Source: Podarcis cretensis (lineage: Eukaryota). From it: a DNA stretch of 64,000 nt. Position 1 is the stretch's first letter; each line of letters begins with the position of its first letter. The position numbers and the translations under genes are program-made. Below the pieces are notes generated by a model. That model was given only the letters and a program-made list of their open reading frames with translations. It made no database searches and was not told where the DNA came from. Positions 1 through 64,000 of the stretch are shown here, one piece after another. The stretch is from the NCBI GenBank assembly GCA_951804945.1, contig OX638149.1, forward strand, positions 77,376,001 through 77,440,000, read 5' to 3'.

Positions 1-132
1 TAGCATGGTGCTTATAACGCCAAGGTCACAGGCTCGATCCCCATATGGGTCACATACATCTTCCTGCATTGCAGAGGGTAGACTAGATGCCCCCTGTGGG
101 CCCCTTCTAACTCTACGATTCCGATTCTATGA
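1..132 (+). mobile_element. tRNA-derived SINE with CR1-like 3' tail (5' end cut by the window edge)
   Basis: B-box-like GGCTCGATCCC, followed by GACTAGATG...CCCTTCTAACTCTACGATTCCGATTCTATGA, typical of a CR1 tail. Confidence 0.75.
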
Positions 133-199
133 TAGGGTGCACCGGGAGGTGCCAAGTTCCTTTTTTTAAAAAAAACAGGAATTAGACTGCAGCAATTCT

Positions 200-678
200 T
201 TTTTAAAAATAATATTTATTAAAGTTTTAAATGTTACAAAAAGAGAAAGAGATAGCTCCAAGTTAAACAAAAATTTGACAACACATCACAATAAAGAAAG
301 AAAAGAATAGAATTTTTTTATAAAAAACAGAAAAACAGAAAAATAGAAACAATTAAAAAACACAACAAACCTTCCCATAACTTATCTTTCATTTACTTGT
401 TTCCTTGACCTCCTCACATCTCCCTTTTTTGTATTCTAGTTTGGTTAGCTATTTCAGCAAATCCTTTCCATCTTTCCCAATTTTTATCCTATAATTTATC
501 TTAATATGATGTAACTTTACCTTTCCTCCTTTCATCCATTAACAATCTATTTTTACTTAATCCTTTATAATATTTCTGCTAAAGCCACATAACTTCATTC
601 CAGCCTCCTTCTAACATTCCTTAATTTTACAGTGTTTCTGTAAATAAACTTTAAATTTCTTCCAATCTTCTTCCACCG
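200..678 (-). mobile_element. 5'-truncated L1-like LINE (ORF2 C-terminus plus 3'UTR) with 17-bp target-site duplication
   Basis: TAGACTGCAGCAATTCT at 183-199 and 679-695; minus strand encodes VEEDWKKFKVYLQKHCKIKEC* then AATAAA and a short A tail. Confidence 0.8.
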
Positions 679-1016
679 TAGACTGCAGCAATTCTAACAG
701 CAGGACAAACCGTAGCTTCTTCAATCTTCTGCCCTGGCACCCAAAAGTTGCAACAGGCCTTTGGGAATTGACTGCTTTTAATAAACGGGCTGGCGCCATG
801 CTGTTTTTATTGTAATTGTTGGTAAATAGATTGTGTGCGTATATAATTTTAATTGTATCAATGTTTAAATGTATTTCAATAATCGTTTTTTCTAAGTTTT
901 TAGCAGTTCTTGTTTTTATCTGCAAGCCGTCAGAGAAAAAGTCTGGGTATAAATAAACATATGGCAGGAGTACTACAGTAGCAGCTATAGTAAAACGCAC
1001 AGCTAAATGAAAATAT

Positions 1017-1035
1017 CAGTGTCCTCTGGTGGCCA
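1017..1035 (-). promoter_or_regulatory. Candidate CTCF motif
   Basis: Minus strand TGGCCACCAGAGGACACTG, one mismatch from the CCACCAGAGGGCAC core. Confidence 0.35.
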
Positions 1036-1487
1036 CAAAATGCCATTACAGGCAAAGCATATAACATTACAGCAGTACGATATGCAACATGGTAATAATA
1101 GATTATTTTGTGTGTGTACTATGCCATTTAGCTCCAATAATAGAGTGCACCTTTCAACAAAACTACATAAGGAAACCAACAATTCTTTGCACTCCTTCCT
1201 CCTCTGAATACAAGGTTGCCAACTAGCAAAAGTAAACAGTCCCAGCCTGTTCTTCTGCATCCTTAACTAAGATTTGATATACTGTACGGAAAACAGCAGG
1301 TGAAGCTTTTAATGGTGTGGAGCTGAATGCAGTCACCTCCTGAAGGCTATGCAGAACAAAAGGCTCTTAAAAGACCACCCAAGGGGCTGGTTCAGAAGCT
1401 AACAGTCCAATTAAGCTCAAACAGCCTATCCTGGATAGTTTGGAAGAACACCTGAAAGGGTGGCCATATGCTATGGATACCTTAGCT

Positions 1488-1560
1488 GAGACTCCTACAT
1501 TGCAAGGGGTTAGACTAGGTTGACCCTAGGGGTCCCTTCCAACTCCCAAATTCTATGATC
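1488..1560 (+). mobile_element. CR1 or CR1-tailed SINE 3' fragment
   Basis: CATTGCAAGGGGTTAGACTAG...GGTCCCTTCCAACTC...ATTCTATGAT, similar to 60-132. Confidence 0.7.
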
Positions 1561-2039
1561 AAAGGTGTCGCGTGTCACTATGCCTTTAAAACTTTTTAAA
1601 CAGTGTGAGGAAGTACCGATTTTGCCCCCTGAACAGAAAAAAACCCCTAGTGAATATTTCTCTCAAATGCACCAAAACTACAAGAGAGAACTTTCTCCAG
1701 AAAGAAACAAAGAGGTTTGCCTCCTGCTGACAGCACAATTTTTCTGGCAAGTCTACTCTGGCGCAAAAGGCATTCAGTAGTGGGTTTAGTTATTTATTAA
1801 AGATAGGACCATGGGAGAAACAAGGAAAAGGATTGCCACCTTCCTTTCTGACTCTGCTTCCCTACCTTCAACAGCAGATAAAGTTTCCCCCGACCTTGGT
1901 ATGCATAAAGTGTTGCTGAATATATAGAAGCAGAAAAAGTGGCAACTGTAGAGCAGACATGCCTAGTGATAACCCATTCAGCTGCTGCAGGCAAGTTATT
2001 GCAAAACAGGAAAGCAAGCCCCAGATTAACTTCCTGTTA

Positions 2040-2391
2040 GGTAAAGGTAAAGGGACCCCTGACCATTAGGTCCAGTCGTGGCTGACTCTGGGGTTGCGGC
2101 GCTCATCTCGCTTTACTGGCCGAGGGAGCCGGCATAAAGCTTCTGGGTCATGTGGCCAGCATGACTAAGCTGCTTCTGGCGAATCAGAGCATCGCACGGA
2201 AACACTGTTTACCTTCCCACTGGAGCGGTACCTATTTATCTACTTACACTTTGACATGCTTTCGAACTGCTAGGTTGGCAGGAGCAGGGACTGAACAACG
2301 GGAGCTCACTCCGTCACGGGGATTCAAACCGCCTACCTTCTGATCGGCTAGCCCTAGGCTCTGTTGTTTAACCCACAGCGCCACCCGTGTC
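2040..2391 (-). mobile_element. Full-length Sauria SINE (Squam1 type)
   Basis: (ACCTTT)n tail, characteristic GGTACCTATTTATCTAC and CATGTGGCCAGCATGAC core, tRNA-like head; flanking CCTGTTA duplication. Confidence 0.9.
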
Positions 2392-3774
2392 CTGTTACAC
2401 GTTGATAAATACCAGAGGCTGCTAGCCTCTCACTTCTTCTAGTATGGCAGGACTGGGGGGCATCCTGTTCTGGGCTGGCACATGCTCCCTGTGGGGTGCA
2501 TCATGACCTGGACATGTTATCAAGTATTCCCAAGAGTAGGTCAACACACCAAAATCCACCAAGACAGCCAACTGGAGTTAACTAGCAAGGCACAAGCTAA
2601 GTAGTTGTGTGAATCAGTTCCTTCTATCAGACTCACAGGCAACAAATGCACTTTTTTCACTTGTGCTGGGAGAAGGGGGGGGGGCAGAACATTAACTAGG
2701 AGGACTGAAAAAGCAAAACAGGGCTTTCAAAGAGTGGAGTGCAGGCCCTCATGAGTACTACAAGAGCATTGTTCCTGAAGGCCACAGCAAAAGGAAGGAG
2801 AAAAGAGAAGGAAAGGCTAATAGCAGCAGAAGGGAATATTGAGGGGGAAGGAAGGAAAAGGTAGAAGGATTAACTACAGCATGAGACCAAAGCTGCAACC
2901 TAAATCATGCCTACTGAGAAGTTAACTACCTAATTCTTGCTCTCTGGTAAGTGGGGAGGGGGGGATAAATTAGGATTACAGCCCAACTGATAGAAATATC
3001 ATGTAATTAAGACCTTCCATCCTCCTTGTCCTCCACCCTTAGCCATCTCCCTTTTAGCAATATAAGACAAAGCTTTCAATATATATTGGGGGGCGGGCGG
3101 CAGAAAGACATAAATGCACACTCTTTTTATGTGTCTTGAACAGCAGCACCAAAATTCTTCAAACTTTTGTAAAAGAACAATGGTCCCAAGGAGAAAAACA
3201 AAACAAAGCAACAACCCAGGCCTGTAAAATAAAAGAGAAAAATGTGCTAGCATTAAACAAAAACAAAAACCCTGCAATGCAATAGATAGCCATAGGAATC
3301 CAACAAACACCATATGAGATAAAAAGAAAGCTGAACAGCAATACTAAACCTACATTTTAAAAATAGAACAGAAAACCATTATTTGAACTCTCACCTTGCA
3401 ATCAGAGTGTCCTGTTCCATGACTGCAGCAACAAATACGTAGAACCAGGTTTTCAAGTGGCTGCCTTGTAGTGGAAGACTGAGTTAAAGGTTGCTGGTTT
3501 TTTTTTTTTTTTTGGGGGGGGTGTTTTTCTGACTCCCTTCCCTTACACTTGTGGAAAGTCCTGCATAATTGCTTGTCCTGAGATCTACTGCTTCAGCTTG
3601 GAACAGTATCTGCTTGAACAGCCTCAACCTATCCAGGACCTCTTACTTACTATCAATCCCTAGGGCTCCCTAGGCCACACCCACACCACAAAAGCTCACC
3701 TGACACACATCCAGTATGTAAAAATGTATTTCCTACACCTGTTGGGGGAGATGGCTTGCTGCCAATATGCACTT

Positions 3775-3797
3775 GCAGCAGCAGCAGCAGCAGCAGC
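3775..3797. repeat. (GCA)n microsatellite
   Basis: Read directly. Confidence 0.95.
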
Positions 3798-4409
3798 TGT
3801 TGCATATTACATGCCCTGAGCAATTCCCTTTCCCACCACTCCCAGTGTAGCAATGGAGCTAATATGAAAAGACCCTTAGCAAGTTCTGCAACTGTAATGT
3901 GATTTAAATTCCTCCTGGCTTTGTTATTTGTATGCTAGGTGTACATGCCAGCAAATCAGATGTTGGTCCAGCTGCTAACCTGCCCTTCCTCAAGGCTCTA
4001 GGTAGCCTGTCTGTGAGCACTTAAGCCTGCCTGTCCTTAAAAATGAATAAATAATGCAAAGCAGCACATCTCCCTTCCTTTTAAAAAAAATAAAATAAAA
4101 GAAACACATAGCAAAAATGCACTGGGGATAAGGGCCAGGAAGGAGAAGAGTTAATCAACTACCAACTACCTACAGCTGCCCTTTAGCAGCAAATTGCAGT
4201 ATGTACTGCTTTTGTGGTGTCCCCCCCCACTCCACCCTGAGCCAGCCAGACACTTCAGTTTGAAAGGTATGCTTTAATTTGATGAGGTGAGGCTAGTCAA
4301 CTCTGCCTCCAGATCTACTAAGGGCTCCCGCCTTTAATGTGGCCTTTAGTAAGCCATCGGCTTGGTACTTACCTGAACTGTATCTTGCTTGAAAGTGCTC
4401 CTCCAGTCA

Positions 4410-4462
4410 CAGACGTAAACAAGACACACTGACAGCCAGTATCTTTACTGAATGAATTTATT
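4410..4462 (-). terminator. Polyadenylation signal AATAAA (4457-4462) with downstream GU-rich element
   Basis: Minus strand reads AATAAATTCATTCAGTAAAGATACTGGCTGTCAGTGTGTCTTGTTTACGTCT. Confidence 0.7.
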
Positions 4463-7401
4463 GTTTTTTTGAACTAAAGTTGCTCACAGTTATTTAACAA
4501 GGGATACATCAGAAGGTTCTTCTTTGTCCATTTTGACTGTTAAATAATGTCAGTTTGTGTGTCCACATGTGCGTGTGTGTTTGTGTCTTCAAAGTACAAA
4601 ATAGGAAGGATAACAAGAGGTATTGCTTTCATTTATTCTTATGTCTTGTGTAAATAATCCCCTTCCTGCTTGTACTGTATGGGTTTTGCTGTATTACTAT
4701 TATTATTATTAGTAGTAGTAGCATTTATTATTCTGTATTGAAATCCCAGCCTTTTGTAGAGGTACAATGTAACAGAAGCATCAAAATCTATACACAAGGG
4801 GAGATAAAAGAGGGGAAAGGGGGCTGAGGGTGGTGGAAGGGAAGCCTGGGGGGGAGGGAAGCAGAAGGTGGAGGCAGAAAAGACAACAAAAGCAAAAGAG
4901 ACTAATTTACATCAATATCATGCAATTAAAACTGCCCCCGAACCTCCCCTCCCTCCGTCTCCAACCATCACCCTTCCTGTGTCCGACATGCACACAGCAA
5001 TACAAGATAAAATTTCCAGATTAGAAAACAAAGCAAAACAAAGGAACACCTTCCCACTTTTGTGTGTCTCTTTTTTTTTTTTTTAAAAAAAGGGATTTCC
5101 CCCTTGAAACCTATGTACAAGAAAAATGGGTCCAAGAAAGTGGGGAGGGTGGGGAGAATCCATAAACAACAAAGACAAATGAAATTTAAAAAAACTAAAA
5201 AAAACAAAGGGAAGGGAAATAAGAGGGAGAAATCTAACATTATCTTTAAAAAACCTATCAATACAACATACACTCATAAAAACTCAACAAACAACAATTG
5301 AAGGTAATAAGAGAATTGAACACTAATACTAAAATCTACATTTAAAAGATAATTGGTCAAGGAGATTTACTCCTGCTGTTTTTTTTTCTTCTTCTTTTTT
5401 TGTCTTTGACACATATGATTATGGTTTTGGAAACCTTTGCATGTGGGCCAGATTGAGTTACACTTGGTGATAGTTGGAGAGAGAAAAAAGACAGAAGCCA
5501 AACAAAAAATGGAATATTGGTGAGAGGATGAAGTTAAGTGGTCTTGTCATCATTCTTTTCCCCTCTCCCCAAAAATAAATAGGAATCAGTGTTACCTCTA
5601 CACAGTAATGAAAGCAGAAGATTTATCTAACAGCTTAAATTTTTAAATATATATTTATATATATGCATTATAAATAATAACCAAGACCTAATAATAACTT
5701 AAACACACACAAGGAAGTTCCAGCCCACCCACCCACTTTTGAAAAAAAAAAAATTATAAAAATATCTTGCAATACTTTTAGAAGTTTACAGTAGCTTTGT
5801 GGTTTTGTTTTTGTTTTTGAACTCGCCCATAGTGCTATCTCCTCCATATCTTGCTCCGATGAACTACCAGTGGTTGTACACACACGCGCACCCACACAGG
5901 AAGGGGAAGATTGTTTGTTTTTAACTCTCATTTCATGTTCTTCCTTTGCATTAAAATTAAAAAAAAGAACAACAAACGCACGCAACCCAAATGAATAAAT
6001 AATTAAATAAATTAAATAACAAATAAATAAACGAAACCAGCAAATAAATAATACTGATATATCAATGCAGCACTAACGACACAATAGTTGCATCCAGATG
6101 CACGAGGCAGGAGAGAATTCAGCCGGCGGAAGGAAGTCCCAGTGCAGAGGGAAGGAAGGAAGGAACTGAGAGAGAGAGAGCAGGTTGAGGAGAGAAGCAG
6201 CAGCAGCAGCAACGACAGTGGTGATGTAGGTGGCAAGAGTGCATGGCAGCAGCAGAGATTGTCCTCCAACAGGTGGATTCTTGTCCCTCCTCCTCGCTGC
6301 CGGAAGCTGCGTTCCCCCCTAAGTTTCAGTGTTCTTATTTGATTTGACTTCCGTCTTGTAGTTTTTCCCTAAGTTTGTGTTCTGCCCCTCCAGCAGGCTG
6401 GGAGGGGGAAAAATTTGGAGATTATAAAAACAAAAACACAATTGGAGGGGGCGGGTTGAGGGAGTTGGGTGGTGTGGGAAAAGGATCTGGGGTGGTGAAA
6501 TTTGAGGACAACTTTCCTGTGGTAAAGCTCCTTAACAAAACATTGCCTGAATATGTCGTGATACCGCCCTCCCGCAGTCTGGATTTGCCAATGGGGAAGT
6601 GTGCTGTCAAGGGCAACGATGTCACTCCAGTAACTCCGACTGTGCAATTTTTATAACTGAGCAGTTCTCCAGCGCAGAGCACCGAAAAGAAAAAGTGTGT
6701 ATGGTAGGGCGAGGGAAAAAGAGGAGACCCATTTCCTGCAGTGGGAGAGGGGAGGCTGGGAGTCCCCAAACAGAACCAGTCCGTGGACAGTCTTACATCA
6801 GTGGCCTTCCGTGAACAAGTGTTCGCAGAGCACAGAAGGTGAAGCTGTTGGCTGACATGTTAACTTTTCGGGATAATTCCTGGTAGCAGAGTGGAAACAA
6901 GCGGTGGTGTCAGAAACACAGAGAAAACAGAACAAGGACAAAAGAGGGCAGGGCAGTAAATCAGAAGGTGACTGGGGTGGGGGTAGGAAGTAAAAGAAAA
7001 GAGCTCGGAGAAGATAAACAAACCAAAAAACAACAACCCAAGATTTGCCAAACTGGGTTTGTCATCTGTGCTACCTTTTCTTTCTTTTCTCATTGCTTTT
7101 GTGTTTTGTTTCAGAGAGATATATTATATCATATAAATATATATATATGTGTGTGTTTGTGTTTTATATATATAATATATATATATATATGTACACAGTC
7201 ATTCCTTCATACAAAAGTTGTCTATAGACAGTTTTGTACTGTTGTAGCAATATATATACACATCCATCTGTTTTAGAGGCTAGCTTGCTAAAGAATACTC
7301 AGTCATTTCCGTTTGCGTCTCTCCATGTGTGTGTGTGTTTTGTTATTTAGACTGTTTCTTTTTCCTTTTCCTCTTTTTTATTATTTAAAAATTGCATTTA
7401 T
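4440..7401 (-). other. BRSK2: BRSK2 3'UTR (~3 kb; 4440-6859 shared by all three tail isoforms)
   Basis: No transposon recognised; U/UG-rich on the minus strand between the stop codons and the poly(A) signal. The 3' end is approximate. Confidence 0.75.
6860..6879 (-). CDS. BRSK2: BRSK2 alternative terminal coding segment, short tail: GIIPKS*
   Basis: ctaccag|GA ATT ATC CCG AAA AGT TAA after a pyrimidine tract; same as the recalled short mammalian isoform ending. Confidence 0.92.
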
Positions 7402-7625
7402 TTAAGGTTGGTCTTGTAGGCCGAGTGACGAGGCCATCTTTGCCTTCTCTTTGCCAGCGGGGTACTTAGTGTCTCCTCTAGACCCATAGTCATTAGCATC
7501 GGAATCGCTCCGCTTGCTGTTTGCGCTATGCTTGGTTGGCGTGCCGGGGGGATGGCTCACCTGCCCGTTCTTCTCGTCTGAAAAAAGTTGTTTAATTACG
7601 TCAAAGAAGTTACTCAATGGGCTGC
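7402..7625 (-). CDS. BRSK2: BRSK2 terminal coding exon, long tail: GSPLSNFFDVIKQLFSDEKNGQ...KAKMASSLGLQDQP* (internal alternative acceptor at 7577 removes 16 aa)
   Basis: tacccag| after a long pyrimidine tract; TAA at 7402-7404; matches the recalled long BRSK2 C-terminus; internal ttttttcag| lies exactly 48 nt downstream. Confidence 0.95.
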
Positions 7626-7686
7626 CTGGGTATACAAAACAGAGGAGACAAAAAGAAAACAAAGAAAGCAAGAGAAAGAGAAAAGA

Positions 7687-7717
<31 letters not shown>

Positions 7718-10051
7718 AAAGAGAACAAACAAACAAATGAACAATGGGGTTTTAAACGAGAAGAACGTGATGAGCGGTCCAGAGCCACGTGCATGGGTGT
7801 ATGTGGAGGATGAAGACAATGAGCAGAAGAGGAAGAGCATCAGGATGGGAGCACTGAACTGCCTACGCATATGGAAAGCCTGGGGTCAAGAATGCCACAC
7901 CTGGTGGTTGGAATCTTGCACTGTATAGCAAAAAGCAGAACTTTTGCCTAGAAGGGCAACTGGCATGCCTGGAGAATGCCATGATGCTGGATAATACTGG
8001 GCCTACATGAAACTCCTCTGAAAAAATGTCCTGAGTGAAGGAATTCAAGAGTAATGCAAAACCACCGAAACTCTGATCCTAAGCATGCTCTCTGGGAAGT
8101 CAGTTCTATTGCTTCCAATGGCGTTTTCTTCTAAGCACTTGTGATCAAGTATGTAATCTAAATTATGCCTCGAAGCTTCAGTGATATCTCATTTGCCTGA
8201 TCCGTAGCCACACATGTACTCTTTTATGATCACACACAGAGCTTCTGCATACACAAGCTGCTTCCTTAACTTCAAGGAGAAGAGGAGATTTGCTTGCACA
8301 AAGGAATTAATCTGCAAATCTACTTTCTCCTTTGAATTGAATGGGGGAACCTTTGCGGGCAGTAGAACTGTGTGTGAGCCCAGGAGTTCCAGCACTTGTA
8401 AAAATACAACTCAGGATCTGTATCTATGATTCTACTCTTCTCCATCATTCAGTTTCTGTGTGATCTGTTCCAAACTTTAGGAATGCTCACTAAACTTCTT
8501 ATGTCTATTTCTATCATCCGTTGCACACCAGTTATGCTATTTACATTAAGTACTTTAGCCTGTAAGAATTTTAGCAGCAAAGGAGCATCCCCACCCCCAA
8601 AAAGCATGTGAACACTGCCATCAACCAGTGTCAAATGTGCACAGGTAGCATCCCAATCTACAAAGTGTTCATATACCCCTGAACTATGTCTGCTGCTGTT
8701 TCCCTAAGGCATGGTTTCCATACTGTAGCAGTAATGCCTAAATCCAGCAATCATATGCAACAGACAATTCATCTTTAACATTTCCACAGCAGCTCCATAT
8801 GCCCCTGTGAGTCAAGGGCCTAGGATTGTCAATCCCCCCCCCCCCCCGTGCACTCTTCCCACATTATTACTGAACTTAGGGACCAATCCAAACTTTGGCA
8901 GCCAACTGCTGGGCTTTGCCGAGTGGTGAGGCCACTGGCACTTCTGCAGCCCTGCCACACATGGCAGCCAGGGTAGGTGAGAGTGAGGACCAGCACAATT
9001 GCGGTGCCAGCCTGGAGCTTATGCCTTGATCAGGACTGGATTGAGCCCAATGGCATTGTGCAACAGCAGTGGGACGGTTCGGCAGGCAGTGAACCATGGG
9101 TCAACTCAGCCTCTCCCCGCTTCTCAAATGCTTGATTTGGGTGCATTTCTTTCTGGCTGCTGCCAAGGGGAATTCTGCTTGCAACATTCCTGCACATTTG
9201 GATGGTAGAAATGGAAGATACACAGCAGAGCTGTAAGGCTTCAGTCACCCTAATGGTGGCAGCAGACCTCAGTGGAGGGACAATCCAACACACTGCCCAG
9301 GCAACAGGGGTCTGCATTGTTCTGCCTGATGTTGCTTATTGTGGTGTGAGATCTGGCCCTAGGAGCCTATGAAACTTATTTAAAATAATAACTAAGATGC
9401 ATCTTAGCCACCATATATCTCATGTGGCATCCAAAAGAGAGTTACTGCCTCTCTTGAAAATAAGATGAATTCTAGGAAACTACCTAAGATGCATAAGGCT
9501 AAATCCGACACAGTGTTAAGAGCATTTAAGGCCACTGATTCCAATGGGTTTATGGGTGCTTAACTCTGTGCTGAATTGTGACAAGAGCGTATAACAACAG
9601 TTGCTAGTTACTAGAAACCACTGATGAGTCCATGGGGAATGTAGATGCTGGAAGACTGACAAATCGGGAAACTTCTTCTAATTTGTTTTAGTGAACAAAA
9701 TGAAGAACTAGATATTGCCTTAGAGAACACTGGATGCAATTGGACAAGTTTTCTGGGACTGATAATTTAAATAAATAAGTATGTCAGTACCCTGCAGAAA
9801 ACAGAGAAACAAAAATGTTTTACCAAGGCTTGGGATTAATCTGAACAAGGGACCATTTCAACTCAGTCCAATTTTTCTTCCAGGGTATGTCCTGGAAAAG
9901 TTAACACCATTTACACCACATCCTGGTGGGTTTGGTTACAATTAATCCACAGTGAAATCCTTGTTAAAATCTTGCTTCTAGCAATCTTCGTGTGATGTGT
10001 GAACAGACATACCAAGGATCACTGTATGTGTGCTAGTCATGCATAGCAGCA

Positions 10052-10138
10052 CAATCTGATACATGTCTACACATGAGTAAACCCCACTAAGTTCAATGGT
10101 GCTCATTCCTAAGAAAGTGGTTGTAGGATTGCAGCTTA
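10052..10138. repeat. Short ~85-bp dispersed hairpin repeat; related copies near 8071, 13830, 22722, 30781, 34064 and 36501
   Basis: Consensus-like GCAATCCTA..CATG..TACTCAG.AGTAA..CCCACTGA.TTCAATGG...TAGGATTGC recurs at these sites. Confidence 0.6.
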
Positions 10139-10208
10139 AGCAACCCAAACTGTGATATTGAAGTGGCAGCCATGGCACTTAAGATCATTCTGGCTCAAAT
10201 AGAGTCAT

Positions 10209-10210
<2 letters not shown>

Positions 10211-10238
<28 letters not shown>
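10211..10238. repeat. (TG)14 microsatellite
   Basis: Read directly. Confidence 0.95.
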
Positions 10239-10241
<3 letters not shown>

Positions 10242-13200
10242 CCATTGTTTATTTGCATATATTGATTATTTTAAATATCAGTAGATACAAAAATGGCCAC
10301 CAATTGCACTGAAGTGACCAGACAAGTAGGCAATTCTCTCTCCACTTGCCCTATCCAGCTGGCAACTTGAGCAGAACAACACCAACCGCACTACCAGAAG
10401 GACCAAGTTGCAAGGAAAGTGTAACTTAGATACTCTTCACTTCTCATAAGACAGCCTTTCACACTTTTCGCTTTCGCAGAAAACAGTCCCTTTCCTTAGG
10501 GACTTGCTAGCAAAGTATCAGCATTAGTTTTCAATAGCAAAGACTTGGAAATTTCTGTTTTTAGCAGGCATTTATGTGCAGATCTTCCCCTGGTTTGTGA
10601 AAAAGCCACACATCCATTCGCTCTCCTGCATTCCATCTACAACAACAAGGCTTACACTGGCCATAATCCTTCACAAACCTAGTTAAGCACACACAAGACC
10701 ATTGATTTCAGTGGTCTTCCGTTCACTTAACTCGGTGCTGCATTCACAGAAATTAAGACATGGTTTGTGACTATATAGGCTATATAGGACTGATATTAAA
10801 AAGTACAGGGAAAAAGTAGAAAGCAGAGCATCCTCCAAAGGTGCCATGATTAAGAACAACTGAGACACAACTGCCCCACTGTTTCTCCCATGATGCTGGA
10901 GCAAAAGGAATAATGGAGAGATAAGATTTCCAGAATTTTGAAGGGAATCAAAAGTTTTATCTCCCTCAGATTTAAAGACATAACGATCCAAACCCTAAAA
11001 TCTTGCACATACACAAAATGATATGTGTACGACACTTTGTTGTATGCTTTGGTCCTCATGCTTACATGTAAACAGGCTTCTGTGTGTGATTGTGTTGTTA
11101 TTTTGTAAATTCCGCCTCCTCTAACTTTTTTAAAATAGCAAATTTAGTCTTGCATATTATGCAACAGCTTCTTGTGTACACTTTGTCAAAATTTCCAGCT
11201 AGAATTACACACACACAATATATGTGTGTGTTAATTACTAATTTATAGCAGAAACAAGTTTAAAGACACACATTCCTCTGCACTGATTCTCTGCAAAGTG
11301 TCTGTAAGGAATGAATATGGCAGAGTCTTGCTGCATAACGAAACAGCAAAAGAAGGCAGACAGAGGTTGTTGTATGCTTTAAAAAAAAAAAAAACTCCAG
11401 CAAAAACCCCCTCACTACTTTCTGGAGATAACTGCATATGTACTACTCAGCCTAACTTTGCATTTTTCTGAAAAGGTCCTGTTCCATGCAGCTGCTAGAG
11501 ACAGCCACTGGAAGAATGGCGTAACTTCAGAAATAAGTATGAAAATGGTAACAACAATGGTAAAGTTGTGGTTGTACTTCTGCTGCGCATGAAATGGTTG
11601 TGCTGGAGTAGTTTGTGAGATAAAATGACATTTCCTTGATCTTTCAAAAATTATTATTCCAAACAAGTACAACATCTGACATACTGCACTGGATGGACTT
11701 AATATTAAATATTTTATCAGGAATATTTACTATTCAAATTATTCCAGAGGGGTTTTTTTTTGGGGGGGGGATATTGCTTTCACAGTTGCCTTACATACAT
11801 CTCCTGCATTCTCCTAATTTGCCCTACAAATCTGTGACCCTCCAGATGATGTTGGGACTACAATTCCCATGACCCATGACCATTTGTTTTTATTTTGCAA
11901 ACTGCCTGGAGAATTTAACTGATAAGTGGCCATATACATTTAAATAAGAATACATGATAGTAATAACGAGGAGCCATGCTGCCTGGGGATGATGGGAACT
12001 GGGAACTCAACAATAACAATAACTAGAGAGAGAAAGGTCCCCAAGCCCTCATCTACAGACGTCACTAATCTCTGCTCAGCCTACATTACCAAGGTAGCAG
12101 TTTACATCACTTGACAACACGCTAATTCAGCTGCCTGACAGAAGCCCATTTCCTGCTTGCAATTCCCCTAGCACCTGTACATGTCTAGGAAGAAGACCAT
12201 GCTGCTAGATTCTTCATAATTTCTCTCTCTCCCAAATAGGTGGAGAGGTATTGATTATGCTTGGCTACATTTTTGTGACGTCAGTGCCATCTCCAAATAG
12301 ATTTCAGCTTCTAGAATTACAATCTAATCGGTAAAGTTATTCTCAAAGGAAATTATCTAGGTTTCTGAACTCTCAGAACGTAGCTGTATTATAAATCACC
12401 ATCATCTCCACCCCCCGTCATATCTTTATGGTGGTGATACACATCTATACAGAAACTTTGGGTCGCAAGGTAGAAAATAGACCTACATTGGCCAGAATAC
12501 TAATTCCCATTACAAATGTCTCTCTTCTTCCATAGTCTTCTGCCTTACCAGTAATCAGACATTAGCACAAGAAGCTCAAGAGTCTTGTGAAATAGCATGA
12601 GAGAGATTTAAAGCTCATGTACGAACATGATCCTAGAAGAGAAAGAAGAGGAATGCAAGTTTCACCCTTAGATGCCCCTCTGTGGTTAAGTTGGATTCTC
12701 ATGTGGCTTTGGACCCCATGCCTTCACACTCTAAATGGAACCAGTAAACAAAAAGTGTGAAATAAAGCGCAAAAAAAGAGCTACTAGTGCTGCCGAGAAG
12801 GGTAAAAGAACGTGCATGTGTTTTTGAACTATGAGCTGATCAATTTATTCAGGAAGATCAGAGGCAAAAGGAAGTGCAGAAAAAGCAGGCAGAAGAAAGG
12901 CAGAAGGAGAATGGATACTGAGCTGTTTTCACAGAGGAATATAGAAGACAACCAGGAACCAAGAACATCAGTACTATTTATGTAAAAATGCAAAGCACTT
13001 GGCAAAATTCTTAAAGGAGATTTATAATTTTAATATTATGTATTTTAATCTTAATACAGGGTCTATACTTGTCTAATTCCCCTTTGCATTTTCAAACACT
13101 CTCAATCATCTGGGTTGCCCTTCTTTAAAATACAAAGAAGGCTGACCTTTGTCGCTACTATATTAATCAGAATTTTTAGATGGAATATCAATGGGGTCTA

Positions 13201-13528
13201 CGAGAAATCTTTGTGAAAGTATTCCCGGGAGCTGAAAGCAGGAGAACCTGGGATTGATGTATTCAGCACTTTCATTTGTTTTTACCATGGCACCCATGTT
13301 GGGAATGAAATAAATTTCCTGTTAGTGGCGGGGCAGGGGGGAGGGGGTAGAGGGAATCAAACTGCTGGCCCTTGGACAATTTTGTCTGCTGATTTGCAAA
13401 CAACCAGGGCCAGGTAATCACAAAATTGAAGGTTCCCATTCATCCTTTCCTTTAATGCATCAGTAGGGGGGGTTATTGCATGTATCCTTGAAGTTCTGTG
13501 GTGAAAGATAACTCATGTTAAGTGTCGA

Positions 13529-13676
13529 CAGTGCTTTTTTCTGGGGGAACACAGGGGTACACATACCCCTAAACATGTTGTGAATCTAAGTTTGGCCTCA
13601 TTGAGGGGGCAGCATTTCAATATGAGTAGGAAAATGAGAGTACCCCTAAATATATTTTTTTAGAAAAAAAGCACTG
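13529..13676. mobile_element. hAT-type MITE (148 bp)
   Basis: TIRs CAGTGCTTTTTTCT / AGAAAAAAAGCACTG; 8-bp TSD AGTGTCGA / AGTGTCAA. Confidence 0.85.
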
Positions 13677-14741
13677 AGTGTCAACCACTGTGAAACTGTC
13701 ATGTTGGTCACCACAACTAGGTTTTGTAGTGCTGTTCAGTGCAGTGCAGTGGAAAAACTCAGTTTATAGGTATTTAGACTTGTGTGACAAATTAGTCGTG
13801 TGTCAGTAGACTATGAGTGTAAGTCAATAAAGTTTTACTCAGAGGAGACTGAAATGAAACGAACATGACTAAGTTACATCCATTCATTTCAATGGGTCCA
13901 CTCTGGGTAAAACTCAGCTGGCTACCACTCTGTGCATGTGTTTTCCTTCTTCTACATTATAAGATCTTTGAAGCAACGCTTGTTTTCTGTTATGCACGCA
14001 GAATACTTGTCCGCAAGAGTATACTGTAGCTATGCTGGGGCTGGAACACATTAACAGAATGTGTTTGAATCCCTTTGCTTGAGAAGTTGTAGCCTAGAAA
14101 CCCAGCTTGGATTACTGGAAAGTCATTGAAATATCAGAATATGTTCAGAGAGGAATGCACCCTCTTGAATAAGCTGGTCTGATAACACTAACACTAACCA
14201 ACCTTCTGAATAGAAATGCATAAGGATAAGTAGTTCCAAAGAGCAGAGGATAAAAAGAATCATAGCTACAAGGATCAGTTTATGGGAAAACGGAAGTGAT
14301 GGATGTTGCCTGAGTATCAGATAAGGAAGCAAATACTTGGATACAAAGGAAATGCCAAAGTCCCAAGGAAGCAGATTAATACCAGCCAACTCATGAATGT
14401 AGCAGAGATGCTACTTAAGGCCACAAGGAAAGCACTGCAACCGAATGCAGTCCAAAACAGAAGTTTCAAAGTATGAAAGAAGACAGTATCCAGATGGAGA
14501 GTGTAATAGACACTAGTTCTAAATATATTCACCATTTGTTAGGAAGCTATTGTGGCACAGCAAGATCAATGTTGCAGGCAACTTTGCTGAAGAAGCCAAC
14601 ATATTTTCTTTTGCTTCGGTCAAGTAAGAGAAATGATGTGCTTGCCTTCCTTTTGATGCCATATACATGGATATATCAAGAGAAAAGATGGTGATGTTAT
14701 TCAAATTTTGTTTGGAAGTTGATGATGTTAGAAATGTGAAT

Positions 14742-14908
14742 GGGAAGGGTCATGGCTCAGTGGCAGTACAACTGCTTTGCATTCAGAAGGCTCCACATTC
14801 AATCTTCAAGGAGATTCCTGTTTGAAACCCTGGACGCCTGCTGCCAATCAGCATAGACAATACTGAGCTGATAGACCAATGGCCTGACTCAGTATAGGGC
14901 AGTTTCCT
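14742..14908 (+). mobile_element. Squam3-like tRNA-derived SINE
   Basis: GGCTCAGTGG A-box, then GAAACCCTGGA...GCTGCCAATCAG...AGACAATACTGAGCT...GACCAATGGCCTGACTCAGTATAGGGCAGTTTCCT body. Confidence 0.75.
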
Positions 14909-15479
14909 TTCAGAGGCTCCACCCTACCCTCAAAAATGCAAGTGGAAACCCCACCTTAACTTTAGCTAAACCCTTAAGGTCATATCTCCCTCTAACAGAC
15001 CAACACGTTTTTTTTTAAAAAAATCACTTGTCCTTGAGGTATTTGGACATAAATAAGATCACAGCAAGCAAATAGTCTATGCTTTTCTCATGAGAAAAGT
15101 TTTGCTCACTCTCTGGTTTTGTTCACTGTAAATGCCTGCTCTTAGGAAACATGTCATATTTCACTGAAAAGATGATTGGGGAGGGAGGTGTTGTCAATTT
15201 CAAAACAAAACAACCATCCCACAACAGTCCAATTTTTACTTCTGGTATTATTCCTATATCCATAAATTTTCCAGAAACCTCAGTGTATCTCTGTTACCAC
15301 TCTTTCAGCTCTTCCCTTAAGGCCCCTTATCAGCATTCATTAGTACGGAATTATAAGCAAAAAGAAATGATGCCAAAGTCTGATACACTGTTGGGAGAGC
15401 TCAACTCTGACCAGGGCCAATGGGCCTCCTTTATGATGAGAAGTCTGGTGGTGGCCACTGCCTCCATTTCTGGTTTCCC

Positions 15480-15600
15480 CACCTCACAAATGATGATACA
15501 GAGTTAGAAAAGGTATTGAAAAGGGCACATAAAATAATGGCAAGATAGGGACACCTTCCCTAAGAAGAACGGCTAAAGCATTTTGAGTACTCAAACTTAA
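15480..15600 (+). mobile_element. CR1 ORF2 fragment
   Basis: Reads as ELEKVLKRAHKIM...LP.EERLKHF, resembling the CR1 ELEKVQRRATKM...LPYEERL motif. Confidence 0.55.
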
Positions 15601-16790
15601 AATGTCTAGGACAGGAGAGGGAACTTTTTTTGACTCCATGGGCCAGTTCCTTATCAGGATCAGTCTTGTGGGTCAAATGTGACAGGCGGATGGGATCACC
15701 CACCTGTCAATTTTGTGATAATAACATGATTGAGAGAGTGGGCAGCCACACTCACCTGTTAAAATCCCTTGCTGGAGAGCTGTTAAAATGCAGAGCAGGG
15801 GAGGTGCTTTGGAAAGCAGTTTGGCAGTTTAGCCCCTGCTCAGCATGCACCTCTCAGGGAAAGGGATAAAGAAGCCCTTTCCCAAGGAACAGCCTTCTTT
15901 AAGGGGTCTTTCCCCCCTCCTCTTGGGACGCATGACTTCTTTGTGCGGTGATCCAGAAAAATACTGGGTCTGTGTGATTCAGCTGCAATCACCTCTTTCC
16001 AAGGGAAATGCACACGCAGAGAAAGCAAGCAGACTAGGCATTTTTCTGCTGTGTTCTTTGGCTGTGTGTGCCTGTTCTGAAGAGTGAGCAGGCGCACATG
16101 ACCAAACTAAGCATGATTTGTCCACTGCATGTCAGCTGTTAAGTGGGGGTTAAATCCTACAGTGCAGAATTGTGCCAAATGACACTAGGCAATGGTAAAT
16201 GTTCTTACACCCAGTGGCTAAACTAGAAACAGAAATCTACCAGTGAATGGCACCGTTTTCTAATTTCAGACACCCTTTCCTCAATATGCTATAGGCTCAA
16301 CAGTACAGGAATTGCAGAAAGGCCCTGTGACATGTATCAGGGAGCCATTACAAAGCACACCCTCCTGAGCGCCTGGGAGCATCACACCTCCTTCACATTT
16401 TGTTTCCCACAACCAACATGGGTGGTGAACACCAGCACACCCAGGCTGCTGTGCAAAGGGTGAACTGACTCTTAGCAAATTTGCAAGTCATTTCTCCACA
16501 AATATATTTTAAGGAATTCTACAAAGGTTTAATTTGTGTAAGTTGGATCCAGCTGCTAAGTATCTGAAAATCTGACCCAAGGCATTCACTGTGACATTGA
16601 AACCAGTAACACCAAGGAAAATGTCTGGATTTTAAGACAAAACAAAACTCCTCATTGGTAGCCATTCTACACTGTAGTGCAATTGTAACAAAACCCCTTT
16701 CTGTCCATCGCAATGAGTTGCTTAAAACATAGTAAATTTAGGCCAGCACTGCGTTTCCAATAGTGATCAATTCCTAATGCACTATAAAAG

Positions 16791-16934
16791 GCACTCATCT
16801 CAGTTTACTGGCTGAGGGAGCCGGCGTACAGCTTCCGGGTCATGTGGCTAGCATGACTAAGGCGCTTCTGGCGAACCAGAGCAGCGCACGGAAACGTCGT
16901 TTACCTTCCCGCCAGAGTGGTACCTATTTATCTA
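16791..16934 (-). mobile_element. Sauria SINE internal fragment
   Basis: Aligns closely by eye with 2099-2243. Confidence 0.88.
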
Positions 16935-19851
16935 CGAAGCATTAATAAATCACTTTGTTCTCTGTTGTTCACTCCAGCAATTTAAGGTCAAGGAATACAG
17001 TGAGCGTGTCTTGTCCTGAACTTCTTAGGCAATTAATTTAGCTTTTGAAAAGACCACTACTCTTGTCTTGTTTACATAGTCACTTGAAGCAACGCCTAAT
17101 TGGCAGACATGGTCACATTTGCTTACAGCATCAAGGAGTAATTTAAAGTCTACATAAAACTGAAAGAAAGACTATCCAGAATCCATATACCTCCTTATTG
17201 TCACCAGGATACAAGCCAATGAAAAGAATACTGTGGCTCACTGTAGTAACTCATTTGGGCTGAGCCACAGGAAGCACAATGTGATCGGGACAACTCAGAA
17301 GTAATAAGCATGGAGGAGCAGCTTATTCTGATCTGTAAGATTCCCTCTGTAAGCTAAATTGGAACAATGGTATTTATATAGGGTAACAACTACAATTTAA
17401 CATCCTTCAAAACAGTTTGGAAATCATCAGTTAAGTAAGGAAGTCCTGGCTATGTTGACTATACTTCCAAAGATGAAAAAGAATCTAACTGTGGAAGGAT
17501 GTGTGGATCCAGAATTGGCCTCCAAAGTCACTTACGGACACACCGTTAAGACCGTGCTCATGGAAGACAATCTTACTCAGCCACGAGTGATCGCCAAAGA
17601 AGAGAGAAATAGAAGGACATTCACAGCAGGAAACTGCCAATAAAGATAGTTGGATTAGAAAAAATATAACAGGACACCTCTTAGCCATGAAGTGTTCCTT
17701 CACAACTGAAAATAACAGATGTGCATACCAGCCAACAAGCTCAGCCGTCACTTTTTCCAACTCCTATGCTTCTGGCCGCTTTTTCATTTTAAAAGTGCTG
17801 AATAAAGAATTAAAGCGTTTATCTATTCATTTCTCCAAAAGTAGTGAAACTTCCTTAAAAGTGCAAAACTATTCCAACCAGGGGAAGAACTTATGGTGAC
17901 ACTGTGGGGTGGGATGAGGCATCCAATCTGTGCAGTGCATAGCGTGCAGAACTCAGCCCTAGAGAGGAACATGAATGCTTCAAGAGAATACAGGGACCCC
18001 AAACCTAACCACTCTATGCCTGCTATATCTGCCTTCCTCCACATTCCACATTTTCCACACTTCTTGTTCTTCCCTCTTTTCTTATTCTCCTTAAGAGAGT
18101 ATCTTCAGGTGTACTTTCTCCCAGATGCTTTGGGATTTCCACAGAATACAGCATGCTGTATTATTCATGCCTGTTCATTAACTTATATTTATTTATTAAA
18201 GGTGGATCTCATTAGTGTCACAATGACGATTATGTCACTATACCTGTGTTCCATGGCAAAGTGACAAAGGCAGCAACCCATGTCTAATAGCTAGCCAATG
18301 GCAGCACAATGTCCATTTTACTCTTAGTGCTTCAAGAATCACGAAGTAGATCTTAGGTTTCTATGTAGCTAGAGCAAACAGGAGCAATTCAGCAGAACTG
18401 TTTCACATCAATAGCTCTCTGTTGCTGAAGCCCATGGGTGGGAAACCTGGAAGCCTGTAGGTCTGATTTGGCCACTGAGGCCATCCTCATCCCAACGCAC
18501 CCACCTGTTACTCACCTGATGTCGCATGAGAGCCACGGCTGCTAAGGAACTATTGGGAACCTTAGGGTGTGCTTCCATTGTTCCTTTGCAAGTGCAGCCT
18601 GTATCGAGTCCAGTTTAAATTTTGCAACGGTGTCATATGTCATCAGGTGATTGACAGCTGCATAGCTCTGCCCATCTGACAAATGTGGTTGGTGCACTGA
18701 TCATAACTAGATCGCGCCTGCCACCTGAAAATGGATCCTCACAACTGCTGAAGTCAATTGGTGATTGCTCTGGGTTGGTGCACCATGTGAACACCTTGCT
18801 TGTGCCAGCTGCTGATTTCTTCCACAAATGGGTGCTCTAGGTTGTTCCCTTTGAGCAGAAGCTGCAGTTCTGTACACTAGCATGGCAGCAGCAGCAGCAG
18901 TAGCAGCAAGGGTCACTGTCTCCTGGCCTTGCTCCTGTGCCTCTAACAGGAGCCTGCCAGTGTCATGCAGAAATTTAGCAGCTGAAATATTTGCTGGCAT
19001 GGAGGTAAGTGTTGTGGAAAGCTTTGCCTTCTTTATTTCTGCCGTAAAAGAAACAGGAGCAGGGCTAGGGAGTGGCAGGGCGATGAGTGGCAACCCCAGT
19101 AGCAGAGTTGGGTAGTGCTGTGTAAAACTGTGGCTTCTGTTGGGATGAGTGAATCAGAGAGCCACATGCCCTTGTCTTCATTCTGACTGATCAGCTTGAA
19201 TTATTATGGGGTTTTAGTGCTGCATTTCTGCATGATGGTGGAGCGTTACACTTGGTGATTACTTACACAAATTCTGAATGTTACCCTTTGTTAAATAGAT
19301 GGCTGCTTCGCCCCAATTCTGTGCCTCTGAAAGAATCCCCATGGCTCCTTTATGGGCAGGGAGCAATTCTCTCAAGTTATCCTAGGCAAGTCACTTCACA
19401 ATGGGGCAGGCAGAAGCTGAGCCTCGTTGGCTGAGTCTCTTTGCAAGGGAGGGAGGGGTCACTCCCTGGTCCCCACTTTTTCAAGAGAGGGAGGGGGCTT
19501 GGGGAGGGGAGTTCTTCCCACCCTCCACCAGCCCACCCGCCTGTTCTCATGATGGCAGGCCGTTGTGACTCTTGGACAGGCTAGCTGGGGCTGGGCCAAA
19601 CTGCAGCACACTCATTTGCCACATACTATTGGGGGTCACTGCTTGCTTCTTGTTTCTGTATAAGGCGGACATGTGAGGTGAATCCCCACTTTGGAAAACA
19701 GGTACTGGAGCATTCATTGGGTATCTGCCACAGCAATAATTAAGGACAGAAACTGAAGGCCTCCCTGTCCAGTGGCCAACTGGCCATATCAATTTTCTCT
19801 GTTGGCTCTCCCTGACAAAAGAGCACCTTCTGCCCTTCTGAGCACCCTAAC

Positions 19852-19908
19852 TTAAGAAGGATATTGACAAGCTGGAAGGTGTGCAGAGGAAAGCAACCAA
19901 GATTATGT
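19852..19908 (+). mobile_element. CR1 ORF2 fragment
   Basis: Translates as KKDIDKLEGVQRKATKIM. Confidence 0.6.
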
Positions 19909-20705
19909 ACAACAGAAAAATGGTATGTTCATATTTCTCTGTTCTGAGTTGCCATATTCTATTTTTGGAACGAACTATAGAAAGAAAGGAGATAACTTTG
20001 GTGATAGGGGAGTAGAGAGAACAGGGATTAAGCGTGAGTCTCTCAAGTCGAGGAGGATGAGCTGTTCAGTGGAAATTTGTTCACTTTACACTTGTAGGCC
20101 TCACAGTTTGTTTCCATCAAAAGCAAAACAGTGAGTTGGGCTGCAGTTAAGCTTATGTACAGTAGCTAAGGATGCAACCACCGGATGAGATATTTCATTT
20201 GTAGTGGGAGCAAGAGAGGAATTTCCCTAGGGACAGTGGGGTGAGACTGATGGAATGAAGGCAGAACCTTGTTGTCCTCTTTTCAGCATGAGCTGGGGGG
20301 GGGGGAGCCAGGCAGTAGCACAGCAGAAAGGCAAGTGGTATACGGCTGCAGAACAGAGAAAGGTTGATTTGAAAGTGAAGTCAGAGTAAAGGCTTAAAAG
20401 CATGTATAACATCACCAGACATCTTTTTTGGAGGGTGGGGGTGGGGTGGAGGAGGTAGTGTAAGAACAGGAATTTGCAAGACTGTGGAACCACGGATGCA
20501 GTGGTTGTGCAACATGGCAGGTCTGCGCACACGTGGAGGAAAAAACTGGGTGATGTGTGTGTTCAAAAGGCAAGCAAGAGGTAAAGTGGGTGGTCATAAA
20601 GAGTGTCCAGAAAAGGGAGAAGTGAAAGGGTAGTCAGGTAGTCAGGTTGTTCAGTGGAGGCTGGGGGCTGGTGGGGGGGAGAGAAGGTAGAAGGGAAGTT
20701 CTTAC

Positions 20706-20753
20706 CACATTTGGAAAGTCTCCCAGTCATCAACTCCATACAGTTAGTGGTGT
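20706..20753 (-). CDS. BRSK2: BRSK2 48-nt exon: DTTNCMELMTGRLSKC
   Basis: gatctag| and |gtaaga; phase 1/1; lies within ORF 20563..20880. Confidence 0.96.
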
Positions 20754-21755
20754 CTAGATCATAAGAGTGGAAAGAGGAAGGAGGGAAAACAATATAAAAA
20801 AATCGTTTCCAGATCTCTTCGTAGAAGGCAGTAATGTAGCAAACTTTTTCCTGGAGCAGAAGTATATATGGGATTGGCATTTCTACACTCAGTTGAGATT
20901 CTTCCTAAACTTATGCTAGAAGTGGTTTTTTTTTAATCAATCATGTAACACAGAGCAAACACTTTCTCCTCCCTATCCCTGCCATATATTTAATATATGT
21001 GTTACAATGAATGTCCAAGATTTGGTGACTTTTACATCCTGGCTACCTCAGACAAATTTTGTGAAAAATTTCCAAAAATCTAAAGGCCCACAAGTGAATT
21101 CTGAGAGCTAATCAAATGTCAGCATTTACTTGGGTATGTCTGAAAGATGAGAGAAATACAACAAATGACAACTAGGACTGGCTTCATTCCCACATGAATG
21201 CTGACATTCACCAAATTTCATACATTCACTGTAAAACCTACAGAAAGAAAAATAAAATACTTTGCAACATAGAAATCCCTGGAAAAGGCTGTTCAGCTAG
21301 ATCAAATGTGTGAGTCCATTATGATGACTCATAGCACTATGAGCATCATTGTCACTAAAATAAAAGCAAAGTATTATTCTACATGTACTCAAGATGCCAA
21401 GCTATCTTCTTTCACTACTACCTCGTCCACCTCGGGAGCTATAAATGCTATGATATCTTGGGCTTCTCCAGACAACTTATTTTATCCCTTAAAACATTCA
21501 TAGCCTGCTTCTCCTAAGAGTTTATGGCGGCTAGTAAAATGGAAAGAATTACAAAAAGAGTGGGGAAAAAGTATATTTATTTATTTAAAACTACCTCCAA
21601 AAATTTCTTCCTATTGCTAGCAATAAATGCAGTTTCAACTTGGCGCCAGCAGTAATAATAGCATCCCCCATGAAAAGGGTTGGGGCTATCCCTCTTTCAA
21701 AGGAGGGGGCAGTCATTCCCCTCCTTGCAGAGCTGTGTTTTGGGAGAAGGGATTA

Positions 21756-21996
21756 CAGTGGAACCTTGGTTGTCAAATGTAATCCGTTCCAGAAGACTGT
21801 TCGACTTCCGAAATGTTTGACAACAGAGGCGCAATCGCTGGTTGGCAAATCCCTTTAAAAAAATGGAGAAATGTGCCTTGGAAGCCATTCGACTTCCGAG
21901 GCGCGTTCGAAAACAGAAGCATTCACTTCCAGGTTGTCGGTGTTCAGGTTCCGAATTGTTCGGTTTCTGAAGCGTTCGACAACCGAGGGTCTACTG
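21756..21996. mobile_element. Tc1/mariner (Tigger/pogo-like) MITE
   Basis: TA flanks; imperfect TIRs CAGTGGAACCTTGGTTGTCAAA / TTCGACAACCGAGGGTCTACTG; CpG-rich internal TTCGAC repeats. Confidence 0.85.
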
Positions 21997-24900
21997 TACT
22001 TCAAAAATGAGACACATTCAGGATGGCAGCCATAAGGGGTGGGTCAGGGCAAGAATATGTTTTGACAGTAACAGTACAAGTTTGGGGCTTGTGAAAAGTA
22101 ACGACTCCAGGAGCAGCCCATTCCGTTTTGGCGCCTGAGGTGAAAAGGGAAGTTTCCATTTCCCCCTCTCCCAACGCTAAAGCCAGAGTTTTGCTGCTGC
22201 CGATTCTCTTTAGTTCTCTAGGGAAGGCAAGAGGTACCTGGGGAACTCTGTTTGCTGGAGAAGTAAGAAGTGGCAGTAGCAAGAGCTCTTCCTGGCAGAA
22301 TCTTGCTGCCTGAGGCAATTGCCTTGGTGAGCCTAATCATAACACTGGCTCTGCTTGACTCACAAAGGAAGTACGGCAGTTGGTGGTAGGTTTTTGGCTG
22401 CCGCCCCCTTGTGTCTTATCTTATGCTGAACAGCATAACGACAGAGCATGTTAAGGCAGCTTCCACACTAGGGCTCTTTAACACTGCTCAGACATTGCTC
22501 TCTTGCGATGAGCCTGAAGCAAAAAGAAACAGTGGCTCTGCAATATAGCACCATATATTGCCTATAACCATGATGGCCGTGTCTATCTCCATGGGCAAGG
22601 TATTAAAATATGTTAACCTAGCAGCAAGTTCCATACAGCCATGTTTCTGCTTCTCGTGGCTAATGGCCCTTTAATTAGGTCCTTCCTCCTTTGTCTCATT
22701 GCTATTAAAACAATGCCAGAGCAATCCTATGCATATCTACTCAGAAGCACGTCCCACTGAATTCAGTTGGGGTTGTTCATAGGCAAGTGTCTCTAGGACG
22801 GCGGCCCTCAGAGACATTCCAGCACTTCCTCCTTTGCAAAGCGGGAAATGCCTTGCTAGCAAAGATGGCTAAAGACAGACGTTCTCTAAAAGGGGTTAGG
22901 TTGTATAAATGTTAGGGTAGAAGAGCAAAGCAAAAGGATAGGTATGCACCAAACAATCCAGCAGGAAGGGATCTTGGAAAAGAGAGGCAGGTCTGGGGTG
23001 ACTGTAGATAAGGGAGCATGATCAGAAATAGCAATGTGAGGAAGGGTCCAGTAGGGAGTTGAGAATCTGACTGAGAAACGGCAGCCACCTCTTCCTGCAG
23101 AGGCCTTGCACAAGGTGAGAATGTTACAGAAAACAAGGAAAACTAGTTATTTAAAAAGTGAAAGGAGAACTTGGAAAGAGTGCATCCATGGGACAAAGAT
23201 GAAAGACAAGGCTATCAATGGCCACCAAGTCATGAAGACTCTATATACTGTCTGGGGAACAACTGTTGCTGGGGAACAACAGAAGAGGGCCACTGAACTC
23301 ATGTCCTGCTTTTGGGCTTTCCAGGGGCATGTGGCTGGCTACTGTGTTAAGCGTCCCAGTGTGTACATCCTTGTATTTTCCCTCTTTGCTAACATTGCTG
23401 GATCTGTTAGCATATCTATAGCAATTATTGAAAAGTCTGACAGGTTCTCAGGACTGAACGGTTTAGCAACTGGCTTCACCCCCTTTTTTGGTTTCTAAAA
23501 CATGTTGGTTGTAGTTTTTATTATGTTCTGGATATGACATCCCTTTTTTGCAGTCAATTATATGGATTATATTGCAAGATTTGCTAGTGATGTTCTGTTT
23601 TAACAAAAAAAGGTGGAGCAATCCGTAATGGCTATCTTGAAAAAAGCTTAATTTCACTTTACCAGAGCAGGTGATGAAGGCAGAAGCTGATACACTTTGC
23701 TACATAAATAAAGCTCTTTTTGTTAATAAAAATAACATATATATTATTTTAGTGATTAACCAAATCCTAAAAGGAATCCAGAACTGGCTTGTATGAAGTA
23801 CTATTTGACACCCCTCCCCCCGTGTGTATACACATACACAAAACTGGGCATCCATGCAATTTGTTGGTGAAGATTTCCGTCAACTGGAGCTCTCCAATAA
23901 CCCAGCCATATACCAGTCCTGGTCTGCATATGCAGCAGAACGCTGAGGTGCTGGAATAAACTGTGCCTCTTTGGACTGCAGATATGAGATACCATGTCTG
24001 AATGCTCTTCTGTGTGAAAATTCTCTACAAACGGGAAACTAGAGCATTGTGGAGACAGTTTCAGTCCACCTTTCTGTTGTGCAAGTCTTCTACTTATAGA
24101 GTCTCCTGTTGTTGTTTAAACACAGAGAAATATTACAAAAAAATAATAATAATAACCCCCCACCAGTAGCTCATAGTGATAAAGCATGTTCTGCAATTTC
24201 AACACTCATATCATCTCCTCCTTCTTATTTTCTCAATGAATGGCAGCTTTATTTCACAAACACAGATGCTGGAAACTGCAGTCCTATTCAGAGATTGTTG
24301 CATTTCAGAAATAACCAATGATTTCTACTAAAGCTTCTGTGTAAAAAGTTCAGCAAGATTCACATCAAGACCTACCAAAGAATAAAGCACTACAATTATG
24401 CAGGCCTCCCCTTCATCCCACAGGACATTTAAAACGGCTTATCAAAATAATAAGCGTTTAAGTTTGCATAAATACATAAAGATGAGATGAAGGAACTGTG
24501 TGGGACCTACTTTAAATACATTGGTTTCTGATGCTTATCTGATTCTGAAAATAAAGTCAGCAGGTTGCAACCCAGAAATCCCAACCTTTCCTTAATATTA
24601 ACAATGCAGGAAGTGTAGTAAGCACAAAATGTCCCACTGCATTGTTAATGGTTACGTATAGCCTATTGCTGGAAGCTGGAACTTGCAACAATGGCTGAAA
24701 AGTTTAGGAACCACCATAGACTTAAACAGGGAAGGGGAAAAGCAGAGAATTCACTGCTCAGATGAAACAATGGATTGCTTTAATACTGCCATTTATGGAA
24801 AGGGATACACAGACAGTTAACTCCTTCCCAGAGGAGGTGTCTGCTAGAGGAAAGCAATCAGTCCTGATAACAGAACTGGTATCATATGGAAATAATCACT

Positions 24901-27710
24901 ATTCATTCTCAGAAACATCATTTCTTACTAATGGCTATAGATTTGTTCTGTGGAACAAAAAGAATGCACAGAATTGAGACATGGGCAAAAGTGTGGTACT
25001 TTTTGTCCCTATCTACCCAGGCAGGATTCTCCTTTCATTCAACAAGGACTTCTTGGCAGAGTGAATATCTATGGAGATGGTATTCTCTTTTCACTCTGAA
25101 GATCACGGAACTTCCAGAATTCAGGTGCATGAATGAAAGTGTGTACCTAAGGCTGCCTGATCAGTGATCATTTCAAGGAAGAAATCTCCAGTGGCTCAGG
25201 GAGCACAGAACTGAAGTGCATTAGTGCTGAGTGGCATTTTAGTGGTGCACTTAGCTTTCACCTGTGCACTGAGCTTGTTCCAGTTTGCATTAGATCAAAA
25301 GTAATAAGCAGAGCGAGTCCCAAGAAGCAGAAATGAGAATGAGAATGGAAGATACTAACTGGGATGTGCAGGTGTGACACAGGAACGCACCATTGAAATG
25401 AGATACACGCACAGACAAGGAAACGACGCGATGTCTATCAATATTGGTGTGAGCTTGCAAAGAATGAGAGACAACAGAAAACAGTCCTGTTCTGAAACCC
25501 AGGCAAACCAGTTTAATGGGCCGGCCCACAGCTCAGCAGACCAAGCAGGGTCCGGAGATGTATCACCTCCACAAAGTCACAAGTCTTTGCTGGCAGTGAT
25601 GGAGCTGGAGACACGTTCAGAGATGGGGTCACCTAGCTGCAAGGTACATCTGTTGCAATATACTGTATCATCCCTCTCCCTCTCGCAGTACATACAGTAT
25701 ATGTTTGTGCACAGAGAGGCCTCCAGTCACTCACCTGTAATGGCACCTGACCTGGAAGGTGGGGAACACTGCTTTGCTAGAGCAGGTGAGCTCTCTGAAC
25801 TTCTCCAGAGGCTAGAATCAGTTACAAATGCTTTGCACTTTAATCTGTGAGTTACAGATTAAATGAACATTGATTTCGAGTGAGGCTGCTTTTGAAGTAA
25901 GCAACTGTTCCTCACAGAATGCAGCTTGATTTGGAGTTACCCAGGCTGCAAAGACATTATGCTAAGCTGAATGGCCCCTCATGATTCTATGACCTCCTGG
26001 GTGCCAGGGGACAAGAAGGTGGCTTTTGTGTTGGAAGGAGAGCAGCATTCCTTCCCATGCCCATTCAAGGCTCATCTGGCAATCATCTGGGAACAATTCT
26101 TCATTAATTCTATTCCATTTTAAAACAGTGCCATTTGGTGCCAACTTCCCAATAATTCCTATCCCATTTCAAAATTTCCTATCCCATTTCAAACGAGCAT
26201 TATTTTGGTGACATTTTTGCTTCCCTGTTTTCTCAACCACAGCCTGGACATCCATATAATTTTTAAATCACAGCCACATACGAAATAAATGTTTCTTGTC
26301 AAGAATTTCATCCAGTCACAGGTTTATTTTAGTCTGAATTCACAGAAAGTGGAGGCTGTTTAATAAGTCACTATGAGTAAATGCTACACATGGGAAGTTT
26401 GTTCTCTGTTGTTATTGTTGTTAGCCTCAAAAAGATGCTAATCTTATAGAACTCTTCTAAAAGCATGAAGAGCTGGGGCTAGTGAGGACAAAGGCAACTT
26501 TCTTCCCATGTGGCTACAACCACTGCATGATGAATTTATATAAGAAGCAGTCATCCTGCAGTGCTGAGTCTTGGAATCTACCCTGATGCTCCCTTTGTTT
26601 ATTAATTTGAAACTCCTTGTTTCCTATCCTAGACCAGCCAGACATCTGCAGATGCAAAGTAAGTGACAGCAGTCTGTCTGACCAGATTCAAATTATATTG
26701 ATCAGTTTTAGACATCTAGTAATTCTTTCCCAATCCTTGCTCTCAGTTGTGAAAGGCTGCCCATCTCCTCCTGTTGATATATTTCTCACATGCTTGTCAT
26801 CACAAGGGTGGCTTTAAAGGGTGAGATTAGCTACCACTGGCATAGAGAGAAATTGGACTTTGGGTCTATGTACCTCATGTTTTGTTCTGTTTTTCCCATA
26901 CACTTTACAACAGACAAACGTTTCCTGTAGTGTTGCAGAGTTGTTGTTGTTTGCTTGGAAGAAGCTAAATCTGCTTATCCTAGTGACCTTCACGAGGTGA
27001 AGCAGTGAAGATCAGGGCTTGTGGAAGGCTAGAGAGGTAGTAGGGGAATTGCTAAATGAAGAGATTGCCAGTAGATAAATATTCATCCCATTCATGAAAG
27101 GGCTAAAGTGTAATAAAAAATTATTTCCTCGTGGAGTGTGGCATAAAACTGTAACAGGCAAGATATTTCTGCCATTGCTCAGCCATTTCCACTTCATTAA
27201 AGTGAGCAGATAAAATGGCATGTGGCTTCTTCAGAGTAAGTGACTTTCTAAAAATCAGTCTTGCTCTAAACTTCCAATAATTCCCACTTGCTAGCAAAAG
27301 TCACTTCCTCCCCAGGAGCTAACTCAGGCCATTGTTTCTTTTAAAAAATGGTTTGTAGAGGACTCTTTCATCAGATACATTTTGAGGCATGTCCATGATT
27401 TTGGGGTGGGGGGGGATTTTTGGAATTAAACAAACTGCTGATGACACTTCCTGTGAAAAGGGGGACAAATGGCTCTTGGGGCAGGGCAGGGCAGTTCACG
27501 TGGAGGTGGGGGGGATGCATTTAGGAAATGGGAATTGGTGCAAGGCAGGTGGGAGTGGAGCAAATGGCAAGGGAGAGATGTGCAGAGGAGTCTTACTGTT
27601 TGTGCTGAATGAAACTAGTTTTCTAGGTGCAACTTGAGGGCTATGCTGATAGGTGCTTCCAATTCATGTCCTTGCCTGAAGCAAAGCACTGAGCTGTGGA
27701 AGCTACTTAC

Positions 27711-27800
27711 CTGATAACTGCTGCACTGAAGGCTGGTCATGTGTGCTTAACAACTGTGCCTGAATGGTTTCTACTACCCTCTTAAAGCGACGGCTTGGAC
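27711..27800 (-). CDS. BRSK2: BRSK2 90-nt KA1 exon: [30 protein letters not shown]
   Basis: tttcacag| and |gtaagt; phase 1/1. Confidence 0.97.
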
Positions 27801-29389
27801 CTGTGAAAAGACACATCGGACTGTGAGTTGTGGAAGAACTGAACACTGCTGTGGAAGGGAGAGTGTAGGAAGAGAGCACATTTCCATTAACTTTTCTGCT
27901 CAGTATTAGACTTCATCTGAAAGCTTCTCATCCTTATGTTTACAAATATGTCCAATTCCCTTCTGTTAATTATATTTTCTTCTTTATATTCCCCCCATGC
28001 CACCATTTTGCTGCTCCTCTGCCAGCCCCTCTGGCTTCTCTCTCTCACTCCTGCCTCTGGGCTTCCAGCCATGCTGCTCCCTATGCTCAGAATAGACCCC
28101 ACCTCTCTGTTCAGCAAATAATTTCATTTTTCTCTCCCAAGTCCTTATCTCAAGACTCACTTATGCAACAAAGTTTTTTTCAGAACCAGCTACCAGAGGC
28201 TCACTTTACCTGCTCCTCCATTACTAATTTAGTCTCTCTTTCTTGATCCCCATGACTTTCTATCAATCCTTGAGCTTTCTTCTATCTTGCCTAGTTAATG
28301 AAAATGGCAAATCCTCTAGAAAGGAATGGTGTCACTTTTATGTTCTGTACAGCATGCACCTAAGGACCTTGTTCCAGCTCTATGAAAGTTTAATATTAGT
28401 AGCAGTAGGTTATGCCTATCACATTCTTAATAAAGCTTTATGAAGACACACTTCCCTCTGAAACTTACTAGACCTTCCAGCTCCCTTGCAACATCTGTAG
28501 ATCTCATTATATTATACTTAACTACCTAGTTCGTATACCCCTGGTACCTCTACCATTTCTCCCCAACATGGCCAGCAAAAAAACACTGTTCCTTGTTTGC
28601 TTGTTTGTATTTTTTAAAAAACACTGCTTACTCTCCAGGATTTTGTGTAACCCAAATCCCCAAAGCAAAGTAGAACTATATGTAATCTAAATAACCATCC
28701 ATTTCCAAAGCTTTTGCCTTTTTTTAAAGGACTCCAGAATAGCTGGTGTCCCATGAAGCTAAACACAGTCAGTATGACTAAAGAGGGTGGAGTGGTAAAC
28801 TCAACCCACCTCAATTTGAGTATTGCTAGTCATGTAATGTGGCTTACCAAGTGTTTGACAGGCCTACCATTTTATTTTTTTTAGTCTCAGGCAGGCAACA
28901 AAAGCAGATTTACTGAGTCCCTGTTGGACCGCCATACCTGGATGATGGACAATGTTCATCCACGCAAGTCACAAGCTACACGTACCTGCTCTACTAGGCT
29001 AAATGCCCCAAATAACATCTTAAGGGCACCAATTTTGAAAGCTCTCTTCCAGAATTCTGAAGACTAGTTTGACTGCTAAAATGTTTCCTTTTGAAGCTGC
29101 CTCAAACACAAACAAATCCAGAGAGGCAGCTGTGTTAATCTGTTGCAGCAAAAACAACAGAAAGTTTTGTGGCACTTTTAAAGACCAATGAATGGTATAT
29201 TTGATCGTCAACCCTATACAGGAAAAGAAATACAAACTATGTAAATCACTGTGTGTGATAAGTGCATTTCACAGCATGTATATCTGACATTCACACACAA
29301 GGAAAACATAAGCTGTGTTAGTAAGCTACAACTGTTAGCAGTATAATTATGCACATGCATGGCAAAAAAGTGTGATGTGCAATTTTCCA

Positions 29390-29560
29390 CACATGATGAC
29401 CAGCAATTTGGATGGCTTTAAGAAAGCATTAGACATGTCCATAAAAGATAACACTATCAATGGCTATTAGCCACAGTGCCTATGTTCTGAATCTACTGTC
29501 AGAGACAGTCTGTGAATGCCACTTGTTGGGAATCACAACTGGGGAGCCTGTGGTTGCACC
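29390..29560 (+). mobile_element. CR1-like 3' fragment (related copy near 23170-23350)
   Basis: TTGGATGGCTTTAAGAAAGCATTAGAC...CTATCAATGGCTATTAGCC motif. Confidence 0.5.
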
Positions 29561-29739
29561 CAGGGGTCCTGATCCAGCAGGGATTTTCTTACAACAATTT
29601 AGACACTATTTGAACACTTCCACATACATGCAAACTGCTGCTGCCTGTTGAAGAAATTAACTACAATTAAGGCCGCCCTCGCTATTTTGTCTGTGCTCCT
29701 CCTCCTCCTCCATGCAGACAGCAAGCTTGTGACAATTAC

Positions 29740-29920
29740 CTGATAAAAGTGTGAAAGTGACTGAGTAGATCCCGTTCTCTTTCTGGGCCTCCCCACCTTC
29801 TGTGTATGTTATGTCCACTTGGAACTTCACTGGCTTCTGAAAGACAGCAGGGCCCCCTGTGGATTTGTACTCTGCGCGGAAGCTTGTCTGTGAGATGACG
29901 CTGTGACTGAGGCTGGGGAT
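29740..29920 (-). CDS. BRSK2: BRSK2 181-nt KA1 exon: [60 protein letters not shown] (contains the KEN motif)
   Basis: ctactag| and |gtaatt; manual translation matches recalled BRSK2. Confidence 0.97.
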
Positions 29921-30407
29921 CTAGTAGGAAACAACAACATGAAGAACAAATGGTTCTACCACTCTAAAACCAGTGGCAACACACCAATTTAAAAAGCATC
30001 AAAATCTGAATGGGAAAGACTGCTGTTTTGTGCGACTGCCCTTTCTTTAAGAATGAAGGAGCATTCCAGTCTGATCTGCAGCAATAAAAAATGAACTTCA
30101 ATAAGATCTCATCAGCTAGCCATTTATTGAAAATTGTTAAATGCCCAAACTCCTGGCTCCGAGAACTGCTCACACACAGCATCTCTGCCTTACCACACTC
30201 CAAATCTCCTAATGATTGCCTCCAGAATCTTTCATATGGATGTTAAGCAGGACTGGGGGGAAAATAGTCTCCCAAGGCATTCAAGAACAAAGTTTACAGA
30301 GTGCAGGCACATAGTCATTCTGTGCTCTTCTCTGGACCAACCCTGCATATTTGAATGGGACCACGGTAAAACACTGCCACGTGGGTTTGTGGAAGTATTG
30401 CACAAGT

Positions 30408-30497
30408 CATAGCTGTCAACTTTCCCCCTTTTTAAAGGGAAATCCTATACGGAATAAGGGAATTTCCCTTTAAAAAAGGGAAACATTGACAGCTATG
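30408..30497. mobile_element. 90-bp palindromic hAT-type MITE
   Basis: CATAGCTGTCAA...TTGACAGCTATG; 8-bp TSD GCACAAGT / ACACAAGT. Confidence 0.82.
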
Positions 30498-30589
30498 ACA
30501 CAAGTGTCAAAATGTATAGGAAGCATTCTTGGACTGATAATGTGGAAAGGGCAAGAAGAAACATTTTGAAGTTATTAATATAGTGTTGA

Positions 30590-30765
30590 AAGCACTTTGC
30601 ACACATTATCTTCATGCACCTTAGAACAAACCTGCGACTCTTATTACCTCCATATTACAGGTTTGAGGAGGGCTGTGAGGAAGCAGTTTGACTTTGGTCC
30701 CCAATGAGCTGAGATTTGAATCAGCACCGTGTTGCTCATGCTGTTAACTACTCTGCCACACTAGC
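30590..30765 (-). mobile_element. Ancient MIR/CORE-like SINE remnant
   Basis: AGCACTTTGCACACATTATC...ATTACCTCCATATTACAG...GAGCTGAGATTTGAA pattern. Confidence 0.45.
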
Positions 30766-32219
30766 TCCCAATAATTACTTGGGGCTGTAATCTTATACAC
30801 TTTTATCTGGGAGTAGGTCCTATTGTTATCCAACTTACGGTAAACTATACTCAGATACACCAAAATCAATAGACTTGAGTTACTTATGCCCATTTATTTC
30901 AACAGGTCAACTCTGAGTACGACTAACATTAGATTTCACCCAATGCCAACTTCTGAGTAGATCTATACAGAGTTGCTCTCTGAGGGACTTAAAACTGGCA
31001 AAGATCATTTGGGATTTTTGCTCCTACACATAAGACTGTATCACATTCCACTTTAAAAGAAGCCTCAAAGATTAATTATTTAAGGGAGAGTTCCAGAACA
31101 TGTCTTGAGATTGCGTTCTCCCAAGGGCAGAGTTTGCTTTGGCCCCCAGAAAAGGGTAAGAAATAAGCTACTAGATGGGAATGTAAAGGAATCAACCCGT
31201 TATGTATAGCCACCATGATTTTATGTGCAATTTTGCTTGGAGTATGGCTGGATTTATACACCATGCTCTGGGGAACCTGAAAAATATGCCTAAGAAGTTA
31301 ATCTTTTTAAAATCTTATTTCTCAGGGAAGTTCTGCTAAGAAAGCCAGCTCTGAGTCTGGCATATATGAGTGAGAAATGAATACATAAAAAAGAAAATGA
31401 GTAACGGTGAGGGAAAGATGGTGTAATTGAAGAACAAAGAGGCAAAGGTCACTTATACACTAGCCATTTAATATGGAGCAGACATAATCTCTTCACTCAG
31501 TTTTTACAGAGAATTTAGATGACAGCATTTCCAACTCAATGTACTCCAGAATTCTTCATATTGTCCTCCCACCTTTTTCAGATCTGAGCTGTGATTTTTA
31601 AAAATAGCTTGTATTTTTTAAAATAAAAAAATAAAGATTACATTTACTCAGTACATGCTATATAGCCATAGTAACAATAAAAAACACTACATCAATGGAA
31701 AGAAGCTTTCCTACCACTGTATATTCTCCTGCATTCTAGTACTATAAAGCACCCCTACTCATTTTGTTAAAATGCAGTTCAGAATGGCATTGAGCCTTCT
31801 TGGGGCTACTGTCTCTTTAATTTCCCTCCATTCTTTGTTTTAAAGTGGCTTCTGCTTCTGGCTCTTACACTAGTCAGTTCCTGTTCCTCGTGTGGTTGGT
31901 GATAATTACTAGTTTTGTCTTTGCAATCAAAACAAATGTTACTGTAATTCTATTATCACAATTACATGGTTAAGGTAATAAAAAATAAAATTTCTAAAAA
32001 ACAATTACTCCAGCTGAAAAGAAACCCAAAATAAAACCGCCTCCCACAGATAACAGGAACTGATTAGTCAGTAACCAAGAAACATTGTGGCCACAGGAGA
32101 GAACAGAAAGAAATTTTAGTTTTAAAGGGCACTAGTGTGGAATGTGTCTGGAACTACAGGCTGAGAAACCACAGCTCATCAAGTTTCACTTGTGTGTTTA
32201 TGTTTATGTCCGTACTTAC

Positions 32220-32343
32220 CGAGAGGAATGCATGGACTATGTCAGCCTTGATAGAACTCAGCGGTTTGTCCTTAATAACCACAAAGATCTGTTCTTCTTT
32301 CTCTAGGTTGATAAAGTTACCAAACCAGGATTTTTTGGCAAGC
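32220..32343 (-). CDS. BRSK2: BRSK2 124-nt exon: [41 protein letters not shown] (autoinhibitory sequence and KA1 start)
   Basis: gtcag| and |gtaagt; lies within ORF 32154..32393. Confidence 0.97.
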
Positions 32344-35300
32344 CTGACCAATCCAGGAGGGAGAGAAAGAAAAGGCGAAAAAACAGAAAGCAAAGAGAAG
32401 ATTTAGAGAAGAAAAGCACAGGCAATTATAATACACAGCCAACTAGGCCTTAGCTACGCTGTGCGTAACGGTATAAGTCATTGTGTCAAGAGAGTCATAT
32501 TTGCTCAGAGACAGAAAGCACCTCAGTGATGCATTTGGCTTTACTACAACAGTTGGAAACAGAAGACTAGGCACTGTACTGTTCAAGTAAACCTAGAAGG
32601 GCAGAGGCACTAATGGGTACAACCATGAAACAGCTTTACAAGATACAGCAGGGAGCTGAATAAGGAGGACATTGGTAGGTCTCTTTGTGTGTGCCACTGA
32701 TATGCACACAAGCAGTCCATGCACACCCTGCTTTCTGTAAGCACTCTGCACATGAATGGAATGTGTTCTCCAGCACCCTAAAAATCCAGCGTGCACTGTG
32801 CTCATTGACAGCCTCCTGGACACTCATTACAATGTCTAGTCCTGAGGTTATTTAATCTATAGTAATATGACACATTTAAGAGAGAAATGTTGTACACTAC
32901 TAGCTTTCGAAAGCAAGCTTAAAAAAAGAAAGAAGAAAAAAGCATCTACATCTGCCTGCCTGCCTAACAGAGGAAAAGAAAACAATCACACTTTGGCAAA
33001 TCTCTCCCAGTTCCTCTGTTAAAACTGGGTTGGGAAAGCACAACTCTTTGAAATATTAATAAGCAGCTATAGCTGACCACAAGCCAAAGATTAGCATGGG
33101 GAACAGTAAAGAGAAAGGGCCACTCATTTAAGTAGGCTATTAAGAAGCCTGGGCTTTTGTCTTCCTCAAACACACCAGAATGACTCTGTAGGCCTCAGAA
33201 CAATTATGCTGTCTGTTCCTTGCACATTAAAAGCCTTTGCTGATTAGATATTTATATGTATAGTTATCCATCCAACTGCCCCAGTCCCTTCAGACTTCAG
33301 GTTGCTGCAATACACCTCTGAATAGAAACATATGAAGGATGGAGCAAGTGCTTTTTCTAGCACAGGTACATGGACCACACAGCGGGTGCATGCTGCTGTT
33401 GGATATGTCCACGATCCACTAAACACAGGCTACCTTTCCATACACCACAATATATACATTTTAATAACTGGGGTTTATTTCCTTCTCTCATTTAAACAGG
33501 GAGAGACAATTCTAGTGAAATCCTCATGGGTGGGTTGCAGAGTTTTTGATGAACTTACTTTACTTTTGTGGTATATGAGGCGTGTTTTTGATGGTCCTTT
33601 CATTCTGCAAAGCTAGCTCACCAATGGCCTGTGCCCTGTAGCCTCCCTGCAGCTTTCTGCAATTCAATTACAGCTCAGGGAAAGGCATCATGAGGTAACT
33701 CCTCCCACAGAGTTTTTCCAGGTTAGGAAGCAGGGCAGCTGAAGAGGCTGCAGTGTGCTGGCAGAATGTTTACAGAAAATAAAAGGAAAAATGCAATCCT
33801 ACCTTGCAATAAAGCAAGCTTAAAACTCAAGGAAATTCTCAAGTCTCCTGAGAATGAGGTGGAAAAAAGGAAAAGATATTTTGCAAGGAAAGAAAACTTT
33901 GGAGAAATTGTAGGAGAGGTTTTGGCACAGCACTAGTCTGCATGATCTAAGCAGTGCTGCTTCCAACAGAGAGAATCAGTGCTATCCGAAAAATTATTAA
34001 CTCTACACAGGGGGAGGAAAAAAGGGTGGGAGCATGCAGCCTCAGTTATTCAAGATTCACGGCACAATTTTCTAAGCATGTTTACTCAGGAGTAAATTTA
34101 GGCCACTGTGTTTAATGAGCCTTACTCCCTAACAAGTTTTTTAAATGAAATGGTACACTGCTTTCTTTTTAAAGTGCTGCCAACCAAGCAAAACACTGCA
34201 TTAGAGAGAAGCGAAACTTGCTTCCCCAATAAGGCCTTAAGCATTATGAACATTATGAAATTGACATTAAAAATCTTGAAGACCATTTTGTAAAATTAAA
34301 AACTGGGATATTTCAATTGCCTCTGAGCCGTGATAAAGGATGTACTGTATCCCCATTCTGACACTTCATATAATCACAAGGGTAGGGTCTGTTCTGAAAT
34401 GAATGTTTTAATTCACATCCAATGGTAGGAGATTTAAAAGAAAAACCCATTTTAAAAGAAGAAGAAGGGATAAAAAGGTGCATACTGTTGGTAAAACTGT
34501 ATCTCATGAATGATCACCAGGAATAAAGGTTATAGGGGCCTGCTTAAGCTTCCAGTGATACCCTGGAGCCTGTAACTGCTTGCAATACAGAGTTCTTCTG
34601 ATGAGATACAAGACAGAATAGATTCTTGCGAGTTCTCCTGATGTAACTGTGCTGGGTCTGCAGGGCAAAGAGGTATAGATAGTGGCACTGATGTTTTATA
34701 ATGAAGGAGGGAAATTCAGCAGACCTGGCAGAATATCCATATTGCATAGACTTATCAGGTACTAGTTTAACAAGTAAGGGTTGGGGGCAAGGAAGAGAGA
34801 TTTATATACACCAGTGGCTCAATTAGTTTGGTGTATTCCTAGACACTTGTGTGATCAAAGTAATCAAAGTAATCCCAGAACTATATGGGATTCATATTGA
34901 CTGTACCAGTGGGTCTGTGGATACTATTGTCTAAGACCACCCCACTCAGAACCTGCAGTCTTACAGCTTACTTACTCTCTGGACATGTTGTAGCTATATC
35001 AGCTGAAGGCTAAAGTAATGATTTTTTAAATAAAGTGAAGCAGTATGCACAGGAATCTGAATTCTGATTGGGTTTAGCACCCTGCTCACTCAGGCTTGAA
35101 TCCCGAGGGTTCCCTAGATTCATTACTGCAACTCATATTCCATTTTGTGGGGGCTGTTGGGATCTTCCTAGACCAATCTGCGCATAGAACAAGAATCAGA
35201 CAAGACCCACTTCCCAACAGAGGACCCTGCAACGGTTCCCCCAGCACATATGGGACCCACAGAAAATCAGTGTACCTGAAGGGAAACCTTAGGTCCCCAG

Positions 35301-35499
35301 CACAGGAAAATGGGAACCCTGAGAACTGGGGGATCTGGTAGATCCTTACCTTAACTCTGCCATTCTGGGTCCTGCTATGATCTGGGTCAGGGATAATATT
35401 CCAAATGTTGTTGGACTACAACCCCATCAACCCCAGCAAAATGGGCAGGGATGATAGGTCCTGTAGTGTGATATCTGAAGGTTCTATATTGGCTACCTT

Positions 35500-36060
35500 G
35501 TAATTGCAATTCGTATATTATCACCTCAAATCTAGATGAATGTAATGGGAAGAATTCAACATGGTGCTAGAGAGATTGTTCTGGTGTAAGAATCTCCCCT
35601 CTCCTGTCACACTGTTCTGGTGGTTCTCCCCCCTCCCCCCAATTGGGGCAGGGGGAGGATGGGGGTCAAACTCCGCTGCTCTAGTGGAAGCCCTTATGCA
35701 GGCATCTGCTAGCAGGACTGGTTAGTTGAATCTGGCCCAACGTTTTACTTTAAAGGTGGGTTGGAATTTCCAGATTGAAAGCTGGCTGTCATATTCAGAA
35801 CTAGCAGTGCTCCCAGTTGCTGCACTATTGCTTTAGGGACATAATTCAAGGTGCTAATTTTGATACATAAAGCCTCACCCCAGTAGCCCTTAAAGGCCAC
35901 CTCTTTCCTTATGCAACTCCCAAGGTTGACTGAGAGAATCTGTTTAGCAATACCATTGATGGGTGAGATTCAAACAGTAAGGGAGCACAGGGAGATATTC
36001 TCAGTGGCTGCACCACAACTGCAGAACTCTTTTCCCTTGGAAATGTTCAGAAGCCCAAAA
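35500..36060 (+). mobile_element. Degraded L2 LINE 3' remnant
   Basis: Fragments translate as ITSNLDECN, FKVLILIHKA and FSVAAPQLQNSFP, resembling L2 ORF2 C-terminal motifs. Confidence 0.6.
35546..35739. mobile_element. MITE-like element nested in an L2 remnant
   Basis: Ends TGGGAAGAATTCAAC / GTTGAATCTGGCCCA; internal CTGTTCTGGTGGTTCTCCC is shared with 55022-55040. Confidence 0.55.
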
Positions 36061-36967
36061 CAGGATGTTGTTGGGAAGCACTGTTCTACGGCCTTTTCCC
36101 CTTTTTCTTTTGGAAGGTAGGGTGTCATTACTGACTTAGGAGATGGTTTTGGGGGTTTGATAATGAAAATAACCCTAAAGGAAGGAGAGTGAAACATAAA
36201 AAAGAAATAAAGGGGAGAATACACACCCGGGGCAACCTTAGGATTCAGAGGAAAAGCTTGCACAACATATCTGAAGGGTAGGAAGTCCATAGGGGAAAAA
36301 CGACCTTGAAAAACACTGGAGAATCAACTTGACATCTATCTTAAGAAAGGTTTTCCACCCCAAGAGATTGGTAGAAAGCAACAAGGTGTACTTGAGAAAG
36401 TATGCAATTTTACATCATGTTGTAGACAAACAATGACAGCATTCTCTATATCTAAAATAAACCCATGGATTTAAACAGAATTGTCTCTCTATTGACCAGT
36501 GCTGCAATTATATTTCCACTTAAGTAGGAGTAAGCCACACTGAACTCAACAAGACTTATCCCCAAGTAGACATGTATAGGATTGCGTTGTAAAACATGCT
36601 TATACACCATCTCAATTTGTATTAGAGGCTCTAGCTTCTACAGGGGATTTCTGAAGCCCCTATGGGCTAAATTCTAAGTCAAAATACTAGTGGACACATA
36701 CATACAGCCCAGTTCAAACAAGTCCCATGATTCAGGACTTTGCTGAATTGAGGCCCTGCTGCAAATCAGCATAGCTCCATCATCTGGCACACATGGTGCA
36801 ATGCTTTTTTCTTTTTTAAAATGTCAGATTTATAGAAGGTGATAGCAAACAGAAACACCAAGAGAATAAAAGTTAGGCAACCACCAATTCCATTATGTTT
36901 CTGTTGGCTTGTGGCTCAAAGGCAACTCTCTCCATGAATTGCTTCCCGTGCCTGCAGTCCTGTACAC

Positions 36968-37313
36968 TAGGGAAGGCTAACCTTTTTTATGCCCAAGGGC
37001 TGCGTTCACCCTTGGCCAACGCTGCAAGGGCTGCATGTTGTATACTAGCAGTGAGTATGCCCACACCATATTCTCACTCATCAACACAGGTAGGCAAAAT
37101 GCCCTCCTCAGCTGGCCCATGCAGATCAGCTGAGAAGGTTGATTATTATCCCTCCCTGTTCATATGACCCCTCTGATGACTGGAGTGGGAAGATTTGCTT
37201 ACCCAACAGGGTGATGAGTCTACTTTAACTTTCCCCCTTTTTTGAAATCAGTGGGGTCCTGGAGGGGCAGAAAAAACGTGCTGGGAGCCCTCCATAGCTG
37301 TTAGCCACCCCTA
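36968..37313. mobile_element. Older hAT-like non-autonomous element
   Basis: Imperfect TIRs TAGGGAAGGCTAAC / GTTAGCCACCCCTA; TSD degraded. Confidence 0.5.
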
Positions 37314-40300
37314 ATGTATGCATTTAGAATGTTTCAGTCCAACTGATCTCAATAGGAACTAAGCAGCCTAACTAAAAAGGATTGCAATTTGAGTTTCTCT
37401 TTCAAGCCAGACATGCAGTAAGTGGAGAATATCTCTCTGCACCAATGGCATATCTGTACCAACATTATTAGTATGAGAAGTCACTGCAAGATACCAATGA
37501 GAAAGATCACAGAGTTTTGCCTAAAATGTGTTTGAAACCTGTTCAGTGTACCATTTTTTAATGGTAGTTTTTGGACTCAATCCCCAGGTCTGTGCTGCCA
37601 CAGTAGAATATGGTCCCTGTCACCCGCAAATAAAAAAGCATTATGTATATATATAGATCTGTGAAGTTGACCAAGGTGCTTTAAAGACCTTTTGTTTACA
37701 TATTTTTCTTAAATATTAAGTTCCTTTGCATTAACAGATAAGTCCTCAGGACAAAGACTGAACTAGCAAGTGATGCTAGGATCCCACTCTAGTTATCCTT
37801 TTATATCTAATTGTTCTAGAATGTGTATGGTTAGAGACATGTGAACTACTACAATGTGGCAAATGCTTCTCCAGTTTCTTTGAAGTTTTCTTCCCCTGTG
37901 AAAGAGGCTTCCATTTTTCTGTCTCATTCTCAGGGCACAAGAAAAATAATTTCTTTTGAATTTTGGTGGGTATTGAGATTTTGAGCTAACTTTATTATTG
38001 CAAGGTAGCGGAGGTTGGTACGTGTAAACCTTTCTGTAGCACTCTGCAATCTCCCCAGCTGCCTGTGCTTCCTAATCTGAAAAAGGCTCATGGGAGGAGT
38101 TATCTCATAATGTCTTCTCCTGAGCTTTAACTGAAGCATGGACACCCGGGAAGGCTGCTGGAGTGCAAACACCACTGGTGAGATGATTTGTGGAATGAAA
38201 GAAAGGACACCTAAAAATATCCCTTGGCCACTGCAAAAGTAAGGTGAGTACAGTGAAAACACGGCACCCAAACAATAATAATTTCACAGATATGTTCCAT
38301 CTGATCCATTTTCACATGTAATTTATTTTCTCAATAACTGATGGGAAGGATAAAGCTGATTAGCCATATCTGGTCATTCAATACACATGGCGACAGTTGT
38401 GCGGAGTGGGAGACGACTGCTGTGCAGAACTTCCCCTGTCATTGTGTCCTCAACAGCCCATTCCCTGTTGTCCATACGGTGGGAATAATGCCTGCAGAGG
38501 GGATGCTCATAGGCTCCCTGCCCCCAATTTTTGGTTCTAGCTCATGGAGGGGGCATATGTGCAATGAGCAAACTTTAAACATGCTCACCAACATGAAGAC
38601 AGACAGCAGGAGGGAGGTCCTGACTGAGTTGTAATGGTAGGGCCAGGGCCAGTAGGTATGGCTCTGCTCTCCTGCTCCACACCATTATAATTGCCCAAAC
38701 AAGGCAACTGGAAGCTGACTTTAAAAAACACACACATGAAAATGTTTTGGATGGAGGTGCCTGTTTAATGTTTGTAAAGGTTAAAATATTATGCACAATT
38801 TGGATTATTATCAATTTTTTCTTCTTAAATACATGTACTGCTATACAGAATGCTAAAAAGCAGATGGAGTCATGCTGCTTTACACCAGAAGGGGATATGG
38901 GCTTATCCATTTAATTTCTATGAGCTTATCTAGCCTTTCCCACAAATAAAATGATACACATTACCTAGACACGTCAAGGTATAATATCCAGTCCTCAGAA
39001 CTGTTAAACGAATTAGATTCATTAAAAGATGCAGCAACAGTGTAAGGAAGCACATTTATGCAACATTTCAATCATGGGACCACTAAGGGCTCTTCTGCAA
39101 CGGAGACATCTTGCTCTCAGAGCAAAAACAATACAGAACTTTAGAGTGGCCACAGAGCATAAAGGCACTGACGATTGAAATAAAAACGCAGTTCATTATT
39201 TTTTACAACTTTTATTATGTTTACTGCAGGGTGCCATCCAATTGAACTCATTAATTCAGCAATTATATTGGAAAGGGGGAAAAGGCCTTAGGCTTTGAGT
39301 TGCATCCAAACTGCCTACTAAGAATGCCTTTACTTCTACCCGGCAGTTCTTAAAGAGAGAGCGAGGCACAGAGAAAGGCAGCACATTCACAAAGGATCTC
39401 ACACAAAAAGAAGGGGAGAAAGAAGGAAGAGAGAATATGGTGGAAAAGAAAGAAAAGGATCCCATTAAGTCCCTTCCACCACTCTTTACTGCCCTGACTG
39501 CTGTTGCATCAGGGTTGCACTACTCAGTTTTCACACTTCAAACTGGCAAGGGCCATATCACCATCTCCAGTTAAGAGATCTTCTCGGATCAAAATTTAAT
39601 CTAGAGCTCATTATTATTTCACTCTGTGCCTTAACCAATATAAGATCATTTCAGCAGCCAAGAAAGCAGCAATCTGGAACGTAGTAGAAAATGCTGTGCA
39701 AATTACGGAGGATTATTTTGCACTAAAAGGGAATCTCTGGAGAAATGTTCACAGGCAAAGTACCCCCAAAAGGCATTTAGTCCTATGTAATTCTTCAATG
39801 ACATTTTTGTTAAAATTACTTTGGGTCTAATGCAATTGAGAAAACACATTATTTCTGAATGGCTACTGTATTTCCTGTGTAGCCCTTTCCGAACTGTTAT
39901 AGAAACTTCCATCCCTACACCAGCTTCCACCTTCTACTGTATGAGTTACTTCCTACTAGGCTCCAAAGAAAGTCAGCAAGGTCAGCAGTTCACTGTGACT
40001 TTGAACAATATATGAAGTCAAGACACTGCTTAAGTTTTCCAGGCTGTTTGCTCTATTGACCCCAAAGAAAGACACAGGGTCCAGTGTATGTAAGATTGCT
40101 TGAAAAAGCTATTCACTAAAGCCTATGGAAAGGAGTATGTTAAATACATGAAGAATTGGATGTTGGTTTTCCTTTTTAAGACTTTTCCTATGAAGTGAGG
40201 GTGGAGAGGAATGCACTGAAGGACTGAAAAAAATTATGCACTAGGTTTTGTTTTCTTAAAAATCCTTATCAGACAAACAACCCATTTGTTTTCTTGAGCA

Positions 40301-40936
40301 CCTGCAGCTTCCTAAATCAGGAGTAGCTAACCATTATCAGGCTGTGGGCTGCACTGACCAATGGTCAACACCCGGGGGATAACGTGTCCAAGTGTAAAAA
40401 TGGCCAATTGATTTTTTATAGAGTCAAATTGTGGGGAATCTTTGGGTGAGGTCACAAAGGTCTTTTGCCATGAGAGAATCAGAGTGGAAAGAGCAGTCAG
40501 CAACTTTAAAAGAATTAATGAGACTTTTCTCTTTTTGAGTGGGGTGGGGGTGGGAATTGGAAGCCACAACAATATTCAGCTCCATAGCATAACAGCAAGA
40601 GATTCATAATAACAGTAATTAAAAACAAAAAACAAAACACTATTTTATTTTTTTTAATGACAAATTTTGGGTGTCCAAAAACTCCTCTTGGGGAGTTGTA
40701 TGAGTCCTATGCGCTAGCTACCCTTGTCCTAAATGTATCCCTTAACCTAGCACTACCCTTGAGGGTGTATATTAACTGCCCTGACACCTTGTTTGTGACC
40801 TGCTGCAACCAGAGTGGTATGAATTCATTTGTTAGGAGTGCTAGATAAAGAACATTCTGTCCCACTCTGATCTATTGACAAGTACACAGGAAACAAATCG
40901 GTGCTGATACTAATAGTACTGTAGTGAGTTACTTAC

Positions 40937-40985
40937 TCTGGGGAAGATTCTGGAGTTAAATTCGACATCTCTTCTGGCGTCGGTA
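40937..40985 (-). CDS. BRSK2: BRSK2 49-nt exon: (V)PTPEEMSNLTPESSP(E)
   Basis: tatatag| and |gtaagt; phase 1 to 2; matches recalled BRSK2. Confidence 0.97.
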
Positions 40986-42003
40986 CTATATATACATACA
41001 CAGACAGAGACAAAGCATAAGAGGAGGAGAAAAAGGAAATGCTGATTCCCAATTCAAAGTCAATAAATGTGGAATTAAAGTTCACACAGAATATATTTCA
41101 AGCACTTCATTGTTTTAATATCAAATAACTTATTGTTTTAATATCAAATAATTGACCCACACTGCTCCTATATCCACATGTACCTAACTTGAACACTTAC
41201 ATACTGAGATTTCATAGTTTGGCCTGGGCTCTTAAACTGTATCTATTCAACTTAGAATTGATGACTGTTGTGAAAGTAATTTGCAGCATAATTGTATCTG
41301 CCAAGATGTCTGGGGCTGATTTTTACTAGTAGCATTGAAATAGTTCTATAACCCACAAAAAATTAAAAACTGGTATGCTGCACACTTAGCCCTACAACAC
41401 CCTGATTATATGCAAAGTCCGTAGATGGAATATTATTACCCTTTCCCCTTGAAACAGAGAATAAGAAATCTGCCATATACTATAGCAGACATTTCAGCAA
41501 AGATACAAATGAGCTGGAATGCTGAGCTGTGGAAATTTCCTATTTGCATATTTTAACCAATCTTGAATTAGGAAAGAAAAGAGATTTCCAGTAATAGACA
41601 GGAATGTATTTGCTCATAAACACATAAAGCAGTAATTATGCCTTATGTAACCTTAATTAACATGAGTCCTCATGGAGTTCCTCTCCATCCAAAACAAAAA
41701 CAAACAAACAAACAAAAAACCACAACAATGCTGGGGCATTGGCACATCAGTGAAGACAACACCTTGCTCAGAACTCAGATATTCAAAAAGCCACACTTTG
41801 GCTAGGCAAACCATAGTTTAGTGACATGTGTAAACCAGGCCAGTGTGTGCCTCAAGTCAGAAACAACTGAAAATCAGCAGGCTAGAAGCGCAGTGCAAAT
41901 ATCAAAGTCATGAGCAGAAGGCACAGGATGGAGAGATTGGATAGTATAACAACACTTGTAATCTTAGTATAAAAACTGGTACTTTTGCCTTGTTCAGGTA
42001 GTC

Positions 42004-42269
42004 CAGGGATGTCCAACTTCCAAGAGACTGCGATCTACTCACAGTATATATATAAAAAACTGGCAGTGATCTACCCATTGTCACCGAAGAATGGACCAGA
42101 GTTCTTGAGCTTTTTTTTGAGAAGCCAAGGTTGTTGAGCTGAGCTTTTTTAGGAAGCAAAAGTTGTTGAGCTTTTTTTGGGGGGGGGGATCGACCTGTGG
42201 GATGGCGATCTACCTGGGACACCCCCGTGATCTACCAGTAGATCGTGATCTACCTGTTGGACATGCCTG
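42004..42269. mobile_element. hAT (Charlie-like) MITE
   Basis: TIRs CAGGGATGTCCAAC / GTTGGACATGCCTG; TSD AGGTAGTC / AAGTAGTC; internal GATCTAC repeats. Confidence 0.85.
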
Positions 42270-42822
42270 AAGTAGTCTACTGGGGGAGAGAGATGTATGA
42301 ATAAAGACATATTTCCTAATGATCACCCATGTGAGAAGAGGTCTTCTGTGAAAATTTATATAATAAAATTCCATAGGTGTACTCCCTTAAGTCAACGGTG
42401 CTTTGCAGCTTGTGCACCTTGGTAAATAATTAGTGACAACACTATATGATGGGAGTTGTAGCCCTGACAAACCTCTGCATTACACTTAGCTCTTGCTTCT
42501 CAGTGGGCTCCATCTTCCATCAAGCATCACAAACACTATTATGACTTGCAGAAGCCTAACTAGGTTTTCCTGCTGAGAAAATTTAAAATTGGTTTTCCAA
42601 GCTCAGGGTCAGGGAAAAAAGGGGGAATGAAGTTCATATGGTAACTGACACACACTGGAAGAATTGCAACATGTTCATTGTTTGGTTAACAGCAGTGAAA
42701 CAGCAACTTTCAAATTTCCTTATATACTCTCTGTCTTTGCTATCTACTAACCAACCACTCTTTACACTGATATGTACTTCTACCTGCCAACCTAACACTG
42801 CCGCATTTTGAGGTCAATGTAC

Positions 42823-43030
42823 CTTGCAATTTCCTGCGATGGAAACGTGGAGATCCCAGGAAGCTGTTCTTGATCGAGTTGAGCCGTGTTCTCCAGGGCA
42901 TTCCTCCAATGCTGGGGCTGGATGGTGGCGTAGGGTTGGGTGTGCCTGCTGGGCTCTCCTTTGGCGTATGGACAGGTGTCCCCTTGGGGGTAGGGAGGGG
43001 ACTGCCCCTTGGAGAGGGGTGAGGGGTGAC
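42823..43030 (-). CDS. BRSK2: BRSK2 208-nt proline-rich exon: [69 protein letters not shown]
   Basis: atacag| and |gtacat; lies within ORF 42740..43276; near-identical to recalled BRSK2. Confidence 0.97.
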
Positions 43031-43435
43031 CTGTATGATGGGGATAGATTTGGTGCTTGGGTCAGTACTAGAAGGGAGCAACCTAACAGGAGACATAGGG
43101 TTGGTTTGCACGGTAGGAACAGCCAGCTGCGGGCTAAACCCAGGAGCAGGTGGACGGCCCTGAGTGTTCTGTGCAGGAGAATTTGGGGAAGGAGGGACTG
43201 TAGCATTGCTAGAGGGCAGGGGATTGGATTTGGTAGACTGGAGTGGTTTTTCAGCCAATCTGCTCTTGGATGGCAAAGTCTGTGTCTTTGGATTGGGTTG
43301 AAGTGCTGGCTTTGGCTGGAGAACATGTCCGGGCCTGGAAGCATTCCTACAAGCATCGGAGTCCAGGGAGACTTGGGGGCGGGGGGTGAAAGGGAGGTCA
43401 GGAGTCTGAGGGGGGATGAAAAATTTTCTGATAGG
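43031..43435 (-). CDS. BRSK2: Putative 405-nt in-frame 5' extension of the proline-rich exon via an upstream alternative acceptor (135 aa, PIRKFFIPP...KSIPIIQ)
   Basis: Acceptor tgtgtatcttgtag| at 43436-43437; exactly 405 nt, phase 0, no stop codons; preceded by a 230-nt AG-free zone. Confidence 0.75.
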
Positions 43436-45898
43436 CTACAAGATACACACAGAGAAAGTACCCATGCATTTCAAGAAAAGCAAAACGCACACGCACATAC
43501 GCACAAAGTGGGTGAATAGAGAAATAAAGCCCATTTGAGTTGCAGTTGTGAGCCACATCACAAGGAGATCAGAGTTATGGAGGTGAGGGTGAAGGAGGTG
43601 GGGGGTTAGGGAATTGCAAAGAAACAAAAAACAAACACAAACAAAAAACAAAAAGACATGCAGTTAGCTGGGAACACAGCATAGTCAACAACAGCAGCAG
43701 TGGCGGTAGTGAAAACAACAGTTTTGTCACAAGCTTCATCATATTAACCAACCATGTGTCAGCAAATAAAAAAACCACAGAGCAAAAACTAACATGAAGG
43801 AAAAGAAAGTAAAAAACTAAAAGGGTGGGTGAGGGAGGGGAAGCAGCAAGAGAGAGCAAGAGAGGGCGAGAGAGAAAAGGCCATACCCCTGAGCTGTTCT
43901 GACTGTCTCACAGATAGAGAGAGAGAGAAGACCAGGACTGAAGGGAGGTGGGGAAGGGGAAGGAAGCATCATTCAAGCCACAGGGGAAGCTGACATGTAA
44001 GCATGTAAGGCTGAGTGTGCCCTCTCTCCCAGCTCAAAACGTCTACCACAATCAAAAACAGCAAGGAAATGCAGATCAAAATAACATGTGTGCAGCAGGT
44101 AATGATAGAAGCACACAGATTACTACACACATCGACTCTCCTCAGTCAAAGCACCACAAGTTTCAGTAACATGGAGAGAGGGTGTGAGTGAGGCTGAGGA
44201 GGGGGAAAGCCTCTATCATTTCATCACTATTCCTTTCCTGGCTGTCCACCCAGTTTTCTCTGGCAGGCTTTACTATATGACATCTTAACAGCTCATGGAA
44301 CCATGGGCCAGTTTGGGCTTCAAATGACGGCCACTTTAAGTAAAATACCCCAAGGGTCACCAAAGAAGGTTTGCTTTCTAAGTGCCCCTATTACATCTAA
44401 GTCCTCCCGTCAACAGACAGTCTTATACTTTTAAAAAACAAAAGAAAAAAACATTTCTCAGTTTTTATGACACAGAACCAGAATTCCATTCTGTGGCTGA
44501 TCATTGTGTTTTATGCAGTAACCCCCCCAAAATAAATAAATAAATAAATGCACAGTTCATAATCAGCCATAAATGAAGTCAGAGAAGGGGATTATGTTGT
44601 TTTGTAAAACAACGACAAAACTTAACTAGCAAGTGTTAGATTCAAGAACAGTCCAAGAAAAAACTTTAAAATAGAAATTCAATACACTCAGGGAACAAAA
44701 TGCAAAAAAGAATACTGTTAGAATAAAAGTATTTTTTTTAAAAAAATGCAGAACATATTCATTTCATAGAGCATGGATTAGGAAAAAAGTAACAATGAAA
44801 TTGTATTTACTGTTCATTTGTGAATGAGTGCAAGCCCATTAGAAGAACCACAAATGTGTAACAATGTATTGCCCTGCAGTTTGGGCAATTAACTTATATA
44901 AGAAGTGAAAATTGCATAAAACTGTGATAATTGCATATAACTGTATGTAAGAACAGAAGCTGAATTGACTAAGAACAGAAGAAGTGTAAATGAACTGGTT
45001 CCCTGCCTGCATCGTGTGTGTGTGTGTGTCTGTGCAGGTGTCCATAACTCTTTGTGTAACAGAGGGTGGGGGAACGTGTGTATGCCTGTAGGTGTAGTGA
45101 GGATAGATGCTGTTTGTGTGTGCTTTGTATGGTGGTGAGTGTGCATGTGTGGAATGTATGTCTGTGGTGTGTGCATGTAGAAATATGCATTGGCCACATC
45201 CATTATTGGCATGCATCCCTTAGAGAAGTACCTGACTTTCAGCACTACCCTTGAGCCAACATTATTTTAGCCACCCGTGAGTTAAAACATATATTTAGAC
45301 AAGCTATTGCCTGTTTTTTTTTAAAAAAAGAACCAATCAAGCTTTGGCTTGCCCAAGGACTAACAAAAAAGGGCCTGTTCAAGCAGACTCTCTAAGACTG
45401 CACAATTTCTTACTTCTTCGGAATGATTCTCTTTCTGCCCCTCAAATCCAAGCGACTTTCAGCTTCCTTACTGGAACATTCTAATCCAACTCTGTATGAT
45501 TCTTGTTCAGACTAGAGTTCATTGTTTTTCCAGCTTTCTTCAGCTGTGCTATTCAGTCCCAAAGTAGCTCTAGCTGTTATGGTTCAGTGCCTCACCATGG
45601 GCTTGCAATAAGCAGCAGATGCTTTCTTTATTGTATGATAAACTCTCTTAACAGGGTTATATACGTTGGCATCATGTTAGGCCACAATGATACCTTAGGT
45701 GGCAACGATGCCAGAAGCACAGGCAGCCCTGCAGAAGGACCCTATCCCAACATTCACAAACAGCAAGCTGTGCTTTATAGCTGCCCCACATCCTTAGCTA
45801 ACAAAACCACCCTTCAAAATGGGGGAAGAGATATTAGATGTCACCGAGCTCACATGAGAGAGCAGTTATAAACCATGACCCCAAATAATCCCACTTAC

Positions 45899-45959
45899 CC
45901 TTGGACTGCTGAGTGGGCTGGTCGACAGGCCAGAGGAAGCTCCACTGATTGAGCGAGAC
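45899..45959 (-). CDS. BRSK2: BRSK2 61-nt exon: (R)SRSISGASSGLSTSPLSSPR
   Basis: ctcag| and |gtaagt; translation matches the recalled BRSK2 sequence; phase 2 to 0. Confidence 0.97.
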
Positions 45960-48900
45960 CTGAGTAAACACAACAGGAAGACAAGGCCCTGAGAAACCCC
46001 TGTCAAAAGACACACCGCCCTGCTGTGCCAGCCACCACCATATTAAACCTCTGCATTAAGTTGTGGTTCACATTTCTAACAAGAAACTGCATATATAGCC
46101 GACATTTGTTTTCAAAGGGCAAATGTACATGAAGCCGCCCATCCCTTTGTTCACCAGTCTCACATTTTACAATTTTTTTTTCTGTGTGCATCTGGAAATA
46201 CCTCCCTTATAAGATCCCGATCCTATCCCCCATGATCTCACTCTGAAGGAGCTTTGATCTCTGTTGTAAAGATCAGGTAAAAAGAGAAATGTCTGGCAAG
46301 GAAAGAAATAGACTGCACTGCTGCAGCTGTTTTTACCATGGCAGACCAACAAGTACAGTATATAAATCACCTATTCTCCTGTTGGTTGAGAAGACCATCA
46401 CTTTGAAATCAGATGGATCTTTCTTAACCTTCCATTTAGGAAAAAAAATTTCCCCACTGACCAGCAAGGTATTTCATATGAAATCATTGGCCCATATGTT
46501 TACAGGCACAATACTACTTCCAAAGGCCTCAGCCCCTCGCTGTCACCATTCATCAAAATGATTATGCATAGATAAGTGGATCAGAAACAGCATGGAATTC
46601 ACACGGCCGAATACAGAAGCAAAGGAGCTCCTTGTCAATCCCAGTTATCAATGCTAACACAGATTACCAAAGATATTTTCACGTCTCCGGTTACGTCTAA
46701 TGTCTGAGAGAAATCTACATAGGCTATAAATAATGCACATTCAAATTTTCCTCCTCTTTCATTTCCACATCAGCACCATTGATCCATAGCGCAAATCAAA
46801 AGCATGTTCAACAGCCCCATATGTGAAAAATGTTAAAGAAATTGCCAGCTTATGTTGGCATTTCTTGAAATCTTTGGCTTGACCTTCCTCATCTCTGCTG
46901 GAACCATGGTCTTTAAAAAGGATGATACAACAATGGAAGCAAACCCAGTCAACAAGATAATATGCAATATATCACTTACTCCTAATCTGTATGTCACTAT
47001 ATTGCAACCTTACGGTGGGGGGACTGCTTTCAGTAAAACAAATTAACGAATGTATAGATTTCTCAAAGAGAACATTTTGATTCCGCTCATACAACTAGAT
47101 CTATGACATGCAAGTTATAAGGTAAGAGATATATAATGGATGTATATAATGTACATCTGTATAGCTCATCAACAGGAAAACCTGGCTCGGAAAGAGCTTT
47201 TAATCTCTCCACCCTGTGTGTGCTTAATGTGTATGATTTAAGCTGTTGGCTGGCAAGCACATAAGGCTGAAATTGTGCAAGTTAAATGTGTGCAAGTTGC
47301 AAGTTGCCCATACATACATATATAAATAGCATCAGATAGCAGGCCTACCATTTCTCATAAATCTGGTGACAGAGAAATAAGGCATGGGCACTGGGTCTAC
47401 CAAGCTGAGTAGTCCTAGCCTCTACCCCACTATTGCATCTCAATGGGCAGATTTGCTAGCCATCAAAAGGTACACCTGGTGTCCAGATGACATCTTCTCA
47501 CCCTTGACTGAAACCCTGTTATTTCCCTGGCCTTTAATTAACTGCTGAAACTCTCCATTCTTGCCTTTTGTTGCTACAATCAATTTCACAACTCCCTTGC
47601 ATCTCCCTAAAAAAAAATAACATGCCAGGAGACTAGTTAACTGCACTGCACAGTTGTTATTTGTCACCCTAATGCCCCCTTTCCCCCTGTTGTTATATTG
47701 TTATAACAACACTGGGCTAAGCCATGTCCTCTCAGCCAGTCCCTTCCCCCACCTGCAATACAGGTTTAATATGGATGGACTTTATCTGTAATGGCAGGGT
47801 TAATAAAAAATGTGTACAGCCCTGGGTATGCGTGGGTTACATTTTAGGGTATGAAATAAGTCCTTAGTTAGAAAGATGCTACCTTTTGGTGGGGTAGACA
47901 CACTACTGTCCAGATAAAAGTGAATCAGGAAGTTGCTCCTACAACCAGTGGGTGTGTCATTCCAGCCTTCCTTTTGTCTAATTGGCTAGCTCTGCTGTCC
48001 TAAATGAACCATGGCTTCATTTGTTAACAAACAACCCTATAAAGCAGGAGATGGCTTGCTTTGTAAACGGGCAGAATTGGTGCCGACACATTTTGCTTCC
48101 TGTCTCAGGTTCTACAACAGCTAGAGAAGGATCTGTTTTTTTAAAAACAAACAAATCCGAAAGCTGATAATCTGGGAGTTATGGTTCAGCCCTCTGACAC
48201 CTATGATGGGAGGCAGCAAATGTCAGCCCACTAGCTATGTTTTCCTCATTGCCATGGCAGCAGGGATGCCTTCCTGAATTATCATGAGAACAAGGATCAC
48301 GCACAGCTTAGGGGACACTTTTAAAAGACTGGGGAGTGGCTGGCCAAGGATGATCCTCCCTTGGGTTCCAGAGGGAGTGCTGTAGATGTCCCCTCTCTTT
48401 GAAACCCCTCTTCTCAAGGCTGCTTATTTGTTGGAAGACCCTGAGGCCTGCATGCCTCACTCCACCAATGTGGGAGATAGTGGGGATCAGCATGAGAAAG
48501 AATGAAATAAAGGCACATAGGGCAGAGAGGGATAGAGATACATAGTGAGAGGAGAGTTATATGCTATGCTATTTATCAGCCAGGAAATTGGCTGTAGGCC
48601 TTTAGTGAATAAACTACAGTTTTATTAATCTACTTTTAAAGCTTGCAGCTATAAAGAAAATGTTACACTTAAATACGTCAAAGCTTGTTTATAAAGAATA
48701 ACCTCCAAACTGAACCTAGAAGCATCCTTGTAGCTCCAATGCCTTAAAGCAAATGAAAATAAGAAGTGGGGATTTGTAGGTCTTACACTCCTGTCAGTAT
48801 CACCTTTGCAGGTTAAGAAAACAGAGCACCCGAGCCACATTATTTAAAATTTCTGAAGGAAGGTTCTTTGGTGCCGTTCTTCACCCACCAGCCATCAACA

Positions 48901-51900
48901 AAGAAACCAGGGGCCAGCTCCTTCTCATGAAACTGGCCCAGAGCACTGAGAATTCAGACTCAAGCAAAGACAGAGATCGTGCACTGGGTAGCAATATGGA
49001 TTCTCCTTTTGGGGAAGCTCCATAGACATTATCACCAGCATGAGTAACCCGAGTAGTCACACTGGGAAGACAAAAATAAGGAACTGTGACACCTTACTTT
49101 GCTGAAAGGGTTTTTTAATCTATGGATTTGAAATACAATTATTTAACAGGAAACATCCATTTGCATATAATCTTCACAGAATCTCTGGAGGAATTAAGGT
49201 GAGTCTTGTCTCTCATTATTCTGGTCTGGTAAATTTCTAACCTTCTTTTGAGGGTTGAACATATTTTAGACCCCTAATGAGTGACACAGTGTGTTGTGAA
49301 CATTTTATTACCATGAGTTTGTATTACCATGGCAATGATGAGGCAATCCTGGCTCCATCTGTAAGCCAAAGAAGGAGCTGCTGCAAGGAGTTTGTCCTTC
49401 CCTTTCCCATGCCCCCCTCCCATGAATGAACAGCCTGCTCCAACTGCCAGGAACTCAGGGCTGCAGAATCGAAAAGAGCCACTCTCTGCCCTCTTCCACC
49501 AGTCAAGGCAATCCTTGCCTCCCAGGAAGACTGTACAGGCAGGGAAGAGATCAGCCTGACCCTATACATTGGCCAATGAAAGAGCAGCTGCTTTCCTCTT
49601 TCCTTCCCATCTCTTTTTTCTTTTATATTATGTCTATATGATTGAAACCTCTGGACAGGGACTACATGATCTTTTATTAAATTTCAGGCCCTAAACAACA
49701 ACAATAACAGCAGCAACAACAACAACAGCAAGAACTCTGAATATGTGTCTGTTAGAAATTATACCAGAATATATGAAACATGTTTGATCCTTATCCTGCT
49801 TTACAGCAAAACTATTTTAGAAACTGGAAACATTTTTCACACCTGTAAAGGGAAAGGCTGTAGAAAGACCATGAATCATGGAATGTAAACAGACATGTGA
49901 CACGCAACAGTTCCACACGTCTTCTCCTTAAGGTGGAATGGAAATGTCAACACCTCTTCATCAGCCTGCCACATTCCTGTGTCTCACAGTTCCCCTTATG
50001 ATGAACTATAGGCAGTTTGGTTTGTTAACTGGGCAACCAAATCTCTTCTGATGTGATTGATTTTTAAAAAATGCTTTAAATGATCTAACTGCCCCGAAGT
50101 GATTCAAAACACTCAGGATTCAAAACAAAAAACAAAAACCTGTCAGTTTCCCCTCCCCTCCAAATAAAACAAAAACAGCAAACTGGGCAAATATGACCTT
50201 CAGGGTTTATTTTGCTTAAGAAAGTGGATGGTTGGGATCTTTCTGCTTCTATAATCTGCTGTTCCCCAGGAAAGCAACACAACATGTCAGAAGCATGAGT
50301 ACTAATTCAAGAGTAATAATAATAAAAAGGACAGATATGAGAGAGAAAGAGAGGTGTGTCTTGTGCCTTTGACACAGCTTAATAAATAGAAATTCAACAG
50401 GAAAAGCATTGCCTATTTTGTATCTCCATGCCAGAAAAAATAGCACCTGACAAATTTATGCTACTTTTTGTTGTTCTTGCATTTGTTAGAGGTAGAAAGG
50501 CCATGCCACAGCAGATTGCAGAAATTCTACTCAGGAATATGAGTAGGTTATGCTTGTGGATGTAGCATGAGGATAGGGTTTGAGAATTCTACAGAGTCAG
50601 GAGGTTCCATTCAGACTGGGGGCCCTTTCATGTACATTTTTAACAGCGCCTCTGGGCTCTTTTAAAATTCTGAAAGTTGCCTGCTCAGTTTCATCACAGG
50701 GGATCAGTAGTCATGTTCCAAGTTGTGGAAAAATGTAAAATGCTAGTAGTTTTCAGCAGGAGGAGAGAAGGGTGTCAACATTCATGCCTTCTAGTGTTTG
50801 TTTAAGTAGAGGCTGGTGAGAGGGTGACTCAGATAAGAGAATGGGACTCTATATATTTCACTACAGGATCCTCTTTATGGATGTTGCACATTCTAAAATT
50901 TTGCATGTGCACACGCATACATACACACATACAATATTCATGCCAGTGGGGTTTTGTGTCATTTGGTACAGCACTCCTTTTCTTCAGAAGGTGCTTAGAT
51001 ATTGGAAGCAGAGTCAGGATGATTAGAATAGTGGAAGCAATGCATGCACAGAGACATATTGGTTTTGCTGTCACTGTGACTAAATAGGTGTCAGAAAATT
51101 CACCACCATGGAATTCTGAAGCCAACTGAGCCGACCAAACACCTGCTCTGAAACTGCAGCAGCTCCTTCTGACTATCAAGTTCCACATTTCACCTGTATC
51201 AGCCGTTATTTAAGCACATCCCACATCATGAAGACAATAAAGAGCTGCATACGAACTGGGGCCAGCTTGTTGATTAAATAATTTTATTTTCCTCCCATCC
51301 TCCCAGTACGGTGCACAGGGCAGCTTACAACAACCATGTAGGCCATTCTGAGGCTGCAGTACCTTTTACCCAACCACAAAGGATGGCTGCACTTGGAAAA
51401 AAACAACCCTGTGTGTAAGTTCAATACAGCCTAATGGAGACGAGAAGGAACTGTTACTATTGTGGTTGGCCTGATGCGGACTTTTCTGCCCAGCTGCTTG
51501 TTATGTAAGTGTGAGAACTGGACATAGCAGCAAGAGATGGAGGCAGTTGGCTCCACTCTCTGCTGGCTCCCCTTGAGTCTCCGTTGATAGAGCACAGAAA
51601 GCAGGATGGCCCAGCACCATGACCATGGCTATAAAGGTCTTGCTTTGCAGTTCAACTGCCAGGGGGCTTTTCTTTATTGGACATTATGCACAAAGCCATC
51701 AAAAGTCATATAAATATGAATTCATACCACAGGGAGGCTCCCCCATAGAACCTTGTGGCTTGACAACACATTTTTTTTTGGGGGGGGGACCTGTGGTCCT
51801 CCAGATGCTACTGGATTACAAATACCATCAGTCACACCCACACCCATACATACACCCACCCACCCCATCCTACATGGCATATGTTACATTTTAGGCTATG

Positions 51901-54299
51901 CCCTCAGTGTAAGGATAAGGTAGTTTTGTTAGTGGGCCAAGCCAGACATTTAAAAATAAAATAAAATGTAAAAGCAGCTGGGGGGGGAGGGGGTTGAGGA
52001 TAACTCTTCCCTCCTGCATTATTATCCTGGTCTATGTTGCCCCCTCCAAAGATGCTATATGTTCTTTGAGGGGGAAATATAGATTCCAATATAGTATTTG
52101 TAAGCGTTCCCCCACTGGACGAATAGCAGCTGGAAGGATTTTAGCTGGGAAGATGATAGGAGGAAAAAAAAGGTTAACTGCTCTTCCCCACCACAGTGAC
52201 CTTGATTCAGTTCAGCTCCCTTCTCCAAGCTGGTTTTAATATTTACCTTTTCAAAAACAAATGTAAAAGAAAAAAAATTATAGGAGATCTGATCACAGTT
52301 GCCAAGATGTCATATTGAGATTTGCCCTCACTATGTACTAGGCCTCTAAGATGCATGTGAAGTCAGGGCAAGCTTTTTCTCCCCCTCCCTAACAAACGCA
52401 CACACAAACATTGTTGTATATATTTTTTTCCTCCTGTAAGTTTTCCCCCCTGTAACACAGTTTCATGATAAATAATATTTATACTGTGATCATTAAAAGA
52501 AACTTCTCTACCCAGAAGAAAACAACAGGTCCCACAACAGGTATAATCCAAAACTGGAGCTTACCCCAATGCGTCAGCACTTGTCATCCTTGGCAGTGGG
52601 GAATAAATAGAGGAGAAGGAGAGAGAAAGAAAGGGACGTGGAAGCAGGTGGAGAAAAGAGTACGAAAAGCAGAGTGAAATACTGTTCGGAGAACTACATG
52701 GTCATAATTATTGCCACAGGCATCTGCTGCTGATGGAAGCACCAGTGGGGAATTACGCATGGGAAGGGGGGGGGGTTCATTTCCTAAACAAATATTTCCA
52801 TATAGCTCATAATCATAGAAGAAGTTTGCATCTAAGATTATGGGGGCAGACACATCAAGTGTAAACGTGAAAAATAAAACATTGCTTGCCCACCCTCATT
52901 AAGCCAGTCTGTGGAGTTAGCAGTCCAGATCTGATTTGCGGTTGTTTTTATTTATGGCAAATAATCAGATTTTGCACAGTGGGCCGTACAGAAAAGGATG
53001 TGGATCTTCCTCCATTTTGCTCATGTAACATTCTCCTGCCTAGTGATGTCCAGCTAGGAATACCCTTTTCCACTGTGTATTATATCTATACTTTATATGT
53101 AGTGTTAAATGCACTGATAATTAAGACCAATATTTCTGAGTGGGTATGAGGCTCGGATGAACAAAGCTACAAGTGAAGGATGTAACTCACTGGGAGTTTC
53201 TCCTGTTCTGCTGAAATGTATAAAAACATATATGTATTGCCTTTCATGGCTGCTATTCATCTGAGTGAGACTCAGGTAGAAATCCTGAGTAGGTTGTGTT
53301 CAAAGTTGCAACTCTACTTTAATTCTGGCTGAAAGGACCTTCAACTTTTTCCAAAATAGATAAAAATCTATTTTTATTAAATTAAAATTAAAACCAGGGG
53401 TTCTCTGCCTAAAAACAGTGGAAAATAAATGCACAATATAAAATAAATGCAGCCTTAAGCACAAGCTATTAAAGAGATGTTAACTGTTTCTCTGTCCTAC
53501 TACAAATTATAACACTGCTAAGTTACATTTCTACCCTGGTTTTCATTTTAATGTTGCTCAAGTCACATCACACTTGTGATGGGCAAGCAGAAATCTGTAG
53601 ATGTATTGTGGAATAAACTTGTATGATTATTATTCATTTTTTCCCCATATCCCAATTTTGTCTCCCTCTTCCCAACTTCTGTAGGGATCATTTTTGAAAG
53701 CTTTCATTTAAGTCTTCATCTCCTTTTAAACCAGGTACTGTGCATCGTTGGTTGGTTGCTTGCCCCACCAACCAAGTCATCTAACTTTCACTAGGAGGCT
53801 GTCATATAAACAAAAGAGCCTGTTGGTTAAGCTAATCTCAAACAACATGCCAATTTCCTATGGGAAACTTTAAAGGACTCGAGTGCAAAACACTAGATAC
53901 ACCAAAGAATGGCCTTTCCTCGTGTTTCTGAAGTATATTTCCAAAGTTTGCTCAGCATTGAGACTGTGCAACATGGAAGCTGTAAAGAAATACTATGTCT
54001 TAGACAACAATTAAATAATGTCCCTTCCAACTCCACAGTTCTACCTAATTGTATGAAAACATGTTGATTGCCATAGGATATTCAAACTACTTCCTCTTTC
54101 TGCTTTAGGAGACTCATCTCCACAGCAAGCCTCTTCTGTTCTGGCAGTGGAAATTTACTGCCCTATCCTAACATGCACTCTTGGGCCATAAGCCAGAAAC
54201 AGCAGCTTAGAAGACACACAGAAGGTGAAATTGCTCTCCCTCAAGCTGATCCCGTATTCTGCTTCTGAAATAGAGTCTGATAAAGCATCCAGTGAACTG

Positions 54300-54953
54300 T
54301 CTTGTCTTATTTTATGGGATCAACATCAGTTTTTTTGAGGCCTGGGGATGTGGACAAGATCCTTGCCTATTTACTTACTATTTACTCTCTTGACCCTTGC
54401 TCATCATGCCTGATCAAAGCTAGTCACGCAGAGTTAACCAGGTGGATCCAGGAATTGGTAAATGCATCACTTTGTGAAACTGCATTTCACTGTGTGACCA
54501 CTTCTGAAAAACCTGTACTGGGATCCAGAAGTTTATTCCAACTACCACCTGTTTACTAATACTCCTTTTGGGGGCAGTGTGCTTGAGAAGGTGGTGGTTG
54601 CTCACCTACAGGTGCACTCTTGGAGGAAACTGATTATCTGCACCTATTTCAATCTGAATTCAGCCGTGGTTTTAAGACAGAATTGGCCCTGATCACTCTG
54701 ATGGATGACTTCCAGCAGAGAAACAGAGGGAGTGCAACCCAGTTTATCTTGTTGGATCTCTCAGTAGCTTTTGATACTGTTGACCACAGTATTCTCCTGG
54801 ATCATCTCCATGGGCTGGTAGGAGGAAGCACTTGATTATGGTGGACACTACCTGCAGAAATAGTTCCAGTGAGTAGCATTGGAGGACTGTGCCTTGGTTT
54901 AATGTTTAATTATGTTTTTGTATGTGCTGGAAGCCACCAAAGTAATCTGATGG

Positions 54954-54992
<39 letters not shown>

Positions 54993-55900
54993 TAATAACC
55001 CCCCTCCCCAAATCCTATGGGCTGTTCTGGTGGTTCTCCCTCCCCCCAACAATTTGGGGAGAGTGCAGGGAAAATCACTTCTGCACAAGCAGAAGTCCTT
55101 GTGCAGAGCTTCCACCGACAGAGTTCCTTAGATGAATCCCATCCAATGTCCCCAATACTATTTAACAACTACGGTACATGCAGCCACTGGGATCAGCCAT
55201 TAGGAGATTTGAAGCAAATGGTCACCAATATGCAGATGACGCAGAGCTCTGTTTCACTGTAACATCTGGGTCAGGCAAGGATGTGAATTTTCTGAACCAG
55301 TGTCTGGCCACAGTAATGGAATAAACTGAGAATGACTCCTGGGAAGACAGAAACCCTATACAGTAGATAGGTCTTTCTCATGGTCAAGAAATTAGACGTC
55401 TGCTTGTTCTGGATGTGTTTGCTTTTCCTCCACCGGAGTAGGTACATAGTATCCTAGATCAATCTTTGTCAATAGAGACCAAAATGACTACTGCAGCACA
55501 TAGTGTTCACTACCAACTTTGGTTGGTGTGACAGCGATAGTTTGGAAGCTGCAGCTTGTGCAGAATATTGTGGCTGGAGTACTGAGTGTCTAGGTATGTA
55601 CACCAGTGCTTGAAGATCTGCACCAGGTAGCTGTCTACTATCGAGCCGAATTCAAAGTTTTATTATTAACATGTAAAGCCCTAAGCAACTTGGGACCAGT
55701 ATACCTAGATGACCACTCCCCTGTTATAGGCCAAATCATCCTTTACAATAACCAGGCCCTGTTCACTGTAGGATGGCCAGTGGATTGCCAGATGGAAACC
55801 ATTTGGAAACAGGTCTCTTCAGTTATAGCACTAACCCTCTGTCCCCCACAAGAGAGATAGAAGAAGCTCAATCTCAGTTGTCTACTCAGGCATATTTGGA
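54300..55900 (+). mobile_element. Degraded L2-clade LINE reverse transcriptase fragment with internal insertions
   Basis: ILLDLSVAFDTVDHSILL (ORF 54620..54835), QYADDAEL from 55226, FKVLLLTCKALSNLGPVYL (ORF 55606..55860); frameshifted. Confidence 0.85.
54954..54992. repeat. (AAT)n microsatellite
   Basis: Read directly. Confidence 0.95.
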
Positions 55901-58544
55901 TGCTTGAGAGCGTTATCCTGTTCAGACTTGCTGTTTAAATGATTGTCTTATTAACAATGCATTCATTGCAATTTGTTGTATTTTGATGTCCTAATTTTTG
56001 TAAATCACTTAGGGATTTTGCCAAAAATGTAAAATAAATAAAACACTCAACTCTCCTCCATTTCATAAATGATATTGCCATTTGGATAGATGTCCTTTCA
56101 ATCAGATTTGAGGTGTTACTAGAAGGTCCAGCAGACACATATTTCTAACTTATTTACACCCATACACATTATTCTTTGTGTATCCCTTATAGTCCTTGTA
56201 TACCTTCCATCTTTGTGAAGTTCTGGTGAATATTATTGATGTAGAGAAGGAATATATTAAACTTATAAACCCACATTTTAATATATAAAAGGCCACATTT
56301 TGTTGTCAGATTTAGCAATGTAGATTTTTTTACAATTGATGTTCCCAAGTACATTATCTGGTTATCTGGATGTGCATGTAAATCAATGTGCAAGTGACTG
56401 CACATAACACATACACAAATGCTGAAAAAGTAAACAGAATTTGTGTGTCTGTTTATATCAATGTGGACACATAAATGCTATTAATCTTTAGTTTTCCCAG
56501 AAAGGGAAAGGCACCTAGGAGTTTAACGATGAGTATGGACATCACATTGACAATGGGGAAAGAAAGTAGGGAAATGAGATTATTTAAACAAAAATAATAA
56601 TCCCAGAACACAATAAACCCAGCAGCGCAGACATGTGCATTTCCTACAGTACTGAAGCATGTGAACTACGGAGCTGCAGCAACCCAGATGTAGAAGAAGC
56701 ACTGAGGGACAGGGCAACAGATGTGAGACACAGAAAGAGAGAAAGAGAAAGAGAAAGACTATAAAAACTAGAAGAGAGAGAGAGAGAGATTGAGAGAGAA
56801 AAAATGGAGGGAGAGAGGGAGGGAAAGAAACAGTGGCCTCAGCTACCAAGACAACTGTGTGCATCTAGAGGGGCAGGATCCTTAAAGATGCAGTATTCCT
56901 TTTAAAATAAACCAAGAGTGAGAGAAATATTAAGACATTGACCAGGCACCATTTCAAATGTGTGATTTGTTATCCCAACAAGGAAATATTTTGATGGGGT
57001 TTTCTTTGTTGCACTTCTTTTTTGCTCCTGCACTTGGACCTATATTTTCTCATCTTCCCATAACCTTTTCCTCAGTGTACATAAAAAAGACCTAACCCAT
57101 AAAATTTTAGAAATCCCCCTTTCCCCTTTGTGGATCACACATGCCGCTCCCCTCCATTTTCTTCATCCTTTCGTAGATCAGAAAATTGCCACTTTGGGTC
57201 AGAGTTAAGATTGTGCTGTTTGTAACTGATTTCTGCAATGGCTTTCAAATCATAATTATTTCTATAGATGGGAGTACGGTGGCCATATATTCATCTCATA
57301 CAAAAGGTTATGGAGATTGGTTGATCTTTTCTGTGGATTTGCATTTGCTAAACTATTCTTACAAATGGTTTATCTTCAAATTGTGATGCTGCATGTCCTA
57401 CTTCAACAAACTTTTCTAAGAAATAGTTGAGACGTGGTGAGTTGTGATCTGTTTACGAATTGAGCCATTCCCAAAAATTGTTCAGCTCATGCATACCCAC
57501 TGTAAAAGTCCATTTGTATTGACTTCAAGATGTGAAATGGAGCCTACTTTTGCCAGTTCTTCCAGGAAGGACCAGAACTGGAAATGTTACTCCTGTCACT
57601 AATAAAATATTGATGCATTTATAGAGGTCTCCGCCTCCTAAGCATTCCATGTGCTTCACAAACACTGTCTCAACAATGCTCAACATATAAAATAGGCCAG
57701 CATTACATTTCCCCTGTTACAGAACCAGTTCAAAACTAAGAGAGCCTGCTTTAGCAAAGTGAGACTTGTCTGTTTTTCAAAATAAAATAAAAAACAAAAG
57801 TGCAGGCACCCATTCTGGGGAAATGGTAAGTTGGCTGAGACTTGTGTAACTACAGGAGAAAAAAGGTTAAGGTGGGTTAATGATGGTGGGAAGATCTAGT
57901 AAAACCTTTTTTTTTTTCTTAAGGGAAATGCATCAAAAGCCACTGTCGTGATAAGGAAGGGGGGAATGGTCAAGGCTGGGCTATTGTCCTGATCTGTCTG
58001 GCAAGAACTTTGACAGGGCTAACAAGACATGGTTAGGTTTTCAGAACCCCATCCTACAACCGTCACTCCAGGCTGAGATTTGTATCAAGGCTCTGGCTCC
58101 CGCAACAGAGCTTGGGGACTCCCTGACGAGCACTGCACAAGACAGCAGCTCATTATTTTTCCCCAGCTTGTGAACTTTTTATGAGTTCCTGGCAGCTTGG
58201 CTGCAATGCTCTCTTCCTGCAGGCCCTCATAAAAATGAGTGCCTTGTATGCTGCGCCAGAATCAGACCATCCATCTGCTGACAGGCAGAGTTCCCTCTAT
58301 CTGCAGCTTCTAAATGAGAAACCTGCAGGTCCTTTAAAAAGTTTATTTACTGGACTTTCTTGGCCTACAAAAGCAGTTTCTAGGCTTAATTTGAGCCAAG
58401 GTTCGCAAAAGCTCAGTCCAAGAGCCCATTTTCAATATTATGAATACCAGCTCAAGTGCAGTGCAGTGGCTAAGCAACTGAGGGCTCACCCACAATTCCA
58501 CTTGTCCCATGTTTAGAAAGCACAGGTCCAAGCAGTTTCCCCCC

Positions 58545-58680
58545 GCTCCACTTCTTTCCCAGGAAAACCCCGCTCTTTAGCTCTAAATCAGAACAAACAA
58601 CAATACATGGAAAACCCAATAGCTATTTGCTCTTATTCAGTGCTAAAGAGTGGTTTTCCCCAGGGGAAAGCAGTGGGAGA
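58545..58680. repeat. Imperfect palindrome, MITE-like
   Basis: GGAAAACCCCGCTCTTTAGC pairs with GCTAAAGAGTGGTTTTCC. Confidence 0.6.
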
Positions 58681-58699
58681 ACAGTGGATAAACAAAAGT

Positions 58700-59075
58700 G
58701 TGGATAACACTAGGAAGCAACCAGTTCAAATCTTGCCCCTTCAATGTACTCACTAGTCAGATCAGAGCCTGTGGGGGTGGGGTGGGTAGAGTGTTGGACT
58801 AGAACCTGGAAGCCTTGGGTTCAAATTTTCACTAAACTGGGAAGCCAGTCTCTCAATCTAATTTACCTCATAGTGGATTATGAGGATTAAATAGGGAAGA
58901 ACCACATATGAGGAAAGGTGGGATATAATTGTATATATAAATAATAACTCTCTTCTGCTCTTAGTTCCCAAACTACAAAAATGGATATAGTGAGTTACCG
59001 AATAGGGCAACTGTAATGATTACAAGACAATGTATATGGAGCAGTTTGAAAACCTCAAGTGTTATTCATAATGCA
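58700..59075 (+). mobile_element. MIR-like SINE remnants (probably nested)
   Basis: AGAGTGTTGGACTAG...GGGTTCAAAT head and TACCTCATAG...ATGAGGATTAAAT core. Confidence 0.45.
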
Positions 59076-59872
59076 GTGGATAGGACTTCTTTCCCACAGT
59101 CTGCAGGTTGGGTGTAGACCAATGTGCCTTTGAGTACATGCAGAATATTTTTCTTTGCCCGTGTGTAACTACAGTGAGATTCCACATACTTAAGTATATG
59201 TCATGCTTCCTTACAGATTATATGAGTGTAGTTGCAAAAGGTTTCTAGGTGATAAACTAGGGGTACAATCCACAACTAGAAAACTCTCATCTATCTCAGT
59301 GGGATTTGGACACTACCTGCTGTCTATGTTCAAAAGGAAAGGACTTAAATGGTTCAAAACCTACTTAATGTTCTAGAGCAATGAATAATTCTCCAGATGG
59401 TTAGAAAAGAGTAGATTCTATTTTTCAAGTGAACGAATTGGGTGCTGCCTTTGTCAATGTTAACAAGACAGGAAATATTACACAGTGTTATTACCTTTAT
59501 GCCTCATTTTTATCACTGTTAAAGGTTTTAAAAATGAAACAACTCAAAAGCAGCAACAATGCCTTCAACAGCTGCACCAAAACAACACCAACACAGAGTT
59601 TTGTCTGGTGCATTTTGTCATGCAGAGATGAGAAAAGCTGCACCTTTGGAAACTCCATCTGCTACACCAGTCTTAGCCAACCTGGTGCCCTCCAGATGTT
59701 TTGGATAACAACCCCCTTCAGATGCCAAAGGCAGCACTGCACAATTATTAAGCCCGCTTTCCCATTAACAGTCTTGCTCCTATCTCTTATGGCAGAGTGC
59801 AGCACCTTTTGGTAGCTGAACTGTCATGGCTGAGGAGGACAAGGAAAGTCAACCTAATCTTCAAAGTTCAAG

Positions 59873-59874
<2 letters not shown>

Positions 59875-59905
<31 letters not shown>
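59875..59905. repeat. (AAT)n microsatellite
   Basis: Read directly. Confidence 0.95.
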
Positions 59906-59906
<1 letters not shown>

Positions 59907-60167
59907 TGAGAGTAGCTAACATATTTTATGTAGTTTGCTTAAGGATCAGGGCCCCTTCTACTGCTCGTTAAATGGTTTACCAATACCAAATTTGGCTTCC
60001 TCAGGAATACCACTGCCTTCCCCCATTTGCCAGCACAGAGGCAAGAAAGGTATATGGAGGAAGAGGTGGCTTTGGGAGATGAAGGAACCCTGGCTTGTCA
60101 CCACCTATTCTTTCCTCACTGTAGCTCTTCTGTAAATTAGTTACTGACTCATGGTCACAGAACACAC

Positions 60168-60291
60168 TAGCGCAACTCCAAACCAGTGCCCCCCAGATAT
60201 TATTGGACTACAACTCCCGTCATCCCTTGTCAGCATGATCAGTAGTCAGGGATAGTCCAGCATCTGGAAGGTGCGAGGGTGGGGAAGGCTG
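60168..60291. repeat. Dispersed MITE-like repeat with CCAGATGTT..TGGACTACAACTCCC core; copies near 11834-12050, 35400, 51790 and 59670
   Basis: Same core motif seen at each listed site. Confidence 0.6.
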
Positions 60292-60459
60292 GAATAGTGT
60301 GCTGATGTGGAAGAAAACTACGTAGCTATTGGTCCACCCAAAACTGGGTCTCTTTCTCTCAAGTGCAAGCAATTTTTTCCCCAGTGAAGAAGGTAAGTAC
60401 TGCATCTTTAAGGAATAGCAGTGAGGTAAAGGAGAGGAACAGATTGTTGGTGTTTATAC

Positions 60460-60525
60460 CTTTCTTCTTTGTTGAATTTGGGATTGGCGTCACAGATATC
60501 CAGGCTTTTACTGAACATTGTTTTA
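60460..60525 (-). CDS. BRSK2: BRSK2 66-nt alternative cassette exon: (S)KTMFSKSLDICDANPKFNKEE(R)
   Basis: Flanked by ...gccatag| and |gtataa; symmetric phase 2/2. Resembles the mammalian BRSK2 optional insert SKAMFSKSLDIAEAHPQFSKEDR (recalled). Confidence 0.9.
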
Positions 60526-63500
60526 CTATGGCAGGAACAAAGTGAGAAAACAGAGTTACTAATGTGGACATTCATATGAGATTTGCCTGACGCAGAACCT
60601 GAGACCCACCCACCCAAAGTTACCCCACCCATTTTGAAGAAATGCTCTGGAACAGGGATCAGGACTGTGTTCCTTTACCAATTGGGTGTCTTGCCCCAGA
60701 AAGGTACCAAATTTATGGGTGTACTCAACTTAGATTTGGCTTATACTACACCAATGAAGTAAGTGGGGAGATTTTGATACTGAATTTGATGATGCAGGCT
60801 CAAACCGCAACTCTCAAGTTGGTCATGGCGGCATGAGGCAAGATTCATTTTATACAAACCATGTCTCCAAAACTTCTTGCACATGCCTTCCCCAAACCCA
60901 AGTTAGCCGATTTGTGAGACATGTCAGAATTCAACTGAGGCCACCAATATTAAACATGGTCTGAAGAACACAGATTCAGTTAAGTGGTTCAAAATGGCCT
61001 CTGCTATACATACCTTGTTCCCACAAGTTCCCCCCTCCCCTCCCCCCATAGCCTCATCTGCAAACAAAGGCCTAAAACACAGGTCTGGCCTATGGACAGT
61101 TGATCTGGAGTATACCAGACCCAAATGAAAGTTGTCATTCCAGATAATCAGTGTAGAAAAAGGACACCAGTTTGTTGATGGAACCAACTCTCTCAGCTCC
61201 CCTTCCAGTTCTTAATCTGCTCCCTGTACTTCATTCTGTTTGCTTTAAGAGAAACCTAAAAGCCAATGACAACCATCTTTGGAGGGAGAAAAAAAGAACC
61301 TGTTGCAGGAAAATGCACCATGAACGTGGCAGCTGCTATGGCATTGATGTATCTTGGGGGAGATGAAAGGCTGAGTTTAAATATGATGAAGAACAATGTA
61401 CTAAAGTCCCCAGAATAGAAAGAATAAAAGGAAATGATGTTTACAGTAACCAAAACAGCAAATGGAGGAAGCAGGATTTTCAGTAGAGAAGTATTGAAAA
61501 CCAAGTAGGTTTTAGGATATTCAACACTGCATTTTATCTCTTCCCTCAGTAATAGTGAACAGGGAAGGAAGAGGCAAGGAATATATAAAGAGTCAGATAC
61601 ACTGGGAAAAAATGTAAAGCACTGAAGAAGCTAAGTAACACTTTTTGCTCACAGTACATTAGGGTTGGCAGCTAGCAGGATTACAATAGGCCAGTCAAAC
61701 CAGCACAGCAGATACCTGTGCACTTTTGAGTCTCAGGCAGCCAGGAAGACAATGCATGGCAACAAAACATTCCAAGCATAGACAGACAGAAAGCAACTGA
61801 AGGTAGAGTTATGCTGGTACATAGCTCTCTCATCCCACCCCTTGGCAGGTTTCACATGATATTAAATATTCTTCACAAATATGTCAAAGAAAGGATAGAG
61901 GTTCTTTCCAAAGCCCATTAATATTTGTCCTTGCAGCTGCATTAACTATGAACCCCAACTCTTATTTCCCCCCAAAACCTATGCCAAGATTTTGTGTGGT
62001 TTTGTACCACAAACCTTGGGTTTTGTACCACCACCTGCAGTGTATTGACACATCAAAGGCTCCTAGGTAAGGATGCTGAGAATTATCTGCTATAAATCCT
62101 GTTAGAACCACAATTTCCAAACTGTCTTAGGAAAGGGAATTAGTGCTGGACCACTTATGTCTATAGTGAACATACACCTTGAGAATGTTGTTCTTAAGGG
62201 CAGATGGAACTCTAACAAAAATTACCTTTCAAATGCTACTTGGAGCATAATACTATGCTGGGAGCCTTACAAAGTTTGCCTCTTGGTTGGATGTACTTGG
62301 GTTTTATTACTGATGGTACAGACCGTCTTCCTGTCAGATGGTCACCATCTCCAAACACCTTTGTTGTTAATGAACAGTCCATGTTCTGAATAAGTACACT
62401 GCCAGTAGTCTCTGCTGTATGCCTTTGCAATCTGAAGATGAGGTGGCTCATCTGATTTACCAAAGCACAGTAAAAAAATAAAAATTCATTCTATGTCTGT
62501 TCCATTTCCCTGTTCACAATCACACATTGGTACCTTCCTTTAGCAGCTATGGCCTAGCAATCAATATATGAGCAAAAGCGCAGATGTTGTATTTGGCATG
62601 CATTCTGACTCACAAAAATATGGACACATCTTTTGCTGTGTGGCACAACCTTTTGTATAAAAGCATCACTTCAGAAAAAATTCTCTGGACTTCTGTCAGT
62701 TTATCAGTTTCTACTAAAGCAGTGTTCATGCTCCCCACCCCCTGCCAACATTCAAATAAATAAAAGCACACACTCTCATTTGGTGAGAGACAAAGCTGTG
62801 TAATATTTGCACTTTCCTGAGAATCTGCTATGCAATTGCCATCCCAAGGTGAGAGATAGCAGGAATTGTGCAAGCTACTTTTATGTATCAGGATTAAGCC
62901 AAGATCTTAGAATCAGGAAATGACATTCTTCCTAATTTGGGTTTTCTTTCTCAGTTGGCTAGCCCTAGCAAATTCTACCCAGACAAGTGCCTGATGTAAA
63001 CAACTGGAATGCAAAACAGCATGGTAACTGTCTGCAGGTGAGTTTATATTATCACAAGCTGTCTCCATCGTTCTGTTCCTGAAGAGCTTCATTGTTAGGT
63101 AAGCAAAATTCTCAGCACCCAAAATGAACTTTCAGAGTTGAGACAAGGGAGCCTATGTAATCAATGGTGATAGCTCAGTATTGTAGCAGTTTAGCCTCAC
63201 CATGCTTACACTTGCTTCTTAGCCTGTCATCTCTGATCAAATTGGCCCCAACCACTACATCAGGATACATTTACCAAATTACCATTTCACTACTTACTTT
63301 TCAGGCATCCTGTTGCTGCATATCTCAGACCAAAAACTGTACAGTGCACAGCTATGTACCCCCAGCAATCAAATTTGGTTAGTCTTGGCAAATTGCTCTT
63401 TGCACACACTAGAGGACTACAGGCCCTCTTGTGTTTTCTACTTGGCGACTGGACATCAGCTAAAGTTGGGGAGGATAACTGATAACAACTGAGGCACAGG

Positions 63501-63663
63501 TCTGTAACCTAGATGCACAGAGTTCTTTAGTACACTTCTATATAGTTTTAACACACATGGGGATTTCCTTTCATCTCTTCAGCCTTTAGACTTTCAGTCC
63601 CATTCAAAATATAACCAGAAGACCCCAAAGAAGTTCACTGAGCTTATGCCTTCTGGGAACACC

Positions 63664-63664
63664 T

Positions 63665-63703
<39 letters not shown>

Positions 63704-63704
63704 T
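63664..63704. repeat. (TTTA)10 microsatellite
   Basis: Read directly. Confidence 0.95.
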
Positions 63705-64000
63705 GGCCATCTGCTGCTCACTGCAACACCATGGCTGCCATGTTTCTTCAGACAGAGATCGGAAATAATTGATTTTCACGTAAGAAACATGCACACATTT
63801 TTGGATGAGACCAGAGGCTATGGTGACACTTTTTATTTAGCTAAGATGTTTATCTTTAGCCTATGCAAGCTTCTATTGGTAATTATTCCCTCCCCCCAGC
63901 ACTGCTCTAAAATGCTGGATGCAAAGGAGTAAAAAAGCATACATATATTTTTTTTAAAAAGCAACAGTAACTAGAGTAATTAAGTAATTAAGTAATCTTC

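Follow-up and report, generated by a model that had tools for sequence, protein, structure and literature searches.

The locus of the brain kinase BRSK2 in Podarcis cretensis raises the question of whether the 405 nt preceding the textbook 3' splice site of a regulatory-linker exon belong to the intron or form an optional part of the protein, and what such a part might do. The window analysed here, a whole stretch of 64,000 nt, carries the 3' part of lizard BRSK2 on the minus strand, with exons matching the linker, AIS and KA1 in order and on one strand. Using three lizard BRSK2 proteins as tblastn queries, the main exons matched Podarcis muralis BRSK2 at 93-100%, and KA1_BRSK and UBA_BRSK domains are present in the orthologue. 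In the Podarcis protein, UBA covers residues 300-342 and KA1 residues 659-771, and the insert lies between them; by subtraction, the linker measures 310 residues with the insert and 175 without it. With a probability of roughly 60%, the sequence comparisons point to an upstream acceptor through which 135 residues are added in frame, an ancestral part of the linker shared with BRSK1, so that splicing would toggle a phospho-dependent docking core.

The upstream BRSK2 exon (45899..45959, minus strand, as are all features below) ends at 45899 in a phase-0 donor, AGG/GTAAGT. The shared exon body (42823..43030, VTPHPSP…RRKLQ) has 208 nt, or 613 nt including the extension, with its donor at 42822. 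Between 43435 and 43031 lie 135 stop-free codons, 405 nt in frame with both flanking exon parts, coding for a Pro/Ser/Thr/Gln-rich segment for which a Pfam search returned 0 families. The translation is identical to the peptide given in a first-pass annotation, whose description of a stop-free, in-frame extension starting at a good phase-0 acceptor was accurate. The distal acceptor, A1 (43436..43458), consists of a polypyrimidine tract and TAG with no other AG within 43 nt. The sequence ...ctttctctgtgtgtatcttgTAG precedes the extension, and its TAG is an in-frame stop; the frame thus opens exactly at A1, with 0 open codons upstream. AG pairs at 43436 and 43031, spaced 405 nt apart, share a single donor upstream and a single donor downstream. 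The proximal acceptor, A3 (43031..43053, …tctatccccatcataCAG), which also codes for KSIPIIQ, yields the short textbook form seen among annotated proteins. By pyrimidine content, a crude measure of acceptor quality, the distal acceptor (75%) looks at least equal to the textbook one (65%). A further in-frame acceptor, A2 (43406..43428, ...tttttcatcccccctCAG), is nested 30 nt inside the extension, at 43405, where it also codes for KFFIPPQ.

Shuffling the bases of the 405 nt left this frame free of stops in 296 of 20000 trials (1.5%), and of 62294 further minus-strand stretches of 405 nt in the window, 36 were also stop-free (0.06%). Read in the +1 frame, the extension (43033-43434) is likewise without a stop over 134 codons, a likely consequence of C-rich codons. 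Openness alone is therefore modest evidence, and it is conservation that settles the reality of the insert. A retained intron or a repeat was rejected, as the frame begins exactly at an acceptor and 43031-43435 holds no tandem repeat. A TGCATG hexamer, of the RBFOX type, is found 33 nt upstream of A1 (43463..43468) and is a possible regulator; no clear branch-point motif was found near it. The hexamer occurs three times in the 2463-nt intron (43463-43468, 43657-43662 and 45210-45215), where ~1.1 would be expected from the window rate.

Other optional exons were seen in the window. A 36-nt exon (38965-39000), present in a gecko model and missing in Podarcis X6, adds ~12 residues (SEDWILYLDVSR) immediately before the AIS, and by its position is a more direct candidate than the insert for retuning autoinhibition. 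A 24-nt microexon (52565-52588) with an AAG acceptor and a GTAAG donor codes for MTSADALG and is found in a gecko model. A 66-nt linker exon (60460-60525, KTMFSKSLDI…) is optional too, and from fish to human it is included in only some of the isoforms.

Searching with the insert identified it in 62 of 275 candidate proteins, all BRSK2 or unnamed BRSK-domain proteins, at identities of 41-97% from sharks to a bat. Identity is 87-97% in lizards and a snake, mostly 87-89% in birds and a turtle, 74% in a caecilian, 66% in the axolotl and 64% in the koala. It falls to 53-58% in sharks, 52-57% in sturgeon, gar and bichir, 53% in the one bat and 41-47% in early-branching teleosts. Among the 60 proteins with both anchors, SPLSSPR is joined directly to P-x-R-[KR] in 55, matching the predicted junction 45899->43435; in four of the others the insert begins ten residues further on, and in one much further on. 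A second search with the bat insert found it in 72 of 1898 candidates, spanning primates, rodents, carnivores, ungulates, afrotherians and an anteater. The 15 members listed of the 41 in the human cluster all carry 122 residues, and in human NP_001427594.1 (isoform 6) and NP_001427595.1 (isoform 7) these 122 residues follow R429/R451. The NP_ prefix denotes a curated RefSeq record. Across 34 species the insert measures 108-157 residues. Five long BRSK2-type mammalian models with the insert (P0151, P0171, P0179, P0186 and P0188) are labelled BRSK1 by their sources, which is probably misnaming.

The long isoform is already catalogued, and its existence is not new. The earlier proposal of a long form made through an upstream acceptor, possibly already in automated models, is borne out by the 62 protein models; the word "hidden" does not survive them, nor the curated human isoforms 6 and 7. 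"Ancestral or non-mammalian" holds in its first half, from sharks to mammals, and fails in its second, given eutherian, marsupial and curated human records. Absence from the canonical human protein is true of the MANE form only, since isoforms 6 and 7 carry the 122 residues. A lizard-specific exonisation is ruled out by the presence of the insert in sharks through mammals. The cross-vertebrate protein search, which by its nature cannot reveal a species with a broken frame, did not return the stops or frameshifts in orthologous regions that had been named as grounds for doubt. A literature search found no study of the long isoform, which is weak evidence of absence as subscription literature is poorly covered.

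The short form is also widely annotated. Among the 120 matches listed of 2411 in a search with the constant start of the linker, 91 rows were new, and 84 of the 87 with both anchors were short. Short forms among these matches come from Pogona (X23), chicken (X15), crocodile, gharial, two rays, bichir and a mormyrid; the MANE human transcript and the rat Swiss-Prot entry are short as well. Long and short models coexist within chicken (X1/X5 and X15), Pogona (X2 and X23), bichir and human, a coexistence that rests on gene models built from RNA and homology, in which projection by homology is possible. Starts of the A2 type, ten residues later, appear in four of the 15 listed bichir-cluster models and in four other models. 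From the gene models of other species we infer that splicing in this lizard draws on both acceptors, and its sequence suggests that A2 may be used too. The spread of the two forms makes it most likely that the exon has an alternative 3' splice site dating back to the first jawed vertebrates.

Conservation within the insert is uneven. Mean identity to 34 other species, measured on protein sequences and thus not separating nucleotide-level from protein-level constraint, is by block 0.81 (residues 1-10), 0.56, 0.81 (46-74, around the core), 0.38, 0.61 and 0.79 (123-135). The conserved ends are at the same time the two inner acceptor sequences, and this double duty probably accounts for part of their conservation. 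The central block contains a core of 23 residues (43220..43288, insert residues 50-72) in which T53-x-P55 and S70-x-P72 keep a constant distance. Both [KR]TQTLP and the second SxP occur in 35/35 species, always 23 residues from end to end with no indel, and K/R exchanges occur within the core. The conserved element of the insert, judged from these alignments, is this [KR]TQTLP...SxP core and not the PxxP motifs.

The segment was also sought in the paralogue. In a full-length search the motif was found in five of 148 new representatives, all fish; none of the invertebrate SAD representatives among the 148 has it, and no lamprey or amphioxus was identified among them. Two of the fish proteins, catfish P0402 and toothfish P0366, both unnamed ab initio models, cluster with rat KIAA1811, which we take to be BRSK1, with support of 98/96 in a 23-row tree that left out the variable linker; the BRSK2 side of this tree has support of only 67/91. 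Both fish proteins show KTQTLPSK after the SPLSSPR junction, as in BRSK2. In P0402 this continues as KTQTLPSK…LQSMKSLP with the core spacing of BRSK2, and TKSI…Q precedes VTP, whereas in P0366 the core's second half is missing. A core profile scored 21.6 bits in P0402 and 20.1 bits in P0366, against shuffle maxima of 9.4 and 11.0 (0/2000 each). The whole-insert profile was weaker than the core profile, giving E=1.7 for the catfish and E=0.0019 for the toothfish among 151 proteins. The rat KIAA1811 model, P0345, is frameshifted after the junction, and its tail fits KTQTLPS when read in an alternative frame, one that also yields an 11-residue stretch (49/2000 shuffles). The motif match and the tree indicate that the segment likely predates the BRSK1/BRSK2 duplication, and that the 23-residue core is likely common to BRSK1. 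Two BRSK1-clade proteins from fish, P0402 and P0342, resemble BRSK2 in having a Gln before VTP, which hints that the inner CAG acceptor may also be older than the duplication.

In the mechanism that we favour, acceptor choice would include or remove a docking motif in the UBA-AIS linker. The segment would have been present before the split of BRSK1 and BRSK2 and have become optional in BRSK2, the longer tether from UBA to AIS being a side effect. Long BRSK2 would thereby acquire localisation or regulatory input of the BRSK1 kind. K-T-Q-T-L-P and K-S-x-P, 17 residues apart, resemble two pS/pT-x-P sites for a 14-3-3 dimer. The mode I consensus of 14-3-3 is R-S-x-pS/pT-x-P; a 14-3-3-type [RK]xx[ST]xP is present at the first site in 35/35 species, and the second is an SxP without a basic residue at -3. 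That the core is a protein-binding motif of some kind seems to us somewhat more likely than not, and that its partner is 14-3-3 rather less likely than not. A literature search found no report of 14-3-3 or any other partner binding the insert segment, and in the available part of PMC3205853 BRSKs act as kinases for a 14-3-3 client and not as clients. An EB1 motif at KSIP was rejected on comparison with the SxIP consensus, as its first position is Lys.

Several other readings have to be weighed against docking. The insert might work by added proline-directed (CDK/ERK-type) sites that strengthen linker-mediated inhibition, in keeping with Lilley, who in 2013 reportedly described SAD-A as inhibited via its linker by proline-directed action. 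The first-pass annotation had counted six S/T-P sites and several PxxP motifs in the lizard insert, and our count agrees (six, at residues 11, 17, 83, 86, 101 and 115, and seven PxxP). Ray-finned fishes have 6-11 S/T-P per insert. Across 34 species, however, the six lizard sites are kept in 16, 13, 0, 6, 11 and 18, the best of them, residue 115, in 18/34, so that no conserved phospho-cluster was found; mammals have 0-4, with one in human and 0 in the tenrec. The shared linker moreover already holds 18 S/T-P without the insert (23 less the insert's 5 in Podarcis, 19 less its 1 in human). This makes the proline-directed explanation improbable. A little less so, though still unlikely, is that the insert is a disordered spacer which lengthens the UBA-AIS tether and weakens AIS autoinhibition in cis, or that the core binds the kinase-UBA unit. 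Its position between UBA and KA1, the growth of the linker from 175 to 310 residues and the retained length of 108-157 residues agree with a spacer, and Wu et al. leave open what these linkers do (PMC4686854), but a pure spacer leaves an invariant, indel-free core common to the paralogue unexplained. The earlier suggestion that the insert retunes autoinhibition or adds binding sites is thus weakly supported as to retuning by S/T-P sites, which are unconserved, and fares better as to binding, via the core and not PxxP.

TQT is the anchor of ligands of the dynein light chain LC8 (DYNLL1/2), and as TQT is found in 35/35 species within a low-complexity linker, it could serve as an LC8 site that dimerises the long kinase. 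The position three before the Gln is usually K/R in LC8 ligands, but in BRSK2 it is an invariant Pro (P479), so that [KR]xTQT does not occur, and LC8 binding would account for neither the invariant L-P nor the core's second half. Among literature listings naming both BRSK2 and LC8 genes, no such interaction was found, and we give this reading a rather poor chance. The least probable account, to which we give very little weight, is that the long form arises at a low level as a by-product, has no function of its own and owes the preservation of its sequence to splicing signals. Both conserved ends are indeed acceptor sequences, the MANE human and Swiss-Prot rat forms are short, and change is faster in eutherians (the bat insert is 53% identical). 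Against this, the frame is open and the central peptide invariant, with K/R exchanges, in all 35 jawed-vertebrate species, and the core is present in the paralogue. An indel-free block of 23 residues with two S/T-x-P 17 apart fits a two-site phospho-dependent partner better than it fits LC8, a spacer or proline-directed sites. In bioRxiv 10.1101/832279, deletion of the proline-rich region in short BRSK2 abolished NRF2 repression; the constructs used were short. With the role of the UBA-AIS linker open (PMC4686854), the invariant core offers a precise target for mutagenesis.

The two acceptors may also bear on a human variant. In the available portion of PMC13743746, c.1288-2A>G was reported in two of 52 cases, with out-of-frame skipping predicted, and was classed pathogenic under the null assumption of PVS1; no patient RNA test for it was found in that portion, and the words "isoform" and "proline" are absent from the main text. 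Subtracting the insert from the numbering of isoform 7 reproduces R429, V430, P434, N461, S467, G472 and V473, and this match places c.1288-2A>G in the AG of the short acceptor, which is the last Gln codon of the insert. An intact upstream human acceptor lies 366 nt away, the length of the human extension. By sequence, the variant would destroy only the short acceptor, and could force an in-frame long form (Gln-to-Arg) instead of exon skipping. Against this, the same portion of PMC13743746 gives a SpliceAI acceptor gain of only 0.08 (search distance unstated) and co-segregation at PP1 supporting. The combined proposal, in which a pre-split splice switch toggles an unrecognised 23-residue docking motif that makes BRSK2 BRSK1-like and c.1288-2A>G forces the in-frame long isoform, is tentative and in our view rather doubtful. 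If it is true, the class of c.1288-2A>G needs review, or the ratio of long to short forms itself matters for brain development. Under the MANE transcript, a variant falling within the human extension of 366 nt would count as intronic. The exon treated in PMC12519161 is BRSK2 exon 19, a different one from the insert exon.

The closest known counterparts are human BRSK2 isoforms 6 and 7 and Podarcis muralis X1 and X6, which have the insertion point (SPLSSPR/P…IQ/VTPHPSP) and the core found in the window; the X6 insert is 97% identical to that of the window. The human insert differs in having 122 residues, more Pro and a single S/T-P, and in lacking the Gln whose codon forms A2. The short form of BRSK2/SAD-A (MANE NM_001256627.2, rat Swiss-Prot and the mouse construct of PDB 4YOM) conserves kinase, UBA, AIS and KA1 and uses the acceptor equivalent to 43030, but the entire segment is missing. 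In the linker of BRSK1/SAD-B (fish P0402 and P0366, rat P0345), the first 35-40 residues are unrelated to the BRSK2 insert. The BRSK2 core may also be compared with the tandem mode I sites that 14-3-3 binds in kinase linkers: it has two S/T-x-P, 17 residues from each other within a low-complexity linker, and K/R stands at -3 of the first. It departs from them at the second S-x-P, where -3 holds no basic residue.
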